From Candidatus Adlerbacteria bacterium (GTDB lineage Bacteria > Patescibacteriota > Minisyncoccia > Phycocordibacterales > SBAW01): a DNA stretch of 64,000 bases. Positions 1 through 64,000 of this stretch are shown in pieces (positions within the stretch are counted from its first letter, which is position 1; the number at the start of each line of letters is the position of its first letter). The position numbers were made by a program, and so were the translations under genes. Below the pieces are notes generated by a model that was not told where the DNA came from, made no database searches, and saw only the letters and a program-made list of their open reading frames with translations. Location: positions 44,898 through 108,897 of the forward strand of contig PLCJ01000002.1 of assembly GCA_003135635.1 (NCBI GenBank), in the 5' to 3' direction.

Positions 1-783
1 TTCAATAATCCAGCAATTCTTATCATAGCCGTTGTCCTTGCGCTTGGCATGAACGTATGGAGTTACTGGAATTCTGACAAGGTGGTGATTGCGATCTCGG
101 GTGCCAAGCCTGCCGACCCAGCAGAGTACCCAGAACTCCATCGTATCGTTGAGAATCTTGCCATCACCGCAGGACTTCCCAAACCTAAGATTTACATCAT
201 TGTGGATCCTTCTCCCAATGCCTTTGCCACCGGTCGCGATGCCAAACACTCCGCGCTTGCGGTTACCAGCGGTCTTTTGGGGATGATGGATAAGGGGGAG
301 CTTGAAGGAGTGATAGCACATGAACTTTCCCATGTTGGTAATCGCGACATACTCATCTCAACAGTAGCGGTGGTGCTGGTCGGATTTGTCGCGCTTGCTT
401 CTAATTTTTTCTTTCGCTCTGCGCTTTTTGGCGGTGGCAGTAGGGAAGAGCGTGGTAACCCCATTCTCATGATCCTTTCCTTGGCCCTTATTGTGCTTGC
501 GCCAATTTTTGCAACTATTCTGCAACTGGCTATCTCCCGCAAACGAGAGTTTCTCGCAGATGCCTCTGGAGCGCTCCTTACGCGATATCCTGAAGGGTTG
601 GCGAGTGCGTTGCGTAAAATTGGTGCGTATCCGAATCCGATGCGCCGCGCTAATAATGCGACTGCGCATCTGTATATTTCAAATCCATTTGGGCCCACTG
701 CCTCTCGTAGCTTTTTGACCCGGTTATTCTCAACTCATCCGCCAATCGAGGAGCGTATAAAAGCTCTCATTGGCGATAAGTAA
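1..783 (+). CDS. htpX: HtpX-like M48 zinc metalloprotease, 5'-partial at window edge
   Basis: The frame is open from nt 1 (ORF track 49..783). HEXXH motif HELSH followed by hydrophobic segments. Confidence 0.8.
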   Translation, partial: FNNPAILIIAVVLALGMNVWSYWNSDKVVIAISGAKPADPAEYPELHRIVENLAITAGLPKPKIYIIVDPSPNAFATGRDAKHSALAVTSGLLGMMDKGELEGVIAHELSHVGNRDILISTVAVVLVGFVALASNFFFRSALFGGGSREERGNPILMILSLALIVLAPIFATILQLAISRKREFLADASGALLTRYPEGLASALRKIGAYPNPMRRANNATAHLYISNPFGPTASRSFLTRLFSTHPPIEERIKALIGDK

Positions 784-825
784 TCTTACCCGGCAGTAAT
801 TTCCATGCTATATTGCCTGCGCATT

Positions 826-910
826 GGAGGCGTCGCATAGCGGTCTAGTGCGCACGCTTGGAAAGCGTGTGTGGGGCAACCCACCGAGAGTTCGAATCTC
901 TCCGCCTCCG
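826..910 (+). tRNA. tRNA-Ser(GGA)
   Basis: Cloverleaf read by eye: acceptor GGAGGCG/CGCCTCC, anticodon loop TTGGAAA, long variable arm, T-loop TTCGAAT, discriminator G. Confidence 0.85.
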
Positions 911-923
911 CAGGTAGTACTTT

Positions 924-1646
924 TTATAAATTAGCCAGCCGTATAGCGAAGAAGAGAACTGCGGCGCCAAATATAGTCATGGCGCTGGTCCAGAAAGTTG
1001 GGTGTACGTGATGACTCTCGGGAACGAGATCCGAAGCGCCGATATACAGGAAGAAGCCCGCAAAGAGCGCCAAGAGTACCCCCAAATGCTCTTGTGTCAG
1101 AGTAAATAAAAACGTTGATAATACTCCGATAACTGGCGCTACGGCATCAACGAGAAGCCATCGAAACGCTTTAGATCGCTCACCCCCATGTCGCACGACT
1201 ACATTAATTGTATTTATGCCGTCAGAAAAATCATGAGCTAAAACAGCTATCGCAACAACCCCGCCGACGGCAGGAGATACTTGGAACGCAAGTCCGATAC
1301 CAACGCCATCAAGAAAGCTGTGAATTGAGAGCGAACCGGCACGAATATGGCCACGCGACTGGGTCTGCTCATGCTCCTCGTGGGCATGGCTGTGAAGTAA
1401 TAAGAGGCGATCGAGCAAAAGATAGAGTAAGAACCCCAGTGCTACGAACGCAATTATATTTTCAATACCGTAGTTTTTTTCTCCTAAGTTTACTGCCTCT
1501 GGCATGAGATCAAAAAATGCTACAGCAATAACCGCTCCCGCGCTAAACCCAAGGATGAGATGTAGTCGGTCACGCAACTTGAGTGCCAGCGAGCCGCCGA
1601 TCATGGTCGAACAGAATGCCGCGATGCTAATTAAAAATGCTGTCAT
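924..1646 (-). CDS. zupT: ZIP-family zinc/metal transporter (ZupT-like)
   Basis: Multi-TM protein with a His-rich loop HSHAHEEHE and the ZIP signature region HDFSDG. Confidence 0.75.
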   Translation of the reverse strand: MTAFLISIAAFCSTMIGGSLALKLRDRLHLILGFSAGAVIAVAFFDLMPEAVNLGEKNYGIENIIAFVALGFLLYLLLDRLLLLHSHAHEEHEQTQSRGHIRAGSLSIHSFLDGVGIGLAFQVSPAVGGVVAIAVLAHDFSDGINTINVVVRHGGERSKAFRWLLVDAVAPVIGVLSTFLFTLTQEHLGVLLALFAGFFLYIGASDLVPESHHVHPTFWTSAMTIFGAAVLFFAIRLANL

Positions 1647-1822
1647 GTTATTTTTTATGCAGTACGATGAACTGCTGTGTAAAGAAAGATTGTCCCTTTT
1701 TCCTCAACGTATAGTATAGCCCATGGAGGTGATGCATTTGTCAGCGTAATGGAATGGCGCGAAGAGGGCTCAGGACACTTTTGTGAGCCCTCCCATGTCT
1801 ACATTAGCTATATACTATCTTT

Positions 1823-2971
1823 ATGAAACTCTCTTTTACTCAGTTTCCGCGAGCCCTCTTGCGCAGATTGCGAGAAAAAAGATTTGCCTACACGCATCTC
1901 ATTGAGGTGCAGATTTATAGACAGGAGGTTCTCCATAATTACAGTATTTTTCAGCTCAAACTACCCACTCTCCAAGTTGCTCCTGTTTTGAAGAGCAACG
2001 CGTACGGTCATGGGTTAGTGGAGGTGGCCCGGATTCTTGATACACAAGGAATTCCTTTTCTTTGTGTAGACTCCTTCTTTGAAGCACTTATTCTTCGCAA
2101 TGAAGGAATCGTCTCTCCCATACTTATCATCGGGTACACACCTCTTCATAATCTACTGAAGAGAGATCTTCCTGGAGTTTCCTTCAGCCTCATAAGCCTT
2201 CAAGAGTTACAGCGAGCGATTAAGACCATTAACGCTCTGACCTTGCTCCACCTCAAAATAGATACCGGAATGCATCGGCAGGGGATTATGGAAAGTGAAA
2301 TTGAGGAAGCGATCACTCTTCTTAAATCAAATAAGCACGTCGTGCTTGAAGGTATCTTCTCGCACCTTGCTGAGATAAATACTCCTCATACGTCAACACA
2401 GATTGCGCTTTGGAATAAAATTGCAAAAAGAATCCATGAAGCGTTTCCTTCTTTGCGTTATATCCATTGCTCTGCCACGGCGGGGATTGTTCACGCAAAA
2501 GAAATTTATGCAAATACAATGCGTCTCGGCATAGGTCTCTATGGAATAAACCCTGGATTACTTGATCTTGATTTGCACCCAGCTCTCGAGATGCGCAGTC
2601 GCATCAGCTCTCTTCGCACTGTAGAAGTCGGGGAGTCCGTAGGCTACGGGGGCACATTTACTGCAGAAAATGACATGAGGATAGCCACTGTCCCTGCGGG
2701 CTACAGCGAAGGCATAGACCGCAGGCTTTCAAACACTGGCTCTCTTGTTATCCGCGATACCCTCTGTCCCATCGTGGGCGCGGTAAGCATGAATATTACC
2801 TCGCTTGATGTCTCGAGCATTCCAGAGGTATCGCTTGAGGATGAGGTGCTTATCATAAGCAAAGACCCTACGGCCCCTAACTCTATAGAGCGCATGGCTG
2901 AGCTCTGTCACACTATTCCCTATGATCTCCTCGTCCACATTCCGGAACACCTTCACCGTAGGGTGATATAA
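1823..2971 (+). CDS. alr: alanine racemase
   Basis: PLP-lysine motif KSNAYGHG near the N-terminus. Length 382 aa. Confidence 0.85.
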   Translation: MKLSFTQFPRALLRRLREKRFAYTHLIEVQIYRQEVLHNYSIFQLKLPTLQVAPVLKSNAYGHGLVEVARILDTQGIPFLCVDSFFEALILRNEGIVSPILIIGYTPLHNLLKRDLPGVSFSLISLQELQRAIKTINALTLLHLKIDTGMHRQGIMESEIEEAITLLKSNKHVVLEGIFSHLAEINTPHTSTQIALWNKIAKRIHEAFPSLRYIHCSATAGIVHAKEIYANTMRLGIGLYGINPGLLDLDLHPALEMRSRISSLRTVEVGESVGYGGTFTAENDMRIATVPAGYSEGIDRRLSNTGSLVIRDTLCPIVGAVSMNITSLDVSSIPEVSLEDEVLIISKDPTAPNSIERMAELCHTIPYDLLVHIPEHLHRRVI

Positions 2972-3008
2972 TTACTCTGTATATTTTAATGGTTAAGACT
3001 ACATACAT

Positions 3009-3419
3009 ATGGGAATAAATTATCTTGCCGTGGTAGTGGCGGCAGTTGCAGGTTTTGTCGTGGGTGCCCTCTGGTATTCCCCCTTTCTTTTTTCTAAAGA
3101 ATGGATGCGTCTATTGGGACGCACTCCTGAGGACTTTCATAAAAAAACACAGTTCACTCCGGCGCAAGCGATGGTGGGGCAGTTTATCTTGATGCTCGTC
3201 ATCGCGTATGTACTTGCGATTCTCTCCATTGCCCTTGGCATCACGAGCCTCACTGCGGCGCTCACGCTCGCGTTTTGGCTGTGGCTTGGGTTTCTGGCGA
3301 CGGAGATTCTCACGGGAGTGTTCTTTGAAGGCCGACCCATTAAACTTTTCCTCCTCAACGGCGCAGAGCGGCTCATCATGCTTCTGGTAATGGCCGTTAT
3401 CGTTGGTCTGTGGCACTAA
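3009..3419 (+). CDS. small multi-TM membrane protein (DUF1761-like)
   Basis: ATG at 3009. Four hydrophobic helices, WYSP motif near the N-terminus. Confidence 0.55.
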   Translation: MGINYLAVVVAAVAGFVVGALWYSPFLFSKEWMRLLGRTPEDFHKKTQFTPAQAMVGQFILMLVIAYVLAILSIALGITSLTAALTLAFWLWLGFLATEILTGVFFEGRPIKLFLLNGAERLIMLLVMAVIVGLWH

Positions 3420-3883
3420 GATATACGATACGGTGCCTGATAGGAATTGCGGTTGTGGCTCTCCTCGCGTGGGCACTTATGGGATATATGAAACAACCAC
3501 TCTTCCAGCAGGGGCAAGGTACTCTTCCAATGGGTGAGATGACCATTGGTTCTACCACCCTCACGGTTGAAATTGCTTCAACGCCAGCTGAGCAACAAGC
3601 AGGTCTCTCTGGCCGTCCATCACTTGCCCTTGGGCACGGGATGCTCTTTGTTTTTGGTACTCCAGGTGAATATGGCTTTTGGATGAAAGAAATGCTCTTT
3701 TCACTTGATATCATTTTTATAAACAGTGAAAAGAGTGTCGTCACTGTGTATCCTGAACTTACTCCGGGAACCTATCCAGAAGCATTTTATCCGGCCAATC
3801 CCGCGCTGTACGTACTTGAAGTGCCTGCAGGATTTGCCGCTCAGCATGGCATTGTAGAAGGTTCCAAAGTTGTGTTACAGTAG
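3410..3883 (+). CDS. DUF192 (COG1430) domain protein
   Basis: The ORF-track start is GTG; an in-frame ATG at 3479 is an alternative start. N-terminal TM segment followed by a region matching the DUF192 consensus. Confidence 0.6.
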   Translation: MALRYTIRCLIGIAVVALLAWALMGYMKQPLFQQGQGTLPMGEMTIGSTTLTVEIASTPAEQQAGLSGRPSLALGHGMLFVFGTPGEYGFWMKEMLFSLDIIFINSEKSVVTVYPELTPGTYPEAFYPANPALYVLEVPAGFAAQHGIVEGSKVVLQ

Positions 3884-3886
3884 CAA

Positions 3887-4190
3887 AAGTGCGTTGGGTA
3901 GCAGCTCCACTCTTATAGGAGTGGAGAGGAAAGTCCGAACACTTACCTTGGCGTAAGCCAAGGACAGGTAGCAGGTAACGCCTGTCATGCGCTTCTAGCA
4001 GGCGCAAGAGGTGCGAACAGAGACGAGTCTTCGCTTCGGCGAAGGGTGAAACGGCTAAATCCTTACTTAAGTGCAAGGCCGTGCCCCGCAAGGGGAGTGC
4101 CGCTTGAGCTTTACGGCGACGTGAGGCCCAGATAAATTGCTATCGGATCCGCTTTGCGGATAGAACAGAATTCGGCTTATAAACGCACAT
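3887..4190 (+). ncRNA. rnpB: RNase P RNA (bacterial type A, minimal)
   Basis: P4 halves AGGAAAGTCCGAAC and ACAGAATTCGGCTTA. Conserved GGTAACGCCTG and AAGGGTGAAA elements. P1 pairs GTGCGTT (3889-3895) with AACGCAC (4182-4188). P3 hairpin CTCCACTC/GAGTGGAG. Confidence 0.85.
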
Positions 4191-4206
4191 GCTAGATCAT
4201 GTAAAT

Positions 4207-4237
4207 GCCCCGCCTTACCGCGGGGCGTTTGCGTTTT
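4207..4237 (+). terminator. rho-independent terminator after rnpB
   Basis: Stem GCCCCGC / GCGGGGC with loop CTTACC, followed by GTTTGCGTTTT. Confidence 0.7.
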
Positions 4238-4282
4238 AAAGCAGTTACAGGAAAGTGGGGTATACTCTTTTTATACGAACTA

Positions 4283-6649
4283 ATGCACGAGTACCGCATG
4301 GAAGAACAGAGAGACATACCACAAAGCAATAGCTCAAAGAGACTTATAAGCAGTGCGCGCCTCGTTTATCTGACAGGTATAGTGTTTGCCCTGGTACTCG
4401 TGGTTCCAACCGCGTGGTTCCCGCTTCAGCTCGGCAAATTGGCCGCATACGCCCTGTGTCTTGTTATTGCGGGAATATTGTTTCTCCTCGGCGGTGGCAT
4501 GCGCCGCATGCTGCAGGGGGGAGGTATAGGCACCGCGCTGTTAGTAGCGATTCTACCTCTGGTATATCTTTTGTCCTTTTATTTCTCGATTGACCGTGGA
4601 GTGGGACTCCTCAGTTCTGGTCTTGGGGCAGACACCATCCTTTTCACCACGCTTGGTTTCTTGGGATTTCTTCTTGCCTTTGGCATGTTTCGCTCACCCC
4701 GTGAAGTGCGCCTTCTTATATCGGTTGTATTTATTTCTCTTATCGCGGCAGCGATATTTCAGTGCATTACGATCGCATTCGGTACTGCAGCGATTCCATT
4801 TCAAGCATTTAGTGATCGCTCCACTAATCTTATTGGTAAATGGAATGACCTCGGCCTTCTGATGGGTATACTCGTGCTGTGGTGCCTGTTGCAACTTGAA
4901 TGGCTCTCACTCTCGGTACTTCGCAGGAGTCTTCTTATCGGGCTCGTTTTTCTTGTTGGAGTGCTTCTTGCTCTTATTCATTTCACTCTGGTATGGGGAC
5001 TTGTGTGTGCCTTCTCGCTTCTTATCGCTGCCGCTGTCAGTATTGCAAGACATCCAGGCGATACTACTGGAGGAATTTTCAAGCATCTTCCTTGGTACTC
5101 TCTCATCATCGCAGTGGTGTCGATTCTCTTTCTTATTTTTGGCTCCAATATCAATGTGGGTCTCTCCAAGATATTCCCCGTTTCTTCTTTGGAAATTCGA
5201 CCCTCCGCCAGCGCTACACTTTCAATCGTACAAGCATCCCATCCCAGTGTGTTGCGCGCTTTGGTCGGCACTGGCCCGGACACGTTTACAAAAGAGTGGC
5301 TTTTACATAAGCCCCTAGAGTTAAATCTCTCTCAGTTTTGGAATATTGATTTCAATGTCGGATTCTCGACCCTCTTTACTGCCTTTGCGAGCGTGGGACT
5401 TTTCGGAGCCGCTGCGTGGCTTATTCCTTTGCTGCTCTCGCTTATCGCCTTAGCCAACATATTGCGATCATCAATGCACGGGCGAAGCGAGAAACTCGCA
5501 GCTGCAACTGTGGGCGCTGCGGCGATATACCTTTGGATTGCAGAGGGATTTTATGTCCTCAGTCAAAATCTCATTCTTTTGGGATTTATTCTTACCGGTG
5601 CACTCCTGGGGCTTGCATATACTTCAGCAGTACCTGCTTCTTTAAAAATGCCATGGCGCGCGCGGGGCACGCTCGGGATTCTTAGTCTCCTCATGCTGCT
5701 CGGTATGCTCATGCTTGCGTTTCTAAGCGGCCGACTCTTTATAGCCGAAGCGTACGCCAATAAAGGACTTTTTGCTTTAAATTCAGGGGATATCACTAGT
5801 GCGCTTAGCGATGCTGCCAAAGGAGCGAAATACGGAAAAAATGAGGATGTACTGCAGCTACAGATGCAAGCAGACCTTGCACAGCTTCAGCAGCTTGCGA
5901 GTGCTTCTTCGACACCGACTAGCGAACTTCAACAGCAGTTTACTACTGCCGCTCAGCAAGCTATAGCCGCAGGCAAAGAAGCTACCTCCCTTGATCCTGC
6001 TGATTACGGCTCGTACGTTGCACTGGGACAAGTGTATGATCTGCTTTCCTCCCTCAAGATCCAAGGTGCCTATACGCTCGCACAAAGTGCGTACGGGGAG
6101 GCTGCGAAAGAAGATCCAACGAATCCAACAATTCCTCTTTTGCAAGCTCGTCTTGAATCAGCGCAGGGCAATCCGCAAGGAATGCAGCAATTTCTACAGC
6201 AAGCACTCACCTTAAAGCAAAACTATACGGATGCCATTCTCTTTGTAGTGCAGCTTGATGTGGCGCAGAAGGATCTTCCAAGCGCAATTCAAGCAGCGAA
6301 AGCAGCAGTGCAAAGTGCTCCTAGCGTTCCCGCTATTTGGTTTGAGCTCGGTCTTCTCTACTACACAGGAGGGGATACCGCGGATGCTATTATGCCACTG
6401 GAGCAGGCTGTAGTGCTTCAGAGCAATTATGCAAACGCCAAATATTTTCTCGGCCTCTCCTATTACGCTCAAGGCAGAACAGCAGATGCCATCAAACAGT
6501 TTGAGGATCTTCAAGCAACAAATCCAGACAATCAAGAAGTAGTATTGATTCTTTCCAACATGCAAGCAGGAAAGCCGCCCTTCACCTCCGCCCAGCCTCC
6601 CATCACTGCAAATCCCCAAAATCGTGCCACAGCGCCTATTTCGCAATAA
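4283..6649 (+). CDS. O-antigen ligase (Wzy_C)-like polytopic membrane protein with C-terminal TPR repeats
   Basis: About 12 TM helices over some 450 aa, then a TPR-like C-terminal third. The ORF track starts at 4205 inside the terminator, so the first ATG after the terminator (4283) was taken. Confidence 0.65.
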   Translation: MHEYRMEEQRDIPQSNSSKRLISSARLVYLTGIVFALVLVVPTAWFPLQLGKLAAYALCLVIAGILFLLGGGMRRMLQGGGIGTALLVAILPLVYLLSFYFSIDRGVGLLSSGLGADTILFTTLGFLGFLLAFGMFRSPREVRLLISVVFISLIAAAIFQCITIAFGTAAIPFQAFSDRSTNLIGKWNDLGLLMGILVLWCLLQLEWLSLSVLRRSLLIGLVFLVGVLLALIHFTLVWGLVCAFSLLIAAAVSIARHPGDTTGGIFKHLPWYSLIIAVVSILFLIFGSNINVGLSKIFPVSSLEIRPSASATLSIVQASHPSVLRALVGTGPDTFTKEWLLHKPLELNLSQFWNIDFNVGFSTLFTAFASVGLFGAAAWLIPLLLSLIALANILRSSMHGRSEKLAAATVGAAAIYLWIAEGFYVLSQNLILLGFILTGALLGLAYTSAVPASLKMPWRARGTLGILSLLMLLGMLMLAFLSGRLFIAEAYANKGLFALNSGDITSALSDAAKGAKYGKNEDVLQLQMQADLAQLQQLASASSTPTSELQQQFTTAAQQAIAAGKEATSLDPADYGSYVALGQVYDLLSSLKIQGAYTLAQSAYGEAAKEDPTNPTIPLLQARLESAQGNPQGMQQFLQQALTLKQNYTDAILFVVQLDVAQKDLPSAIQAAKAAVQSAPSVPAIWFELGLLYYTGGDTADAIMPLEQAVVLQSNYANAKYFLGLSYYAQGRTADAIKQFEDLQATNPDNQEVVLILSNMQAGKPPFTSAQPPITANPQNRATAPISQ

Positions 6650-8327
6650 GATAGCTATGCGGTTGTCTTTTTTTTCGACGATCAACCGCGAAGTGCATGG
6701 TATGCACCAAGCGGCGTATCTCCTGGCCGCGTTCGCCTTTGCTTCTCAGTTGTTGGCGCTCCTTCGTGACCACTTGCTTGCGGCGAGCTTTGGCACAGGT
6801 CATGTTCTTGACCTATACTACGCGGCATTTCGTATTCCGGATTTTTTGTTTGCCACCGTGGCCACTCTGCTGTCTTTATACGCGCTCCTGCCAATTCTTT
6901 CTAAAGTTGAAGATGCGCATCCCGGTCAAATGGCATCATTTTTGCGGGGAGCACTACTCCTTTTTTTTATCGTCATGGGATGTCTTGCAGGGGTGCTTTA
7001 TATCTGGACGCCAGTGTTGGTGCACTTTATTGCCCCAGGACTTACAAGTCCTTTACTAATTCCCCTTGTACGCATTTTGCTGCTGCAACCCATTTTATTG
7101 GGTGCATCAAATACTGTGGCATCGCTAACCCAGCTGCGCCATCGGTTCGTTCTCTACTCTATATCGCCGCTTTTGTATAACCTTGGCATCATCTTCGGTA
7201 TCATCGTTTTATATCCGCATCTGGGAATTGTAGGACTTGGATGGGGGGTCATCATCGGAGCATTCTTGCATCTTTTTATTCAGATTCCATTTTTTACTGC
7301 CGAAAAGATAGAGACGCCGATGCCCTGGAAGGATATGATTTATGCGCTTAAGCATGTGCTTGCGCTTTCTGTTCCGCGTACACTCGTACTTGCTTCCACT
7401 CAGATAACTATTCTTGTCCTTGTTGCACTGGCATCATTTTTTGCTACCGGATCAATCTCTGTTTTTATGTTTGCCTATAACTTACAAGCGGTGCCAGTTA
7501 CTATTATTGGCTTGTCCTATTCAATCGCCGCGTTTCCAACGCTTGCGCGCCTCCATGCACGGGGACAGCGGGCAGATTTTATCAAACATATTGAAGCAGC
7601 ACTGCGCCACACCATGCTCTGGTCAATTCTTACGACCATTTTTGTCATTGTGTTGCGAGCGCAGCTCGTGCGCGTAATTTTAGGGGCTGGTGCATTTGAT
7701 TGGACCGCAACTCGTCTTACTGCTGCAGCGCTCGCGCTTTTTATTCTTTCGCTCCTAGGACAAAATGCTACGCTTCTGATCTCTCGGGCCTATTACGCGG
7801 CGGGTAATACCGTGCGGCCGCTTTTATATGGAATCTCCGATATCGTCGTTTCCGTATGCTCCGCACTCTTTTGTATCTGGATATTTCAGCACTATCTCCC
7901 CGTACGAGCGTTTGTAGAATCTCTACTGCGGGTTGACGATGTGCCTGGCACGATCGTGCTTACCCTGGCATTTGGGTATGCTTTGGGCTCCATTGTTGAA
8001 TTTCTCATTGGTTTTTTCTTTTTTGTACGCGACTTTTCTTTACCCCTGCGCAGATTGGGGCGATTGTGTTTTGAAATATTTTCCGCATCGGTTCTTGGCG
8101 CTGCTGTATCCTACGGCCTGTTGGCCGCCACAGGTTCTTTGGTGAATATAAATACAACTCTGGGGGTGGCGATACAAGGGAGCGCAGCGGGACTTGCGGG
8201 ACTCCTGGTCACCGTATTTATCCTCAGCGTTCTTGGTAACGCGGAGTTAAAAGAAACCATAAGTGCTCTGAAGCGTCGTTTTTCACCTGATGCCGTTGCT
8301 CTGGAGCCCACCGATATTGCTTCCTAA
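6624..8327 (+). CDS. murJ: lipid II flippase MurJ (MviN family)
   Basis: 14-TM MOP-superfamily profile (FGTGHVLDLYYAAFRIPDFLF and related MurJ signature stretches). An alternative start ATG at 6702 would avoid overlap with the upstream gene. Confidence 0.8.
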   Translation: MPQRLFRNKIAMRLSFFSTINREVHGMHQAAYLLAAFAFASQLLALLRDHLLAASFGTGHVLDLYYAAFRIPDFLFATVATLLSLYALLPILSKVEDAHPGQMASFLRGALLLFFIVMGCLAGVLYIWTPVLVHFIAPGLTSPLLIPLVRILLLQPILLGASNTVASLTQLRHRFVLYSISPLLYNLGIIFGIIVLYPHLGIVGLGWGVIIGAFLHLFIQIPFFTAEKIETPMPWKDMIYALKHVLALSVPRTLVLASTQITILVLVALASFFATGSISVFMFAYNLQAVPVTIIGLSYSIAAFPTLARLHARGQRADFIKHIEAALRHTMLWSILTTIFVIVLRAQLVRVILGAGAFDWTATRLTAAALALFILSLLGQNATLLISRAYYAAGNTVRPLLYGISDIVVSVCSALFCIWIFQHYLPVRAFVESLLRVDDVPGTIVLTLAFGYALGSIVEFLIGFFFFVRDFSLPLRRLGRLCFEIFSASVLGAAVSYGLLAATGSLVNINTTLGVAIQGSAAGLAGLLVTVFILSVLGNAELKETISALKRRFSPDAVALEPTDIAS

Positions 8328-10103
8328 ATGACTCAGATCAGAAATTTCAGCATCATAGCCCATATCGACCACGGTAAATCGACACTGGCTGACCGATTTC
8401 TTGAACTTGCGGGAACAATTGAGAAGCGCAAAATGCGCGAGCAAGTGCTTGACTCGATGGAGCTTGAGCGCGAGCGCGGGATTACCATTAAAATGCAGCC
8501 GGTTCGTATGCTGTGGCAGGACTATGTGCTCAATCTCATCGATACGCCGGGCCACATTGATTTCTCTTATGAAGTCTCCCGTGCACTCTCTGCAGTTGAG
8601 GGGGTGATCCTTCTGGTTGATGCGACTCAGGGTATCCAAGCTCAGACGCTCACGACCTTGCGCATGGCCCAGGCTCTGGAACTGGTCATTGTGCCTGCAG
8701 TATCGAAAATTGACTCGCCGCTTGCGCAAACAAACGACACACGTCAGCAACTTTCTTCACTTCTCTCTGTACCTCTTGATCAAGTTCTCTTGTGTTCAGG
8801 TAAAACAGGAGAAGGAGTAGCCGAGCTTCTTCAGGCGGTTATTGATCTAATACCTCCACCATCTGCCCAAACACAAACAACACTCGCCAGAGGGCTCGTA
8901 TTTGATTTTCAATATTCTGACCACCAAGGCGTTATCGTATATTTGCGTATTATGGAAGGAGAAATTAAAAAAGGGGAATCATTGGAATTTGCGGTAAGCG
9001 GTCACACGTTTACTGCTCTTGAGGTTGGCATCTTTTCGCCCCAGCCGACCGCAAAACCTTTCCTTAAGGCAGGGGAGATAGGATATGTGGTGACTGGAAT
9101 CAAAAGTCCCGGGTTTGCGCGGGTGGGGGATACCATTCGTGCCCGAGGCTCCAAAGCGGCACCCTTATCGGGGTATATCGAGCCCAAACCGGTGGTATGG
9201 GCAAGTATATATCCTGAAAGTCAGGACGATTTTATTCTCTTGCGCCAGGGGCTTTCTCGTTTGCGTCTTTCTGATTCAGCGCTTTCGTTTGAGGAAGAAT
9301 CCTCAGGAATGCTCGGCAGAGGATTTCGCTGCGGGTTTTTGGGGATGCTCCATCTTGAAATTACGACAGAGCGTCTTCGCAGGGAGTTTGCTCTTTCCCT
9401 GGTTGTTACGACACCCACCATCACCTATGAAGTTGAAACACGCGACGGCAAACGTCACACCGTGTACTCACCGGCACAGTTTCCTGAGTACGGAGAGATT
9501 GTCCATATATGGGAGCCGTTTGTGCGTGCCCAAGTGATTGCCCCTTCCCAGTACGTTGGTGCGATCCTACCTCTTTTGTACGCGCATGAGGCTAGCGTTG
9601 AGACAACAGATACTTTTTCTGAAGGACGGGTTGTGATAGAAGCGATTATGCCACTTCGCGAGATGATGCGAAATTTTTTTGATAAGCTCAAAAGCGCAAC
9701 GTCTGGATATTCATCTGTCTCATATGAATTGCGTGAATTGCGCTCTGCAGATGTCGCTCGACTCGATATCTTTCTCGCCGATGAACTCGTCCCCGCATTC
9801 TCGCGCATTGTCGCAAAACACCATGCATATGAAGAAGCGCAGGCAGTCGTTGAGAAACTCTACGCTATTTTGCCTCGCCAGCAGTTTGCGGCAAAGATCC
9901 AAGGAAGAGCATTGGGGCGCATTCTTTCTTCAAAGACGCTTCCTGCACTGCGTAAAGATGTGACCGGATATCTCTATGGGGGAGATAGAACACGTAAAAT
10001 GAAACTCTGGGCAAAACAAAAACGGGGCAAAGAAAAACTCAAGGAGCGTGGCCGCGTCCATATTCCAGAGGAGGTGTTTTTAAAAATGATAAAATCCGAG
10101 TAA
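8328..10103 (+). CDS. lepA: elongation factor 4 (LepA)
   Basis: GTPase motifs [14 protein letters not shown] and SKID. LepA-specific C-terminal domain. Confidence 0.95.
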
Positions 10104-10234
10104 GTGTTATAGCAACACAGAGAAGTACGCAAATACCATCGATACGATGACGGCAATAGCGAGAATGGTAGCAAGAATGCGAACATCCCGTTGGCGATTT
10201 TTACCGAACATATAGGGGAGTATATACTGAATGG

Positions 10235-10624
10235 ATGCAAGGACACAAGCGCAAACGGACACAACAAAGCGAGATAGCGCATATTGGTTTTCAAGCGATC
10301 GGTGCACTCGCACTTTTATTGATTGCCGTGGTATCAGTCCGGGCCGCATGGAATGTGTACGGTAAGTTTGTGGAAGCCTCAGCGGGTCAACAAATTGCCC
10401 AGGCACAACTGGCATCGCTTCAATCCCAAGAGCAAACGATAAATGCAGATCTTACGCAGCTTAATTCTCCTGGAGGTCTTGAAGCTGAAGTACGTGCGCG
10501 TTATGGAGTTGTAAAACCTGGAGAAGGAGAAATTCAAATTGTAGAAAATCAAAGCGTAGCCCCAACCACCACGCCAGGGCAGGAAAGTATCTGGGTGCGC
10601 TTTTGGCACCTGGTGGCATGGTAG
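10235..10624 (+). CDS. ftsB: septum formation initiator (FtsB/DivIC family)
   Basis: Single TM helix, coiled coil and the conserved YGVVKPGE motif. Confidence 0.65.
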   Translation: MQGHKRKRTQQSEIAHIGFQAIGALALLLIAVVSVRAAWNVYGKFVEASAGQQIAQAQLASLQSQEQTINADLTQLNSPGGLEAEVRARYGVVKPGEGEIQIVENQSVAPTTTPGQESIWVRFWHLVAW

Positions 10625-10644
10625 GATTCGCTTCATGCTTGAAT

Positions 10645-10718
10645 GCGGGATTAGTTTAGTGGCAGGACGACTGCTTCCCAAGCAGTAGGCGCGAGTTCGA
10701 TTCTCGCATCCCGCACCA
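10645..10718 (+). tRNA. tRNA-Gly(CCC), tentative identity
   Basis: Acceptor GCGGGAT/ATCCCGC, encoded CCA. The anticodon helix is 6 bp, so the loop can be read as TTCCCAA (CCC, with U33) or TCCCAAG (CCA, with C33). The CCC reading is preferred. Discriminator A. Confidence 0.6.
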
Positions 10719-10775
10719 CTATTACTGGAGAAAAACACATGATATACTCTTGAGATAATAAATAATTCTGGAAAT

Positions 10776-11018
10776 ATGCAAAAAAAGGTAACCATATATT
10801 CAACCCCGACCTGCCATTTCTGCCAAATGGCGAAAGAGTTTTTCGCTGAAAAAAATATTGAATACATCGCCTATGATGTAGCAAGTGATGCTGGCAAACG
10901 GGAAGAAATGATCACTATGACTAAGCAGCTGGGGGTGCCGGTCATCGTTATAGATGGTGAGGTCACGGTCGGGTTTGACCGTCAAAAACTTGCTGCTAAG
11001 CTTGGGATAGAAGCATAA
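10776..11018 (+). CDS. glutaredoxin-like small redox protein
   Basis: 80 aa. CxxC motif TCHFC, followed by a thioredoxin-fold GVP/VIVIDG region. Confidence 0.7.
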   Translation: MQKKVTIYSTPTCHFCQMAKEFFAEKNIEYIAYDVASDAGKREEMITMTKQLGVPVIVIDGEVTVGFDRQKLAAKLGIEA

Positions 11019-11079
11019 CTGGTATTTTAAAAGCTTTAGCGCATAATCAAAACTGGCTTAAAAGTCGGTTTTATTATTT

Positions 11080-11151
11080 GCCCTCGTAGTTCAATGGATA
11101 GAACAGTCCCGTCCTAAGGGGTTGATGTGGGTTCGATTCCTGCCGAGGGCA
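11080..11151 (+). tRNA. tRNA-Arg(CCT), anticodon assignment tentative
   Basis: Acceptor GCCCTCG/CGAGGGC is perfect; D-arm GTTC..GAAC; T-loop TTCGATT. The anticodon stem GTCCC/GGGGT includes wobble pairs; the loop GTCCTAA gives CCT. Confidence 0.6.
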
Positions 11152-11194
11152 CCCCTGATATATCCTTGTATGTCTTTCTGATATAGTATATGCC

Positions 11195-11521
11195 GTGGAT
11201 CCTGAGATAGAGGAATTAAAAGATATGGTGCACCGGAGTCTCGCTCTTGCCGAAGATACTAACCGAGTAGTTCACGGTATGCGATCAATCATGGCCTGGG
11301 GAAGATTCTTTAGACTCCTGTGGTGGGTAGTGGTTATCCTGGGAGCCATTGCGCTATATCATTACTATCTTCAGCCGTACATAAAAAATCTGGAACAACT
11401 CTATCAGCATACGCAATCGCAGACACTGCAAGTGCAAAACTTTGGCACGCAGTTGTCAGATTTTATAAAAAACCACTTTATCCCTCAGACGCCTACTTCA
11501 TCACAAGTGGGATCGCAATAA
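11195..11521 (+). CDS. hypothetical small membrane protein
   Basis: 108-aa ORF with one central TM helix, lying between two tRNA genes. Confidence 0.4.
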   Translation: MDPEIEELKDMVHRSLALAEDTNRVVHGMRSIMAWGRFFRLLWWVVVILGAIALYHYYLQPYIKNLEQLYQHTQSQTLQVQNFGTQLSDFIKNHFIPQTPTSSQVGSQ

Positions 11522-11523
11522 TC

Positions 11524-11599
11524 GCTTGGGTAGCTCAGTTGGTAGAGCATCTCCCTGAAGAGGAGGGGGTCGCCGGTTCGAGCCCGGCCCCAAGCACCA
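11524..11599 (+). tRNA. tRNA-Phe(GAA)
   Basis: Acceptor GCTTGGG/CCCAAGC, anticodon loop CTGAAGA, T-loop TTCGAGC, encoded CCA. Confidence 0.9.
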
Positions 11600-11622
11600 A
11601 AAAAATCATTGGGCAGAGAATA

Positions 11623-12108
11623 TTAATTTGATTTTACCTTCAGTTTTGCCTGACGACCTTTATCAAGTTTCGGAAGTCGAATGACTAAGAGGCCATGTTT
11701 TTCGCTTGCCTCTGCTTCCTCTATTTCTACCTCTTGCGGTAGGGTGATACTGCGAGCAAATGAGCCCCAGTAGAGTTCCTGAAAGAAAAAATCACCCGCA
11801 GTGCCCTCAAGGTGTCTTTCCCGCTTGCCGCGAATCGTTACCATGTCGCGAGTGATAGAAATATCCAAATCTTCTGGTCGGACTCCCGCGATCATCGCTT
11901 TAATGATGATGTGGGTAGGGGTTTGATACACATCAAGCGCAAGCTCCCCCTCGGCTTCCGTCTCCGCTTCACTTGCCGCAATGGCGCGCTCCGATCGGGT
12001 GCGGGAAAGGCTCGAACCTCCACTTTCAAGGTCATCAAAAGAATAATCGCCTTCTGGACCACTACTGCCGGTTAACCAGTCAAAGAGTGTTTTCTTTTCT
12101 CGCGCCAT
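11623..12108 (-). CDS. Hsp20/alpha-crystallin small heat-shock protein
   Basis: Alpha-crystallin domain pattern (DVYQT..., GLLVIRLPK). Confidence 0.8.
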   Translation of the reverse strand: MAREKKTLFDWLTGSSGPEGDYSFDDLESGGSSLSRTRSERAIAASEAETEAEGELALDVYQTPTHIIIKAMIAGVRPEDLDISITRDMVTIRGKRERHLEGTAGDFFFQELYWGSFARSITLPQEVEIEEAEASEKHGLLVIRLPKLDKGRQAKLKVKSN

Positions 12109-12123
12109 GGTTATATCTCTTGT

Positions 12124-12813
12124 TTAACAATAATCTCGCTGTGGTATTTTTACTCGCTCAAGCAGTAGCAGCAAAGCGATGATGCCGATCCAGATGAAAA
12201 GGAAGACCAACAATATTCCTCCACCACTCTCACTGAGTATAAAAAAATTAAAAAGAGCATGCAATGCAATGGCAAGGATAACTCCACCCAGTGCCACACG
12301 TATGCGCACGGAAGCTGGCTGGTTGTATGCCAGCGCGATTGTGATGCCGATCGTTGCTGAGGCAAGCGTATGGAGGAGTGTTGCACCAATAAAGCGCATA
12401 TCGCCAGTCAAGAGTGTGTGGATGAAATCGCCCTGCACAATCGAGGGCACCAAAAAAAGTGCATTTTCCACCATTGAGAATCCAAGTGCTGCGGTAACGA
12501 GGTATATGACTGCGTCAATAGGTTCATTAAAGACACCCCACCGCAGTGCAACAAAGTACGCCGCACCAAACTTCAATATCTCTTCTGTAGCTGCCCAGGC
12601 GGCATATAGGAGGATACCGCTCAGAAATCGTTGCGCGTACTGCTCTATGGGGAGCGCCAGAACAACCATCGCCATACCGGCCAGAAAGCAGAAAAAGATA
12701 TATTGTTTGGGCTCCGGTTCACAGCGATCTTCAAGAAGCCAAAAAGAGAGCCAGAGTATAGCGGGTAAGACCGCTCCAAGAAATGCCAAAAAAAACACCA
12801 GCGAAAGAGCCAT
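12124..12813 (-). CDS. PrsW-family intramembrane protease
   Basis: Polytopic membrane protein with EExxK (TEEILKF), FxxxEN (FSMVENALF) and a downstream conserved His region. Confidence 0.65.
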   Translation of the reverse strand: MALSLVFFLAFLGAVLPAILWLSFWLLEDRCEPEPKQYIFFCFLAGMAMVVLALPIEQYAQRFLSGILLYAAWAATEEILKFGAAYFVALRWGVFNEPIDAVIYLVTAALGFSMVENALFLVPSIVQGDFIHTLLTGDMRFIGATLLHTLASATIGITIALAYNQPASVRIRVALGGVILAIALHALFNFFILSESGGGILLVFLFIWIGIIALLLLLERVKIPQRDYC

Positions 12814-12833
12814 GCATTAAGTATAGCGTTGTT

Positions 12834-15020
12834 TTAAAAATCGTTTGGCCATTTCTCAACCATGAGTAAACTCTTTGCGGTCGGCATGCTCGTCCAGATT
12901 TCTTCAGTTATAAAGGGCATGAAAGGATGGAGGAGTTTGAGAAAATCACTAAACACCGTCATGACGAGGCGTTTCCGAGAAGCAATATCCTCAGGAGTTC
13001 CAATTTTGAAAATCGTCTTACTTTCTTCAAGAATCGCACTGGCAAACACATCCCATATATAGTGGTATAGCTTTTCTGCCGCAAGATGCAAACGATAATT
13101 TTCCATGTCATCAGCGACATCTCCCGCAAGAGCAATAAATTGAGTAACATACTGCTGATCACTCTGCGTGAATACGGCAGCGCCACCATCTGGGGTGTGC
13201 TGAAGTACAAACCGTCCAACGTTCCAGAGCTTGTTGGCGAAATGTTTGTACGCTTTTATTTTCTCCTCCGCTAATTTTAAATCATTTCCTGGGCCGTTAC
13301 CGACAATAAGCGCCATACGCAGGGCATCGGTGCCGTATTTTTCTGTCATTTCCAGCGGATCCCCGGCATTGTTGAGCGATTTGGAAAGTTTTTTACCTTG
13401 CTCATTGCGCACGATTCCGTGAAGATAAACCGTTTTAAATGGTACTTCTCCCATATGAAAAACACTCATGAGTATCATACGCGCTACCCAGAAAAAGAGA
13501 ATGTCGTATCCTGTTTCAAGAAGGGTAGTCGGATGATAGGTTTTGAGGTCTTTCGTCTCCTCGGGCCACCCAAGCGTTGAGAAGGTCCACAATGCAGAGG
13601 AAAACCAAGTATCAAGCGTATCCTCGTCTTGTCTCCAGCCTTCCCCCGCGGGAGCAGTAACTCCAACCGATATTTCATCACCCCGATACCATACCGGGAT
13701 GCGGTGGCCGTAGAGAATCTGCCGACTGATGCACCAGGGCTTAAAATTTTCTATCCAATGGAAATAATGTTTCTCAAACTGAGGGGGCAATATTTTTATT
13801 TCTCCACTTTGCACGACGTGGAGCATCGCATCTTTCAGTGATGTTTCTTCTCCGCTTTTGATTCCTTTAATTTTTGAATGGGTGAGAGAAAATTTTTTGT
13901 TGACATCAATGAACCACTGAAGTTTTATTTGCGGTTCGATCAATTCTCCGCCGCGGCTGTTGATTGCAATGTTGTGCACATATGCTTCATCGGTTTTCAC
14001 TAGTAGTCCTTTCTTTTGCAATTTCTCTACGATCAGCGGCCGCGCTTTTTTAATGTGTACTCCGGCAAATTCTCCTGCAATAGGGAGTAATTTTCCGTTG
14101 AAATCGATAACTTGCTCGATGTCCAATCCGTGCCGCTTTGCAATATCAAAATCTATAGCACTATGGGCAGGCGTGATGGTCATAACGCCAGAGCCAAATG
14201 ACATGTCAATGATGGGATCTTTGATAACCGTTGCTACAAGGGGTCCGTTGATCCATTCCAAATTAATTTTTTGTCCCTGTGTGTACTCCTTGTACCGTTT
14301 ATCCTCTGGATGCATCACTACGTACTTGTCTCCGAATTTTGTCTCCGGTCGCGCGGTGCCGATGACAAAAGGACCGTATTGGAAATAGTAAAAAGGATCA
14401 TTTTGTTCTTTGTGCTCTATCTCATCATCTGAGATGGTCGTTTGTAATTTTGGATCCCAATTAACGATCCGCTCACCGCGAAAGATAAGCCCAGCATTAT
14501 ACATACGGGTGAAGGCCGTTCGTACGCCTATTTCGCGTTTTTCATCAAGCGTGAAGGCTTCACGACTCCAATCAAGCGAGCACCCCATGGCAATGATCTG
14601 TTCTTTGATTCGTCCTTTGTTCTTGAGCACGAATTCATGAACTATGTTCACAAATTCTTCCCGACTAAAATCATGACGGGTCTTTTTTTCTTTATATAAC
14701 TCCTTTTCAACCTTTGACTGAGTTGCAATGGCGGCGTGATCCGTTCCCGGGATCCAGAGCGTTCGAAACCCCTGCATACGTTTGTAACGGGTGACGATAT
14801 CTTCGATACAAAGCATCAAGGCCGAACCAATATGGAGTTCCCCAGTAGCATTCGGAGGTGGCAGGACCATGGAAAACACAGGCGCATCAGGGGCCGTCAC
14901 CCCTTCTTTGATGCAGACATCTGGATTAAAATAGCCGCTTTCCTCCCAGCGCTTATAGATATTCTTTTCAACTTCTTTTGAGTTGTATGGCTTGAGAAAT
15001 TTCTCAGGCATGAGGCCCAT
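12834..15020 (-). CDS. valS: valine--tRNA ligase
   Basis: Class I HIGH region PPPNATGELHIGSAL, GTDHAAIATQ and a KMSKS-type KLSKS motif. 728 aa, shorter than typical ValRS. Confidence 0.9.
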   Translation of the reverse strand: MGLMPEKFLKPYNSKEVEKNIYKRWEESGYFNPDVCIKEGVTAPDAPVFSMVLPPPNATGELHIGSALMLCIEDIVTRYKRMQGFRTLWIPGTDHAAIATQSKVEKELYKEKKTRHDFSREEFVNIVHEFVLKNKGRIKEQIIAMGCSLDWSREAFTLDEKREIGVRTAFTRMYNAGLIFRGERIVNWDPKLQTTISDDEIEHKEQNDPFYYFQYGPFVIGTARPETKFGDKYVVMHPEDKRYKEYTQGQKINLEWINGPLVATVIKDPIIDMSFGSGVMTITPAHSAIDFDIAKRHGLDIEQVIDFNGKLLPIAGEFAGVHIKKARPLIVEKLQKKGLLVKTDEAYVHNIAINSRGGELIEPQIKLQWFIDVNKKFSLTHSKIKGIKSGEETSLKDAMLHVVQSGEIKILPPQFEKHYFHWIENFKPWCISRQILYGHRIPVWYRGDEISVGVTAPAGEGWRQDEDTLDTWFSSALWTFSTLGWPEETKDLKTYHPTTLLETGYDILFFWVARMILMSVFHMGEVPFKTVYLHGIVRNEQGKKLSKSLNNAGDPLEMTEKYGTDALRMALIVGNGPGNDLKLAEEKIKAYKHFANKLWNVGRFVLQHTPDGGAAVFTQSDQQYVTQFIALAGDVADDMENYRLHLAAEKLYHYIWDVFASAILEESKTIFKIGTPEDIASRKRLVMTVFSDFLKLLHPFMPFITEEIWTSMPTAKSLLMVEKWPNDF

Positions 15021-15026
15021 AATACG

Positions 15027-16109
15027 TTATTTTGCTGAGGTAATCGAGAGACTACCCATAGCGACAATCTCCGCCGGGGGCTTGCTAAGGAACCAATCGT
15101 CCGCAAGAAGATGCATGAGTGCAGCCTGTGCGATCATGAGAGCGTTATCTCCTGTAATTGAGAGCTCCGGGAGGCGCAGTTCAACATCCGGAAATTCATT
15201 GGAGATGAGCATCTCAAGGGCATGTCGAATGTGCGTGTTTGCTGCCACACCCCCGCCGATAACAAATGTCTTTGCAGCACTTTGGATAAGCGCCCGCCGT
15301 GTTTTTGCAACAAATACGTCTGCAGCAGCATCTTCAAACTCACGAGCCCATGCTGCGCGCTCGCTTTCACTCATGATTTCTATGCCGCCTCTATCTCTAA
15401 GCGTATAGAGCATCGCGGTTTTGAGTCCCGAGAAGGAAAGATCGCAATTTCCACTTTTAAGCATCGGTCGGGGAAGTCTTTTTTCTGCTTGAATATTTTT
15501 ATTGCGCGCATCCATCGCCAGGCGAGAAATATGAGGTCCACCGGGGTAGGGAAGTCCGAGCATCCTGGCCACTTTGTCAAATGCTTCTCCCACCGCGTCG
15601 TCTAGTGTCTCACCCAGCATTTCGTAGGAAAACCACTTCCGCATGAGTATAAATTCGCTGTGGCCCCCGGAGATAAGAAGTCCAAGCACGGGAAAGCGTA
15701 TGGCCACTAATTCATTAGTGCGCACCAAAGAAGAAATTAGGTGCCCTTCCATATGATTAACACCAAAGAGAGGCTTGTGCCAAGCGTGCGCTAAGCGTTG
15801 CGCAAACACAATACCGCTCCACAGTGCCGGCTCAAGCCCCGGGCCATGGGTCACCACGATAGCTTCGATAGTTTTCTCGTCAGTAAGCTCTGCGTCGGTG
15901 AGGGCTTTTTTGAGCAGAATCGGCAAGTTTTTTTCATGCTCGCGCTTGGCGAGTGTGGGATATACACCACCAAACTCAGCATGCAGTTGTGCTTGCGAGA
16001 GAAGAGCGTTGCTGAGTATCGCAAAACGCACGAGGTCTCTTTTTTGCGTGGCATCAACAATGGCAATGCCCGTCTCGTCGCACGATGTTTCAATAGCAAG
16101 TATGCGCAT
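15027..16109 (-). CDS. tsaD: tRNA N6-adenosine threonylcarbamoyltransferase TsaD
   Basis: MRILAIETSCDETG N-terminus and ASKH-fold motifs. Start trimmed from the ORF-track start (16166), which runs through the tRNA-Val gene. Confidence 0.9.
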   Translation of the reverse strand: MRILAIETSCDETGIAIVDATQKRDLVRFAILSNALLSQAQLHAEFGGVYPTLAKREHEKNLPILLKKALTDAELTDEKTIEAIVVTHGPGLEPALWSGIVFAQRLAHAWHKPLFGVNHMEGHLISSLVRTNELVAIRFPVLGLLISGGHSEFILMRKWFSYEMLGETLDDAVGEAFDKVARMLGLPYPGGPHISRLAMDARNKNIQAEKRLPRPMLKSGNCDLSFSGLKTAMLYTLRDRGGIEIMSESERAAWAREFEDAAADVFVAKTRRALIQSAAKTFVIGGGVAANTHIRHALEMLISNEFPDVELRLPELSITGDNALMIAQAALMHLLADDWFLSKPPAEIVAMGSLSITSAK

Positions 16110-16121
16110 ATTACGTAGCAA

Positions 16122-16197
16122 TGGTGCACGCTGAGGGACTTGAACCCCCGACCCTCCCCACGTCAAGGGGATGCTCTACCAACTGAGCTAAGCGTGC
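16122..16197 (-). tRNA. tRNA-Val(GAC)
   Basis: Read on the reverse complement: acceptor GCACGCT/AGCGTGC, anticodon loop TTGACGT, T-loop TTCAAGT, encoded CCA. Confidence 0.85.
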
Positions 16198-16353
16198 CTA
16201 TGGCTCGTGTCACTCTACCGATTTTCTTTTTGAAATTCAAGATCGGCAACACATAGGGGAGTATACGATATAATACGCAGACATGTTCTCTGCCCCTACT
16301 CTTTTTGTTTGTTATGTTAAAAAGCGATACTTAGCAGGTTATTTTTTTATTGC

Positions 16354-17289
16354 ATGAACGCAGCTACACCTATCACCATTTTTGGCCTTGGAAAAATGGG
16401 CAGTCAGATTGCTAGGCGGCTCAGCAAAAAAAATTTTATTGTATATGCATGGAACCGTTCCCCCCAACCGATACAAAATATTAAAGCAGCAGGTTTGTTT
16501 GCAACTACTGATATACAAGAAGTAATTGGTAAGTCAAAACACTCCCCACGGGTGTTTTGGATTATGCTGCCACAAGGGGTGGTTGATTATTTTCTTTTTG
16601 GCAAGGAACATCTTGGTCCCTATCTTAGGGAGGGCGATATTGTTATTGATGGTGGCAACTCATTCTACAAAGACAGCATATCTCGCGCAGCACGCTTAGA
16701 AGCGAAAGGGGTACATTTTTTTGATTGTGGCACAAGCGGCGGCGTTTGGGGCGAAGAGAATGGCTTTGCATTGATGATTGGAGGTCACAAGGAAACGTGG
16801 TCAATTATCGAACCCTTCATGAAAGCGCTTTCAGCAGGAGATAACTATGCGTATCTTGGAAAAGCGGGTGCCGGTCATTTTACAAAAATGGTTCACAATG
16901 GCATTGAATACGGCATGATGGAAGCGATTGGTGAAGGATATGCGGTACTTGAAGCGAGCGATTTCGATCTCAACCTCAAAGATGTTACCGGGGTCTATCA
17001 GCAAGGCTCGGTTATACGCAGTTGGCTTATTGATCTGTGCCGAAATATCTTTGAGGAAGAGGATATTGCTGACACCGTGGGAAAGATTGATGCTACTGGG
17101 GAAGGGGAATGGACAGTCCTAGCGGGCAAAGAACTTGGGGTTGATGTACGAGTAATCGAGGATGCACTTGCTGTAAGAAAAGAGTCTTCAGATCCGAAAA
17201 ACCAGCGCAAATTCTCCAATAAGATTGTTGCCTTATTACGTAAACAGTTTGGTGGTCACGCTGTCCATGGGAAAGGTGAAGAAAAATAA
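16354..17289 (+). CDS. gnd: 6-phosphogluconate dehydrogenase, short NAD(P)-binding form (decarboxylating)
   Basis: Rossmann GLGKMGSQIA at the N-terminus and the 6PGDH C-terminal domain. About 300-aa YqeC/GndA-like length. Confidence 0.8.
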   Translation: MNAATPITIFGLGKMGSQIARRLSKKNFIVYAWNRSPQPIQNIKAAGLFATTDIQEVIGKSKHSPRVFWIMLPQGVVDYFLFGKEHLGPYLREGDIVIDGGNSFYKDSISRAARLEAKGVHFFDCGTSGGVWGEENGFALMIGGHKETWSIIEPFMKALSAGDNYAYLGKAGAGHFTKMVHNGIEYGMMEAIGEGYAVLEASDFDLNLKDVTGVYQQGSVIRSWLIDLCRNIFEEEDIADTVGKIDATGEGEWTVLAGKELGVDVRVIEDALAVRKESSDPKNQRKFSNKIVALLRKQFGGHAVHGKGEEK

Positions 17290-17294
17290 GAGTC

Positions 17295-17966
17295 ATGGAT
17301 TTTTTTAAAGCAGAAAATCCAGATGGATGTGCTAAGGTACTTGCAGAGAAAATAGATGGGTCTTTGAAACAAGGAGAAAAAGTTTTGTGGCTCCTCTCTG
17401 GAGGCTCAAATATTCCGATTTCTGTTGTGGCGATGAACATCCTTAGAACCAGAAATACCGATGGTGTACTTAGTAATCTTGCCGTCACTCTCACTGATGA
17501 ACGATATGGCCCGGTGGGACACAAGGATTCAAATTGGCAACAGCTTGTCGATGCAGGTTTTATTTTTACAAAAACCAAACTACTACCAGTACTTAAAAAT
17601 CTTTCGCTTGAGAAAACAGTGATGGACTATGACAATGGAATCACTGATCTTTTTCAGTGGGCGGACAAAAGTATTGGTCAATTCGGCATCGGTAACGACG
17701 GACATATCGCCGGGGTCCTTCCCCACACAAGTGGGGTTTTTGATCCGGGTGTCGCAGTCTCATATGAAGCACCTCCTTTCACACGCATTACCCTGACTCT
17801 GAAGACAATACAAAAAATCTCGGCAGTCTATGCGTTTGTGTTTGGTCAGTCAAAAAAAGCCACTCTCTCGCATTTGCAAGGAGAGAATCTCTCTCTCAAT
17901 GAAGAACCCTCGACGGTCTTGAAGCTTCTACCGGAGGCGTATCTGTATAGCGATCAGTTAATATAA
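17295..17966 (+). CDS. pgl: 6-phosphogluconolactonase (NagB/RpiA/CoA-transferase-like family)
   Basis: 223 aa with a SOL/DevB-type fold pattern. Adjacent to gnd. Confidence 0.7.
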   Translation: MDFFKAENPDGCAKVLAEKIDGSLKQGEKVLWLLSGGSNIPISVVAMNILRTRNTDGVLSNLAVTLTDERYGPVGHKDSNWQQLVDAGFIFTKTKLLPVLKNLSLEKTVMDYDNGITDLFQWADKSIGQFGIGNDGHIAGVLPHTSGVFDPGVAVSYEAPPFTRITLTLKTIQKISAVYAFVFGQSKKATLSHLQGENLSLNEEPSTVLKLLPEAYLYSDQLI

Positions 17967-18020
17967 AGAGCTACCCATTCTATCCAAAAACATCTTGCTC
18001 ATTTGAAACTTTTTGCTCTG

Positions 18021-18107
18021 CGGAGAGGGTGGGATTTGAACCCACGATCCAGTTTCCCAGATGCCGCATTTCGAGTGCGGTGCCTTCGACCACTCAGCCA
18101 CCTCTCC
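18021..18107 (-). tRNA. tRNA-Ser(CGA)
   Basis: Read on the reverse complement: acceptor GGAGAGG/CCTCTCC, anticodon loop CTCGAAA, long variable arm, discriminator G. Confidence 0.85.
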
Positions 18108-18162
18108 AAAAACATTGGCAACAATAGCATTTTTTTTTGATCTAGAATATAGTTTTCTGTGC

Positions 18163-18234
18163 GGCCCCATCGTCTAACGGTTAGGACATCGGCTTTTCAA
18201 GCCGGTAATCCGGGTTCGATTCCCGGTGGGGTCA
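18163..18234 (+). tRNA. tRNA-Glu(TTC)
   Basis: Acceptor GGCCCCA/TGGGGTC, D-arm TCGTCTAACGGTTAGGACA (Glu-like architecture), anticodon loop TTTTCAA, T-loop TTCGATT. Confidence 0.85.
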
Positions 18235-18300
18235 TAGATTTAAAATAAGAAAATCCTGCCGACTAGCAGGATTTTCTTTGAATGTATAATTACTTGTTAA

Positions 18301-18945
18301 TTATTTAATATTGAGTCCTTGCACAATAGCCGCAATATCTGCGCGCGCCGCTTTAAGATATGTTTGCGCTGTTTGCAACTGCTTTAACGATTGCTGTCTT
18401 ACCCCAGCTGTTGAAGAAGTTGCCGTAGCATTTTTTGCTGCCGCCGACACTTGAGACGTCATATTAGAGAGCTGGCGGTTGAGATCATTAAGTTGTGCCT
18501 GTATCGTTGTAACTGAAGCACCCGCGGTTTTTGCGTTTACCATGCGTGATGTTAGCGTGGTGGAGAGCGGCACCATAAGGTTAGCAACGGCCTGGAAGCT
18601 ACTCGCAAGAGCGCTTATTTGTGATCCGGAAGGCGCACTTCCAGCAGCGGAAAGGCTCTTTGCGATATTTGTTATTTGCCCATCAATAGATGCAATGTTC
18701 GCGTCAATAAGGCTATTTGATGCTGCAGTGCTAGTATTGGCAGTAGTGCTATTTGTTGCTGCAACGCCATCGGTTACCGCTGCTGATTGCTGTGCCGGAA
18801 CACTTGCACCACCAAACACACCGCTCCACCACAACACACCGATAATAACTACTACCACCACAATTCCTAAAACCCATTTTACAGTCGCTGTCATATAAAA
18901 TATGCTATTAATAAGGGGATGAATTCCACACAAAGCATACCACAA
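18301..18945 (-). CDS. hypothetical membrane-anchored protein, Ala/Ser/Thr-rich
   Basis: One N-terminal TM helix, then a low-complexity coiled-coil-like region. The start is uncertain (an internal Met at the MTATVKW sequence). Confidence 0.45.
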   Translation of the reverse strand: MWYALCGIHPLINSIFYMTATVKWVLGIVVVVVIIGVLWWSGVFGGASVPAQQSAAVTDGVAATNSTTANTSTAASNSLIDANIASIDGQITNIAKSLSAAGSAPSGSQISALASSFQAVANLMVPLSTTLTSRMVNAKTAGASVTTIQAQLNDLNRQLSNMTSQVSAAAKNATATSSTAGVRQQSLKQLQTAQTYLKAARADIAAIVQGLNIK

Positions 18946-20811
18946 TCTTTCATTCTCTGGAAGCGGGTTGTGGATTACACATTCTTTACTGTTTTTATTT
19001 TTTGTGTCCTACTCTTTTTTCTTCCCGCACTCGCAATTGCGCAAACATCGGGAAGCTATTGTCCAGAGTTGCTACTCACCTTTGGCAGTGGTGCTAAAGA
19101 CACGACCACAGGAGGCCAAGTGAGTAGCCTCCAGCAGTTCCTTCTGCACTATGGAGCTGGCACTTCGACTCAATTGGTGACCGGATATTTTGGCATTATT
19201 ACAGAAAGAAATCTCATACAATTTCAGGTACAGCAGCATCTTGTGCCCTCTGGAGTGCTGGATACATTTACTCGCGCGGCAATTGCCATTGTATGCGGCA
19301 CCACGGCGACAACGACGCCTGCGCAAATAGTGCCTTCCGCAACGCTGGATAACAATCCACTTACTTCTCTCCAGGCAAATGTTTTTCTCTCCGGGACTGC
19401 AACACACCTCAATGCTCCACTAAGTATCTTAATTACACACATTAATGCTGGGGGCGGTAGCAATAAGATGTATGAGAACGACGCCATCCCCGTGGTCCAA
19501 AATCGATGGGCTGTGACAGTCTCTCCTCCGCTTTCAGAGGGTGTATACACCGCCACCCTTTCTTCGGGAGACATTTTTCTTGCAAGCAGCACATTAACTA
19601 TAGGACTGAAGTCGCTTCCAACGGTGGAACTTGACACATCGCTTCCTCAATTTGATGTTGTGGACGGACGTCTTATGCGCTTTAAAATAATGGCAAAGCC
19701 AACCGGTGCGATTGGTATCAATCAATTTACGTTTACGATTGCAGCAAATTCGGCAGATGTCACCTCCGTAGCATTGTACGGGTACTCTGATCCGGGGTAT
19801 TCACAGCCGATCGCCAGCACGACCGCCGGCGTGTTGAGTACATCAGTTGTTGATCCAACCCCCTCCGCTCCCGCGGTTATCCTACCCATGTCCCTAGAAA
19901 TTCCTGCCGGCCAAATATACTATTTTGAGCTGGATGGCACCGTCACTCCCTCAGATACTACATATTCAGTCATAACAACCCTACTTGGAGATGCTGCTTC
20001 TACAACTGTAGGAACGGCGACACAGCTTGCTTCAAGTAGCAATTTCATCTGGTCACCCAATACCTACGCTACTTCTTCTGTGACAGATGCCGATTGGACA
20101 AATGGATCCATTGTTTCTGGGTTGCCACAAAGTGGGATTATACAATCGCGCACGAATTCATTTAGTCTCACGCCGACCTGCACACTATCGGCAAGTACAA
20201 GTACAATTGCTTCAAACCAGCCGGTCACACTCAATTGGACAAGCTCCAACGCGACCTATTCAGTGTGGGATGATGGCATGATAAGTGTTGCAGCAGGGGG
20301 CAGAACATTCAATAATATATTCTCGACCCGGACGTTCATACTAAATTTTTATGGCCCGAATGGAACCACAATCTGTTTTACAACAGTTGCTTTCAATCAA
20401 CCAATTTCTCTCGACAAATTCTCCGCTTCTCCTATTTCTGGTACTGTCCCACTTGCAGTGACATTTAATGGTTCTGTAAATAACGCGAAATCTTGTGTAA
20501 GTGCAACGTATACATTTTCTTATGGCGATGGACATACGAATCAAATCAGTGTGCCTGTAAATTCTTGTAAGTCACAATCATTTAAATTAGTGTATACCTA
20601 TCAAAATATTGGAACCTTTGGTGCAGCACTCTATAAGGGCATATTTTCTAGCACTAGCACACCGCAACTTCTACAAATACAATCGATAACGGTGCAATCA
20701 AAAATCACATTTAATATCGACCCGTCATCTGCGATAGCAAACGTTCTCTCTGCATTTGGCGGCCATTTCCTTGCTTGGACTCAATGGCTTTCCCGTATAT
20801 TCAGATGGTAA
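18919..20811 (+). CDS. large secreted protein with N-terminal peptidoglycan-binding (PG_binding_1-like) domain
   Basis: Signal/TM at the N-terminus, PG-binding motif GGQVSSLQQFL...GYFGIITERNLIQFQ, then about 500 aa of Thr/Ser-rich beta-type sequence. Confidence 0.6.
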   Translation: MNSTQSIPQSFILWKRVVDYTFFTVFIFCVLLFFLPALAIAQTSGSYCPELLLTFGSGAKDTTTGGQVSSLQQFLLHYGAGTSTQLVTGYFGIITERNLIQFQVQQHLVPSGVLDTFTRAAIAIVCGTTATTTPAQIVPSATLDNNPLTSLQANVFLSGTATHLNAPLSILITHINAGGGSNKMYENDAIPVVQNRWAVTVSPPLSEGVYTATLSSGDIFLASSTLTIGLKSLPTVELDTSLPQFDVVDGRLMRFKIMAKPTGAIGINQFTFTIAANSADVTSVALYGYSDPGYSQPIASTTAGVLSTSVVDPTPSAPAVILPMSLEIPAGQIYYFELDGTVTPSDTTYSVITTLLGDAASTTVGTATQLASSSNFIWSPNTYATSSVTDADWTNGSIVSGLPQSGIIQSRTNSFSLTPTCTLSASTSTIASNQPVTLNWTSSNATYSVWDDGMISVAAGGRTFNNIFSTRTFILNFYGPNGTTICFTTVAFNQPISLDKFSASPISGTVPLAVTFNGSVNNAKSCVSATYTFSYGDGHTNQISVPVNSCKSQSFKLVYTYQNIGTFGAALYKGIFSSTSTPQLLQIQSITVQSKITFNIDPSSAIANVLSAFGGHFLAWTQWLSRIFRW

Positions 20812-20904
20812 GAGTCACAAGAATACATAAGATATAAAACTCTCTAATTTCCCGATACTCATTCATACATTAATGACGAGATTGGCGGAGGGGAACTAGT
20901 TTCC

Positions 20905-21846
20905 TTATTTCTTTCCACCCTGCTTAGATTTAATGTAATAGAAAATATCCTCCAGCGCCTTCACCGCGTCTCCGGAAGCAATGTTGTTTTGATGATACAG
21001 CCCGTCAGAACAATCACCCGCAGCCCAAATACCTTCCACTGAAGAGCGCTGCGTCTTGGCATCTACGATAATATAGCCAAATGTATTGCATGCGACAAGT
21101 TTGCGCACCAAATCGCTTGCGGGTATGGCTCCTATCTCTACAAATACTCCTGCAGCGGGTAGATCGGTAATCGCTCCCGTCTTTTCGTTTTTTATGAGAA
21201 CACCCTGTACAAAACTTTCTCCACGTATTTCCACCGGGGAGGACTCGGTAAATACTCGCATGTTGGGATGAGCCAGTACGGCTGCTACTGTATCAGGATC
21301 AGCTTTTGTAAAATCAGCATTGCGATGAACCAACGTGACACTTTTGCAATAGGCTAGAAGCTGCGCCGCAGATTCAAATCCTGCGTTTCCTCCACCCACC
21401 ACCACTACATCTTGTCCAGCAAATAGGGGACCGTCGCAGGAAGCGCAATAGGTGAGACCTTTATTCTCAAACTGCTCTGCTCCTGGCACCTCGAGCTTTC
21501 GACGAGAGCCGCCAGTTGCAATAAGTACCGCTTGAGCGTCATAGACACCCTTGTTTGTTTGCATAGAAAAATTAGCGCCGTTTTTATGTACATCGGCCAC
21601 TCGCTCGCCGAGATGGAGAGCAACACTATCGCCAGCGTACGCGCGCAAATGCGCTTCCAGCAATTTTGCTAAATCCGGACCAGACACCTTCGGGGTACCT
21701 ATCCAGTTTTGAACCTCTGGTGAGACAATACTTTGTCCTCCAATCTCCTCGGCAATAAAAATGGTCTTGAGTCGCTTGCGTGCAGCGTACACGCCCGCCG
21801 CCACCCCCGCCGGTCCACCGCCGATAATTGCAAGATCAAACATCAA
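20905..21846 (-). CDS. trxB: thioredoxin reductase
   Basis: FAD motif GGGPAG, redox-active CASCDG, NAD(P)H motif GGGNAG. Confidence 0.9.
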   Translation of the reverse strand: MMFDLAIIGGGPAGVAAGVYAARKRLKTIFIAEEIGGQSIVSPEVQNWIGTPKVSGPDLAKLLEAHLRAYAGDSVALHLGERVADVHKNGANFSMQTNKGVYDAQAVLIATGGSRRKLEVPGAEQFENKGLTYCASCDGPLFAGQDVVVVGGGNAGFESAAQLLAYCKSVTLVHRNADFTKADPDTVAAVLAHPNMRVFTESSPVEIRGESFVQGVLIKNEKTGAITDLPAAGVFVEIGAIPASDLVRKLVACNTFGYIIVDAKTQRSSVEGIWAAGDCSDGLYHQNNIASGDAVKALEDIFYYIKSKQGGKK

Positions 21847-21849
21847 CTC

Positions 21850-23118
21850 CTATTTTATCTTAGGTCGACGCAGGAATGAAGGTATTGCACCCCACTCATC
21901 ATCGTCCTCCTTCTCTCTTTTTCTTTTTGCTGACGTCTCTTCGTTTTTTTCTTCTGGCTTTTCTTTCATCAGATCTTTCACTGGAGCTCCCGATGTATTG
22001 AAAATTTTTCCCAGCGGTACATCTCCTCGCTCCTCTCTTTCGCGCTCACTGGCTGCAAAGGATCCAAAAAGAGGAGTTCCGCGTGATGTCATACCGCTTG
22101 TCGGAAAGCCAGTCGCAATAACGGTGACACGCACATCATCTTTCTTGAGTTTGTCGTCTTTAATGGCACCGAAGATAATTTTTGCATTGGGGTCGACGGA
22201 TTCGGTGATGACCTTTGCTGCCTCATGTACCTCCATCATCCCCAGATCATCGCCTCCGGCAATCGCAAAAAGTACCCCCTTTGCGCCATTAATGGAAAGC
22301 TCCAAAAGGGGAGAAGAAACAGCTGCTTTCGCTGCCACCTGTGCTCGGTTTTCTCCGGAAGCGACACCAATACCCATAAGGGCGGAACCAGCATTTTGCA
22401 TAACCGCGCGGATATCTGCAAAGTCGACATTAATGATGCCTGGATTCGTAATGAGATCAGAAATTCCCTCAACCGCTTGTTTAAGTACATCATCGCACGT
22501 CGCAAAAGCGGCTTTGAGCGTCGTGTCTTTTTTCACAGTCGCAAGAAGCCGATCGTTTGGTATGACGATAAGCGCATCCACTTCTTTGCGCAATTCCTCA
22601 AGACCAAGTTCGGCGATCTTCATGCGCTGCTGTCCTTCAAACAAGAACGGTTTTGTCACGACGCCAACGGTAAGCGCGCCAAGCTCTTTGGCAATACTAG
22701 CAACGACTGGCGCTGCACCTGTTCCGGTACCACCACCCATCCCGCAAGCAACAAAGACCATATCGGAACCTTTGAGCGCCTGTTGTATTTCTTCTTTGGT
22801 TTCTTCGGCGGCTCGTTTGCCGATGTCTGGATTCATGCCAGCTCCGAGCCCGCGGGTGAGGTTTTTACCTACGTGGATTTTTTTCTTGCCAAGCGACTGG
22901 TGCAAATCCTGTGCATCAGTATTGATCGTAATAAAATCAACTCCACGCATCTTGCTGTCAACCATGTGGCTAACAGCGTTGCCCCCGGAGCCGCCGACAC
23001 CAACGACGCGAATGCGAGCGAACGCTTCTATATCTGGTTGTATCTGCGGCATATAATTAATTAATTTTTCCCGTAAATGTGCGTGACCACTGTACCACCT
23101 AGTAGGGGAGAGGTGCAA
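21850..23118 (-). CDS. ftsZ: cell division protein FtsZ
   Basis: Tubulin signature GGGTGTG and [10 protein letters not shown]. The true start may be the internal Met at 23052 (the MPQIQPD sequence). Confidence 0.95.
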
Positions 23119-23138
23119 TTTGACAATTTATTTTTTCG

Positions 23139-24317
23139 TTATGGAAGAAATTTCTTGCACCAGCGCCACGCAGCCTGGAGTGTCTCACCAATTGAGCTTC
23201 CGCTTGGTTGCTCAAGGTCGCCCCCTTGGGTAAATCCCCAGATAGTAAGACCGTACGCGACTGCCCACGAACCATCTTTCACCTGCATTTTTGACGCGGC
23301 GCCCTCGGCCAGGGAGGCAATGCGCGAAGGAAGACGTAGTGCGGCTCGTGCGAGATCCGCCACTGTTTGTAAAGAGGAGGTACCGCCGGTAAGAATAATG
23401 CCGCCGGGCAAAAGTTCATCTTTGTGAATTTTTTTTAGGTGGGCTTCAACCAGCTTAAACATATCCGACACGCGCTTTGAGATGAGGTCGTCTATCTTGC
23501 GTTTAGGATAGGGGGAGCCGAACACCGCTCCTTGTTTTAACTGCTCCGCTTCCTCAGGAGCAATACGCAATCCAAGTGCAAGATCGTTGGTGATATCGCT
23601 GCCCCCGACAGGGAAAACCTTTACTGAAATGGGAACGGTATCCTCAAACACGATTATGGAGAGTGTTTCAGAGCCAATGTTGGCAAGTACACAGCCGACG
23701 CGTTTCTGGGTTTTCGTGAGTGCCACAAATGATGCAGCGATAGGAGCTGCAACTACATCTTCAACTTCCATGCCGGCTTCTTCAACCGCAGCAATAAGAT
23801 CGTTGATATGTTGCTCCAGGCAGGTAATAAAAATTGTCTCAACCGAAATACGAGTGCCTTTCATACCCACGGGACTGCGACCAAGTACCTTTACCCCATC
23901 GATACTGTAGTACAGCGGTATACGATGAATAATCTTCCGATTAAGAAGTGTTGCGGGCATAAGAGCCGCTTCACTGCCGTCAAGAACGCGTGAGATGTCC
24001 CGCTCGCTGATCTCTGAGTTGCCGCGCTCGACAACCGTCTCTCCGCGCGCGAAAGCTTCTTCAAGGCCGATGCCACCTATGCTTATATACACGCGCTTCA
24101 CTTTTTGCTGCGCCGCCTTGCTTGCTTGTGCAACTGCAGCAGCAATGGAGCGAGAAATATCTGATACGGAAACAATATATCCGTGCCGCAGTCCACGACT
24201 TTCGGCATATCCGATGCCTAAAATACGTGGCGCTTGGCGGGGATCTTGGGGATGCTCAGCGATCACCACTTTTACATGGTAGGAGCCGATATCAATGCCA
24301 GTAACAATTTTTTGCAT
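23139..24317 (-). CDS. ftsA: cell division protein FtsA
   Basis: Actin-like ATPase with N-terminal GIDIGSYHVKVV. Immediately upstream of ftsZ. Confidence 0.9.
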   Translation of the reverse strand: MQKIVTGIDIGSYHVKVVIAEHPQDPRQAPRILGIGYAESRGLRHGYIVSVSDISRSIAAAVAQASKAAQQKVKRVYISIGGIGLEEAFARGETVVERGNSEISERDISRVLDGSEAALMPATLLNRKIIHRIPLYYSIDGVKVLGRSPVGMKGTRISVETIFITCLEQHINDLIAAVEEAGMEVEDVVAAPIAASFVALTKTQKRVGCVLANIGSETLSIIVFEDTVPISVKVFPVGGSDITNDLALGLRIAPEEAEQLKQGAVFGSPYPKRKIDDLISKRVSDMFKLVEAHLKKIHKDELLPGGIILTGGTSSLQTVADLARAALRLPSRIASLAEGAASKMQVKDGSWAVAYGLTIWGFTQGGDLEQPSGSSIGETLQAAWRWCKKFLP

Positions 24318-24351
24318 GCAGTAGGAAAAGCGCCCGGAGCCGGCGTGCTTT

Positions 24352-24750
24352 TCAGAAGCTTATCGCTATCTTAAAACGTTTGATCAAACGCCGCTCACTG
24401 TGCTCCATTGTAGCATTATGTGCGTACCCCTTTAAGTGCAGCATGCCGTGGATAAAAAGGTACGCGAGAAAATTATCCCGGGTCGCTCCATACGCACGAG
24501 CTTGTGCACGCGCAGTCGCGGGGCACAGTAATATTTCTCCCGTGTACTTGGAAAACGGAAAGGCCAAGACGTTTGATGGGACATCTCGATGTTTGGTTTT
24601 TTTGCTCATACGGCGAGCTTCCCGCGGAGAAAGGAGTGCCACGGAGAGGTCATAGCGGGGCCCGAGCACCGCATCTTTAAGTGTTGCAAACGCGACCCGC
24701 GGCAGTATACCGCGGGTTTTGTTGATGATAGAAATACGTTTCTCTGCCAT
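24352..24750 (-). CDS. ybeY: rRNA maturation endoribonuclease YbeY
   Basis: HGMLHLKGYAH zinc-binding motif. Confidence 0.85.
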   Translation of the reverse strand: MAEKRISIINKTRGILPRVAFATLKDAVLGPRYDLSVALLSPREARRMSKKTKHRDVPSNVLAFPFSKYTGEILLCPATARAQARAYGATRDNFLAYLFIHGMLHLKGYAHNATMEHSERRLIKRFKIAISF

Positions 24751-24762
24751 CGAGGGAGCGTG

Positions 24763-25017
24763 CTACCGGCGACGAGGTCCACGCACCGGGCGCTCGAGCA
24801 TTTTGCCGAGTTTTATGAGCTCAGCGACTTCTGCTCGGCGTTTGATAACTTTGAGTGTATGTTTACGGCGTACCTCGGGAGATTTTGCGCGGGAATAGTA
24901 CCGTCGTCCACGTACGGCCTGAATAAGTCGCGCACTTTGCACGCGCTTGCTGAAGCGGCGGATAAGATTTACCGTCGTTTCTCCTTCGTTTTTTTCTACC
25001 TCTGCTTGTACGGCCAT
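24763..25017 (-). CDS. rpsU: 30S ribosomal protein bS21
   Basis: S21 pattern LIRRFSKR...RGRRYYSRAKSPEVRRKH. Conserved position next to ybeY. Confidence 0.7.
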   Translation of the reverse strand: MAVQAEVEKNEGETTVNLIRRFSKRVQSARLIQAVRGRRYYSRAKSPEVRRKHTLKVIKRRAEVAELIKLGKMLERPVRGPRRR

Positions 25018-25044
25018 TGCGCTTGGGATACTAGCACGCTCCCC

Positions 25045-26256
25045 CTACACTCGCAATGTTCTGAGATAGCGGGGCAATTGCGAAAGGGTGACGGTCGCCT
25101 GCGCACGCTCATCTGCTGAACGAATAATAATAGTGCCGTCAAGCACCTCGCGCTGGCCCATGATAAGCACATGGGAAACCCCTGATTGCCGCGCAGCGGC
25201 GAGCTGGTTGCCAAGATGGTTTGAATCAAAAGATTGGAGCGCCGGAATATGTGCAGCGCGAAGCATATCAACCACTGCAAGTCCTTGGAGCTTCGCACGT
25301 GCTCCGAGCTGCACAAAATACACTTTTGGTGGAGGAGTTTTAGGAAGTGTTTTACAGCTTGAGCGGTCTATTCCTTTGCGCCGAAAGAAAATACTTGCAT
25401 GCACGGCCGTGCTCTCCTTGCGTCCCGTCATGCGACGCATGAAATCATCGTAGCGACCGCCAGCGCTCGCGCAGACGATCATGTCACTCCCCGCAAGATC
25501 TATAGCAAAAAGTACTCCCTGCTCGCGTTCATCGCTCACCAGAGAATAGTCGAGCTGGTAAGGAAGGTTCAGAAGTTCGAGCTGCTCGAGAATATTTCGA
25601 AAGTGTGCCCGACTTTTTTCAGAAAGAAAATTGACTGACCGTGGTGCATCAACAATGATATCGCGGCACATCACACTACTGCGACGGTATGCCTCAATCG
25701 GATTATCGGAAAATTTGAGTTCTCCCGCGGCTTCAAGTGCTCCCGCGTGCTTGCGGAAATACAACAAGAGCTCACGTGCGAAGCGCTGCTGGCTGTCGCG
25801 ATCTCCAAGTGCATTGATACGAATGCCCGAAATAGGAGCACCCCATTCCTCAAGAATTGCTGCAATAACTTTAATGAGAAGTACTTCTCCCATGCTCTCC
25901 GATGAACCCACAATGGAGAGCCCAAACTCTCCGGTCTCGCGCATGGAAAATCCGTGTGGTGTGTAGGAAGAAGTCGGGCTGGCGTAATAGGCCAACACTG
26001 GCTCTTGTACTTCTATGGGTGGGACTTTTGTAGGTGGGATGGTGGCGAGACGTGCCCGACTTGCAATTAACGCTCGACTTACAACTATCGAGCTACACAA
26101 ACGAGCTGCAGTTGCAAACGTGTAGGTACCACGAGAGCGCTCTGCGGGAGGTGCTGCGCGTTCTAGCTCACGCATTGAGCGAAAACCATAGGAGGAAGAA
26201 ATATCAGCAGAAAGTTTAAGGAATGACTTGGGTGATGCGCGGGAAGAAATGTTCAT
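25045..26256 (-). CDS. hisS: histidyl-tRNA synthetase homolog with degenerate N-terminal catalytic motifs
   Basis: Strong HisRS motif-3 and insertion-domain similarity (IVCASAGGRYDDF) and a C-terminal class II anticodon-binding domain. The first ~90 aa are low-complexity and the FRHERP-type motif-2 arginines were not found. Confidence 0.6.
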   Translation of the reverse strand: MNISSRASPKSFLKLSADISSSYGFRSMRELERAAPPAERSRGTYTFATAARLCSSIVVSRALIASRARLATIPPTKVPPIEVQEPVLAYYASPTSSYTPHGFSMRETGEFGLSIVGSSESMGEVLLIKVIAAILEEWGAPISGIRINALGDRDSQQRFARELLLYFRKHAGALEAAGELKFSDNPIEAYRRSSVMCRDIIVDAPRSVNFLSEKSRAHFRNILEQLELLNLPYQLDYSLVSDEREQGVLFAIDLAGSDMIVCASAGGRYDDFMRRMTGRKESTAVHASIFFRRKGIDRSSCKTLPKTPPPKVYFVQLGARAKLQGLAVVDMLRAAHIPALQSFDSNHLGNQLAAARQSGVSHVLIMGQREVLDGTIIIRSADERAQATVTLSQLPRYLRTLRV

Positions 26257-26273
26257 AGCTGGTTATAGATTAT

Positions 26274-26828
26274 TTATTGCACTACTGTTGCACCCGGAAG
26301 GATTCCTACACTACTAACCGGTAAGAGTCGCAAGAAAACATGGCCGATAATGTTTTGTCGGGGAAGTGTGCCCCATAGGCGCGAGTCTGAACTTTCTGGG
26401 CGATTATCTCCCATCACAAAATATTCCTCAGGGCCAAGCGTCACACTCATGTCTGGGCCGTTGCCTTTATTAACGACATAGGGTTCAGAGAGTTCTTCAC
26501 TTTTTCCGTTTTGGGCAACAATATAGACGTTACCGCTTGAGATTTTGACGGTCTCATTGGGAAGGCCAATGATCCGCTTAATGAAAAACTCCGACGGATC
26601 CTTGGGGTAGCGAAATACAATTACATCCCCGCGCTGTGGCTGCTCAAAATGATAGGAAAGTTCATCGACAATGAGGTACTGGCTATTTTGAAATGTAGGT
26701 TCCATCGATGCGCCGCTCACAATAAATGGTTGGGCGACAAAAAGACGTATCGGGATGACAATAATGAGCGCGAGAGCGGCGAATTTCAGGAGGTCGGTGA
26801 AAAAGTCCCCACGATGCTCCTCTTGCAT
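26274..26828 (-). CDS. lepB: signal peptidase I
   Basis: S26 motifs SGASMEPT, GDVIVFRYP and GDNRPESSDSR. Start set at the Met just before the single TM helix; the ORF track extends it to 27170 through pth. Confidence 0.8.
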   Translation of the reverse strand: MQEEHRGDFFTDLLKFAALALIIVIPIRLFVAQPFIVSGASMEPTFQNSQYLIVDELSYHFEQPQRGDVIVFRYPKDPSEFFIKRIIGLPNETVKISSGNVYIVAQNGKSEELSEPYVVNKGNGPDMSVTLGPEEYFVMGDNRPESSDSRLWGTLPRQNIIGHVFLRLLPVSSVGILPGATVVQ

Positions 26829-26894
26829 ACCATGTATTGTATGTATCTTCCGGCGTTGCGCAAGGTTCAGGGCACTCCCGTGGTAGTGTGGGGT

Positions 26895-27488
26895 ATGCAA
26901 TGGGTTATCGCTGGACTCGGCAATCCAGGAGAAGCATACAAAGATACCAGACACAATGCGGGGAGAGACATGCTCATACTGCTTGCCAAGAAAGAAAGAT
27001 TTTCCGAGTGGAAAGAAGATAAAAAATCCCACGTACGCACTACCAAGGGTGTTCTTTTCGGCAAAAAAGTACAACTCGTGCTGCCGGATACCTACATGAA
27101 CAATTCCGGACGTGCTTTCAGGGGGCTTATCACTTCCAAAAAAGATGCAAGGCAGCTCGTGGTACTTCAAGACGAGCTTGATATGCCTGTTGGGGAGATA
27201 AAAATTTCATTTGGTAGCGGCTCCGGTGGGCATCGGGGCGTAGAGTCCGTACAGCAAGGGCTCAAGACCAAAGAATTTGTTCGTATTCGCATTGGTATTT
27301 CTCCGGTGAATTCCTCAGGAAAGCTTAAGAAGCCAGCGCAGGAAAAAATTATCGATTTCGTACTCGGCGCATTTAGTGCGAGTGAAACAGAGAAATTAAA
27401 AAAAGCTCGGCGCAACGTTGCAACAGCCCTCGAACTTTTACTTACTACAGGACTTCCTCGAGCAATGACGGAGATCAACAGTAGATAA
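26895..27488 (+). CDS. pth: peptidyl-tRNA hydrolase
   Basis: GLGNPGEAYKDTRHNAG N-terminal signature. Start trimmed from the ORF-track start 26649. Confidence 0.85.
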   Translation: MQWVIAGLGNPGEAYKDTRHNAGRDMLILLAKKERFSEWKEDKKSHVRTTKGVLFGKKVQLVLPDTYMNNSGRAFRGLITSKKDARQLVVLQDELDMPVGEIKISFGSGSGGHRGVESVQQGLKTKEFVRIRIGISPVNSSGKLKKPAQEKIIDFVLGAFSASETEKLKKARRNVATALELLLTTGLPRAMTEINSR

Positions 27489-27501
27489 AAAAATACTCCT
27501 G

Positions 27502-28629
27502 CTATTTTTTCTCTCCTGAGAAAGAAAGTGCCATGCGCATCTCTTGCGGTTCAAAAAGAGAAATAATAAAAGGATAGCGCTTGCCCAGCTCAAGATTCTG
27601 TCGCAACTTTTCCTCAGAGCCGAAATCTGAGACGTGCACAAGACCAGCGATGCCTTCTTCGATTGAAGCAAGCGCACCGTGCTTATTAAATTTAATAACG
27701 ACACCTTCTACGCGATCACCTTTCTTGTATTTCTCCGCCACGGATTGCCAGGGATTTTCTTTCAACTGTTTCACTGACAGAGATACTTTGCCCTCTTTTA
27801 TATCGATGATCTTAACTTTCACATGGTCACCAACTTTAAAGAAGTGACGTGGATCGTCGACAAGGCCCCAATCTATTTCAGAGATATGCACGAGACCTTC
27901 TAGGCCTTCCTCGAGCTTCACGAAAACGCCGAAATCAACCATGCCGGTCACTTCTCCCATAACGCTGGCGCCCACGTCATAATGTTCGATAATCTCGCGC
28001 TTCTCTTTGTCGTCGACGCCCTTTTCAGAAAATATAAGCTTTCCTTCTTTGGGGAGCGCAGAAATAACGAATACAACCAACCGTTCCCCAATCAACTTAC
28101 GCAGTTCATCAAGAATTTTATCTTTATCTCCGTCCATAACACGGGGATAATGTTCAGCTTTCAATTGCGAAGCAGGAAGAAAACCTGGAATGCCTTGCCA
28201 CTCAAGAATAAGGCCCCCTTTGTTTGCTTCTTTGACGGTCAATTCAATCTGAGTTTTGTTCTTTTGCGCTTCTTCCGCTTCCGTCCAAATAAGTGCCTGG
28301 CGGGCTTCCTTCAGGGAAAGCTCAATGTACCCATCCTTAGTATCAGTAGCAATTACTTTTGCAGCAATGCGATCCCCGACATTGGTGCGCTTGATGACTT
28401 CGCGTGCATTGAGATATTCGCGCCCTAAAATGACTCCGGTTCCAAATGGTGGAAGATCAATATATAGACGCGCTCGGTCAAGCGCGATAACTGGACCTTC
28501 GACAATGTCTCCTGGCTTAGGGAGCTCTGGACTACGAGCCACCAGCTCAGCCATAAGGCTCGGCGGTGCGTTTTGTGCATCACTCAAATCAATGGCTGCC
28601 GCGGAAGCGGCTTTTGTGGTTGGTGTCAT
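27502..28629 (-). CDS. rpsA: 30S ribosomal protein S1 (short form, four S1 domains)
   Basis: Repeated S1 OB-fold units (GD.VEG.V..., G.V.G.V). Confidence 0.8.
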   Translation of the reverse strand: MTPTTKAASAAAIDLSDAQNAPPSLMAELVARSPELPKPGDIVEGPVIALDRARLYIDLPPFGTGVILGREYLNAREVIKRTNVGDRIAAKVIATDTKDGYIELSLKEARQALIWTEAEEAQKNKTQIELTVKEANKGGLILEWQGIPGFLPASQLKAEHYPRVMDGDKDKILDELRKLIGERLVVFVISALPKEGKLIFSEKGVDDKEKREIIEHYDVGASVMGEVTGMVDFGVFVKLEEGLEGLVHISEIDWGLVDDPRHFFKVGDHVKVKIIDIKEGKVSLSVKQLKENPWQSVAEKYKKGDRVEGVVIKFNKHGALASIEEGIAGLVHVSDFGSEEKLRQNLELGKRYPFIISLFEPQEMRMALSFSGEKK

Positions 28630-28807
28630 ATTGCTTTATCGGGCGGGTCCTCTGGGCTGCCCCGAAAGATTATTCCCGCGCACCCAACTGATAATAAAGG
28701 GGATACCTCTATTGCGAAGGACTATACCTCAGGGAAGTAGCGTATGCAAATATTTTTGGCATTTTCTCTTTTAAAAAAGGTCAAAATATGATAAAATAGC
28801 CTTACTT

Positions 28808-29440
28808 ATGGTTATCAGCTACATGGGCGGGGAGTGTTTCAAGATCACTCAAGGGGATTTGACTCTCGTTTTTAACCCGCCATCGAAAGACTCTGAGCTT
28901 AAAATATCAAGATTCGGCTCTGATATCGTCCTTGTCTCTCTGCAGCACAAAGACTTCAATGGCATCGAAAACGTCTCTTTCGGTGAGCGTGAGCCCTTTG
29001 TGATCCTCGGTCCGGGAGAGTACGAAGTGAAAGATACAGTCATACGAGGTTTTGCTTCTGATTCCCACTATGGAGGCACAAGAGGAGTAAATACCCTCTA
29101 CAGTGTTTTTCTTGACGGGATAACTCTCTGTTTCTTGGGCGCTCTTTCTTCCGCTGCGCTACCTCCCGCAGCTAAACAAGAGTTTGATAATATTGATATC
29201 CTTTTTCTTCCTATCGGTGGCGACGGGGTGCTCACGTATGCAGAAAGCTACAAACTTGCGGTACAATTAGAGCCCAAAATCATTATTCCGATGCATTATG
29301 GCTCCATAGGACAGCAGGGAGCACTGAAACATTTTCTGAAAGAAGCAGGTGTCGAAGACCTCAAGCCCACTGAAAAGTTGATCGTTAAAAAGAAAGACCT
29401 GGAAGATAAAGAAGGCGAAGTGGTCGTATTATTGACATAA
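28808..29440 (+). CDS. MBL-fold metal-dependent hydrolase (UPF0173-like)
   Basis: About 210 aa with beta-lactamase-like fold motifs (DILFLPIGGDG, IIPMHYG). Confidence 0.6.
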   Translation: MVISYMGGECFKITQGDLTLVFNPPSKDSELKISRFGSDIVLVSLQHKDFNGIENVSFGEREPFVILGPGEYEVKDTVIRGFASDSHYGGTRGVNTLYSVFLDGITLCFLGALSSAALPPAAKQEFDNIDILFLPIGGDGVLTYAESYKLAVQLEPKIIIPMHYGSIGQQGALKHFLKEAGVEDLKPTEKLIVKKKDLEDKEGEVVVLLT

Positions 29441-29451
29441 TTCATTTCCTT

Positions 29452-29730
29452 ATGATAAAGCAATATTTTGAACACATAAAAACAAAAACACCGCATGAGC
29501 GTCGTCAGCATGCTATGCAGGTCGCCTGCGTTGCAACGGGGGCTATTGCACTTGTGTGGATAGGGACACTCAGCTTCCGTTTTTCTTCTCAGTCAAACAG
29601 TGTGGCGCAAACGGGAAGCGCTACTAATCAATCACAACTTGCAAACGCGGGAAGCGCACTGCCCTCCGCTGCGCAACCCTCTCTTGAAGTGGCAACTACC
29701 AGCGTGTTTAATACACAGCAATCACAATAA
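29452..29730 (+). CDS. hypothetical small membrane protein
   Basis: 92 aa with one TM helix, immediately upstream of gyrA. Confidence 0.35.
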   Translation: MIKQYFEHIKTKTPHERRQHAMQVACVATGAIALVWIGTLSFRFSSQSNSVAQTGSATNQSQLANAGSALPSAAQPSLEVATTSVFNTQQSQ

Positions 29731-29736
29731 TTTTCT

Positions 29737-32205
29737 ATGCCTGAAGAGAAAAAAGAGCCGATACCGACGCATTCTCAAAATATCATACCGCGCAATATTT
29801 CAAGTGAAATGCGCGAAGCATATCTCGATTACGCGATGTCCGTAATCACCTCCCGCGCGCTCCCTGATGTGCGCGATGGGCTGAAGCCAGTACACCGTCG
29901 CATTCTTTACGCGATGCACCGTATGGGACTCACCCCGGCAGCGCGTTTCCGTAAGTCGGCGGCAGTAGTGGGAGATGTGCTCGGAAAGTATCACCCTCAT
30001 GGGGACGCGTCTGTCTATGACGCAATGGTTAAGATGACCCAAGAGTTTTCGATGCGCTACCCACTTATTCTGGGGCAGGGAAATTTCGGCTCTATAGATG
30101 GCGATTCTGCTGCTGCGATGCGCTACACCGAGGCAAAAATGTCGCGTATGGCCGAATATCTGCTCGGCGATTTGGAAAAAGACACCGTAGAGTGGCGCCC
30201 CAACTACGACAGTACCCTCAGGGAGCCGGAAGTACTCCCTTCGGCGGTGCCCAATATTTTGCTTAATGGAACGCTTGGTATCGCAGTTGGTATGGCAACC
30301 TCCGTTCCGCCACACAACCTGCAAGAGCTCTCCTTAGCACTTGAGCATTTGATTGATAATCCCGAGGCGACGGTTGAAGATTTGATGCAATTTGTTTCAG
30401 GCCCTGATTTCCCAACTGGGGCAGTCGCATTTAATAAAAAAGACTTATTGCATGCCTATTCAACCGGCAGAGGCGGCGTAGTGGTACGCGGTCAAGCAGA
30501 AATCGTCGAAGATAAAAAGGGGAATTTTCAAATCATCATTTCTTCAATCCCCTATAGGGTGAATAAAGCAGACCTTATCGTGCGGATTGCTGATCTTGCA
30601 CGGGACAAAAAAGTGGAAGGAATTCGTGGACTCAGAGACGAGTCAACAAAAGATATTCGCGTCGTCGTTGATCTCAAACAAGGGGGGCATCCTCAGAAAG
30701 TTCTCAACTATCTCTACAAGCACACCGCGCTTGAAGACACTTTTCACTTCAATATGGTGGTGCTCGTTGATGGGGTGCCGCAGACGCTTTCTCTAAAAGG
30801 AATCTTGCAGGAATTCATTAAGCACCGCCGTGACGTAGTGAAGCGGCGCACACAATTTGATTTATCTCAAGCTCAGGGCCGGGAACATATTCTACTCGGG
30901 ATTGTAAAAGCTCTGGATGTTATTGACGAAGTCATTAAGACGATTCGAGCTTCCAAAGATGTTGCTGAGGCTCATGGGAATTTGATGCGAAAGTTCAAGT
31001 TCTCTGAGCTCCAGGCAACCGCTATTCTTGAAATGCGACTGCAGAAGCTTGCTAACCTTGAACGCAAAAAAGTTGAAGACGAACTCAAGGAGGTGCAAAC
31101 ACTCATTGAAGAACTCGCGACTCTTTTAAAGAGTGATAAAAAGATGCTCAGTGTCATCAAGACGGAGATTAGCGACATAGCAAAACGCTTTGGAGGTGAG
31201 CGCCAGACAAAAGTAATCAAGGGGGCAGCTGGCATTATTAATATGGAAGACTTGGTGCCGGAGGAAGAGCAAGTATTGGTGCTAACGGCGGGTGGGTATG
31301 TGAAGCGCACTAATCCTGAAGAATATCGTCGTCAAAAGCGTGGGGGAGTGGGAGTCATTGACCTCAATACCAAAGAAGAGGATTTCGTGACTATGTTTCT
31401 CACAACCTCAACACACAGTGATATTCTTTTTTTTACTGATTCAGGGAAAGCGTATCAGATAAAAATGTACGAGCTTCCAGAAGGAAAACGCTCGACTAAG
31501 GGTAAGGCAGTGATTAATTATCTTTCCATCTCAGACAGCGAGAAAATATCCTCGGTACTCTCCATGCGCAAAAATCAGAAGGAAGGAGAAAAATTCCTAT
31601 ATATGATCACCAAACAAGGAGTAACTAAAAAAGTTGATGCAATGGTCTTTCATGATGTTCGGCGTAGTGGCCTTATTGCTATTAAACTGCAAAAGGGTGA
31701 TGAGCTGATCGCCGCACTATTAGTTGAGAAAGGTGATGAGATTTTCCTCTCCACTGCCAGAGGACAGGCTATTCGTTTCAAAGAGAGCGACATTCGCGCA
31801 ATGGGTCGTACTGCCGGGGGTGTACGAGGCATGAGGCTAGCGCCTGGCGATACCCTTGTGGGTGCCGCTGTAGTACAAAAAGGGCGTAAAGATTTGGAGG
31901 TCCTTGTTGTCTCGCGCAACGGGTACGGTAAAACAACACCGATGAAAGAATACAAAGTCCAAAAACGCGGCGGTAGTGGGATTAAGACAATTAAAATAAC
32001 CCCCAAGATAGGTCCTCTTATCGCTGCGCGGGTGGTTTCAAAAGAGGAGGGAGTAGGAGAGAATGAAATCGTTGTTATTTCTCAAAAAGGACAAGTAATA
32101 CGCACCGGTCTTTCGGAAATCCCTTCTCTCTCCCGCGGAACCCAAGGAGTACGCGTCATGAAGCTTCGCCAAGGGGACGGCATTGCTTCGTTCGTGTGTA
32201 TGTGA
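29737..32205 (+). CDS. gyrA: DNA gyrase subunit A
   Basis: [23 protein letters not shown], active-site Tyr region and C-terminal beta-pinwheel repeats. Confidence 0.95.
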
Positions 32206-32238
32206 TTGGTTCTCAAAGAAAGATATATAATAGAGTAG

Positions 32239-32784
32239 ATGGAAGAAAGCTCCTTTCTTAATCCTACAAAAGTAATACGCGCGGCCGGAGTGCATGAGGG
32301 CATGCAGGTCGCTGATTTTGGCGCGGGCTCGGGCTTTTTTACTCGTACTGCTGCTCGCTCCGTTGGAGAATCCGGTGTGGTGTGGGCGGTTGATCTGCAA
32401 CGCGATCTACTTCCGCGCATCAAAAATCTCGCCGCCGCAGAAGGACTTCACAATGTCGAAGTAGTATATGGAGATATCTCCCACGAGGGTGGGAGTAATT
32501 TACCAGCTGAAAAGGTTGATTTCGTCATTGCCGCAAATGTTTTGTTTATGACAGAGCACAAGCAAGAGGCGCTCCGCGAGATTGCTCGCGTCCTAAAAGT
32601 TGGTGGTCACGCCCTCATCATCGATTGGACCAATTCTCACGGCGGCCTGGGACCACACCCTGAGCATGTCATAACTCTTAGTGCTGCAAAGATACTATTT
32701 GAAAAAAACGGTTTTACCGTCTTACACGAAACACCTGCGGGCGCATATCACTGGGGATTTGTTGTTCGCAAAAAAATGCAGTAA
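32239..32784 (+). CDS. class I SAM-dependent methyltransferase
   Basis: Motif I VADFGAGSGFF. 181 aa. Confidence 0.7.
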   Translation: MEESSFLNPTKVIRAAGVHEGMQVADFGAGSGFFTRTAARSVGESGVVWAVDLQRDLLPRIKNLAAAEGLHNVEVVYGDISHEGGSNLPAEKVDFVIAANVLFMTEHKQEALREIARVLKVGGHALIIDWTNSHGGLGPHPEHVITLSAAKILFEKNGFTVLHETPAGAYHWGFVVRKKMQ

Positions 32785-32804
32785 GGAGCACAATTGATAA
32801 GAAC

Positions 32805-34112
32805 ATGAAGCTCTCCACTTTCCAATTTGCAGTTTTGGCTTTCTTTATTCTTTTTACTATTGCCGGTGTGGTTGCCTTCGCTGTTTTTGGAAGGGGCGCT
32901 AACAATACGAGTGTAGGTCCGGTGACCATCTGGGGTACCGTCGATGGACAAACCATGGACACGCTTATTACAACGCTCAGTTCACAAAATAAAATATTTC
33001 AAAACGTTACCTACGTGCAACTAGATCCAACTACGTATAGCGCAACACTCATTAATGCACTTGCCAGTGGGAACAGCCCTGATCTTTTTTTAGTAACTCA
33101 GGATACTGTGTCGAGCTTCGCAAATAAACTTTCTCCCATTCCTTATAATGCAGTCTCTCAAGCATCATATCTCTCCTCATTTATCGATGAAGGACAGCTC
33201 TTTTTGACACCGCAAGGATCTTTGGCGCTTCCTTTTATGATCGATCCCTTAGTCATGTATTGGAATCGAGATCTCTTTGCTTCTGCGGGCATAGCACAGC
33301 CTCCTTCCCATTGGAGCGACTTTCTTTCCCTGACGCCTAAAATCACTTCAATTGATGCACAATCAAACGTTGCGCGCAGTGCGGTTGCGCTTGGTGAGTG
33401 GCAAAACATTACTGATGCAAAAATGATTCTCTCGGCGCTTTTTATGCAGGCGGGAGATCCGATAGTCACCCGGGCGCAAAATGGCGCACTACAGTCAGTA
33501 TTTGGCGCAACACCAAGTGGAGCGGTGTCTAATCCAGCAGCGTCCGTACTTCTTTTTTATACCGAATTTGCAAATCCCTCAAAGACCACCTATTCATGGA
33601 ATCGTTCTCTTCCGCAATCGCGCAATGATTTTGCAGCGGGGAATCTGGCGGTGTACTTTGGACTTGCAAGTGACGATCCGGTATTAACCCAAAGCAATCC
33701 TAATTTGAGTTTTGGGGTTGCAGAGCTTCCTCAAATTCAAAATAATCCCACGCAGCTGACCTTTGGAGAATTAACTGGTATTGCCATTTCACGCATTGCA
33801 GGAAATCCGCAAGGGGCGCTTGCTGTTGCAGAGGCGCTTTCTGCTCCAGCCGCACAGCAACAACTCGCTGCGGAAACTAATTTACCGTCTGTACGACGCA
33901 GTCCTCTCACCGATACTTCAGGAAATGCGACAGAAACTGTTTTTGCACAATCAGCACTTATCGCACACGGTTGGCTCGATCCCGACCCAGCATCTACGGA
34001 CCTACTCTTTCAAGGCATGATAGAATCGATATTAAGCGGCAATCAAGAGCCTGCGGGGGCTGCGAGTGCTGCTTCGCAACAAATGGCTCAGTTGGTGAAT
34101 CCACAACAATGA
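32805..34112 (+). CDS. membrane-anchored extracellular solute-binding protein (SBP_bac_1-like), orphan
   Basis: N-terminal TM anchor and a periplasmic-binding-protein fold pattern. No ABC permease or ATPase genes adjacent. Confidence 0.55.
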   Translation: MKLSTFQFAVLAFFILFTIAGVVAFAVFGRGANNTSVGPVTIWGTVDGQTMDTLITTLSSQNKIFQNVTYVQLDPTTYSATLINALASGNSPDLFLVTQDTVSSFANKLSPIPYNAVSQASYLSSFIDEGQLFLTPQGSLALPFMIDPLVMYWNRDLFASAGIAQPPSHWSDFLSLTPKITSIDAQSNVARSAVALGEWQNITDAKMILSALFMQAGDPIVTRAQNGALQSVFGATPSGAVSNPAASVLLFYTEFANPSKTTYSWNRSLPQSRNDFAAGNLAVYFGLASDDPVLTQSNPNLSFGVAELPQIQNNPTQLTFGELTGIAISRIAGNPQGALAVAEALSAPAAQQQLAAETNLPSVRRSPLTDTSGNATETVFAQSALIAHGWLDPDPASTDLLFQGMIESILSGNQEPAGAASAASQQMAQLVNPQQ

Positions 34113-34513
34113 AAGGATTTTTAAGAATATTTTTCACATCTGCGTTTCTTTTTCTACTCCCTTTTGTTTGTTGGGGACAAAGTGGGGGTTCAAGCGCATC
34201 TCCAATAAATGTCACTCTCCAAAATCCACTAAGCCAAACCACATTTTGTCAGCTCTTTAAACAAATATTAGATGTTGCTCTCGCTCTTGGCACACCGGTC
34301 ATTATTTTTTTTATTGTGCTTGCTGGTTTTAAGTTTGTATGGGCTCGGGGTAATGCAGAAAAACTTACAGAAGCACGAGACAATCTTCGCAATACTATTC
34401 TTGGGATAGTTCTATTTCTGGGGGCATGGGCCCTCACTATGGTGGTGGCGGGAACTATCAATACTCTCAATAGCGCAGGAGGTGGTGGGAGTCCTTTAAT
34501 CGCTTCCTGTTAA
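34109..34513 (+). CDS. pilin-like small protein P1 (signal peptide plus two hydrophobic helices; VirB2/TrbC-like architecture)
   Basis: Start at the internal ATG (MKGFLRIFF) of ORF 33971..34513. Signal peptide, then a helix / charged loop (KLTEARDNLRN) / helix arrangement paralogous to the next three genes. Confidence 0.55.
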   Translation: MKGFLRIFFTSAFLFLLPFVCWGQSGGSSASPINVTLQNPLSQTTFCQLFKQILDVALALGTPVIIFFIVLAGFKFVWARGNAEKLTEARDNLRNTILGIVLFLGAWALTMVVAGTINTLNSAGGGGSPLIASC

Positions 34514-34523
34514 AAACAATCCT

Positions 34524-34763
34524 ATGACACTTGTGAGCCTCGTCTCATATCTTATTGGTCTCATTCAACTCGTAATTCCTGTGCTGACAGGTGCTGCTGT
34601 TGTTCTTTTTATGTTTGGAGTATTCCAATATGTCTATGCAGTCGCCCAAGGGAGTAAGGAGGCGTCAAAAGAGATGATGTGGTGGGGCATGATAGCGCTT
34701 TTTGTCATTTTTTCTTTCTGGGGAATACTCGCCCTTCTTCAGAGGTCACTAAATCTTCCTTAA
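34524..34763 (+). CDS. pilin-like small two-TM protein P2 (paralog)
   Basis: Shares the motif LIQLVIPVL...FGVFQYVYA...GSKEASK...GMIALFVIFSFWGILALL with P1, P3 and P4. Confidence 0.55.
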   Translation: MTLVSLVSYLIGLIQLVIPVLTGAAVVLFMFGVFQYVYAVAQGSKEASKEMMWWGMIALFVIFSFWGILALLQRSLNLP

Positions 34764-34869
34764 TTCCTCTTAAAAAACATTATTTCTAGACATTGGGACT
34801 ATCCACACGGCCCCATTGTTTATAGGCGTCCGTTTGCTACAGTGGGCGTATAACCAAATAAAATTTTTT

Positions 34870-35199
34870 ATGCAATGTTATAGTCAATTCGCGTGGCTTT
34901 GTCAGCTTGTTTCATCTATAGGCTACATCATTAATCTTCTCATTCCCATTATAATCGCCCTGACGGTACTTATATTCTTTTGGGGACTTTTCAAGTATGT
35001 ACTGGGCGGGGGAGATAAGGAAAAAAGTGACGGAAAGGGTATTCTCATTGCGGGCATTATTGCGCTTTTTGTCGAGGTTTCTATCTGGGGGATCATACAT
35101 TTGCTTGCAACCACTGTAGGTATTCCACAAGCTTCTACCGGCGTTGCTCCGTCCGTACAATCGACGACCTCGGCGGTTCCCGGTTCCTTAAACTACTAA
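34870..35199 (+). CDS. pilin-like small two-TM protein P3 (paralog)
   Basis: IINLLIPIIIAL...FWGLFKYVLGGGDKEKSDGKGILIAGIIALFVEVSIWGIIHLL. Start taken at the internal ATG of ORF 34816..35199. Confidence 0.5.
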   Translation: MQCYSQFAWLCQLVSSIGYIINLLIPIIIALTVLIFFWGLFKYVLGGGDKEKSDGKGILIAGIIALFVEVSIWGIIHLLATTVGIPQASTGVAPSVQSTTSAVPGSLNY

Positions 35200-35348
35200 C
35201 CGCATCAACATAAATAGTGTTTATCAAACACCATTTGTATAAGTTATATCCAGCCAGACCTAGTAGAGGGTCCAGAACCGAATCCTCTAATAATATCCAT
35301 GTCTATTTATCTATCCTTGTGATTACAGCCATAGGCTGATTCTTTCTT

Positions 35349-35651
35349 ATGACTTCGGTCGATGCATTTGTTGCTACTATTAACAGCACTATCATTAATC
35401 CTCTCCTCGCACTTCTTTTTGCGGTAGGAGTTTTAGTTTTTATTTACGGCGTAGTTGAATTTTTGCTTAGTATCAATCAGGGAGATAATACCAAAAAAGA
35501 ACAAGGTAAGCAGCACATGTGGCAAGGTCTCCTCGGCATGCTCATTATGGTAAGCGCTCTGTCGATATTCAATCTCTTAGCGAATACTCTTTGCAATAAC
35601 AGTGGGTTATCCCATTGTAAAGCCCTTCCAATTCAGTCAAGTAAGACATAA
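35349..35651 (+). CDS. pilin-like small two-TM protein P4 (paralog)
   Basis: IINPLLALLFAVGVLVFIYGVVEFLL...NTKKEQGKQHMWQGLLGMLIMVSALSIFNLL. Confidence 0.5.
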   Translation: MTSVDAFVATINSTIINPLLALLFAVGVLVFIYGVVEFLLSINQGDNTKKEQGKQHMWQGLLGMLIMVSALSIFNLLANTLCNNSGLSHCKALPIQSSKT

Positions 35652-35692
35652 ATCTCAAGGTCCAACATTCATTATCTATCGAATAATTCTCT

Positions 35693-35774
35693 GTGGGCGA
35701 GGGGAGACTCGAACTCCCAAACCTTGCGGTACATGGTCCTAAGCCATGCGTGTCTACCAATTTCACCACTCGCC
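35693..35774 (-). tRNA. tRNA-Leu(TAG)
   Basis: Read on the reverse complement: acceptor GGGCGAG/CTCGCCC, anticodon loop CTTAGGA, long variable arm, discriminator A. Confidence 0.85.
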
Positions 35775-35840
35775 CTTCAAATTCATGATACACGAAAGTC
35801 GAAAATACTTTGAGAAAAGTGTATACGCATGGGAAATCTG

Positions 35841-35912
35841 AGTCCACGGCGGGAATCGAACCCGCGTATAAGGGTTTTGCAGACCCATGCCTTACCACTT
35901 GGCCACGTGGAC
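35841..35912 (-). tRNA. tRNA-Cys(GCA)
   Basis: Read on the reverse complement: acceptor GTCCACG/CGTGGAC, anticodon loop CTGCAAA, T-loop TTCGATT, discriminator U as expected for tRNA-Cys. Confidence 0.8.
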
Positions 35913-36002
35913 GCGAATTTACTCTAGCATGAGTAGTCTGTTAAGCGATACAATTTTCCCGTTTGCTCTATGGGGCAGATTGTCATGGTAGAAATATAAG
36001 AT

Positions 36003-36089
36003 GCCGGGATGGCGAAACTGGTAGACGCGCGACACTTAAAATGTCGTGAGCCCGTAGGGCGCATGTGGGTTCGATTCCCACTCCCGGCA
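36003..36089 (+). tRNA. tRNA-Leu(TAA)
   Basis: Acceptor GCCGGGA/TCCCGGC, anticodon loop CTTAAAA, long variable arm, T-loop TTCGATT. Confidence 0.85.
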
Positions 36090-36276
36090 CATAGGCAGAA
36101 AATATGCCAATTGGGTACATTTCTATGTCGAATCAAAAAATACGTTGCAAATGCAATGTATTTTTTGTATCCAATAATGTGCTTACTAGACATGGTTAAC
36201 GGTTGTGGATAGGTGCACACCTAATTTCCCAATAACATAATATACTAGAGTAGTTCGAACATACGTGACGGTGAAT

Positions 36277-36312
36277 GGAGAAACCCCTGCATCTCTGCAG
36301 GGGTCTCCTTTT
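36277..36312 (+). terminator. strong rho-independent terminator about 190 nt downstream of tRNA-Leu(TAA)
   Basis: 13-bp stem GGAGAAACCCCTGCA / TGCAGGGGTCTCC with loop TCTC, followed by TTTT. Confidence 0.7.
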
Positions 36313-36766
36313 GGGGAGTTGAGAACCGGATGCTTCGCTACAACCTCCTGCCATCCGATGACTAATCTTTTCTTGGGAGATAGGATGCGCATCGTTTGAT
36401 TTTCTGATGCCTCTTTTTCACGTCGGGTCACTGTACCTCCTTACGGTTGCCACCCACAGTATCTAGAACCAGTCTAGTTCTAGCGGCTCAGGGTAGACGA
36501 AAGCCATCCTCCTAGCATATGTAGCGAGTTAGCGGCTAATGTTGGCCTGTGACGGTGAAGTCTCAGGTTATTTATATGAAAGCACAAAACTTGTCAAATA
36601 CAAATATCTGTCCTGTGGAAAACCGCGAATGTGACACACTTTTAGGATGACTCATACGGAATTTCTCGCTATATTGTATTAATACTGTGCTCGTTAGATA
36701 ATCAGGCTGTCTTATCCACAAGTAGGGAATGAAAATCGGACGCAAAGATTCTGCAATAGAATCTAC

Positions 36767-37012
36767 CTATCTCCTACTTAGAGCTTGAGCCACGGCACGA
36801 ATATTATGATCCAGAATCGAAATCTGAGATTCGATAGATTTGAGCTTCTTTTCCAGTTTATCAAGCATCGCACCACTGTTATAGTACTCAGTCACTCCAA
36901 CAGGAACTTGACACGTAGCACACTGGATAAAGAGTAGCTTGTATCTAGAGTCTTCAGGTGACTGTTCAACCACCTTAAACCGTGTACCGCTGCAACTTCC
37001 ACACTTAGACAT
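36767..37012 (-). CDS. small zinc-ribbon protein with C-terminal coiled coil (hypothetical)
   Basis: 81 aa, CGSC...CATC pairs and a C-terminal heptad-like segment. The only substantial ORF in a 1.8-kb tract. Confidence 0.4.
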   Translation of the reverse strand: MSKCGSCSGTRFKVVEQSPEDSRYKLLFIQCATCQVPVGVTEYYNSGAMLDKLEKKLKSIESQISILDHNIRAVAQALSRR

Positions 37013-37040
37013 ATATTATTCCGTTATTTAATAATTGTTA

Positions 37041-37402
37041 GTTCCTTGAAATACTAGAGAAGGTTAGATTGACCTCAACGGCTAGCGTACGAAGTACACT
37101 TTGTCGTCGACGGTCACAACATAGTGGATGAGAATGCATCCTCCTATGTGTCCCCGTCGTTTTATCTTCAGCTTGTGAAGATCTTGGCGATCAATCCATG
37201 AAACTGATAGCGACCCTTTATACGTCAGTTTTCGCTTCATGTCCGTAACCTATTTCTTAATGCTTGTAATCTTTAGGAGTCGATCCTTCCTTTGCTCCCC
37301 CTCAAAGTTCAAGAAAGCTCTGAGGGGGAGAGGAAGAGATGACATAACCCTTTAGACAAAAGCAACGGCTCTCCGACTGTCTCCTCTAGTATTTCAAGGA
37401 AC
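37041..37402. repeat. long-range perfect 19-bp inverted repeat (GTTCCTTGAAATACTAGAG at 37041-37059 and its reverse complement at 37384-37402) enclosing 324 nt with internal hairpins
   Basis: Seen directly in the sequence. An internal hairpin CTTCCTTTGCTCCCCCTCAAAG / CTCTGAGGGGGAGAGGAAG lies at about 37287-37340. Confidence 0.6.
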
Positions 37403-37874
37403 CAAAAACCCACTCCTCAACTGATAAGCGTGTGCTTATCAGTCAGGGAATGGGTTCTTTTGAAACTTACTCTTGCTGCCTAATAATCAAACGTACCAGT
37501 TGAGGTTTCCATGCGGACATCCCACTAGGAACATAATGATTATATCGCCTGACCGTATAGGCACAAGCGGTAAATGTGAATAAAGCCAAGAGGATAGGAA
37601 TTCTATCCTCTCCGGGACACCTTCACCCCCATATTGCACTTCGTGAGTAATATACACTTACTGGATACGACTTGATGGTACAGGGCACGAATCAGAAAAG
37701 CCTTTCGTTCAAGCAGCCCTGTTGATATCCTCATCAGAAACCATCTTCTCAATTACTTCAATGTCTTTAATCAATTTCAGAAGCTGGGGATCATTATTGT
37801 GGTACCGGGTTCGAACGTCGTTGACGAGCCGGCACATTGTGAGAAGGATAATTGTATTGTAGCGTGATATTCAT

Positions 37875-37947
37875 CCGCCCATAGCTCAATTGGTAGAGCA
37901 GCTGCCTCTTAAGCAGTTGGTTGTAGGTTCGAGTCCTACTGGGCGGA
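37875..37947 (+). tRNA. tRNA-Lys(CTT)
   Basis: Acceptor CCGCCCA/TGGGCGG (C1-G72), D-arm GCTCAATTGGTAGAGC, anticodon loop CTCTTAA, T-loop TTCGAGT, discriminator A. Confidence 0.8.
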
Positions 37948-37951
37948 CTAG

Positions 37952-38272
37952 TTATTCTCCCAACTCGTCGAGACGTTGACGGTTTTTTTCTCCCTTATCA
38001 AGAGCAAACTCGATGTGCGGAATACGCATACCTCGCACACGTTTCTTAAAAAACTCTGCTAACTCACCGCCATGGCGTCTCGCAAATGAAAGCGCTCGCA
38101 GTTCTGCAGATTCTGGAAATATTGTAAGATAAATAGTCGCGAGATGCCCATCGGAAGACACTACAGCATTCGTGACAGTGATAAGTGATTGTCGATTTGC
38201 TTCACGCGCAAGAAACTCTGCCGCCGCCTCGCGCACCGCTTCATTCATACGCTTTTCTCGGTTAGGGTTCAT
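37952..38272 (-). CDS. rbfA: ribosome-binding factor A
   Basis: RbfA KH-like pattern (RQSLITVTNAVVSSDGHLATIYLT). Downstream of infB, as is typical. Confidence 0.8.
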   Translation of the reverse strand: MNPNREKRMNEAVREAAAEFLAREANRQSLITVTNAVVSSDGHLATIYLTIFPESAELRALSFARRHGGELAEFFKKRVRGMRIPHIEFALDKGEKNRQRLDELGE

Positions 38273-38275
38273 GAC

Positions 38276-39799
38276 CTATTTTTGAACGATTTCATACGCA
38301 ATCAGATAATCTCCGGAGGCTGGTTCACCTCCAGTTTTTATCATAGCGCCGAACTCTTGTCCGTTTTCCACTTTTTTAACATCTGATTTCTGCATTTGAA
38401 GAGAAACAATCTCACCGCGACCAATCTCAAGATCACGTCGCAGAATTTTTACATTATTGCCTTGTGTGAGAGTACCCTCTTCCACTCTACCGCCGACTAC
38501 GCAGCGTCCCCGGACACTACTGAAAACTTTAACTAACCGTGCTGAAGCTCGTGTTTCTTCATATCGTGCTCGTGGGCGGCGTGTTTCGATCTCGGATGTC
38601 AACCATTCTGTTAATTTGTAAATGATATCAAAAACAGCGATAGTAACTCCGAGACGCTCAGCGATATCTTTTGCCTCCCGCTCTACCTTGACGTTAAAAC
38701 CAAGAATAATTCCAGGGGTTTGCCCTGCTCCTGCAAGTCGTACATCGCTTTCGGTAATGGATCCAACTCCTTGCCGTACGATACGTATCTCAAGTTGATT
38801 CTCCGTAGAAAGTTTTCCTATCTCATGTATGATTGCTTCCCCCGTGCCCGCAACATCGGTTTTTATGATGAAGGGCAAAATTACCGGTTTCCTCTCTTCC
38901 TCCGCGTCTTCGCCTTGGGATACTGGGTGTATAGGAGCGGAGCGTGATACTAGGGCTTCAGCAACTTCTTCTTCTGCTTGTTTTTTTGTTTCAAGGGTGC
39001 GCCACTTTTCGCCGACGGGAGGAAGAATAGAAAATCCAACCACACGCACGGGGCTTCCCGGAGGAGCTTCTTTGATTGGTATACCTAAAAAATTTTCCAT
39101 GATCCGCACCGGAGCATAAGAATTTTTTGCTACAACGAATTCACCGCTCCTGAGTGTTCCGTCTTGGACTATAAGAGTTGCGGTATTCCCGCGTCGGGGA
39201 TCGACGTGGGCTTCTATAACTATTCCTCTGCCGGGGAGTGTAGGATCAGCAGTAAGTCCCTCAAGTTCCGCGGCAAGCAATATCAAATCAAGAAGTTCTG
39301 AAACGCCTTCACCTGTTTTCCCAGATACCGCGACGTATGGGACTTCACCGCCCATGCCCTCAAGCAGTACACCGTGCTCAAGTAGTGACATTTTTGCGCG
39401 CTCTATATTCATGTTTGGTTTGTCAATTTTAGTGAGCGCAACAATATAAGGAATGTGCACATCCTCAATCAATTTGAGGGCTTCAAGCGTTTGCTGCTTC
39501 GCTCCCTCTTCAGCAGAAACGACTAATATGGCGACATCAGCTACCTCAAGCCCGCGCATACGCATGGCGCGAAATGCCTCATGCCCCGGTGTATCCAAAA
39601 AGGTTATGTGCCGAAGGCCGCTAGAAGTTTTGTGTTCGGCTTCGTAAGCCGAGAGATACTGTGTAATGCCGCCCGTTTCCGATGCTACGACGTTCGTTCG
39701 TCTAATATAGTCAAGCAGCGTTGATTTACCGTGGTCGATGTGACCTACAATGACGACAATGGGTGGCCGTTCGTTCGGCCTCGAGATAATTGGTTCCAT
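38276..39799 (-). CDS. infB: translation initiation factor IF-2 (short N-terminus)
   Basis: [20 protein letters not shown] and TKIDK GTPase motifs. IF-2 C-terminal domains. Confidence 0.9.
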   Translation of the reverse strand: MEPIISRPNERPPIVVIVGHIDHGKSTLLDYIRRTNVVASETGGITQYLSAYEAEHKTSSGLRHITFLDTPGHEAFRAMRMRGLEVADVAILVVSAEEGAKQQTLEALKLIEDVHIPYIVALTKIDKPNMNIERAKMSLLEHGVLLEGMGGEVPYVAVSGKTGEGVSELLDLILLAAELEGLTADPTLPGRGIVIEAHVDPRRGNTATLIVQDGTLRSGEFVVAKNSYAPVRIMENFLGIPIKEAPPGSPVRVVGFSILPPVGEKWRTLETKKQAEEEVAEALVSRSAPIHPVSQGEDAEEERKPVILPFIIKTDVAGTGEAIIHEIGKLSTENQLEIRIVRQGVGSITESDVRLAGAGQTPGIILGFNVKVEREAKDIAERLGVTIAVFDIIYKLTEWLTSEIETRRPRARYEETRASARLVKVFSSVRGRCVVGGRVEEGTLTQGNNVKILRRDLEIGRGEIVSLQMQKSDVKKVENGQEFGAMIKTGGEPASGDYLIAYEIVQK

Positions 39800-39825
39800 A
39801 GGAAAAGTTTCGCTTCACAGTATAT

Positions 39826-40323
39826 TTAGTGAGATACAGTGCGCTTTGTAATTGATTTCTTCGCACGTTCTATCGCTTCCTTTTCTTCCCGGGTTAGTTC
39901 AAAAGAGGAAATGCCTCGTTCTATCGGTTTACCATAGACAGCGACACGATCACGTGTGTAGAGACTAGAGAATACCACACCACTGTGTCCTTCATCAAGA
40001 AACGCTATAGCGAAGCTCTGATTGCCTCCCGAGCCGTCTCCGGAAAATGGGTTAAAACGTACGATCCCAATACCAGAAATATTTCCACGCAGACGTGCTT
40101 CTGCGAGTTTAAGGTATTTCTCAAGTTCCAAGCGAAACTCTTTTATCTCTTTCATTTCACGAGTTAGAGTGCCCAAAGTCTCTTCAAATGATCCCTTTGA
40201 TCCGAGAGTAAGACGTGACAACCGCCTCTGTAGCAAGATGAGCAGAATAAGCCCTATACAGCTCAAAATAAGCGCGCCCACTGCCAGCCAGGGCACTGCA
40301 TACGTGAAATACGCAAACGACAT
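39826..40323 (-). CDS. DUF4446-like membrane-anchored protein
   Basis: N-terminal TM helix, coiled coil, and a conserved FNPFSG region. Confidence 0.45.
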   Translation of the reverse strand: MSFAYFTYAVPWLAVGALILSCIGLILLILLQRRLSRLTLGSKGSFEETLGTLTREMKEIKEFRLELEKYLKLAEARLRGNISGIGIVRFNPFSGDGSGGNQSFAIAFLDEGHSGVVFSSLYTRDRVAVYGKPIERGISSFELTREEKEAIERAKKSITKRTVSH

Positions 40324-40343
40324 GAAGCCAGTATACTGTACGC

Positions 40344-41540
40344 ATGCTTTTTTTTAAAAAACGGATCTATGCGGATGCTGCAGCTGCAACCCCGCTCTCT
40401 TTGGGTGCAAGAAAGGAACTTCTGCGACTTTTAAATATTTACGGCAATGCCGGTTCGCTTCACCTTGAAGGGGTCCTTGCTAAGGGGGAACTTGAACATG
40501 CACGGATGACTATTGCCTCAGTGCTGGGGGCACACACAAATGAGATTGTTTTTACTGCAAGCGGAACCGAAGGAAATAATTTAGCGCTATACGGGGTGCT
40601 TCAGCCTTTACTCATGGAGCATAAGGAATTGTATGCCCTTACTTTAGCAATTGAGCATCAATCGGTGCTAGAGCCTCTCCTAGCCCTTAAGCAAAGAGGT
40701 CTCAGCGTCACGATACTGCCAGTTGACCAGGAGGGGCTTATCTTACCCCAAGCGCTTCAGGAGGCTGTAGGAGAGAAAACTGCTCTGGTGTCCATCCAAT
40801 TAATGAACAATGAGATAGGTACTCTTCAGCCGCTGCGGGAAATAGCTAAAGAACTCAGACACATTGCTAAAAAAAGGGTATTGGATGGCAATTTGCTCCC
40901 CCTATACTTTCACTGCGATGCCTCTCAAGCACCCTTGTGGGCGTCATTGCAAGTAAGTGCTCTGGGGGTCGACCTTATGACACTTGATGCGCAAAAAATA
41001 CTCGGGCCGAAGGGTATGGGAGCTCTTTTTATAAAACGTGGCACCCACATCGTGCCTCTGGTTTCCGGTGCTGGTCAAGAAGGAGGCTTGCGTGGTGGAA
41101 CGCCGAATGTTCCGCTCGCTGGATCCTTTGCCTATGCGCTTCAAGATGCACAAAGCGATGTAGCATCTCGCTGTAGGGAAGTGGCAGCGATACGAGATTT
41201 TTTATTTCAAGAAATTCAACGTCTTATTCCGGAGGTAGTATTAAACGGACCAGCTCTTCACCATCGGGCCCCAAATAATCTCAATATTTCTGTACCAGGA
41301 CTTGATGGCGAAACAGCAGTGATTGCTATGAATGCTGAAGGTATTGCAATATCAACGCGCTCTGCGTGTAGCATGGGCGATCAAGGAGTATCGCATGTTC
41401 TCAAGGCACTCCATGCTCCTGAGCATATTTTAAAAACAGCCGTACGCATCACGCTTCTCCCCACAGTAACGCGAGCGGATGCAAAGCGAATCGCGCACGC
41501 CTTGGTAAGTGTTGTGCATCGATATAAAACTGTTTTATAA
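40344..41540 (+). CDS. iscS: cysteine desulfurase (class V aminotransferase, IscS/NifS-like)
   Basis: PLP-fold motifs SGTEGNNLAL, HCDASQA and the C-terminal active-site region STRSACS. Confidence 0.85.
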   Translation: MLFFKKRIYADAAAATPLSLGARKELLRLLNIYGNAGSLHLEGVLAKGELEHARMTIASVLGAHTNEIVFTASGTEGNNLALYGVLQPLLMEHKELYALTLAIEHQSVLEPLLALKQRGLSVTILPVDQEGLILPQALQEAVGEKTALVSIQLMNNEIGTLQPLREIAKELRHIAKKRVLDGNLLPLYFHCDASQAPLWASLQVSALGVDLMTLDAQKILGPKGMGALFIKRGTHIVPLVSGAGQEGGLRGGTPNVPLAGSFAYALQDAQSDVASRCREVAAIRDFLFQEIQRLIPEVVLNGPALHHRAPNNLNISVPGLDGETAVIAMNAEGIAISTRSACSMGDQGVSHVLKALHAPEHILKTAVRITLLPTVTRADAKRIAHALVSVVHRYKTVL

Positions 41541-41550
41541 TACATTGTCC

Positions 41551-42366
41551 ATGGATCTTGAAAAACTCACAAAGCATCAAATTATTCTTCTTACGTTGCT
41601 GGTAAGCTTTATGACCTCTATAGCAACGGGTATTGTTACGGTATCTCTTATGAATCAAGCATCTCCACAGGTAACTCGTATTATCAACCAAGTAGTTCAA
41701 CAAACAGTTGAAAAGGTTGTGCCGGTGCAACAAGGCCCCATTACTGGGGGGACGGTGGTAAAAACGGTCGTCCAAAGCGATGATGTCGTTGCGCAATCAG
41801 TAAGCGCCGCGCGGAAGGGGATTATTCGCATCACCGTAAAAGGGAGTGACAAGCTTATTGCTCGCGGCATCATCATCAACTCAAGCGGTATGGCACTCAC
41901 GGACAGAGAAGCACTGATTGATTCAGGAGCAAGCGCATTTGATGCGATTTTATTCTCTGGCCAACGTGTGCCGATTACCATCCCCACGGGGCAATCAAGC
42001 GCTGATCCTATTTTGAGGATCGCGGTTACGGTAGGTACTTCAACAGGTTTTGCGCCAGCTTATCTTGCTGATCCCCAAAAGCTCACTTTGGGGGAAGGTG
42101 TCATCCGTATTGATGGTATCGCCGCCGATACGGTGAGCGAAGGCGTCATTGCCATGATTCCTTCTAGCTCCTCCTCAAACAGCCCTACGGAGGTTGAAGC
42201 AAGTATGACTTCACAGACGCCGGGCTCGGTTCTCCTTTCTCTTTTTGGAGACGTAATCGCCCTTTCCACTACGGTATCTCAGGCGCAGGGTAGTGATTTC
42301 TATAGCGTGCCCACAACCACACTGTCTGTCGCTACTACTACTCCTGCAGCAAAATCATCCTTATAA
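41551..42366 (+). CDS. hypothetical membrane-anchored secreted protein
   Basis: TM helix near the N-terminus, Ser/Thr-rich C-terminus. Start taken at the internal ATG of ORF 41509..42366. Confidence 0.4.
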   Translation: MDLEKLTKHQIILLTLLVSFMTSIATGIVTVSLMNQASPQVTRIINQVVQQTVEKVVPVQQGPITGGTVVKTVVQSDDVVAQSVSAARKGIIRITVKGSDKLIARGIIINSSGMALTDREALIDSGASAFDAILFSGQRVPITIPTGQSSADPILRIAVTVGTSTGFAPAYLADPQKLTLGEGVIRIDGIAADTVSEGVIAMIPSSSSSNSPTEVEASMTSQTPGSVLLSLFGDVIALSTTVSQAQGSDFYSVPTTTLSVATTTPAAKSSL

Positions 42367-42383
42367 TCGTATATATTTAACGT

Positions 42384-45068
42384 ATGCCCCCATTCAATCA
42401 CTTTACTACCAAGGCGAAAGAAGCTATGCGCCGCGCGCATGAGCTTGCTGTAGAGCGTGGACAAAACCAAGTAGGCCCCATGCATCTTCTTGGAGCCCTC
42501 CTTGAGCAAGAGGAAAGCATGGTTACTTCAGTACTTGAAAAACTCGATGTCGATCTTATGCTCCTTAGCGACACTATTTTGGAAAGCATTGAAGGCGGCA
42601 ACCCCAGCTCGGTTCTCTCTCCCTCCTATCAGCTCTATCTCACACCGGAGTTGGTTCAGACACTTGAGCGATCTGCAAAAATTGCCACTGAACTACACGA
42701 TGAGTTTGTCTCAACTGAACACCTTTTTATCTCACTTCTTGATGTATCAAATGTTGCGCGCGAAGCGCTTGGCCGCTTTCGTGTCACGCGCGAAAGTGTT
42801 GTACGGGCTCTTTCTGAGATCCGCTCAGGAAAAGGAGCACCTGCCGCAGAACAAAAGAAATTCCGCGCGCTGTCTAAATATACCCGCTCTCTTACTAAGC
42901 TTGCTCTTGAAAATAAACTCGACCCAGTCATTGGACGAGAAGTAGAAATAAGCCGCGTCATACAAATTCTTTCCAGACGTACGAAGAACAACCCCATTCT
43001 CATCGGTGAAGCGGGTGTCGGTAAGACCGCCATAGCGGAAGGTCTCGCGCAACGCATAGCAATGGGGGATGTGCCAGAATCGCTGCGTGGTAAAGACTTG
43101 GTCTCACTTGATCTCGGTGCGCTCATTGCCGGCACAAAATACCGCGGCGAATTTGAAGAACGTCTAAAAGCTATTGTGAAAGAAATTGAACGCGCGGAAG
43201 GGAAGATCCTCCTTTTTATCGATGAAATTCACACCATCATCGGAGCGGGAGCTGCTGAGGGGGCTATGGATGCCTCCAATATGCTCAAACCCGCCCTTGC
43301 ACGCGGGGATCTTCATGTTATAGGTGCCACCACACTGCGTGAATATCAAAGACATATTGAACGTGACCCAGCTTTTCAAAGACGCTTCCAACCAGTGCAT
43401 GTGCCGGAACCCACAGTGGAGGACGCGGTTGCGATTTTGCGTGGTCTCAAAGAAAAGTATGAACTTTTCCACGGTGTCCATATTACTGATGATTCCCTTA
43501 TTGCAGCAGTTGAACTATCCGCTCGCTACATTCCCGATCGTTTTCTTCCTGATAAGGCAATAGACCTCATCGATGAAGCATCATCGTCCTTGCGTATTTC
43601 ACTTGAAAATAAGCCTCCCATACTTGAAGATGCACACCGAAAAATAACGCGCCTTCAGATAGAAAAAGAAGCGCTGCGCAAAGAAACCACGGATCAGGAG
43701 GAAGGGAAAAAAGCAAAAGCTCGTACAAAAGTTATTGATCACGATATTGCTGATCTGAAAGAAAAAACTTCTGAACTTGAGATGCGCTGGAAAAATGAAA
43801 AGCAGATTCTTCAAGACATCAAGAGCATCAAAAAAGAACTTGAAAGCTTGCGCATTGAAGAAGAAACGGTAGAAGCCGCTGTTGATCTTGCTCGTGCCGC
43901 GGAGATTCGCTATGGGGAAATACCCGCTCTTGAGCGCGAGTTAGAGCAAAAACAAAAACGACTCAAAAAACTTCAGACTTCACGTCGTCTACTCAAGGAA
44001 GATATCACTGAGAATGATATTGCCAAAGTAGTCTCTGCGTGGACCGGCGTTCCGGTATCGCGCATGCTTGAAGAGGAGGTGGAGAAACTCTCTCGTATCG
44101 AAGCTGAGCTTGAATCGCGAGTGGTTGGTCAACATGAGGCAGTGCAAAAAGTTGCTGATGCTGTAAAACGCTCACGCGCTGGCATCGCCGATCCGAACCG
44201 CCCTATCGCTTCGTTCATGTTTCTGGGTCCCACTGGCGTTGGAAAAACGGAGCTTACTCGCGCGCTTGCAAAATTTATGTTTGATGACGAGAAGGCGCTC
44301 ATCCGTGTTGATATGTCGGAATATATGGAAAAGCACTCTGTCTCCAAGATCATTGGGGCACCCCCAGGATATGTCGGCCATGAGGAAGGGGGTGCGCTCA
44401 CCGAGTTAGTGAGACATCGTCCTTATGCAGTGTTGCTGTTTGATGAAATTGAAAAGGCTCATCCCGAGATCTTTAATATTTTGCTACAGGTCCTTGATAA
44501 TGGTTATCTTACTGATGCAAAGGGCCGTAAAGTCAACTTCCGCAATGCCATCATTATTATGACTTCAAACATCGGTGCACAGTACATCGATAAAATGGAA
44601 CAAATTGGTTTTGCAATGAACAGCAGCGACGCAAATAATTACCGCATGGCAAAAGAAAAAGTTCAGCTCACTCTTAAGGATTATTTCCGTCCAGAATTTC
44701 TTAATCGTCTTGATGAAATTATCATCTTCAATATTCTTTCTCCTGAAGCGGTTAAGGAAATCGTTAGAATACAGGTGCGTGAGGTTGTCGAACGTCTCGC
44801 GACAAAAGACATTACTCTTACCGTAAGCCCTGCCGTGTATGAGTACTTAGCCCAGGAAGGTTACAATCCACACTATGGTGCGCGGCCTTTGCGTAGACTT
44901 ATTCAGGACAAGATTCTCACTAAGGTAGCAAATCTCATGGTCTCGCGTGGCGTACTTTCCGGCGGCACGGTTTCCGTTGATGTGAAAGAAAAGGAGTTTT
45001 CTTTTGACGTTAAAAAAATGTCCAAGAGCAAGGGCATGCGAGTAACTGCATTGCAACCAACCGCATAA
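42384..45068 (+). CDS. clpB: ATP-dependent chaperone ClpB
   Basis: Clp N-domain, two AAA+ modules (GEAGVGKT and GPTGVGKT Walker A) and a long middle coiled-coil domain. 894 aa. Confidence 0.95.
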
Positions 45069-45148
45069 TACAAAATCTCCTCGCCGCTTTCACTGCGAGG
45101 AGAAATTTGTCTCGGACGTCCGTCTTCAGACGTTAAGTATTGTCTATG

Positions 45149-45232
45149 TGCGCCGGGAGGGATTCGAACCCCCGTAGCCGCAAGGGCGCTTGGTTTACAG
45201 CCAAGTGCAATTGACCACTCTGCCACCGACGC
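45149..45232 (-). tRNA. tRNA-Tyr(GTA)
   Basis: Read on the reverse complement: acceptor GCGTCGG/CCGGCGC, anticodon loop CTGTAAA, long variable arm (bacterial class II Tyr). Confidence 0.85.
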
Positions 45233-45293
45233 AACTTCTATAAAGTACAACACCTTGGGTTTATCCGCAAAAAATCCTGCTATAATAACAACC

Positions 45294-46769
45294 ATGAACA
45301 CGCGCGCATTATGCGCATGGCTTGTTAGTCTCTGGTTCTTTTTTGTACCGTGTTTAAGCTTTGCTCAAGCACAAAGTACTAGCTCATCAACCTCCGCAAC
45401 CACCACTTCCTTCTGCTCCCTTAGTGTTTCCCCGCAGACCATACCCCAAGGAGCTTCCACTCTTCTCTCTTGGAAAAGTAGTACTACAACAACCTCTGCC
45501 ACGATCTCAGGCATTGGTCCAGTTGCGGCTTCCGGTGCACTGTTTGTCGCACCAACCCAATCGATTACCTTTGTCGGAACTTTCACTGGCCCTTGGGGGA
45601 TGATTCATTGCTCCGTGCCACTTTATGTAACTGCACCCTCTTCCAGTCAATCAGGAAGCGGAACAGGCGTAACAGGCGGAACAGTAGGAGGGGGAAGTGT
45701 GACCTATACTCCACCCACTACGGGAACAACCCCTGCGTATACAGGCACCCCTTCATCTCAAACTCCAGGGTATTCAGGTACTCCAGCCTACTCTGGCACT
45801 CCTGGTTACACTCCACCAATTACCTCCACACAACCCTCCTCTCCAACGACACCCACCTTCAATGCAAGTTCTTTGTCGTACCCCGCATCAACAGGCAACA
45901 CCAGTGGCTCGGGAGCGGTGAGTAGTTTGGTGCCACAGTGCGCGGGCGGTGCTACTGAGTGCACTCTGTGTGACCTTGAAAAACTTATCCAAAACATCAT
46001 CAATTTTGCTCTTGGTCTTTCAATTCCTATCGCTATGCTTCTTTTCGCGATGGCTGGCATTCTTTATTTTACTTCCGGAGCGAACCCCTCTAACACTGAT
46101 CGTGCAAAAAAAATCTTCTCTGCCACATTTATGGGTCTCCTTATTGCTATCTCTGGCTGGCTTCTCGTACAGACAGTGATGAATGTATTTGTTACCGGAA
46201 AAAACTTCACGGACTGGAGCTGGAATAATCTACAATGCTCACCAACGCCATACACACCGACGACCGTTACCCAATGGCTCAATAGTGTTTTGGGATCGGG
46301 ACTGGGTAGTACGTTATCGCCGACGGGGGGAGGTGTTACCAGCGGTTCTGGTGCTCAGTGTGCGAGTGGCAAATCTGCCTGTAGTCCAGCGGCTCTACAG
46401 GCGGTGGGATATACTCCAGCTCAAGCTAATGCAATGTCATGCATTGCTGTGACCGAAAGTAGTGGTAACCCGCAAACACCCAACAGTTCAAGCGGCGCGT
46501 GTGGGACATTTCAGATATTGCAATCCAATTGGAACAATCCTAACTATCATGGACCGGGTTGCAGTAGTGCGACATCGTGCAATGACGCGGCGTGCAATGC
46601 ACAGACAGCGCGGATAATGTTTAATCAGTCAGGGTATCAGCCATGGACAGGAGTATATCCTCCCGGTTCTATTGTGGATGGACAAAATCTGTCAGGACAA
46701 CATTGGAACGCGAACGCAGTCAGTTGTGTCCAGATGTATGATCCAAATACCACTGCACAGCTGCAATGA
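45294..46769 (+). CDS. secreted Thr/Ser/Pro-rich protein fusing a pilin-like two-helix module to a C-terminal SLT-family lytic transglycosylase domain
   Basis: Signal peptide; GTPxYSGTP repeats; central motif LIQNIINFALGLSIPIAMLLFAMAGILYF...KKIFSATFMGLLIAISGWLLVQ paralogous to P1-P4; C-terminal SLT signature CIAVTESSGNPQTPNSSSGACGTFQILQSNW. Confidence 0.6.
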   Translation: MNTRALCAWLVSLWFFFVPCLSFAQAQSTSSSTSATTTSFCSLSVSPQTIPQGASTLLSWKSSTTTTSATISGIGPVAASGALFVAPTQSITFVGTFTGPWGMIHCSVPLYVTAPSSSQSGSGTGVTGGTVGGGSVTYTPPTTGTTPAYTGTPSSQTPGYSGTPAYSGTPGYTPPITSTQPSSPTTPTFNASSLSYPASTGNTSGSGAVSSLVPQCAGGATECTLCDLEKLIQNIINFALGLSIPIAMLLFAMAGILYFTSGANPSNTDRAKKIFSATFMGLLIAISGWLLVQTVMNVFVTGKNFTDWSWNNLQCSPTPYTPTTVTQWLNSVLGSGLGSTLSPTGGGVTSGSGAQCASGKSACSPAALQAVGYTPAQANAMSCIAVTESSGNPQTPNSSSGACGTFQILQSNWNNPNYHGPGCSSATSCNDAACNAQTARIMFNQSGYQPWTGVYPPGSIVDGQNLSGQHWNANAVSCVQMYDPNTTAQLQ

Positions 46770-46782
46770 AACGAAAATTTTT

Positions 46783-47376
46783 ATGAGTAAAACTTTGACA
46801 ATAAGTATAGGAGTACTCATAGTCATTGGACTTGTTGTACTCATTATCTTCAAACTGTTTACCGGTTCAAATAGTCAAGTACCAACAACTAATACCCTCT
46901 ACACGGGAGGTTTAAATACAGAACCTTCTCCCACAGTCTCGCCATCTCTTTCTGGCTCAGGGACGCAAGCCAGTAGTGGTAATACAATTTCTATCGCGGC
47001 CACAAACGGAGGAACCATTCAAGCCAATAATTTTAAAAATGATCCAGCGACCACACAAGATCCGATTAATACCGGTTATTACTACCTTGGCTATCATGTC
47101 TATGGAGGTGTTCCGGATTCAACTTCAACCAACACTCTCCCGTATGTCATAGAATATATTGATACGACTCAATACTTTAATATTGAACTTTTACAAGAAC
47201 CGATAGGAGTTACACGCCAGCAGGCAGAGCAGTATCTCATGGCACACCTCGGTATATCGCAGAGTCAGATGTGTGAACTCAACTATATGGTCAGTGTACC
47301 GTATAGTGTCAATCAATTTTACTCTAGTCGCAGCCTTGGCTTCAGTTTTTGTCCAGGGGCGACAGCACTACAATAA
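46783..47376 (+). CDS. hypothetical membrane-anchored protein
   Basis: Start at the internal ATG (MSKTLTISIGVLIV) of ORF 46672..47376. One N-terminal TM helix. Confidence 0.4.
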   Translation: MSKTLTISIGVLIVIGLVVLIIFKLFTGSNSQVPTTNTLYTGGLNTEPSPTVSPSLSGSGTQASSGNTISIAATNGGTIQANNFKNDPATTQDPINTGYYYLGYHVYGGVPDSTSTNTLPYVIEYIDTTQYFNIELLQEPIGVTRQQAEQYLMAHLGISQSQMCELNYMVSVPYSVNQFYSSRSLGFSFCPGATALQ

Positions 47377-47476
47377 TTAGAAAAATATTCTTTTCTGTCT
47401 TATTTCTAATGATGTTAATTATAAAGTGTGATAAGAAGTTGCACCCTAATGCTATGTAGCGTATAGTTCCGCGTGT

Positions 47477-47635
47477 ATGTCCCAAGATCGTCTAATAAAA
47501 CTTGCATGTAGCACCTGCAAGCGCACCAACTACTGGTCTTCCAAAAATAAGAAAAAAGTTGAGCGTAAGATAGAGCTCAAGAAATTTTGCAAATGGTGCA
47601 GAGCTCAAACTGTACATAAAGAGGCAAAGAAATAG
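47477..47635 (+). CDS. rpmG: 50S ribosomal protein L33 (zinc-ribbon type)
   Basis: Not in the ORF track (52 aa). MSQDRLIKLACSTCKRTNYWSSKNKKKVERKIELKKFCKWCRAQTVHKEAKK, with CxxC...CxxC and the KEAK C-terminus typical of L33. Confidence 0.8.
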   Translation: MSQDRLIKLACSTCKRTNYWSSKNKKKVERKIELKKFCKWCRAQTVHKEAKK

Positions 47636-47651
47636 GATATACTCCTGGCAA

Positions 47652-47722
47652 GGGCCTATAGTTCAATGGTAGAATAGCGGTCTCCAAAACCGTTGATCGA
47701 GGTTCGAATCCTCGTGGGCCCG
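47652..47722 (+). tRNA. tRNA-Trp(CCA)
   Basis: Acceptor GGGCCTA/TGGGCCC, anticodon loop CTCCAAA, T-arm CGAGGTTCGAATCCTCG, discriminator G. Confidence 0.8.
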
Positions 47723-47736
47723 CCCACATAGATACT

Positions 47737-48630
47737 ATGAAAAAAACCGCCCTATTAATTATCCTTTTTTCCCTTCTGGTGATTGCTGCTTTGGTCTATG
47801 GAATAAGCAGAGGCAATATATTTCAACAACCAACCATTACTCCTTCAGGTACTTCTTCTCAAAATACGGTTACCTATTTTTGCACCAACGGCAAAAATAT
47901 TACTGCAACGTTTGCCAGCAGCACCGTTTCTCTTGCCCTGTCTGACGGCCGCTCTTTCATGCTTCCGCAGGTCATGTCAGGCTCTGGTATTCGATATGAA
48001 GAACAACAAGGCACTAGCAGTGATATAACCTTCTCAAATGAAGGGGATAATGCTTTTCTCACGGAAAATAATCAGACCACCTATGATAACTGTCTTGCGG
48101 GTACTACTGCTTCCTATGGCACAAGCACTATATTTACTGATGAGGGCAAGACGTTCAGCTTTGTCTACCCCAGCAATTTTACTGTGGTGGGAGGCGGCGT
48201 CGGCTATACGCAGAGTTGGGCCCAACAGGCAACCACCTCGGGTCTTTTGCTTGCAGTTCTCAATGTACCCCAATCATTTGAGCCTAAAACTAATTTTGCA
48301 GATGCTGCGTTTAGTGTGGGTACGAGTCCTGATCCTCAGGCGGTAAGTTACTGTCTTACTCCCTCTCAGGGCAATGGATCCAAACCGACACAAGTAACTA
48401 TCAACGGAGTGCTCTATACCACATTCACCATCTCAGACGCTGGAGCGGGTAATTTCTATACCACCACTACCTATCGGGTAGTGCGCAACAGCCAGTGTTA
48501 TGCGATTGAATACACCATTCACTCAACTAATATTGGTAACTACCCACCTAGTCTGGGTATTTCTCAGTTTGATCAGCAAAAGATTCAAAATGTGCTTGAT
48601 GGAATAGTGCAGAGCTTCAAGTTTTTGTAA
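47737..48630 (+). CDS. lipoprotein-like secreted protein with N-terminal MliC/PliC-type lysozyme-inhibitor-like domain
   Basis: Signal/TM at the N-terminus; a Cys-bracketed domain YFCTNGKNITATF...SGSGIRYEE...DNC matches the MliC pattern; a C-terminal domain of unknown function follows. Confidence 0.5.
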   Translation: MKKTALLIILFSLLVIAALVYGISRGNIFQQPTITPSGTSSQNTVTYFCTNGKNITATFASSTVSLALSDGRSFMLPQVMSGSGIRYEEQQGTSSDITFSNEGDNAFLTENNQTTYDNCLAGTTASYGTSTIFTDEGKTFSFVYPSNFTVVGGGVGYTQSWAQQATTSGLLLAVLNVPQSFEPKTNFADAAFSVGTSPDPQAVSYCLTPSQGNGSKPTQVTINGVLYTTFTISDAGAGNFYTTTTYRVVRNSQCYAIEYTIHSTNIGNYPPSLGISQFDQQKIQNVLDGIVQSFKFL

Positions 48631-48635
48631 GCAAA

Positions 48636-49526
48636 TTACGAGTCCTGCAAAAATTTCTTTGCATATCTAAGTGCCTCTAATTTATTTTTAATCCACACGA
48701 TCTCAGCATTGCGGCTAAACCAGCGTGTTTGCCTCTTTGCATAGTGCATACTCGCGCGTTCAAGCGCCTCCATACATTCTCTTCGGGTTATGTTTCCTCG
48801 AAGGAGATGAGCAAGTAAGCGATACTCAAACCCCAGCTCTTCCATCCGCCGATAGGAGAGCCCTCGCATATGCAGTTGCTTTGCTTCAGCAACGAGGCTC
48901 TGTTTAAACCGGATAAGGATGCGCTTGTGGATTTTTTTGCGCAGCACTCTTTCATCCGGATTAAGTCCAAGCCAGAGTATCTTGTACTTTTTTTCACTCG
49001 TTGGTTTAGGATTTTTACCTAGCGCTTCAGCAATTTCAAGTGCGCGAATAAGACGACGTTTGTGATGGGGCTCTATGGTTTTCGCGCGCCGCGCATCTTT
49101 ATTTTTGAGAAGTGTGTAGAGCTCTGCGGCACTTTTTTTCTCAAGACGTGCTCGCAGTACATCGTTTGGGGACACATTGGGAAGAACAATTCTTCCCAAT
49201 AGCGCATCAATATATAGTCCCGTACCCCCAACGACAATCGGAACGGCATTCTTCTTTTCAATTATGGCGATAGCGCGTCTTGCGCGCTTGACATAGTCGC
49301 TTACGCTAAATATACGCCTCAACGATGCACCCTGAAGCAGGTGGTGGGGGACTACGCTCTGCTCTTTTTTGCTTATTTTACCGGCCGTAATATTAAATGC
49401 GGTATATACTTGCCGGGAATCTGCAGAAATGATTTCACCCTGAATTTTTTGTGCGAGATATATACCCAGCGCACTTTTGCCCGAAGCATTGGGACCTATG
49501 ATCGCGATAATTTTTGGCTTTTTCAT
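48636..49526 (-). CDS. miaA: tRNA dimethylallyltransferase
   Basis: P-loop GPNASGKS. Start trimmed to the MKKPKIIAI sequence because the ORF-track extension (to 49658) runs through tRNA-Leu(CAA). Confidence 0.85.
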   Translation of the reverse strand: MKKPKIIAIIGPNASGKSALGIYLAQKIQGEIISADSRQVYTAFNITAGKISKKEQSVVPHHLLQGASLRRIFSVSDYVKRARRAIAIIEKKNAVPIVVGGTGLYIDALLGRIVLPNVSPNDVLRARLEKKSAAELYTLLKNKDARRAKTIEPHHKRRLIRALEIAEALGKNPKPTSEKKYKILWLGLNPDERVLRKKIHKRILIRFKQSLVAEAKQLHMRGLSYRRMEELGFEYRLLAHLLRGNITRRECMEALERASMHYAKRQTRWFSRNAEIVWIKNKLEALRYAKKFLQDS

Positions 49527-49536
49527 AGCCCTGTAT

Positions 49537-49619
49537 GGTGCCGGAGGAGGGACTCGAACCCTCACCCCTTGCGGGACGCGATTTTGAGTCGCGCGCGTCT
49601 GCCATTCCGCCACTCCGGC
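49537..49619 (-). tRNA. tRNA-Leu(CAA)
   Basis: Read on the reverse complement: acceptor GCCGGAG/CTCCGGC, anticodon loop CTCAAAA, long variable arm, encoded CCA. Confidence 0.85.
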
Positions 49620-49695
49620 TTTCTTCTTTCCAAGATAGCTCACCCACTGTAATTGCAAAGGGCAATAGCAGTGATTGTTGTGTTAGTATAATCGC

Positions 49696-50640
49696 ATGTC
49701 CGGGTTTTACAATAATGCTATTTTTTGGGTTGAGATAGAAAGAATAAAGCCAAACCCTCTGCAGCCGCGCAAAGAATTTGATGAAGATAAACTGCGCGAT
49801 CTTGCGGGCTCGATTCGCCAATACGGAGTGCTCCAGCCGCTTGTTGTCTCGCGCAATGAAATTCAAAAAGAGGATGGTGGCATTGCAACCGAGTATGAAC
49901 TTATCGCTGGCGAGCGACGTCTGCGCGCATCCAAAATGGCGGGCATTACTCAACTACCAGTCATTATCCGCATGGGATTTGATGATGACAAGACTAAACT
50001 TGAGCTCGCCATTATTGAAAACCTTCAGCGTGAAGACCTCAATCCGATAGATCGTGCTCATGCATTTGACCGACTCGCAAAAGAATTTGGATTCAAACAC
50101 ATTGAGATTGCCGAAAAAATCGGTAAGAGTCGAGAATATGTTTCAAATTCAATCCGTTTATTGCTGATGCCGGGGGATATGCAGGAAGCACTCGCCGCAG
50201 GGAGCATAAGCGAAGGCCATACCCGCCCCATTCTCATGCTTTCAGATCGGCCGGAGGAACAACGCACCCTTTTTCGAGAAATTATACTGAAACGTCTGAC
50301 CGTGCGTGATTCAGAATCAATCGCAAGACGTATAGCATTTGATCGTGTTCGTAAAAAAGAATATCTTTATGCTCCTGAAATCCTTGAGATGGAGCGAGAA
50401 CTCACCGAAGCGCTTGGCACTCGGGTCGCTATAGAACCACGAGAACACGGAGGTAAACTTTCGATTGATTTTATGAACGAGGACGACCTCCGCACTCTTT
50501 TCAATGCACTGCAGACGCGTATTGCCCATCCCTCCCAAGGGAGTGAAGGAGATGAGCGGGAGACTCCTCTTGATGATCGCTCTCAGAATGAAAAAACACT
50601 CGACGAAAATACTTTCGACCCGAGCAACTTTTCTTTATAA
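49696..50640 (+). CDS. parB: ParB/Spo0J-family partition protein
   Basis: ParB N-terminal domain with GVLQPLVV and ELIAGERRLRASKMAG motifs, plus a helix-turn-helix region. Confidence 0.8.
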   Translation: MSGFYNNAIFWVEIERIKPNPLQPRKEFDEDKLRDLAGSIRQYGVLQPLVVSRNEIQKEDGGIATEYELIAGERRLRASKMAGITQLPVIIRMGFDDDKTKLELAIIENLQREDLNPIDRAHAFDRLAKEFGFKHIEIAEKIGKSREYVSNSIRLLLMPGDMQEALAAGSISEGHTRPILMLSDRPEEQRTLFREIILKRLTVRDSESIARRIAFDRVRKKEYLYAPEILEMERELTEALGTRVAIEPREHGGKLSIDFMNEDDLRTLFNALQTRIAHPSQGSEGDERETPLDDRSQNEKTLDENTFDPSNFSL

Positions 50641-52194
50641 TTACTTTGTGTGTTCAAGGGCATTTCTAATGTGTCGGCGTGCCAAAGTGGTTTTGGCGAA
50701 ATCAAGCCATTTCTGCTTCGGTCCAGCAGACTTTTTCGTGATAATTTCAGCGATATCACCATTATGAAGCGCGGTATCAAGCGACACCAACTTGCCGTTA
50801 ACCTTCGCCGCAAAGACGTGATCTCCAATATCAGAATGTATGGCGTAGGCAAAATCAATAGGACTTGATTCCAAAGGCAGATCAACAACATCTCCAGTTG
50901 GTGTGAATACAAAGACCCGGTGAATGAAAATATCGGTTTTAAGTGTCGTCTCGATGTCCGGATCGCTCATCTCATCGCCCAAGTCCGAGAGCCACTCTGG
51001 CGCAGAGGGGGCACCGTAGCGGCTGCGGTTTGAGGAGTGTTTTTTCTCTTCTTTTTTGGAGAGTGAAACTTCTTTTGCATTTCCTCGTCTGAAGCTTGGT
51101 ATCAAGCTTTTAACCCAATCAAAGCTAGACTGTTTTCCCGGGGCTCCATCCTGATCTTTTTCACCGGCATCTTTATACATAACGTGCGCTGCAATACCAT
51201 ACTGGGACTCTTGGTGCATTTCTTCGGTGCGGATCTGCACCTCAACGATGCCCCCATCACCAGAGAAGACAGTGGTGTGTAGGCTCTTGTACCCGTTGGG
51301 CTTCTCAAAAGCAATATAGTCTTTTATTTTATTGGGAAGCGGTTGCCATAACTTATGAACCAGGCCAAGTACACGGTAGCAATCTGCGACGGTAAGTACT
51401 ACCACCCTAATTGCCGCGACATCATGTATTTTTAATATATCGTTTTCTTTACGTTTGAGTTTTTGAGAAAGACTCCATAATCCTTTGACACGAAAATCAG
51501 TGTGAAAATTAGTCATACCACTTTCTGCGAGTTCGCGCTTCAGCATCTTCAGCATCTTCTTGAGTCTTCCGGTAGTCTCATCGGCATGCTCGGAAAGTAG
51601 TTTTTTCGCTGCGGCGTATTCTTGTGGATAGGCATATACAAACGCCAAATCTTCAAGCTCGCGACGAACGGTACCCATACCAAGCCGGTGAGCGATAGCC
51701 GCATATATTTCAATGGTTTCAAGAGCGATGCGCTGCCTCTTCTCGGGAGCGACAAACTGCAAGGTACGCACATTATGAAGACGATCCATGAGTTTAATGA
51801 TGAGTACCCGAGCATCTTTTCCTGTCGCAACAAGGAGTTTCCGGAGACTTTCTCGATGACGCTCCACGCCTCGATATTTAAGATGCCCGAGTTTTGTTAC
51901 CCCTTCAACAAGAAACCGAATTTCTTTTCCAAACTCTTTTTCTATATCCTCTGGGCTTACGCTGGTGTCTTCTATCGAGTCATGCAAAAGTCCCGCCGCA
52001 ATGGTCTTGGCACTCATATCGATCTCTGCCAGACTTTTTGCGGTTGCAACCAGATGAGTGAGGTAGGGCTCTCCAGAGAGGCGTTTATGATCTTTGTGGG
52101 CCTGTGCTGCAAAGGCATACGCTTTTTCAATAAGAGCGATATCCTCAGGCGTAGGCGCACCTTTCAAGGCAATAATCTCCTTAACCTCTGACAT
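50641..52194 (-). CDS. rel: bifunctional (p)ppGpp synthetase/hydrolase (RelA/SpoT family)
   Basis: HD hydrolase domain (HDSIEDT), RelA/SpoT synthetase domain, and a C-terminal TGS domain. Confidence 0.85.
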   Translation of the reverse strand: MSEVKEIIALKGAPTPEDIALIEKAYAFAAQAHKDHKRLSGEPYLTHLVATAKSLAEIDMSAKTIAAGLLHDSIEDTSVSPEDIEKEFGKEIRFLVEGVTKLGHLKYRGVERHRESLRKLLVATGKDARVLIIKLMDRLHNVRTLQFVAPEKRQRIALETIEIYAAIAHRLGMGTVRRELEDLAFVYAYPQEYAAAKKLLSEHADETTGRLKKMLKMLKRELAESGMTNFHTDFRVKGLWSLSQKLKRKENDILKIHDVAAIRVVVLTVADCYRVLGLVHKLWQPLPNKIKDYIAFEKPNGYKSLHTTVFSGDGGIVEVQIRTEEMHQESQYGIAAHVMYKDAGEKDQDGAPGKQSSFDWVKSLIPSFRRGNAKEVSLSKKEEKKHSSNRSRYGAPSAPEWLSDLGDEMSDPDIETTLKTDIFIHRVFVFTPTGDVVDLPLESSPIDFAYAIHSDIGDHVFAAKVNGKLVSLDTALHNGDIAEIITKKSAGPKQKWLDFAKTTLARRHIRNALEHTK

Positions 52195-52226
52195 ACAACG
52201 AGTGTACTCCGCTGGTCTCCTGCGGT

Positions 52227-54434
52227 CTACTTCTTTAATATGCGCGCTTTGCGGAGTGCAAACCCGCGCTTTTTCTTTTTTTCTTTGAGGATTTCAAGAG
52301 CGCGCGCAAGATCAATGGTATACACATCATCCACTTTAAGTGATCGAAAATCTCCGTCATGCATCACATACGGACCGAAGCGCCCGACATTGGCGAAGAT
52401 GGGCTTTCCGCTCTCTGGATGCATGCCGAGCTCTCGCGGAAGGCAAAGATAGGTGAGTGCATCTTGAAGCGTTACACTCTCGGGCTCTTTTCCTTTGGGA
52501 AGGCTTGCACGTTTGGGCTTATCTTTTTTCCCCTTTACCATTTCTCCGAGTTGCACGTATGGACCAAAACGACCGCTCAGCAGATATACCGCCTTACCGC
52601 TCTCGGGATCTACTCCAAGCGGTGGCGGTGGTTCGTTTGATATCACTGCACCACTCTCTGTGCGTGCGCCCGTGCATTCAGGAAATCGAGCGCAGCTCAT
52701 AAACTTTCCTTGTCGGGAAAGTTTGTACACCATAGGGGAATCACACACAGGACACAGGAACTCTGCAGAGACTGGTCCTAGATTTGTGAGCTTACCGGCG
52801 CTTTTATCTTTTTCTTGTACTTCTTTTTGAAATGGTGTATAAAAATCACTCAGCGTTTTTACATACTGTCGTTTCCCCTCAGCAATTTCATCAAGCTCAT
52901 CTTCCATCTCAGCCGTGAAGGTGTCGCTGATATAGCCGGGAAAATTTTCTTCAAGAAAAGTTGACACAACATCACCTGTATCAGTAGGAACAAGAGAGCG
53001 TCCGTCCTTCAGTACATACCCGCGATCGCTGAGCGTTTTCATAATGGATGCATACGTCGAGGGACGACCGATACCGCGTTTTTCAAGCTCTTTAATAAGA
53101 CCAGCTTCAGAGTAGCGTGCGGGCGGTTGGGTCTGTTTGGCCTCTTCGTGTATAGCAAGAAGGGTGAGCGGGTCTCCCGCAGTAACTTTTGGCACCTCCA
53201 TGTCTTGCCCACGAGCCTCCGGATCAGCAAGGAGCCACCCAGGGGAGAGAATACGCGAGCCGTTTAGAGAGAAATCAGGGATACTCTTATCCTTGATATT
53301 CGTGATGACCTTCGTGCGTAGCAGTTTTGCGTCAGCCATTTGCGAGGCAATAGCACGGCTCCAGATAAGAGAGTAGAGCCTCTTTTGCTCATCTGTAGTG
53401 CCTGCCTTCAAGCGGCTTGCGTGGGTGGGGCGGATTGCCTCATGGGCCTCTTGTGCGTTTTTGCTCTTTGTTTTGTATATCTGGAGGCGGTAGCTTGCCA
53501 CACCGAACTTCTCTGCAACGACTTTTTTAATATCTTCTTGCGCCAAAGTACTCAGGTTCGTCGAATCGGTGCGCATGTAGGTGATGAGCCCTGCTTCATA
53601 GAGTCGTTGGGCGACGGCCATAGTGCGCGATGGCGAAAACCCAAGGCGAGAACTTGCTGCCTGTTGGAGGGTTGAGGTAGTAAGGGGCGCATAGGGGCGT
53701 CGTAAAACTTCGGTTTCCTTTACCTCGACCACCACCCACTGCCCGTGGGAAGCTCGAGAGAGAATGTCTTCAACTATTTTAAGATCGCGCGGCTCTTCTT
53801 CGCACGTGACACTAAATTCTATGTCGCGGGCGTTTTTAACTTCGGCGGTAATGACCCAGTATTGCTCCGAGGCAAATGCACGAATCTCCCGCTCCCGCTC
53901 CATAATGATGCGCAGTGCCGGAGATTGCACTCGACCGGCAGAAAGGCCGTAGCGCACTTTCTTCCACACGAGGCCGGAGAGGTCATAGCCTACAAGCCGA
54001 TCAAGCACACGCCTTGCTTCTTGGGCGAGCCGCAAGTTTTCATCAATGGGCCGCGGATGGGCCAGTGCTTCGGCTATCGCTTCTTGCGTTATCTCATGAA
54101 AAACGATGCGCTCCGGTTTCTTTAGTTTGAGCTCTTCCCCGATATGCCAAGCGATCGCTTCTCCTTCACGGTCAGGGTCGGTTGCAAGAATCACTTCCTC
54201 TGCCTTGCGTGCAAGGGCGCGCAGCGCAGTGATTATCTCCTGTTTGTGCGGCAGGACTTCATAGTGGGGAATGAAGCCTCCAGGAATATCGATTGCCTTC
54301 TTATTGCTTTTCGGCAAGTCGCGTATGTGTCCCACAGAAGCACGGACTACAAAATCTCCCGAAGGGTCTATGTTCTTGAGATATTTCTCAATTGTTTTCG
54401 CTTTTGCGGGCGACTCGACGATGATGAGTTTCAT
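52227..54434 (-). CDS. topA: DNA topoisomerase I
   Basis: Toprim N-terminus MKLIIVESPAKAKTIEKYL, the topo IA core, and C-terminal zinc-ribbon-like repeats. Confidence 0.95.
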   Translation of the reverse strand: MKLIIVESPAKAKTIEKYLKNIDPSGDFVVRASVGHIRDLPKSNKKAIDIPGGFIPHYEVLPHKQEIITALRALARKAEEVILATDPDREGEAIAWHIGEELKLKKPERIVFHEITQEAIAEALAHPRPIDENLRLAQEARRVLDRLVGYDLSGLVWKKVRYGLSAGRVQSPALRIIMEREREIRAFASEQYWVITAEVKNARDIEFSVTCEEEPRDLKIVEDILSRASHGQWVVVEVKETEVLRRPYAPLTTSTLQQAASSRLGFSPSRTMAVAQRLYEAGLITYMRTDSTNLSTLAQEDIKKVVAEKFGVASYRLQIYKTKSKNAQEAHEAIRPTHASRLKAGTTDEQKRLYSLIWSRAIASQMADAKLLRTKVITNIKDKSIPDFSLNGSRILSPGWLLADPEARGQDMEVPKVTAGDPLTLLAIHEEAKQTQPPARYSEAGLIKELEKRGIGRPSTYASIMKTLSDRGYVLKDGRSLVPTDTGDVVSTFLEENFPGYISDTFTAEMEDELDEIAEGKRQYVKTLSDFYTPFQKEVQEKDKSAGKLTNLGPVSAEFLCPVCDSPMVYKLSRQGKFMSCARFPECTGARTESGAVISNEPPPPLGVDPESGKAVYLLSGRFGPYVQLGEMVKGKKDKPKRASLPKGKEPESVTLQDALTYLCLPRELGMHPESGKPIFANVGRFGPYVMHDGDFRSLKVDDVYTIDLARALEILKEKKKKRGFALRKARILKK

Positions 54435-54533
54435 ATAGGCGGTGTATCAATTCATACAATGGATTGGTAAAGAGTGCAAAACATCTCGCGCAGAGCTTTT
54501 CGAGATAGTTGATCTGCGGTATGCTTCTTGTGC

Positions 54534-55820
54534 ATGCTTGATATTACTTTTATTCGTCAAAATCCCGATATCGTTCGCGCTGCCATAAAAAATAAACATT
54601 GCGCGAATGTTGATCTTGATCGCATCCTTTCTCTTGCCGAGGAGCGTAAAGTACTCGCTGGAAACATAGGGGAAATAAATCATAAGCGCAATGAAGCGGC
54701 AGCGGCGCGCAGTGCAGAAAGCGGTAAGGCTTTGAAGGAAGAACTCAAGGGGATGGAAGAGAAATATCAAACCCTTGAAAAAGAGTTGGTATCGCTTCTC
54801 ATTAAAGTGCCTAATATTCCCTCTGCCGATACTCCTATCGGAGCGGATGAGTCAGGAAACGTGGTTTTACGGGAATGGGGGGAGCGGCCGAGTTTTTCTT
54901 TTACTCCCAAAGCGCACTGGGACATCGGCCCTGAGCTCGGCATTATCGACAATGAAAAAGCGGCAGAAGTCTCGGGCGCACGCTTTACGTATCTCAAGGG
55001 TGATCTTGTCCGTATGCAGTTTGCGTTGCTGCAGCTCGTGCTGCGGGTACTTTCCTCGCGTGAAGAGTTACAAGGAATACTGAAAAAAGCCGGACTTTCG
55101 CTTAATCCAAGGCCGTTTACTCCAGTGCTCCCGCCCCTCATGATGCGATCGCAGGTGATGAATAGAATGGCGCGGCTGGATCCAATAGAAGATCGCTACT
55201 ATCTTGAGAAAGATGATTTGGTATTGATAGGGAGCGCCGAGCACACCGTGGGACCTATACACATGGACGAAGTGATTGCGGAGGAGCAACTGCCGCTGCG
55301 CTATGTTGCCTACTCCTCAGCATTTCGCAGGGAAGCAGGAGCTGCAGGAAAGGATACCCGAGGAATTTTCCGCTTGCATCAGTTTGATAAAATTGAAATG
55401 GAGACATTCATAGTGCCGGAGGATGGTATGGCGGAGCAGGAATTTCTGGTAGCTATCCAAGAGCACCTCATGCGCTTACTTAATATTTCCCATCGGGTAG
55501 TGCTTATCTGCACCGGCGACATGGGTTTTCCCGATCAACGGCAAATAGACATAGAATCTTGGATGCCGGGGCAAGATACGTACCGAGAGACCCACAGCGC
55601 TGATTATGTGGGAGGGTTTCAAGCGCGTCGCTTACACACGAAAGTAAAACGCAAAAGTGGTGAATCAGAATCAGTGCATATGAATGATGCAACTGCCTTT
55701 GCGATGGGTAGAACACTCATTGCAATTCTTGAAAACTATCAGCAGGAAGACGGCACGGTTACGGTTCCAGAGGTACTTCGTGCATACGTCGGGAAAGATA
55801 CGATCACAAAATCTGAGTAG
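54534..55820 (+). CDS. serS: serine--tRNA ligase
   Basis: N-terminal coiled-coil arm and a class II core. The ORF track starts at TTG 54528; the first ATG gives MLDITFIRQNP. Confidence 0.9.
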   Translation: MLDITFIRQNPDIVRAAIKNKHCANVDLDRILSLAEERKVLAGNIGEINHKRNEAAAARSAESGKALKEELKGMEEKYQTLEKELVSLLIKVPNIPSADTPIGADESGNVVLREWGERPSFSFTPKAHWDIGPELGIIDNEKAAEVSGARFTYLKGDLVRMQFALLQLVLRVLSSREELQGILKKAGLSLNPRPFTPVLPPLMMRSQVMNRMARLDPIEDRYYLEKDDLVLIGSAEHTVGPIHMDEVIAEEQLPLRYVAYSSAFRREAGAAGKDTRGIFRLHQFDKIEMETFIVPEDGMAEQEFLVAIQEHLMRLLNISHRVVLICTGDMGFPDQRQIDIESWMPGQDTYRETHSADYVGGFQARRLHTKVKRKSGESESVHMNDATAFAMGRTLIAILENYQQEDGTVTVPEVLRAYVGKDTITKSE

Positions 55821-55860
55821 TCTTCCGAGCGTCACTATTTTTGCTTGTATGATGTAGAGC

Positions 55861-56688
55861 ATGGCCTCTCGGGTAGTGTTTCCTCAATCACGGATACAGG
55901 AGCAACGTCGCAAGCGTCGTGCATGGATGACCGGTGGCTATATGCTACTCAGTATATGTTTTGTCGGAGGCCTTATCGCCCTGTCCTGGATTCCTCAGTG
56001 GCGCGTGAGCATAGTTGAGGTCACGGGCACACAAATAATTGCTACCTCAAGCGTTGTGGGGTACGTGCAAAATGAGCTTGTTGGTAGGGATATCTATCTC
56101 TTTCCCAAAAATAATGTCCTCTGGTACCCCAAGCAAGAGATTATAGCGTCGCTTCCCGTAGAGTTCCCGATGCTTCAATCGGCCTCCATAGAACTCCAAA
56201 ATCTTCATACCATTGTAGTACACGTCTCTGAACGCAGCGCGCAGGCGCTGTGGTGCGGAGAGCAAATGGCCACGGGGACCCCTTGCTATCTCCTTGATGG
56301 CAGCGGCCTTCTGTATACGCTCGCGGCCAATTACTCTTCAAACGTCTATATTGACTACTACGGGCCGGCTGCCCAAAGCGTGCTGCCACGGCAGTATCTA
56401 GAACCCGCACAGTTTGAATCGCTGAGTGCGCTCGTGGCGGCGTTTGGAGAAAAAGAAGCAACAGATTCCATTCAAAGTGTCTCAGTTGATGCCACGGGGA
56501 ATACACAAGTGGTTTTTGCAAGTGGTTTTGTGCTTATGTTTACGCTTAGCCAAAATCCGAGTGATCTTCTTAATCGATTTTCTCTTGCACTCACCACAGC
56601 TCTCTTTACCGCGCATCCGCTTTCCAATTTTTCCTATCTTGATATGCGCTTCGGGGACAAACTGTACTACAAACTCAAAGGGCAGTAG
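55861..56688 (+). CDS. ftsQ: FtsQ/DivIB-like cell division protein (POTRA domain)
   Basis: N-terminal TM helix followed by a POTRA-like VSIVEVTGTQ region. Confidence 0.55.
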   Translation: MASRVVFPQSRIQEQRRKRRAWMTGGYMLLSICFVGGLIALSWIPQWRVSIVEVTGTQIIATSSVVGYVQNELVGRDIYLFPKNNVLWYPKQEIIASLPVEFPMLQSASIELQNLHTIVVHVSERSAQALWCGEQMATGTPCYLLDGSGLLYTLAANYSSNVYIDYYGPAAQSVLPRQYLEPAQFESLSALVAAFGEKEATDSIQSVSVDATGNTQVVFASGFVLMFTLSQNPSDLLNRFSLALTTALFTAHPLSNFSYLDMRFGDKLYYKLKGQ

Positions 56689-56698
56689 AGTGCTGATT

Positions 56699-57670
56699 AT
56701 GCAAGGATTTTGGGCAACTCTGCCGCGTCCTTTTTTTGTGTTGGCACCTCTTGCCAATGTCACTGACGTCGCATTTCGTCGCCTTATCGCCACTTATTCA
56801 AAACCTTACGGGCCCGATGTCATGTATACAGAATTCGTATCGGCGGACGGACTGATACGCGGCAATCGCGAGGTCCTTATACGTGACTTAGCATTTTCCC
56901 CCAGTGAGCGTCCTATTGTCGCGCAATTTTTTACCAGTAGTCCCGAGGCGATGGAGGAAGTTGCAACGCTTGCCTCTGAGCTCGGCTTTGATGGAGTTGA
57001 TATTAATATGGGCTGCCCTGACCGAGCAGTTGAAAAGCAAGGCGCGGGCGCAGCACTCATGAAAGACCCAAAGCTCGCCTGTGCGCTCATTGAAGCGGCA
57101 CAACGCGGGGCAGGCGAGCTTCCCGTCTCCCTTAAAACTCGCCTTGGCTACAACACGGATATGCTTGAGAGCTGGCTTCCCGCGCTTTTTTCTTGTCGGC
57201 CTGCTGCCATTGTGCTTCATGCCCGTACCCGCAAGGACCTGTCGAGCGTACCGGCTCGGTGGGAGAGAATACGCCAAGCGGTTGAGATTCGAGATGGGAT
57301 GGGATCGCAGACCTTACTCATAGGCAATGGAGATGTTTCGGGTATGGAAGACGCGCGGCAAAAAGCAGCTGAGACAGGTGTCGACGGGGTCATGCTTGGT
57401 CGGGCTATTTTTGGCCGACCGTGGCTTTTTGACGAGGGAAAGCAGCCGGACTTACAAGAGCGCCTGAGAATTGCTTGTGAGCACGCAGCCTTGTTTGAGG
57501 AATTACTGGGGGATATCAAAAGCTTTGCCATTATGAAGAAACATTTCAAAGCCTATGTTGAAGGTTTTCCAGGAGCCAAAGAGCTGCGCGCTACTCTTAT
57601 GGAGACAAAAAATGCCAGCGAAGTCAGGGAGGTGATAGAAACTTTTTTGGGCGGTATACTCAAGGAGTGA
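56699..57670 (+). CDS. dus: tRNA-dihydrouridine synthase
   Basis: LAPLANVTDVAFRRL FMN-binding TIM-barrel start and Dus-family motifs. Start taken at the internal ATG of ORF 56426..57670. Confidence 0.85.
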   Translation: MQGFWATLPRPFFVLAPLANVTDVAFRRLIATYSKPYGPDVMYTEFVSADGLIRGNREVLIRDLAFSPSERPIVAQFFTSSPEAMEEVATLASELGFDGVDINMGCPDRAVEKQGAGAALMKDPKLACALIEAAQRGAGELPVSLKTRLGYNTDMLESWLPALFSCRPAAIVLHARTRKDLSSVPARWERIRQAVEIRDGMGSQTLLIGNGDVSGMEDARQKAAETGVDGVMLGRAIFGRPWLFDEGKQPDLQERLRIACEHAALFEELLGDIKSFAIMKKHFKAYVEGFPGAKELRATLMETKNASEVREVIETFLGGILKE

Positions 57671-58722
57671 CAAAAAAAGATGAGCGCGCCCCTCAAGCGC
57701 TGTACCGAAAATATCGCCCCACCACCTTTGATGAAGTTCGCGGACAAGATGAAGTGGTAGCGGTGCTGCGCGCGGCTGTAGCTAAGGGTGTCATCGGACA
57801 CGCTTATCTCTTTGCGGGGAGCCGCGGCACGGGTAAAACGTCGATGGCGCGGATTTTGGCGCATGCACTTAATGTCAGCGAAAAGGATCTGTATGAAATT
57901 GACGCGGCGAGCAATAGGCAGGTTGATGACGCGCGGCAACTGCGCGAAGGAGTGGCGACGCTGCCCTTTGAGTCAATGTATAAGTTCTATATTCTCGATG
58001 AGGTGCATATGCTCACAAAAGAGGCGTTCAACACGCTTCTTAAAACGATCGAGGAGCCACCCAAGCACGTGATTTTTGTTCTTGCGACCACGGAGCTTGA
58101 AAAAGTACCCGAAACGATTCAATCACGCTGTCAGGTATTTCAATTCAAAAAACCTTCTCGAGAGGCGCTCAAGGAGCTAGTGCTTGATGTGGCAAAAAAA
58201 GAAAAAGCTTCTCTTTCGCCTACCGGTGCGCAGCTCATCGCGCTCATGGGAGATGGTTCTTTTCGTGATGCGCTTTCAATTTTGCAAAAAGTTCTTACGC
58301 TTTCAAGTGATACAAAGCTAATGGAAGAAGAAGTTGCTAAAGTCGTTGGTGCGCCTCCAGGAAGCGTCGTCAATGATTTTCTCACCGCATTTGCGGAGAA
58401 ACGTATTGGAGCGGCACTTGAGGTGTTCCACAGCGGACTTGCCGGGGGCGTTGATCCGCGGGTCTTTACTTTATTGGTTGTAGAAAAAGTGCGCGCGGTA
58501 CTTCTTTTGCGGTTTGCTCCAGAGCTTAAAAAAGAGCTTCATGAGCAATTTGGCGAGGATGATTTTGTATTTCTTACTACCCTCGCGGGCAAGAAGGGGA
58601 GTACAATACATGCGGCTCTGTTGGCTGAACTTATTACTGCGCTTATTGAAATGAATCGGGCGCCCGTGCCCCAAATACCTTTGGAGCTTGCTCTGTACCG
58701 TACGATGGAGCAGGATAAATAA
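57667..58722 (+). CDS. dnaX: DNA polymerase III subunit gamma/tau, short form
   Basis: YRPTTFDEVRGQ, Walker A GSRGTGKTS and the clamp-loader AAA+ module. Only 351 aa. Confidence 0.8.
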   Translation: MTKKDERAPQALYRKYRPTTFDEVRGQDEVVAVLRAAVAKGVIGHAYLFAGSRGTGKTSMARILAHALNVSEKDLYEIDAASNRQVDDARQLREGVATLPFESMYKFYILDEVHMLTKEAFNTLLKTIEEPPKHVIFVLATTELEKVPETIQSRCQVFQFKKPSREALKELVLDVAKKEKASLSPTGAQLIALMGDGSFRDALSILQKVLTLSSDTKLMEEEVAKVVGAPPGSVVNDFLTAFAEKRIGAALEVFHSGLAGGVDPRVFTLLVVEKVRAVLLLRFAPELKKELHEQFGEDDFVFLTTLAGKKGSTIHAALLAELITALIEMNRAPVPQIPLELALYRTMEQDK

Positions 58723-58725
58723 TAT

Positions 58726-58799
58726 TGGGAGATCGTCTAACGGTAGGACAGCGGCCTTTGGAGCCGTGAATCTAGGTTCGATTCCTAGTCTCCCAGCCA
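58726..58799 (+). tRNA. tRNA-Gln(TTG)
   Basis: U1-A72 acceptor TGGGAGA/TCTCCCA (typical of bacterial tRNA-Gln), anticodon loop CTTTGGA, T-arm CTAGGTTCGATTCCTAG, encoded CCA. Confidence 0.85.
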
Positions 58800-58830
58800 G
58801 TATGAGATAGGTTCGGACTCCGATAGGAGT
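58793..58830 (+). repeat. cassette-boundary repeat copy 0 (tRNA-Gln 3' end plus 30-nt flank: CCAGCCAGTATGAGATAGGTTCGGACTCCGATAGGAG)
   Basis: 32 of 34 positions identical to 59701-59738; a related copy lies at 60351-60382. Confidence 0.8.
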
Positions 58831-58841
58831 AATATATTTAT

Positions 58842-59060
58842 ATGGGCAAGACTACAAAAATTGTCATAGGCGTAATCGTTGCAGTTGCCGTTATTGTGGC
58901 TGGCTATGTGTTCCTAAGTGCCCACAACAACGATGCAAATCAAAATACCAGTAGCAACGCAAACCAAGGCATCATAATAGGAGGCAATCCGTATGACCAA
59001 ACGCATTTACAGCGCACCCTGAATTCCGGAGGAACACCTGGGGACGGTGGCGGAGGGTAA
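58842..59060 (+). CDS. hypothetical small membrane peptide with Gly-rich C-terminus
   Basis: 72 aa, one TM helix. First cassette ORF after tRNA-Gln. Confidence 0.4.
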   Translation: MGKTTKIVIGVIVAVAVIVAGYVFLSAHNNDANQNTSSNANQGIIIGGNPYDQTHLQRTLNSGGTPGDGGGG

Positions 59061-59128
59061 TCTTAGTGAATCCTAGGTTTTAGTAAATCGCCAGATGCCG
59101 CAGATCATGCCGAACCTTTTGCTATAAT

Positions 59129-59159
59129 GGTTCCAACTTTGTACCAGACACCCAGTCAA
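59129..59159 (+). repeat. cassette-boundary box, copy A (GGTTCCAACTTTGTACCAGACACCCAGTCAA)
   Basis: One of four copies of a ~31-nt box (59129, 59679, 60324, 61830). A TATAAT lies just downstream at 59165. Confidence 0.75.
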
Positions 59160-59176
59160 CTCGGTATAATGCTTAC

Positions 59177-59677
59177 GTGACATACAAATCCAAACTTATA
59201 GTCATTCGAGGCAATTCAGGTGTAGGTAAAAGTACTATAGCCAAGAAATTAAGAAACCCTAGCGATCGTAAAATAGCTATCGTCGAGCAAGATTACCTGC
59301 GTCGTTCCATCTTGGGTGAAAAGGAGAAGAAGGACGGCGATAATATTGATTTAGTGTTTCAAACAGTATCGTTCGCTCTTTCTCGAAAGTATGACGTGAT
59401 TCTTGAAGGAATCTTAAGTTTCTCGCGATATGGGACGATACTTAAAAATTTAAGAGATACTTGTCCAGAGAATTATTTCTATTATCTCGATATTTCCCTG
59501 GAAGAATCATTTAAACGGCATGCCACAAAACCAAACTCTCATGAGTTTGGGGAAGAAGAGATGACCCAGTGGTATAGACCTTTGGACTTATTAGGCTTCA
59601 CAAACGAGGTGTTAATTCCTGAGACCTCTTTGCTGGATGAGACTGTAGAGACCATACGCACCCAGACGGGCTTATAG
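59177..59677 (+). CDS. P-loop NTPase of the small kinase type (AAA_33/zeta-toxin-like fold)
   Basis: GTG start. Walker A GNSGVGKST, a 166-aa kinase-like architecture with lid region. Confidence 0.55.
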   Translation: MTYKSKLIVIRGNSGVGKSTIAKKLRNPSDRKIAIVEQDYLRRSILGEKEKKDGDNIDLVFQTVSFALSRKYDVILEGILSFSRYGTILKNLRDTCPENYFYYLDISLEESFKRHATKPNSHEFGEEEMTQWYRPLDLLGFTNEVLIPETSLLDETVETIRTQTGL

Positions 59678-59678
59678 T

Positions 59679-59738
59679 AGTTCCAACTTCGTTCCACACA
59701 CCCAGCCAGTTTGAGATAGGTTCGGACTCCGAGGAGAG
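59679..59738 (+). repeat. cassette-boundary repeat copy B (31-nt box plus the 29-nt tRNA-Gln-flank-like segment)
   Basis: AGTTCCAACTTCGTTCCACACACCCAGCCAG followed by TTTGAGATAGGTTCGGACTCCGAGGAGAG. Near-identical to the tRNA-Gln 3' flank. Confidence 0.8.
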
Positions 59739-59751
59739 TAAAGAAATTTCC

Positions 59752-60324
59752 ATGCCCTCACGTCCAAAATATGCGACCCCTAATTTTTTAGAGTTTTATG
59801 CGCTCTTCCCATTTCCGGATCCAAAATCAAAACATACTGCAGATCTAGCGCTCTCATACTACATATACGCTGAGTATCAATACTTCGCTTACGTCAATAC
59901 ATATACTAAGTTTTTTAAAATAGAAAATCCTAGCCATGATGAAGTAATGGCTCATCTTCGTGAATCCTGGTCATTCGCATTTGGAATGTATGGACAGCTT
60001 CGCACGACCATCGAAGCCTTGAGGGGGATGAGAAAAATGATAGGTGATAAAGAACCCATAGACAAGTATTACGAAGAAAATATTTCCCGGCTCGTGGATG
60101 TCATGAATGACATCGTTAAACATCCAATGTATAAGCATTCAGAGCCGTCGGAAGCTTGTGAACCACAGGCACTTTCTATGAATGGTGAAATAGATATAAT
60201 CACCTGGTCTGACGAGGGAGAATCGTCCAAAGAAACCCTCGACCCAGGGAAGGACTTCATGGTTATACATGACTACCTTGAGTATCTGGCCGAGAGGCTC
60301 TCAGGTACTAAGAAAACAAGTTGA
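59752..60324 (+). CDS. hypothetical protein (190 aa)
   Basis: ORF immediately after repeat copy B. No recognisable motifs. Confidence 0.4.
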   Translation: MPSRPKYATPNFLEFYALFPFPDPKSKHTADLALSYYIYAEYQYFAYVNTYTKFFKIENPSHDEVMAHLRESWSFAFGMYGQLRTTIEALRGMRKMIGDKEPIDKYYEENISRLVDVMNDIVKHPMYKHSEPSEACEPQALSMNGEIDIITWSDEGESSKETLDPGKDFMVIHDYLEYLAERLSGTKKTS

Positions 60325-60382
60325 GTTCCACCTTTGTACCAGACGGTCGGCCAGTTTGAGATAAGTTTGGACTCCAAGGAAT
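60324..60382 (+). repeat. cassette-boundary repeat copy C
   Basis: AGTTCCACCTTTGTACCAGACGGTCGGCCAG followed by TTTGAGATAAGTTTGGACTCCAAGGAAT, ending at the ATG 60383. Confidence 0.75.
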
Positions 60383-61495
60383 ATGAAAAACAAAGAAGTA
60401 AAAACCAACCTAGAAGAATTTTACAAGAAGGTAAGGGCTTACCGGGATTTGCTTTTGGAATCTCGAAATGCCTACATGCCAGAGATTGAAAAGAATCATG
60501 AGCAAATTGCTCAGCAAAAAAAGGATTTGATACGTGATTACGCAAAACTGCAATCTGTAATAGAAAAATTTGGGAAAAAGCCGAAGATGAATGATGGTGT
60601 TTGGAATGTTTGGTTTTCTCCCTACGATAATGCTTTTACAAGCGACACTTTGATTAGGGTTGGGCCATCTCTTGATGCGGTGTTAGAAGACCTTGATTTT
60701 GCGATAGGAAAACTAGAAGGCATCGACGACGAAGAGGAAGTTTTAATAAAACCCAAAGAGCATAAAATTAAAAAGTCTCCTGTGTTAAAAGAAGGAGAGG
60801 ATTTTTTGAGTAAAATTGACCGCGCGATTAACTTAGCTGAGCAAAAGTTGCTAAAGGGAGAGGAACTTAATAATTTAATTTCGGATTTGAAATCCTATAA
60901 GCCACCAACAGAATCTGAGGAAATACCCAAAAGAAAACTTGAGAAAATTCAACGCGAGCCAAATACGGTTTGGAGCGACCCAAAAGGTTACGCAATCGGT
61001 GGTGTTGCGCTACTCTCTCCTTGGAGAGAGGTATTTTTGGAGCTAACTTCGCCTGAGAAATCGTCGTCCCAAAGATATTTTCGTCCCGGTTCAAGAGAGG
61101 AAATACTCGCATATCTGCGACCTCTAGTATCTTCTGCAAAGAGTATTCGAATATACGATAATTATCTTGGCGATGAGGTGTTAAAGCTCTTAGAAAGCAG
61201 TGCAAGTGATGCTGAAATACAGATTCTCGGGGGTGGAGGTCAGGTTGATCCTCGTTTTATTAGTAAACTCCCTGCGTTTGCGACATATTTCGATAAAAAA
61301 ATAGAGGCTAAAAAAACGTCGAAGGTTGCTCATGCGCGCTTCTACATTGTTGATACTCTCGTTTACCATGTAGACCCCTCTCTAAAAGGCAACGGTGCTG
61401 ATCAAGCGACAGTTATATCTCCTCTTGAAAAGACAGAAGCAGAAAAGGTAATTAATGATTTTGAGCAATGGTGGTCGTTGGGAGAGAAAATTTAG
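60383..61495 (+). CDS. hypothetical protein: N-terminal coiled coil, C-terminal domain with a PLD-like HxR/K...D motif (tentative)
   Basis: 370 aa. Charged helical N-terminal half; the C-terminal 130 aa contain KVAHARFYIVD and a GGGG loop. Confidence 0.4.
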   Translation: MKNKEVKTNLEEFYKKVRAYRDLLLESRNAYMPEIEKNHEQIAQQKKDLIRDYAKLQSVIEKFGKKPKMNDGVWNVWFSPYDNAFTSDTLIRVGPSLDAVLEDLDFAIGKLEGIDDEEEVLIKPKEHKIKKSPVLKEGEDFLSKIDRAINLAEQKLLKGEELNNLISDLKSYKPPTESEEIPKRKLEKIQREPNTVWSDPKGYAIGGVALLSPWREVFLELTSPEKSSSQRYFRPGSREEILAYLRPLVSSAKSIRIYDNYLGDEVLKLLESSASDAEIQILGGGGQVDPRFISKLPAFATYFDKKIEAKKTSKVAHARFYIVDTLVYHVDPSLKGNGADQATVISPLEKTEAEKVINDFEQWWSLGEKI

Positions 61496-61535
61496 TCACT
61501 CCGAGGAGCGTCAAAATGGTAGAGTAAAAGCATCT

Positions 61536-61787
61536 ATGACCAAAAAAGGGATCACCGGTGGCATAGTACACAAATTGCCGGAGGACTTACGAAAGGCCAT
61601 TACTTCAACGCCTGCGGCGCGAGCAGTATGGGAGGATATTACACCACTTGCGCGCAATGAGTGGATCTGCTGGGTCATTTCTGGGAAAAAAGCGGAGACA
61701 AGGAGTATCCGTATCAAGAAGGCACTCTCGAAACTTAAAGGCGGAATGCGCAGGCCTTGTTGTTGGGCCGGCTGTATTCATCGTTGA
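61536..61787 (+). CDS. YdeI/OmpD-associated (bacteriocin-protection) family small protein
   Basis: LPEDLRKAITSTPAARAVWEDITPLARNEWICWVISGKKAETRSIRIKKAL matches the YdeI C-terminal consensus. Start at the internal ATG of ORF 61455..61787. Confidence 0.55.
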   Translation: MTKKGITGGIVHKLPEDLRKAITSTPAARAVWEDITPLARNEWICWVISGKKAETRSIRIKKALSKLKGGMRRPCCWAGCIHR

Positions 61788-61829
61788 AAGCGACGCCCCT
61801 GATGTTTTTCAATCTCTCTGACATAACAT

Positions 61830-61860
61830 AGTTCCAACATCGTACCAGACAGTCGGTCAA
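61830..61860 (+). repeat. cassette-boundary box, copy D (AGTTCCAACATCGTACCAGACAGTCGGTCAA)
   Basis: Fourth copy of the 31-nt box, upstream of the promoter for ORF 61977. Confidence 0.75.
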
Positions 61861-61926
61861 AGATTTTAGTTTGTAAAATAAGATGGTTTTAAAACAAGAG
61901 AATCAGACGATAGAACCTAATTTGGT

Positions 61927-61954
61927 TTGACATCAAGAAGTAGTTTGGTAGTAT
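61927..61954 (+). promoter_or_regulatory. sigma70-like promoter: TTGACA, 16-nt spacer, TAGTAT; followed by AAGGAG RBS 8 nt before ATG 61977
   Basis: -35 at 61927-61932, -10 at 61949-61954, Shine-Dalgarno at 61963-61968. Confidence 0.5.
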
Positions 61955-61976
61955 CGCCGCAGAAGGAGTACTACAC

Positions 61977-62306
61977 ATGCTTCCAACTATGGCAGAGCGT
62001 GTCGCCACTGGCGCGGGCCTGCTCGATAAAGTAAGACCCGGCTGGGCTCGTCAAATCTCGATCCCCGCCATGGACATGGGCGACGTCGGTTTCTGTGTGC
62101 TCGGCCAGATCTTTGGTGATTACACAACCGGACGCGTAACTCTTGGCCTCAGCAAGAAAGACACAATCGCCCACGGGCTCTTGCTTACATATGCCGGCAT
62201 GCCCGGGGAGGAGCAGTACAGCGAACTTGCCGCTCTCTGGCATCAGCAAATCAAACGTCGGAGGGGACTGCGTGCATTTGGCCATTTCATCTTGCCTGCC
62301 GGCTAG
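61977..62306 (+). CDS. hypothetical protein with conspicuously GC-rich third codon positions (putatively horizontally acquired)
   Basis: 109-aa ORF with its own promoter and RBS. Local GC and GC3 are visibly higher than in flanking genes. The antisense ORF 61971..62420 is rejected. Confidence 0.45.
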   Translation: MLPTMAERVATGAGLLDKVRPGWARQISIPAMDMGDVGFCVLGQIFGDYTTGRVTLGLSKKDTIAHGLLLTYAGMPGEEQYSELAALWHQQIKRRRGLRAFGHFILPAG

Positions 62307-62498
62307 CAGTAGCTCCGCGCTCCACAAAGAAGCTCCTCGCTTCTGTGTGGGGCTTCTTTGTATGTACCGAGTAAGGTAGTAGGTTAGAATGTCTACCAAG
62401 TCCTCACCACAACAAACCATGAATAATCCGAAAGGCTCACTAAAGAGGTTCTAACGTCGTCCAAGCCACGCAGCAAAAAAAATTAAAAACTATGGGAA

Positions 62499-63383
62499 CT
62501 ATTGCACGGCATCAGTGAATATTACCAATCTTTGAGTATAGCTTAATTGGGACTGATTCCAGGTTCCTTCGCAAGTGATAAGAACGAGATGAGCGCCATT
62601 GTCTTGGGAGATAAAAACATCAGTAGCATCCGCTGTAGGATCGTACAGACGGCTCTCGCGAACCACGAAAGTGATTGTTTGTCCCTTGTCGTTTAGAACA
62701 TACAACTTGTCCCCCGGCAGTAACTCATTCAAATTATAAAACACGCCTTGTTTCGTCACTGTGCTGTTGCGTATCTGAGCAACATGCCCAGTAATAATGG
62801 CATTGCCTTCTTCTCCAGGGTGCGGACTGCCCGTATACCACCCCACATCGACAATATTGGTCGGTATTTCCATTGTCCCGTCCGACTTGAGACCAGTATA
62901 CTGGAAGCCTGCATCAATGTTGAGCTTTGGAATCATGAGACGCACGGGAGACCCGTCCCCATTGTTCGCGATGGCCATGCTTGTCGTTGCAACTGAAGTA
63001 GTCGTTGTTGCAACAGAACTTTGCACCCCTATTGCACTGATTGGTGCTTGCGGAGCAGTCGCGTTAATTTTCCTTCTCGAGATAGGGCCGAAAAAACCGG
63101 CTGGAGGATAAACACCTGCCAATGCCTGCCACGTGCTAACAGCAGTTCTGGTCAAGGGGCCAAAGTAACCTGTTGGGGTAACAATTTTTAGAAAACCGCT
63201 ATCAATTAAAAATTGTTGCAGGGCGGATACGTCGTTCCCATAACTCCCGAAAGCAAGGTTACGCGCAAACGAAAAAGTCGTTGAAGACGTGATGGATGAG
63301 AAATCCTGTGCACGCGCACCGCTTCCAATCATAAAGACACAAATGAGCAATACAATAAAACATATTTTATTCGACGCTCTCAT
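62499..63383 (-). CDS. sortase-family transpeptidase with N-terminal peptidoglycan-binding (PG_binding_1-like) domain
   Basis: N-terminal signal/TM; PG-binding motif NDVSALQQFLIDSGFL...GYFGPLTRTAVSTWQ; sortase beta-barrel with a catalytic Cys in LVLITCEG (TLxTC motif) and a conserved His upstream. Confidence 0.65.
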   Translation of the reverse strand: MRASNKICFIVLLICVFMIGSGARAQDFSSITSSTTFSFARNLAFGSYGNDVSALQQFLIDSGFLKIVTPTGYFGPLTRTAVSTWQALAGVYPPAGFFGPISRRKINATAPQAPISAIGVQSSVATTTTSVATTSMAIANNGDGSPVRLMIPKLNIDAGFQYTGLKSDGTMEIPTNIVDVGWYTGSPHPGEEGNAIITGHVAQIRNSTVTKQGVFYNLNELLPGDKLYVLNDKGQTITFVVRESRLYDPTADATDVFISQDNGAHLVLITCEGTWNQSQLSYTQRLVIFTDAVQ

Positions 63384-63538
63384 AGGCTATACCATTATGC
63401 CATTATTTAAAAAGGATTTTCTAGGTAGGAGACTAGTACGATTGAAACTGTAGGCTGATATACTTGGCCTTGATGGAGGAATCAAAAGCATATGTCGAAC
63501 ATACCGGCAGAGCGGTTGAAGATAATCGTTTTAGCCAC

Positions 63539-64000
63539 ATGATGGCCATTACACTTGACCCACGCTCTGCATATAAGCGAGGTGTCATTCGTTGCATTAC
63601 GAGCAGAGAAGGAAATGTTGCAGAAGAAGGATATATAGATAGAAGCGAACTGTATACGGTATCGGGAGATACACTCGAACACTTTACGGTTGGAGAGCGA
63701 TTACAGATTAAAAATGAGAAAGAAATTATAGAGCAACTGAGTAGAAAGGGGTTAGATTACCTCGGCCTTGAAGACCCAGATATTTGGATTGATGAAAATA
63801 TAGGATTAACGCACCTGTATTTTACGATACCCTTTATCAGTAAAGATAAGGACGAACAGCTCTCACAAATTCATCTGGGACATGCTGTTGGCAAAGATTT
63901 AGATTCTCTTGAAATGACCCTGCCGGCTCTCCAAGCAGATTTAAGTGGGAAAAATACTGCAAAAGAAGCTTCTATTGCACCCCTCAATAACAGGGGTATT
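63539..64000 (+). CDS. hypothetical protein, 3'-partial (frame open to window end)
   Basis: ATG at 63539 and no stop in frame through nt 64000 (154 codons). Absent from the ORF track, which presumably requires a stop. Confidence 0.4.
   Translation, partial: MMAITLDPRSAYKRGVIRCITSREGNVAEEGYIDRSELYTVSGDTLEHFTVGERLQIKNEKEIIEQLSRKGLDYLGLEDPDIWIDENIGLTHLYFTIPFISKDKDEQLSQIHLGHAVGKDLDSLEMTLPALQADLSGKNTAKEASIAPLNNRGI

Follow-up and report, generated by a model that had tools for sequence, protein, structure and literature searches.

An array of small gene cassettes behind tRNA-Gln in an Adlerbacteria genome, and its relatives across the Candidate Phyla Radiation

Organisation of the locus

In an Adlerbacteria genome, five small cassettes of unrelated genes lie 3' of a tRNA-Gln gene, each closed by a box of ~35 nt. 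They belong to a 64-kb stretch of DNA that was analysed as a whole, hereafter the window. The tRNA gene starts 3 nt after the stop codon of dnaX, a synteny that is kept in relatives, and we infer that it is the anchor of the array and its primary attachment site. The features are as follows (F, repeated flank; CPR, Candidate Phyla Radiation).

58726..58799, plus strand: tRNA-Gln(UUG) with encoded CCA (ARAGORN; Rfam tRNA, 62.6 bits)
58793..58841, plus strand: core O (CCCAGCCA, the tRNA 3' end) and F copy 0 (GTATGAGATAGGTTCGGACTCC) (sequence, repeat search)
58842..59060, plus strand: cassette 1 gene, a 72-aa membrane peptide with Gly-rich tail
59124..59158, plus strand: box 1 and core (…GGTTCCAACTTTGTACCAGAC ACCCAGTCA), then a non-F flank (35.3 bits; 29/35 to the CPR consensus)
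59159..59677, plus strand: cassette 2, a 166-aa P-loop kinase at 59177-59677 (AAA_33, E=2.4e-7; PRK06762-like, E=2e-57)
59674..59751, plus strand: box 2, core and F copy (34.1 bits; 2 nt after the kinase stop codon)
59752..60324, plus strand: cassette 3 gene, 190 aa (ORF list; no family match)
60319..60382, plus strand: box 3, mutated core (GGTCGGCCA) and diverged F copy (26.2 bits)
60383..61787, plus strand: cassette 4, a 370-aa protein (60383-61495) and an OmdA/YdeI protein (61536-61787)
61825..61859, plus strand: box 4 and mutated core (AGTCGGTCA), then a non-F flank (32.7 bits)
61860..62361, plus strand: cassette 5, a promoter, a 109-aa ORF and a terminator-like hairpin (promoter scan, ORF list, inverted repeat I13)
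62442..62476, plus strand: box 5, degenerate, the distal array end (repeat family D1; 25/35 to the CPR consensus)
62499-63383, minus strand: sortase gene, convergent, its stop codon 23 nt from box 5

The preliminary description of this DNA had counted four boxes, and the count holds: a 22-mer of the box matches at 59129, 59679, 60324 and 61830 with 1-2 mismatches and nowhere else in the window, while 100 shuffled sequences gave 0 matches (0 expected in 64 kb, 4 observed). These four copies score 26-35 bits with nhmmer. A fifth, degenerate copy at 62442-62476 had been missed; it is not significant by nhmmer, and its 25/35 agreement with the CPR consensus compares with a best value of 20/35 in the other 58.6 kb (both strands). 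Owing to this fifth box, the array ends 23 nt short of the sortase stop codon. The flank repeat, made up of the tRNA 3' end and adjoining sequence (CCAGTWTGAGATAGGTTCGGACTCC), does recur at three sites as claimed, at 58797 and 59706 without mismatch and at 60351 with 2 mismatches (3 observed, 0 expected, no match in shuffles), although the length of 34 nt with 32/34 identities given for it was approximate, the interval 58793-58830 being 38 nt long. By inspection, 31 of the first 32 nt are identical between 58793-58830 and 59701-59732, after which a small indel precedes the Shine-Dalgarno sequence. Box and flank repeats are non-random and, within the window, limited to this locus.

At each site an A-rich stretch leads into the 20-nt box GTTCCAACWTCGTWCCASAC, which is followed by a core of 7 nt (NNCCAGC, optionally extended by CA); by inspection, the box consensus consists of two direct GTWCCA(G)AC units ~11-12 nt apart. 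Mutations affect three of the window's five cores (CGG in place of CAG, or CACGCAGCA), so the array may be partly fossil. From stop codon to GTTCC, the gaps at boxes 1-5 measure 69, 2, 0, 43 and 141 nt, and the boxes, first described as lying just upstream of gene starts, are better placed after the preceding gene, marking the 3' end of a cassette and not its 5' end. In the folding check that had been proposed, the box showed neither an attC-like hairpin nor an excess of folding energy, and its downstream complement is no better than the upstream control. Covariance searches with Rfam 15 matched the tRNA alone in 58600-62600 at E up to 10, leaving box and F unmatched, and only tRNAs and RNase P RNA in the whole window at gathering scores.

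The genes between the repeats are as unrelated as originally described, according to Pfam and family searches, and the GC content of the cassettes ranges from 0.40 to 0.58 vs 0.476 for the window. Ahead of the gene 1 ATG, a hairpin ACTCC-GATA-GGAGT within 58793..58841 holds the Shine-Dalgarno sequence; the hairpin at 58817-58830 is weakly terminator-like. At another locus (L124), the first cassette likewise encodes a small Gly-rich membrane peptide. Cassette 2 (GC 0.40 vs 0.476) has a TATAAT at 59165-59170, 6 nt ahead of its GTG start, which a two-hexamer promoter scan did not flag, and its mRNA is possibly leaderless. Box 2, core and F form an attP-like junction, with the F copy supplying GAGGAG ahead of the ATG at 59752. 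Box 3 overlaps the gene 3 stop codon, and the gene 4 ATG directly follows its F copy, in which TCGGA/TCCGA has changed in a paired fashion to TTGGA/TCCAA. Cassette 4 (GC 0.40 vs 0.51) probably represents two fused cassettes, and the present five were probably six originally; between its genes, at 61498-61510, the 3' part of F survives as a remnant (ACTCCGAGGAGCG; repeat family D4). Its 370-aa protein has a weak VPA1262-like match at the C-terminus and no other family match, and OmdA homologues occur in 7 other box loci. Cassette 5 has its own promoter (TTGACA-16-TAGTAT, 61927-61954), an ORF at 61977-62306 (109 aa, GC3 0.63) and a terminator-like hairpin at 62324-62361 (I13). The F copies, initially regarded as decaying copies of the flank, are probably a 5' module of some cassettes instead of decayed chromosomal flank.

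Distribution, tRNA association and cargo

One exact-pattern scan of one-genome-per-species contigs in a 596-Gb collection yielded 110 stretches with the box, about 90 of them from several classes of Patescibacteria/CPR (Saccharibacteria, Paceibacteria, Adler-, Kaiser-, Nomura- and Zambryskibacteria, Minisyncoccia). By our own arithmetic, ~35 chance matches are expected over the whole 596 Gb; the 20 non-CPR matches mostly have no core, and about half of them fall inside long ORFs. In CPR genomes the box is intergenic, its start often lying 0-10 nt past the stop codon that ends a small ORF on the same strand. It follows small accessory ORFs, and the alternative of a promoter motif of housekeeping genes was not seen. 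At the about 90 CPR loci it often stands in same-strand arrays, usually downstream of tRNA-Gln. Arrays are common and reach 10-16 copies (10 boxes in L009, 16 in a contig of Chersky_89), with a median box spacing of 616 nt (109 spacings). Box orientation is uniform within an array even though 42 of the 182 array ORFs are opposite to the boxes, the other 140 being co-oriented. Boxes are more alike within arrays than between genomes (identity 0.83 vs 0.72), and in Chersky_89 a 330-nt unit is duplicated after both arrays. Across classes, conservation of the 20-nt box is at least that of tRNA stems, a degree not usual in an att arm. Among 2.9 million viral contigs none contained the box, and phage and plasmid records had no meaningful match to it. 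Judged by these sequence comparisons, it is a phylum-wide conserved element and not a private repeat, and the window array is a member of a family of arrays spread across the Candidate Phyla Radiation.

A full tRNA-Gln lies upstream on the same strand in 37 arrays and a partial one in 4, tRNA-Tyr and tRNA-Ser each precede 2 arrays, and one Chersky_89 array begins at a bare tRNA-Gln 3' fragment. Past the box, 7 nt reproduce the 3' terminus of whichever tRNA, Gln, Tyr or Ser, stands beside it: the core has CAGC in 96 of 150 boxes, but reads GGCGCA(C) beside tRNA-Tyr, CTCCGC beside tRNA-Ser and GGGTAAC beside a tRNA-Gln that itself ends in GGGTAAC. In the window, the trinucleotide after G is CCA where F follows and TCA where it does not, irrespective of the box variant, which places the putative recombination junction at the tRNA end. 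Among the observations that count against the explanation we favour below are a match between core and local tRNA that is often limited to the last 4-5 nt, and about 20 box copies that lack a tRNA within an upstream sequence of 2 kb or more. Longer partial tRNA-Gln copies at the same site (L154, L141) were likely left by other elements.

Relatives sharing the dnaX-tRNA-Gln backbone hold different genes there, and only a minority have boxes, a result opposite to that of the same genes standing without repeats. Gene order is identical in all four contigs that carry proteins of the window array, and neither excised circles nor empty sites nor polymorphic arrays came to light. The cargo across box loci (NUDIX 8, GNAT 4, kinases 4, methyltransferases 3) is accessory and integron-like.

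The early observation that the window holds no integrase was confirmed and extended. Pfam searches of nearly all its plausible ORFs of at least 150 aa returned housekeeping genes only and no recombinase of any class, and the 10 kb past it contain neither a recombinase nor an integrase. Searches by phmmer with XerD and gamma-delta resolvase found nothing in about 90 box loci or 48 dnaX-relative loci, and XerD had no match in the window either; about 140 related loci have no recombinase and no integrase or obvious fragment of one, and the tRNA-to-box intervals, the longest included, have no integrase. Comparative tests thus support the tRNA-anchored cassette array of the preliminary description; recombination and its enzyme we infer.

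Origin of the arrays

We consider it probable that the locus is an array of mobile gene cassettes, inserted serially at the tRNA-Gln 3' end by site-specific recombination through a putative trans-acting recombinase. A cassette would consist of an optional 5' module (the conserved leader F with its ribosome-binding site, or an own promoter), a body of usually one ORF, and a 3' attachment site formed by A-rich stretch, 20-nt box and 7-nt core. A recombinase encoded elsewhere in the genome would bind the box of a free, presumably circular, cassette, and strands would be exchanged within the short core, the partner being either the identical core found at the 3' end of the tRNA or a box-core already in place. 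The favoured candidate is an enzyme of the tyrosine type whose site is asymmetric, as it is for IntI or Rci. The tRNA would stay intact because the junction is at or after the discriminator base, and repeated insertions would stack the cassettes. For expression, F-type cassettes, which have no promoter, would depend on the dnaX-tRNA-Gln transcript, and others would bring a promoter with them. More tentatively, Patescibacteria (CPR) may own a system for capturing genes that spans the phylum and is functionally analogous to the integron. The tRNA-Gln 3' end, co-transcribed with dnaX, would be its site of insertion and expression, and a conserved 27-nt box-core on each cassette would be read by a chromosomally encoded putative recombinase, possibly of a new type. 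If so, the reduced CPR genomes, with their few mobile elements, would use this system as a main route for exchanging accessory genes.

Cassettes could also have been acquired with no dedicated recombinase, by natural transformation and RecA-type homologous recombination using tRNA-Gln and the 27-35-nt box as homology anchors, in which case the box would stay conserved because cassettes keeping the consensus can enter more genomes. The lack of a recombinase near about 140 loci fits this proposal, as do the homogenisation of boxes within arrays, the duplicated 330-nt unit of Chersky_89 and the reported natural competence of Saccharibacteria (PMC10187176). We nevertheless regard it as unlikely: the box-cores beside tRNA-Tyr and tRNA-Ser have no more than 6-7 nt in common with the tRNA genes, far below the RecA requirement, so that seeding at the tRNA end cannot be homologous, and the junction is precise and at the discriminator position. 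Moreover, 27-35 nt is at or below the usual minimal homology length. A role at the RNA level would make the box a 3' element (a terminator, processing site or stability element mimicking the tRNA 3' end) of small genes co-transcribed with tRNA-Gln, with arrays arising by duplication and not by mobility. Its frequent place directly behind a stop codon, its location on the strand that encodes about 77% of the ORFs, its A-rich lead-in and the resemblance of the core to a tRNA NCCA end are in line with such a role, which is made quite improbable by the lack of a conserved pairing partner, of excess folding energy and of any Rfam match, by the constant box orientation despite the 42/182 reversed ORFs, by the absence of a box behind other genes of the window, by a core that switches with the neighbouring tRNA species, and by the unrelated genes of differing composition between boxes.

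Duplication of a tRNA 3' end is the classic signature of integrase-carrying islands and prophages, and longer partial tRNA-Gln copies do occur at the same site (L154, L141), so the arrays might be decayed remains of such elements at tRNA-Gln, their integrases later lost. Yet none of about 140 loci retains an integrase or obvious fragment, the unit has a median of ~0.6 kb and usually a single gene, the same 20-nt box bounds units across different classes, and this box is missing from the viral contigs and meaningfully matched in neither phage nor plasmid records; we hold this origin to be quite improbable as well. Finally, a true integron cassette array without integrase (CALIN), with box plus F as attC site, is suggested by the integron-like cargo profile and by two box-O-F junctions in the window, where TTCCAAC at the box 5' end is loosely similar to R'' (RYYYAAC) and GTTCGGA in F to R' (GTTRRRY), and where, by inspection, box 5' end and F could pair at 10/11 positions. 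This pairing is absent from the F copies of other genomes, however, most boxes have neither F nor a complementary partner downstream (the best 10-nt complement being no better than the upstream control), attC is conserved in structure but the box in primary sequence, and there is no IntI, which together leave this identity very hard to credit.

Comparison with known systems

CRISPR arrays are made of 28-37-nt repeats with non-coding spacers of similar length, whereas the spacings here are 0.3-1.5 kb and contain genes. A dif-like site has two inverted 11-bp arms around a 6-bp spacer. IMEX/pdif modules, which use host XerC/D, resemble the present cassettes in lacking a recombinase of their own, in a presumed reliance on a chromosomal enzyme at a short site and in stacking in tandem, but the box consensus has, by inspection, no dif-like 11-6-11 dyad and the CPR target is a tRNA end, not the replication terminus. 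Shufflon sfx sites, recognised by Rci, are asymmetric tyrosine-recombinase sites in which a 7-bp core is flanked by two arms, only one of them conserved. Their one-arm-plus-core design is similar to that of the boxes; however, sfx inverted repeats drive inversion in one gene cluster, while boxes are direct repeats bounding unrelated genes.

Tycheposons, found in Prochlorococcus islands, are integrative elements that target tRNA genes and build up in tandem. An integrase encoded by the element defines them, and many have replication genes as well (10.1101/2020.12.28.424599). Similarly to the arrays described here, their insertion into a tRNA gene leaves partial tRNA 3' copies as direct repeats, and newcomers push older elements along, so that a variable island grows beside the tRNA. 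At the CPR locus, too, a complete tRNA gene is accompanied by a directly repeated portion of its 3' end. The cassettes of the locus, about 0.6 kb long, differ from tycheposons in carrying neither an integrase nor replication genes, and the duplicated tRNA segment, typically ~40 nt, is only ~7-8 nt here and sits beside a conserved non-tRNA box.

Integrons, chromosomal cassette arrays and CALINs included, have several features in common with the CPR arrays: both line up short, unrelated cassettes, mostly with a single ORF and mostly in the same orientation, in one direction from a fixed anchor site, with a recombination site at the cassette end that abuts or overlaps the stop codon, with some promoterless cassettes that need an upstream promoter, with array-specific repeat variants, and with a cargo rich in GNAT, NUDIX, methyltransferase and glyoxalase genes. 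Integron attC sites are imperfect hairpins with R''/L''-L'/R' boxes, in which structure is conserved over sequence. The CPR box, by contrast, is a conserved linear sequence without attC hairpin, no IntI adjoins its arrays, their anchor is a tRNA gene 3' end and not attI, and the site is common to a whole superphylum and not to one species. The integron likeness suggested at the outset therefore stands as a functional one, and the arrays have the look of a previously undescribed, integron-like means of gene capture, no integrase being close to them.

The cassette array downstream of tRNA-Gln

The array in the window begins at a tRNA-Gln gene that starts 3 nt past the stop codon of dnaX, and the homologues of this DnaX are labelled Adlerbacteria, Paceibacterota and similar. 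The rest of the window is of housekeeping character (FtsZ/FtsA, GyrA, IF-2, ClpB, TopA, SerRS, 15 tRNAs and RNase P RNA).

Gene order upstream: serS, FtsQ-like gene, dus, dnaX, then tRNA-Gln
58726-58799: tRNA-Gln
58797, 59706, 60351: flank repeat, CCAGTWTGAGATAGGTTCGGACTCC
59129, 59679, 60324, 61830: box, a conserved repeat of ~35 nt that ends each cassette
60383-61495: gene of the 370-aa cassette protein
62442-62476: degenerate fifth box

Both repeats of the preliminary description are real, with zero copies expected in either case. No further box copies were found elsewhere in the 64 kb or in the adjoining 10 kb beyond the window. The degenerate fifth box matches the family consensus at 25/35 positions (maximum in the remaining 58.6 kb of the window: 20/35), so that the array extends from 58726 to 62476, its distal end lying 23 nt from the stop codon of a convergent gene for a sortase. 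All five boxes are preceded by a gene, with stop-to-box gaps of 69, 2, 0, 43 and 141 nt.

Each box is followed by a core of ~7 nt that copies the tRNA 3' end, and three forms of junction occur in the window: tRNA, core and a flank or leader sequence (F); box, core and F (boxes 2 and 3); and box and core followed by unrelated sequence with a promoter signal of its own (boxes 1 and 4). The trinucleotide after the G that matches the tRNA discriminator is CCA where F follows and TCA where it does not, independently of the box variant. Because this trinucleotide tracks the downstream flank and not the box, the junction is placed at the tRNA end. F follows the core in constant register in Adlerbacteria, Parcubacteria and Saccharibacteria, and in the window it is the source of the ribosome-binding site for three promoterless genes; we take it for a 5' module that cassettes may or may not have. 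A promoter function of F was rejected on inspection, as the hexamers disagree among copies.

The cassettes vary in composition (GC 0.40-0.58 vs 0.476 in the window; GC3 0.35-0.63 vs 0.454 +/- 0.048 in long ORFs). Genes 4 and 5 are unlike in GC (0.40 vs 0.51), and between them lies what remains of the 3' portion of an F copy; they are hence probably two fused cassettes. Since three of the five cores are mutated, the array may be partly fossil. A decay gradient of boxes from proximal to distal is weak in the window and absent from L009, another box-carrying stretch, and was discarded. The label 'PLD-like', previously given to the 370-aa protein, could not be confirmed; the sole match seen was a weak one of its C-terminal 145 residues to the NCBIfam 'VPA1262 family N-terminal domain' (E=3e-6, below cut-off). 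Elsewhere in the window, ORFs 33971-34513 and 45255-46769 contain T4SS-pilin domains, one of them fused to a lysozyme-like/SLT domain, in agreement with reports of conjugation-like type IV secretion machinery in Patescibacteria.

Distribution, cargo and turnover

An exact scan with GTTCCAMCWTYGTWCCASAC, one genome per species, returned 110 stretches, where by our own arithmetic ~35 matches are expected by chance over the whole collection scanned. About 77 of the 110 are labelled Saccharibacteria, Paceibacteria/Paceibacterota, Adler-, Kaiser-, Nomura- or Zambryskibacteria, Moraniibacteriota, Minisyncoccia, Microgenomates or unclassified Parcubacteria/Patescibacteria, and 13 just 'bacterium' with the same sequence context. 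The 20 from other taxa mostly miss the core, and about half of them lie within long ORFs. The logo of 117 copies consists of an A at -6 (88%), an A-rich run, R, the 20-mer and NN-CC-A-G-C, often followed by CA, with no conservation past core and CA. In genomes of the Candidate Phyla Radiation (CPR) the box is intergenic and often starts 0-10 nt behind a small same-strand ORF, counted from its stop codon. Two boxes come from contigs binned elsewhere: that of L091 (binned as Nitrososphaeraceae) has a CPR-type context with A-rich lead-in and CGGCAGC core (32.9 bits), and this contig is probably a mis-binned CPR one; that of L060 (actinobacterium) is weaker (25 bits) and has no Gln-type core. Transfer outside the CPR is possible for either.

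Arrays were located across loci with an HMM built from box copies, which counted 10 boxes after tRNA-Gln in L009, 8 in L110, 6 in L095, and 16 in two arrays within 24 kb on contig JADGRH010000002.1 (genome Chersky_89). The median box spacing is 616 nt (interquartile range 346-964; 109 intervals), 140 of 182 ORFs are co-oriented with the boxes, and the median ORF has 137 aa. A Pfam census of 125 array ORFs (NUDIX 8, GNAT 4, P-loop kinases 4, SAM methyltransferases 3, DNA methylases 2, further glyoxalase, serine hydrolase, erythromycin esterase, MsrA and others) shows that the cargo consists of accessory functions. Restriction-modification genes are also present among the loci. Of the large ORFs adjoining boxes, one encodes an IS1595 transposase; the others are for peptidases, a TPR-PIN protein, a GNAT fusion and an erythromycin esterase. 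OmdA/YdeI, gene 5 of the window, recurs in 7 other box loci at 50-86% identity; conservation of this cassette at the DNA level was looked for and none was seen.

Relatives with a DnaX 45-79% identical usually retain dnaX-tRNA-Gln, and the downstream genes vary: L005 has a histidine phosphatase, a hydrolase and MazG, and different small genes are found in L006 and on the P0004 contig. The tRNA-Gln site is thus a hot spot, and the same genes in the same order free of repeats, which the preliminary description had named as speaking against a cassette array, were not encountered in relatives. Boxes occur in a minority of 48 metagenomic relatives (L124, L141, L154 and L155, with weak matches in L142 and L166), a sporadic distribution as expected for mobile DNA. 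We found neither empty sites nor population variants; the cassette order is identical in all four contigs with these exact proteins, so current rearrangement is not visible. Breaks in Logan-sample assemblies, considered as array variants, are ordinary fragmentation, and the species-level collection contains no near-identical genome pairs differing by one cassette.

L005, the closest relative with DNA (DnaX 79% identical), is without box and has another 36-nt repeat (…CTTGGAYGWTAGAACCAAGGTATACT) at 11163-11198 and 12796-12831, before two genes downstream of tRNA-Gln, which is probably a promoter or operator. Both Chersky_89 arrays (L038, L044, minus strand) end in a near-identical unit of ~330 nt:

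8790-9100, counted on the reverse complement of the stitched 40001-64000 region of JADGRH010000002.1: first ~330-nt unit
17866-18175, counted likewise in the same region: second ~330-nt unit

The unit has a TTGACA-17-TATAAT promoter, an RNA 5' end (GTGGTAGGTTCGGAGC) resembling F (TTG.G.TAGGTTCGGA), a terminator-like hairpin and then a 72-nt tRNA-like gene. The latter gives sub-threshold tmRNA matches (36 and 31 bits) and no ARAGORN call, and its long 'anticodon' stem holds the reverse complement of the RNA 5' end of the unit.

The tRNA end as a probable attachment site

A complete tRNA-Gln lies upstream on the same strand in 37 of 91 arrays, with the first box typically ~0.7 kb away, and a tRNA-Gln 3' fragment in four; one Chersky_89 array starts at a bare 27-nt fragment of this kind, right after the rarA stop codon. 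Other upstream tRNAs are tRNA-Tyr, tRNA-Ser and tRNA-Glu (two arrays each). About 20 arrays are without tRNA despite >=2 kb of upstream sequence, and for 26 the upstream sequence is too short to judge. The 7 nt past the box vary with the tRNA species. CAGC terminates 96 of 150 cores, whereas neighbours of tRNA-Tyr have GGCGCA(C) (L010, L015), those of tRNA-Ser have CTCCGC (TCTCCGC in L070, the related TCCCCGC in L113), and in L037 the core GGGTAAC adjoins a tRNA-Gln ending in GGGTAAC. Core bases 1-3 are often unlike the local tRNA, as expected if crossover occurs in the last few bases and the remainder arrives with the cassette.

Longer partial copies of tRNA-Gln lie between the intact gene and the boxes in L154 (7885-7943, 3' 58 nt) and L141 (+56, roughly 35 nt), which suggests that the same tRNA is also used by another type of element, one whose attachment repeat is longer. 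In at least ten CPR loci (L006:12716-12871; L028, L047, L067, L088, L125/L126, L140, L144, L166) tRNA-Gln is directly followed by a non-coding element of ~140-215 nt. It starts with a conserved T.GAACGCAGTG..GAA, continues with the reverse complement of the tRNA 3' 22 nt, interrupted by a hairpin, and a conserved core (…GAACGGCGGAGTATAAAATTTTCAGCAGAAAATTTT…CCAGAC…), and in its last part repeats the tRNA 3' 13-20 nt. In L006 and L088 this repeat is followed by CCA and F, in L166 by a sequence resembling F. Rfam searches with five of the loci found nothing; the element appears to be either a tRNA-minihelix-like RNA or a very small insertion element using the same attachment point.

The box itself has neither a pairing partner nor excess folding energy and is therefore not attC-like; a hairpin between its 5' end and F (10/11 pairs in the window) is not retained in other genomes, and most boxes are partnerless. 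A folded tRNA 3' half was also rejected, as MAFFT places TTCG on the T-loop, yet the T-stem cannot pair. Likeness to tRNA 3' thirds is weak (5.1 vs 2.7 +/- 1.4 for shuffled sequences), with no specificity for tRNA-Gln. Neither box nor F has an Rfam match; the box is absent from viral contigs, and phage and plasmid records gave nothing meaningful.

Proposed recombination and comparison with known systems

The earlier statement that the window encodes no integrase holds for Pfam searches of nearly all its ORFs, and no recombinase was found within 10 kb beyond it or inside long tRNA-to-box intervals. Searches of ~140 CPR loci with phmmer, using XerD and gamma-delta resolvase, were likewise negative, although with such approximate probes distant integrases could be missed. 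Among candidates, a conserved 275-aa neighbour is FtsQ-like, and none of the uncharacterised proteins encoded past the sortase gene turns up again near another array. Small GIY-YIG nuclease genes are enriched at arrays and far from universal (L078:5389-5751, L111:3808-4170, L068:5972-6271, L114:1679-2029, L045:7190-7486, L026:5326-5733), with such a gene as the cassette next to tRNA-Gln in L078 and L111 and directly upstream of the tRNA in L068 and L114; six loci are too few for an engine.

The sequence pattern is best fitted by a model in which a trans-acting enzyme inserts cassettes one after another, site-specifically, at the 3' end of tRNA-Gln. The recombination site would be asymmetric, with the box as conserved arm, in which two GTWCCA(G)AC units ~11-12 nt apart can be read, a core of ~7 bp common with the tRNA end, and the other arm free. 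Such a layout brings to mind the sites of IntI and of the shufflon recombinase Rci, and the core is as long as the overlap region of tyrosine recombinases; by this analogy the enzyme could be of that type. The main rival, transformation followed by homologous recombination with tRNA-Gln and box as anchors, would account for the missing recombinase but fails for the tRNA-Tyr and tRNA-Ser cores, which are matched over only 6-7 nt. These tRNA-matched cores also speak against a role of the box at the RNA level, as do its fixed orientation within arrays, its lack of structure and its confinement to array loci, even though such a role fits its placement after stop codons.

A large part of bacterial diversity belongs to the CPR, whose members have tiny genomes with few recognisable mobile elements, and the ways in which they acquire accessory genes are poorly understood. 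A conserved 27-nt marker that is easy to search and delimits single-gene cassettes by tRNA-Gln provides a handle on their mobile gene pool, and the box a concrete DNA bait toward the responsible recombinase. In the few Saccharibacteria that can be cultivated, the tRNA-Gln site could furthermore be of use to genetic tools as a place for neutral, expressed integration. We found no published description of array or box in the full-text literature, nor in those passages of a 2025 paper on genetic exchange in Patescibacteria that contain the relevant terms. There is an appreciable chance that the array represents a phylum-wide capture platform with a recombinase still to be found. In function it is similar to integrons and to tandem tRNA islands such as tycheposons (10.1101/2020.12.28.424599), but an IntI next to the array, an attC structure and an integrase encoded by the element are all missing, and by these defining features it belongs to neither. 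It would be a second case of integron-style gene capture, with an apparently unrelated recombination site.
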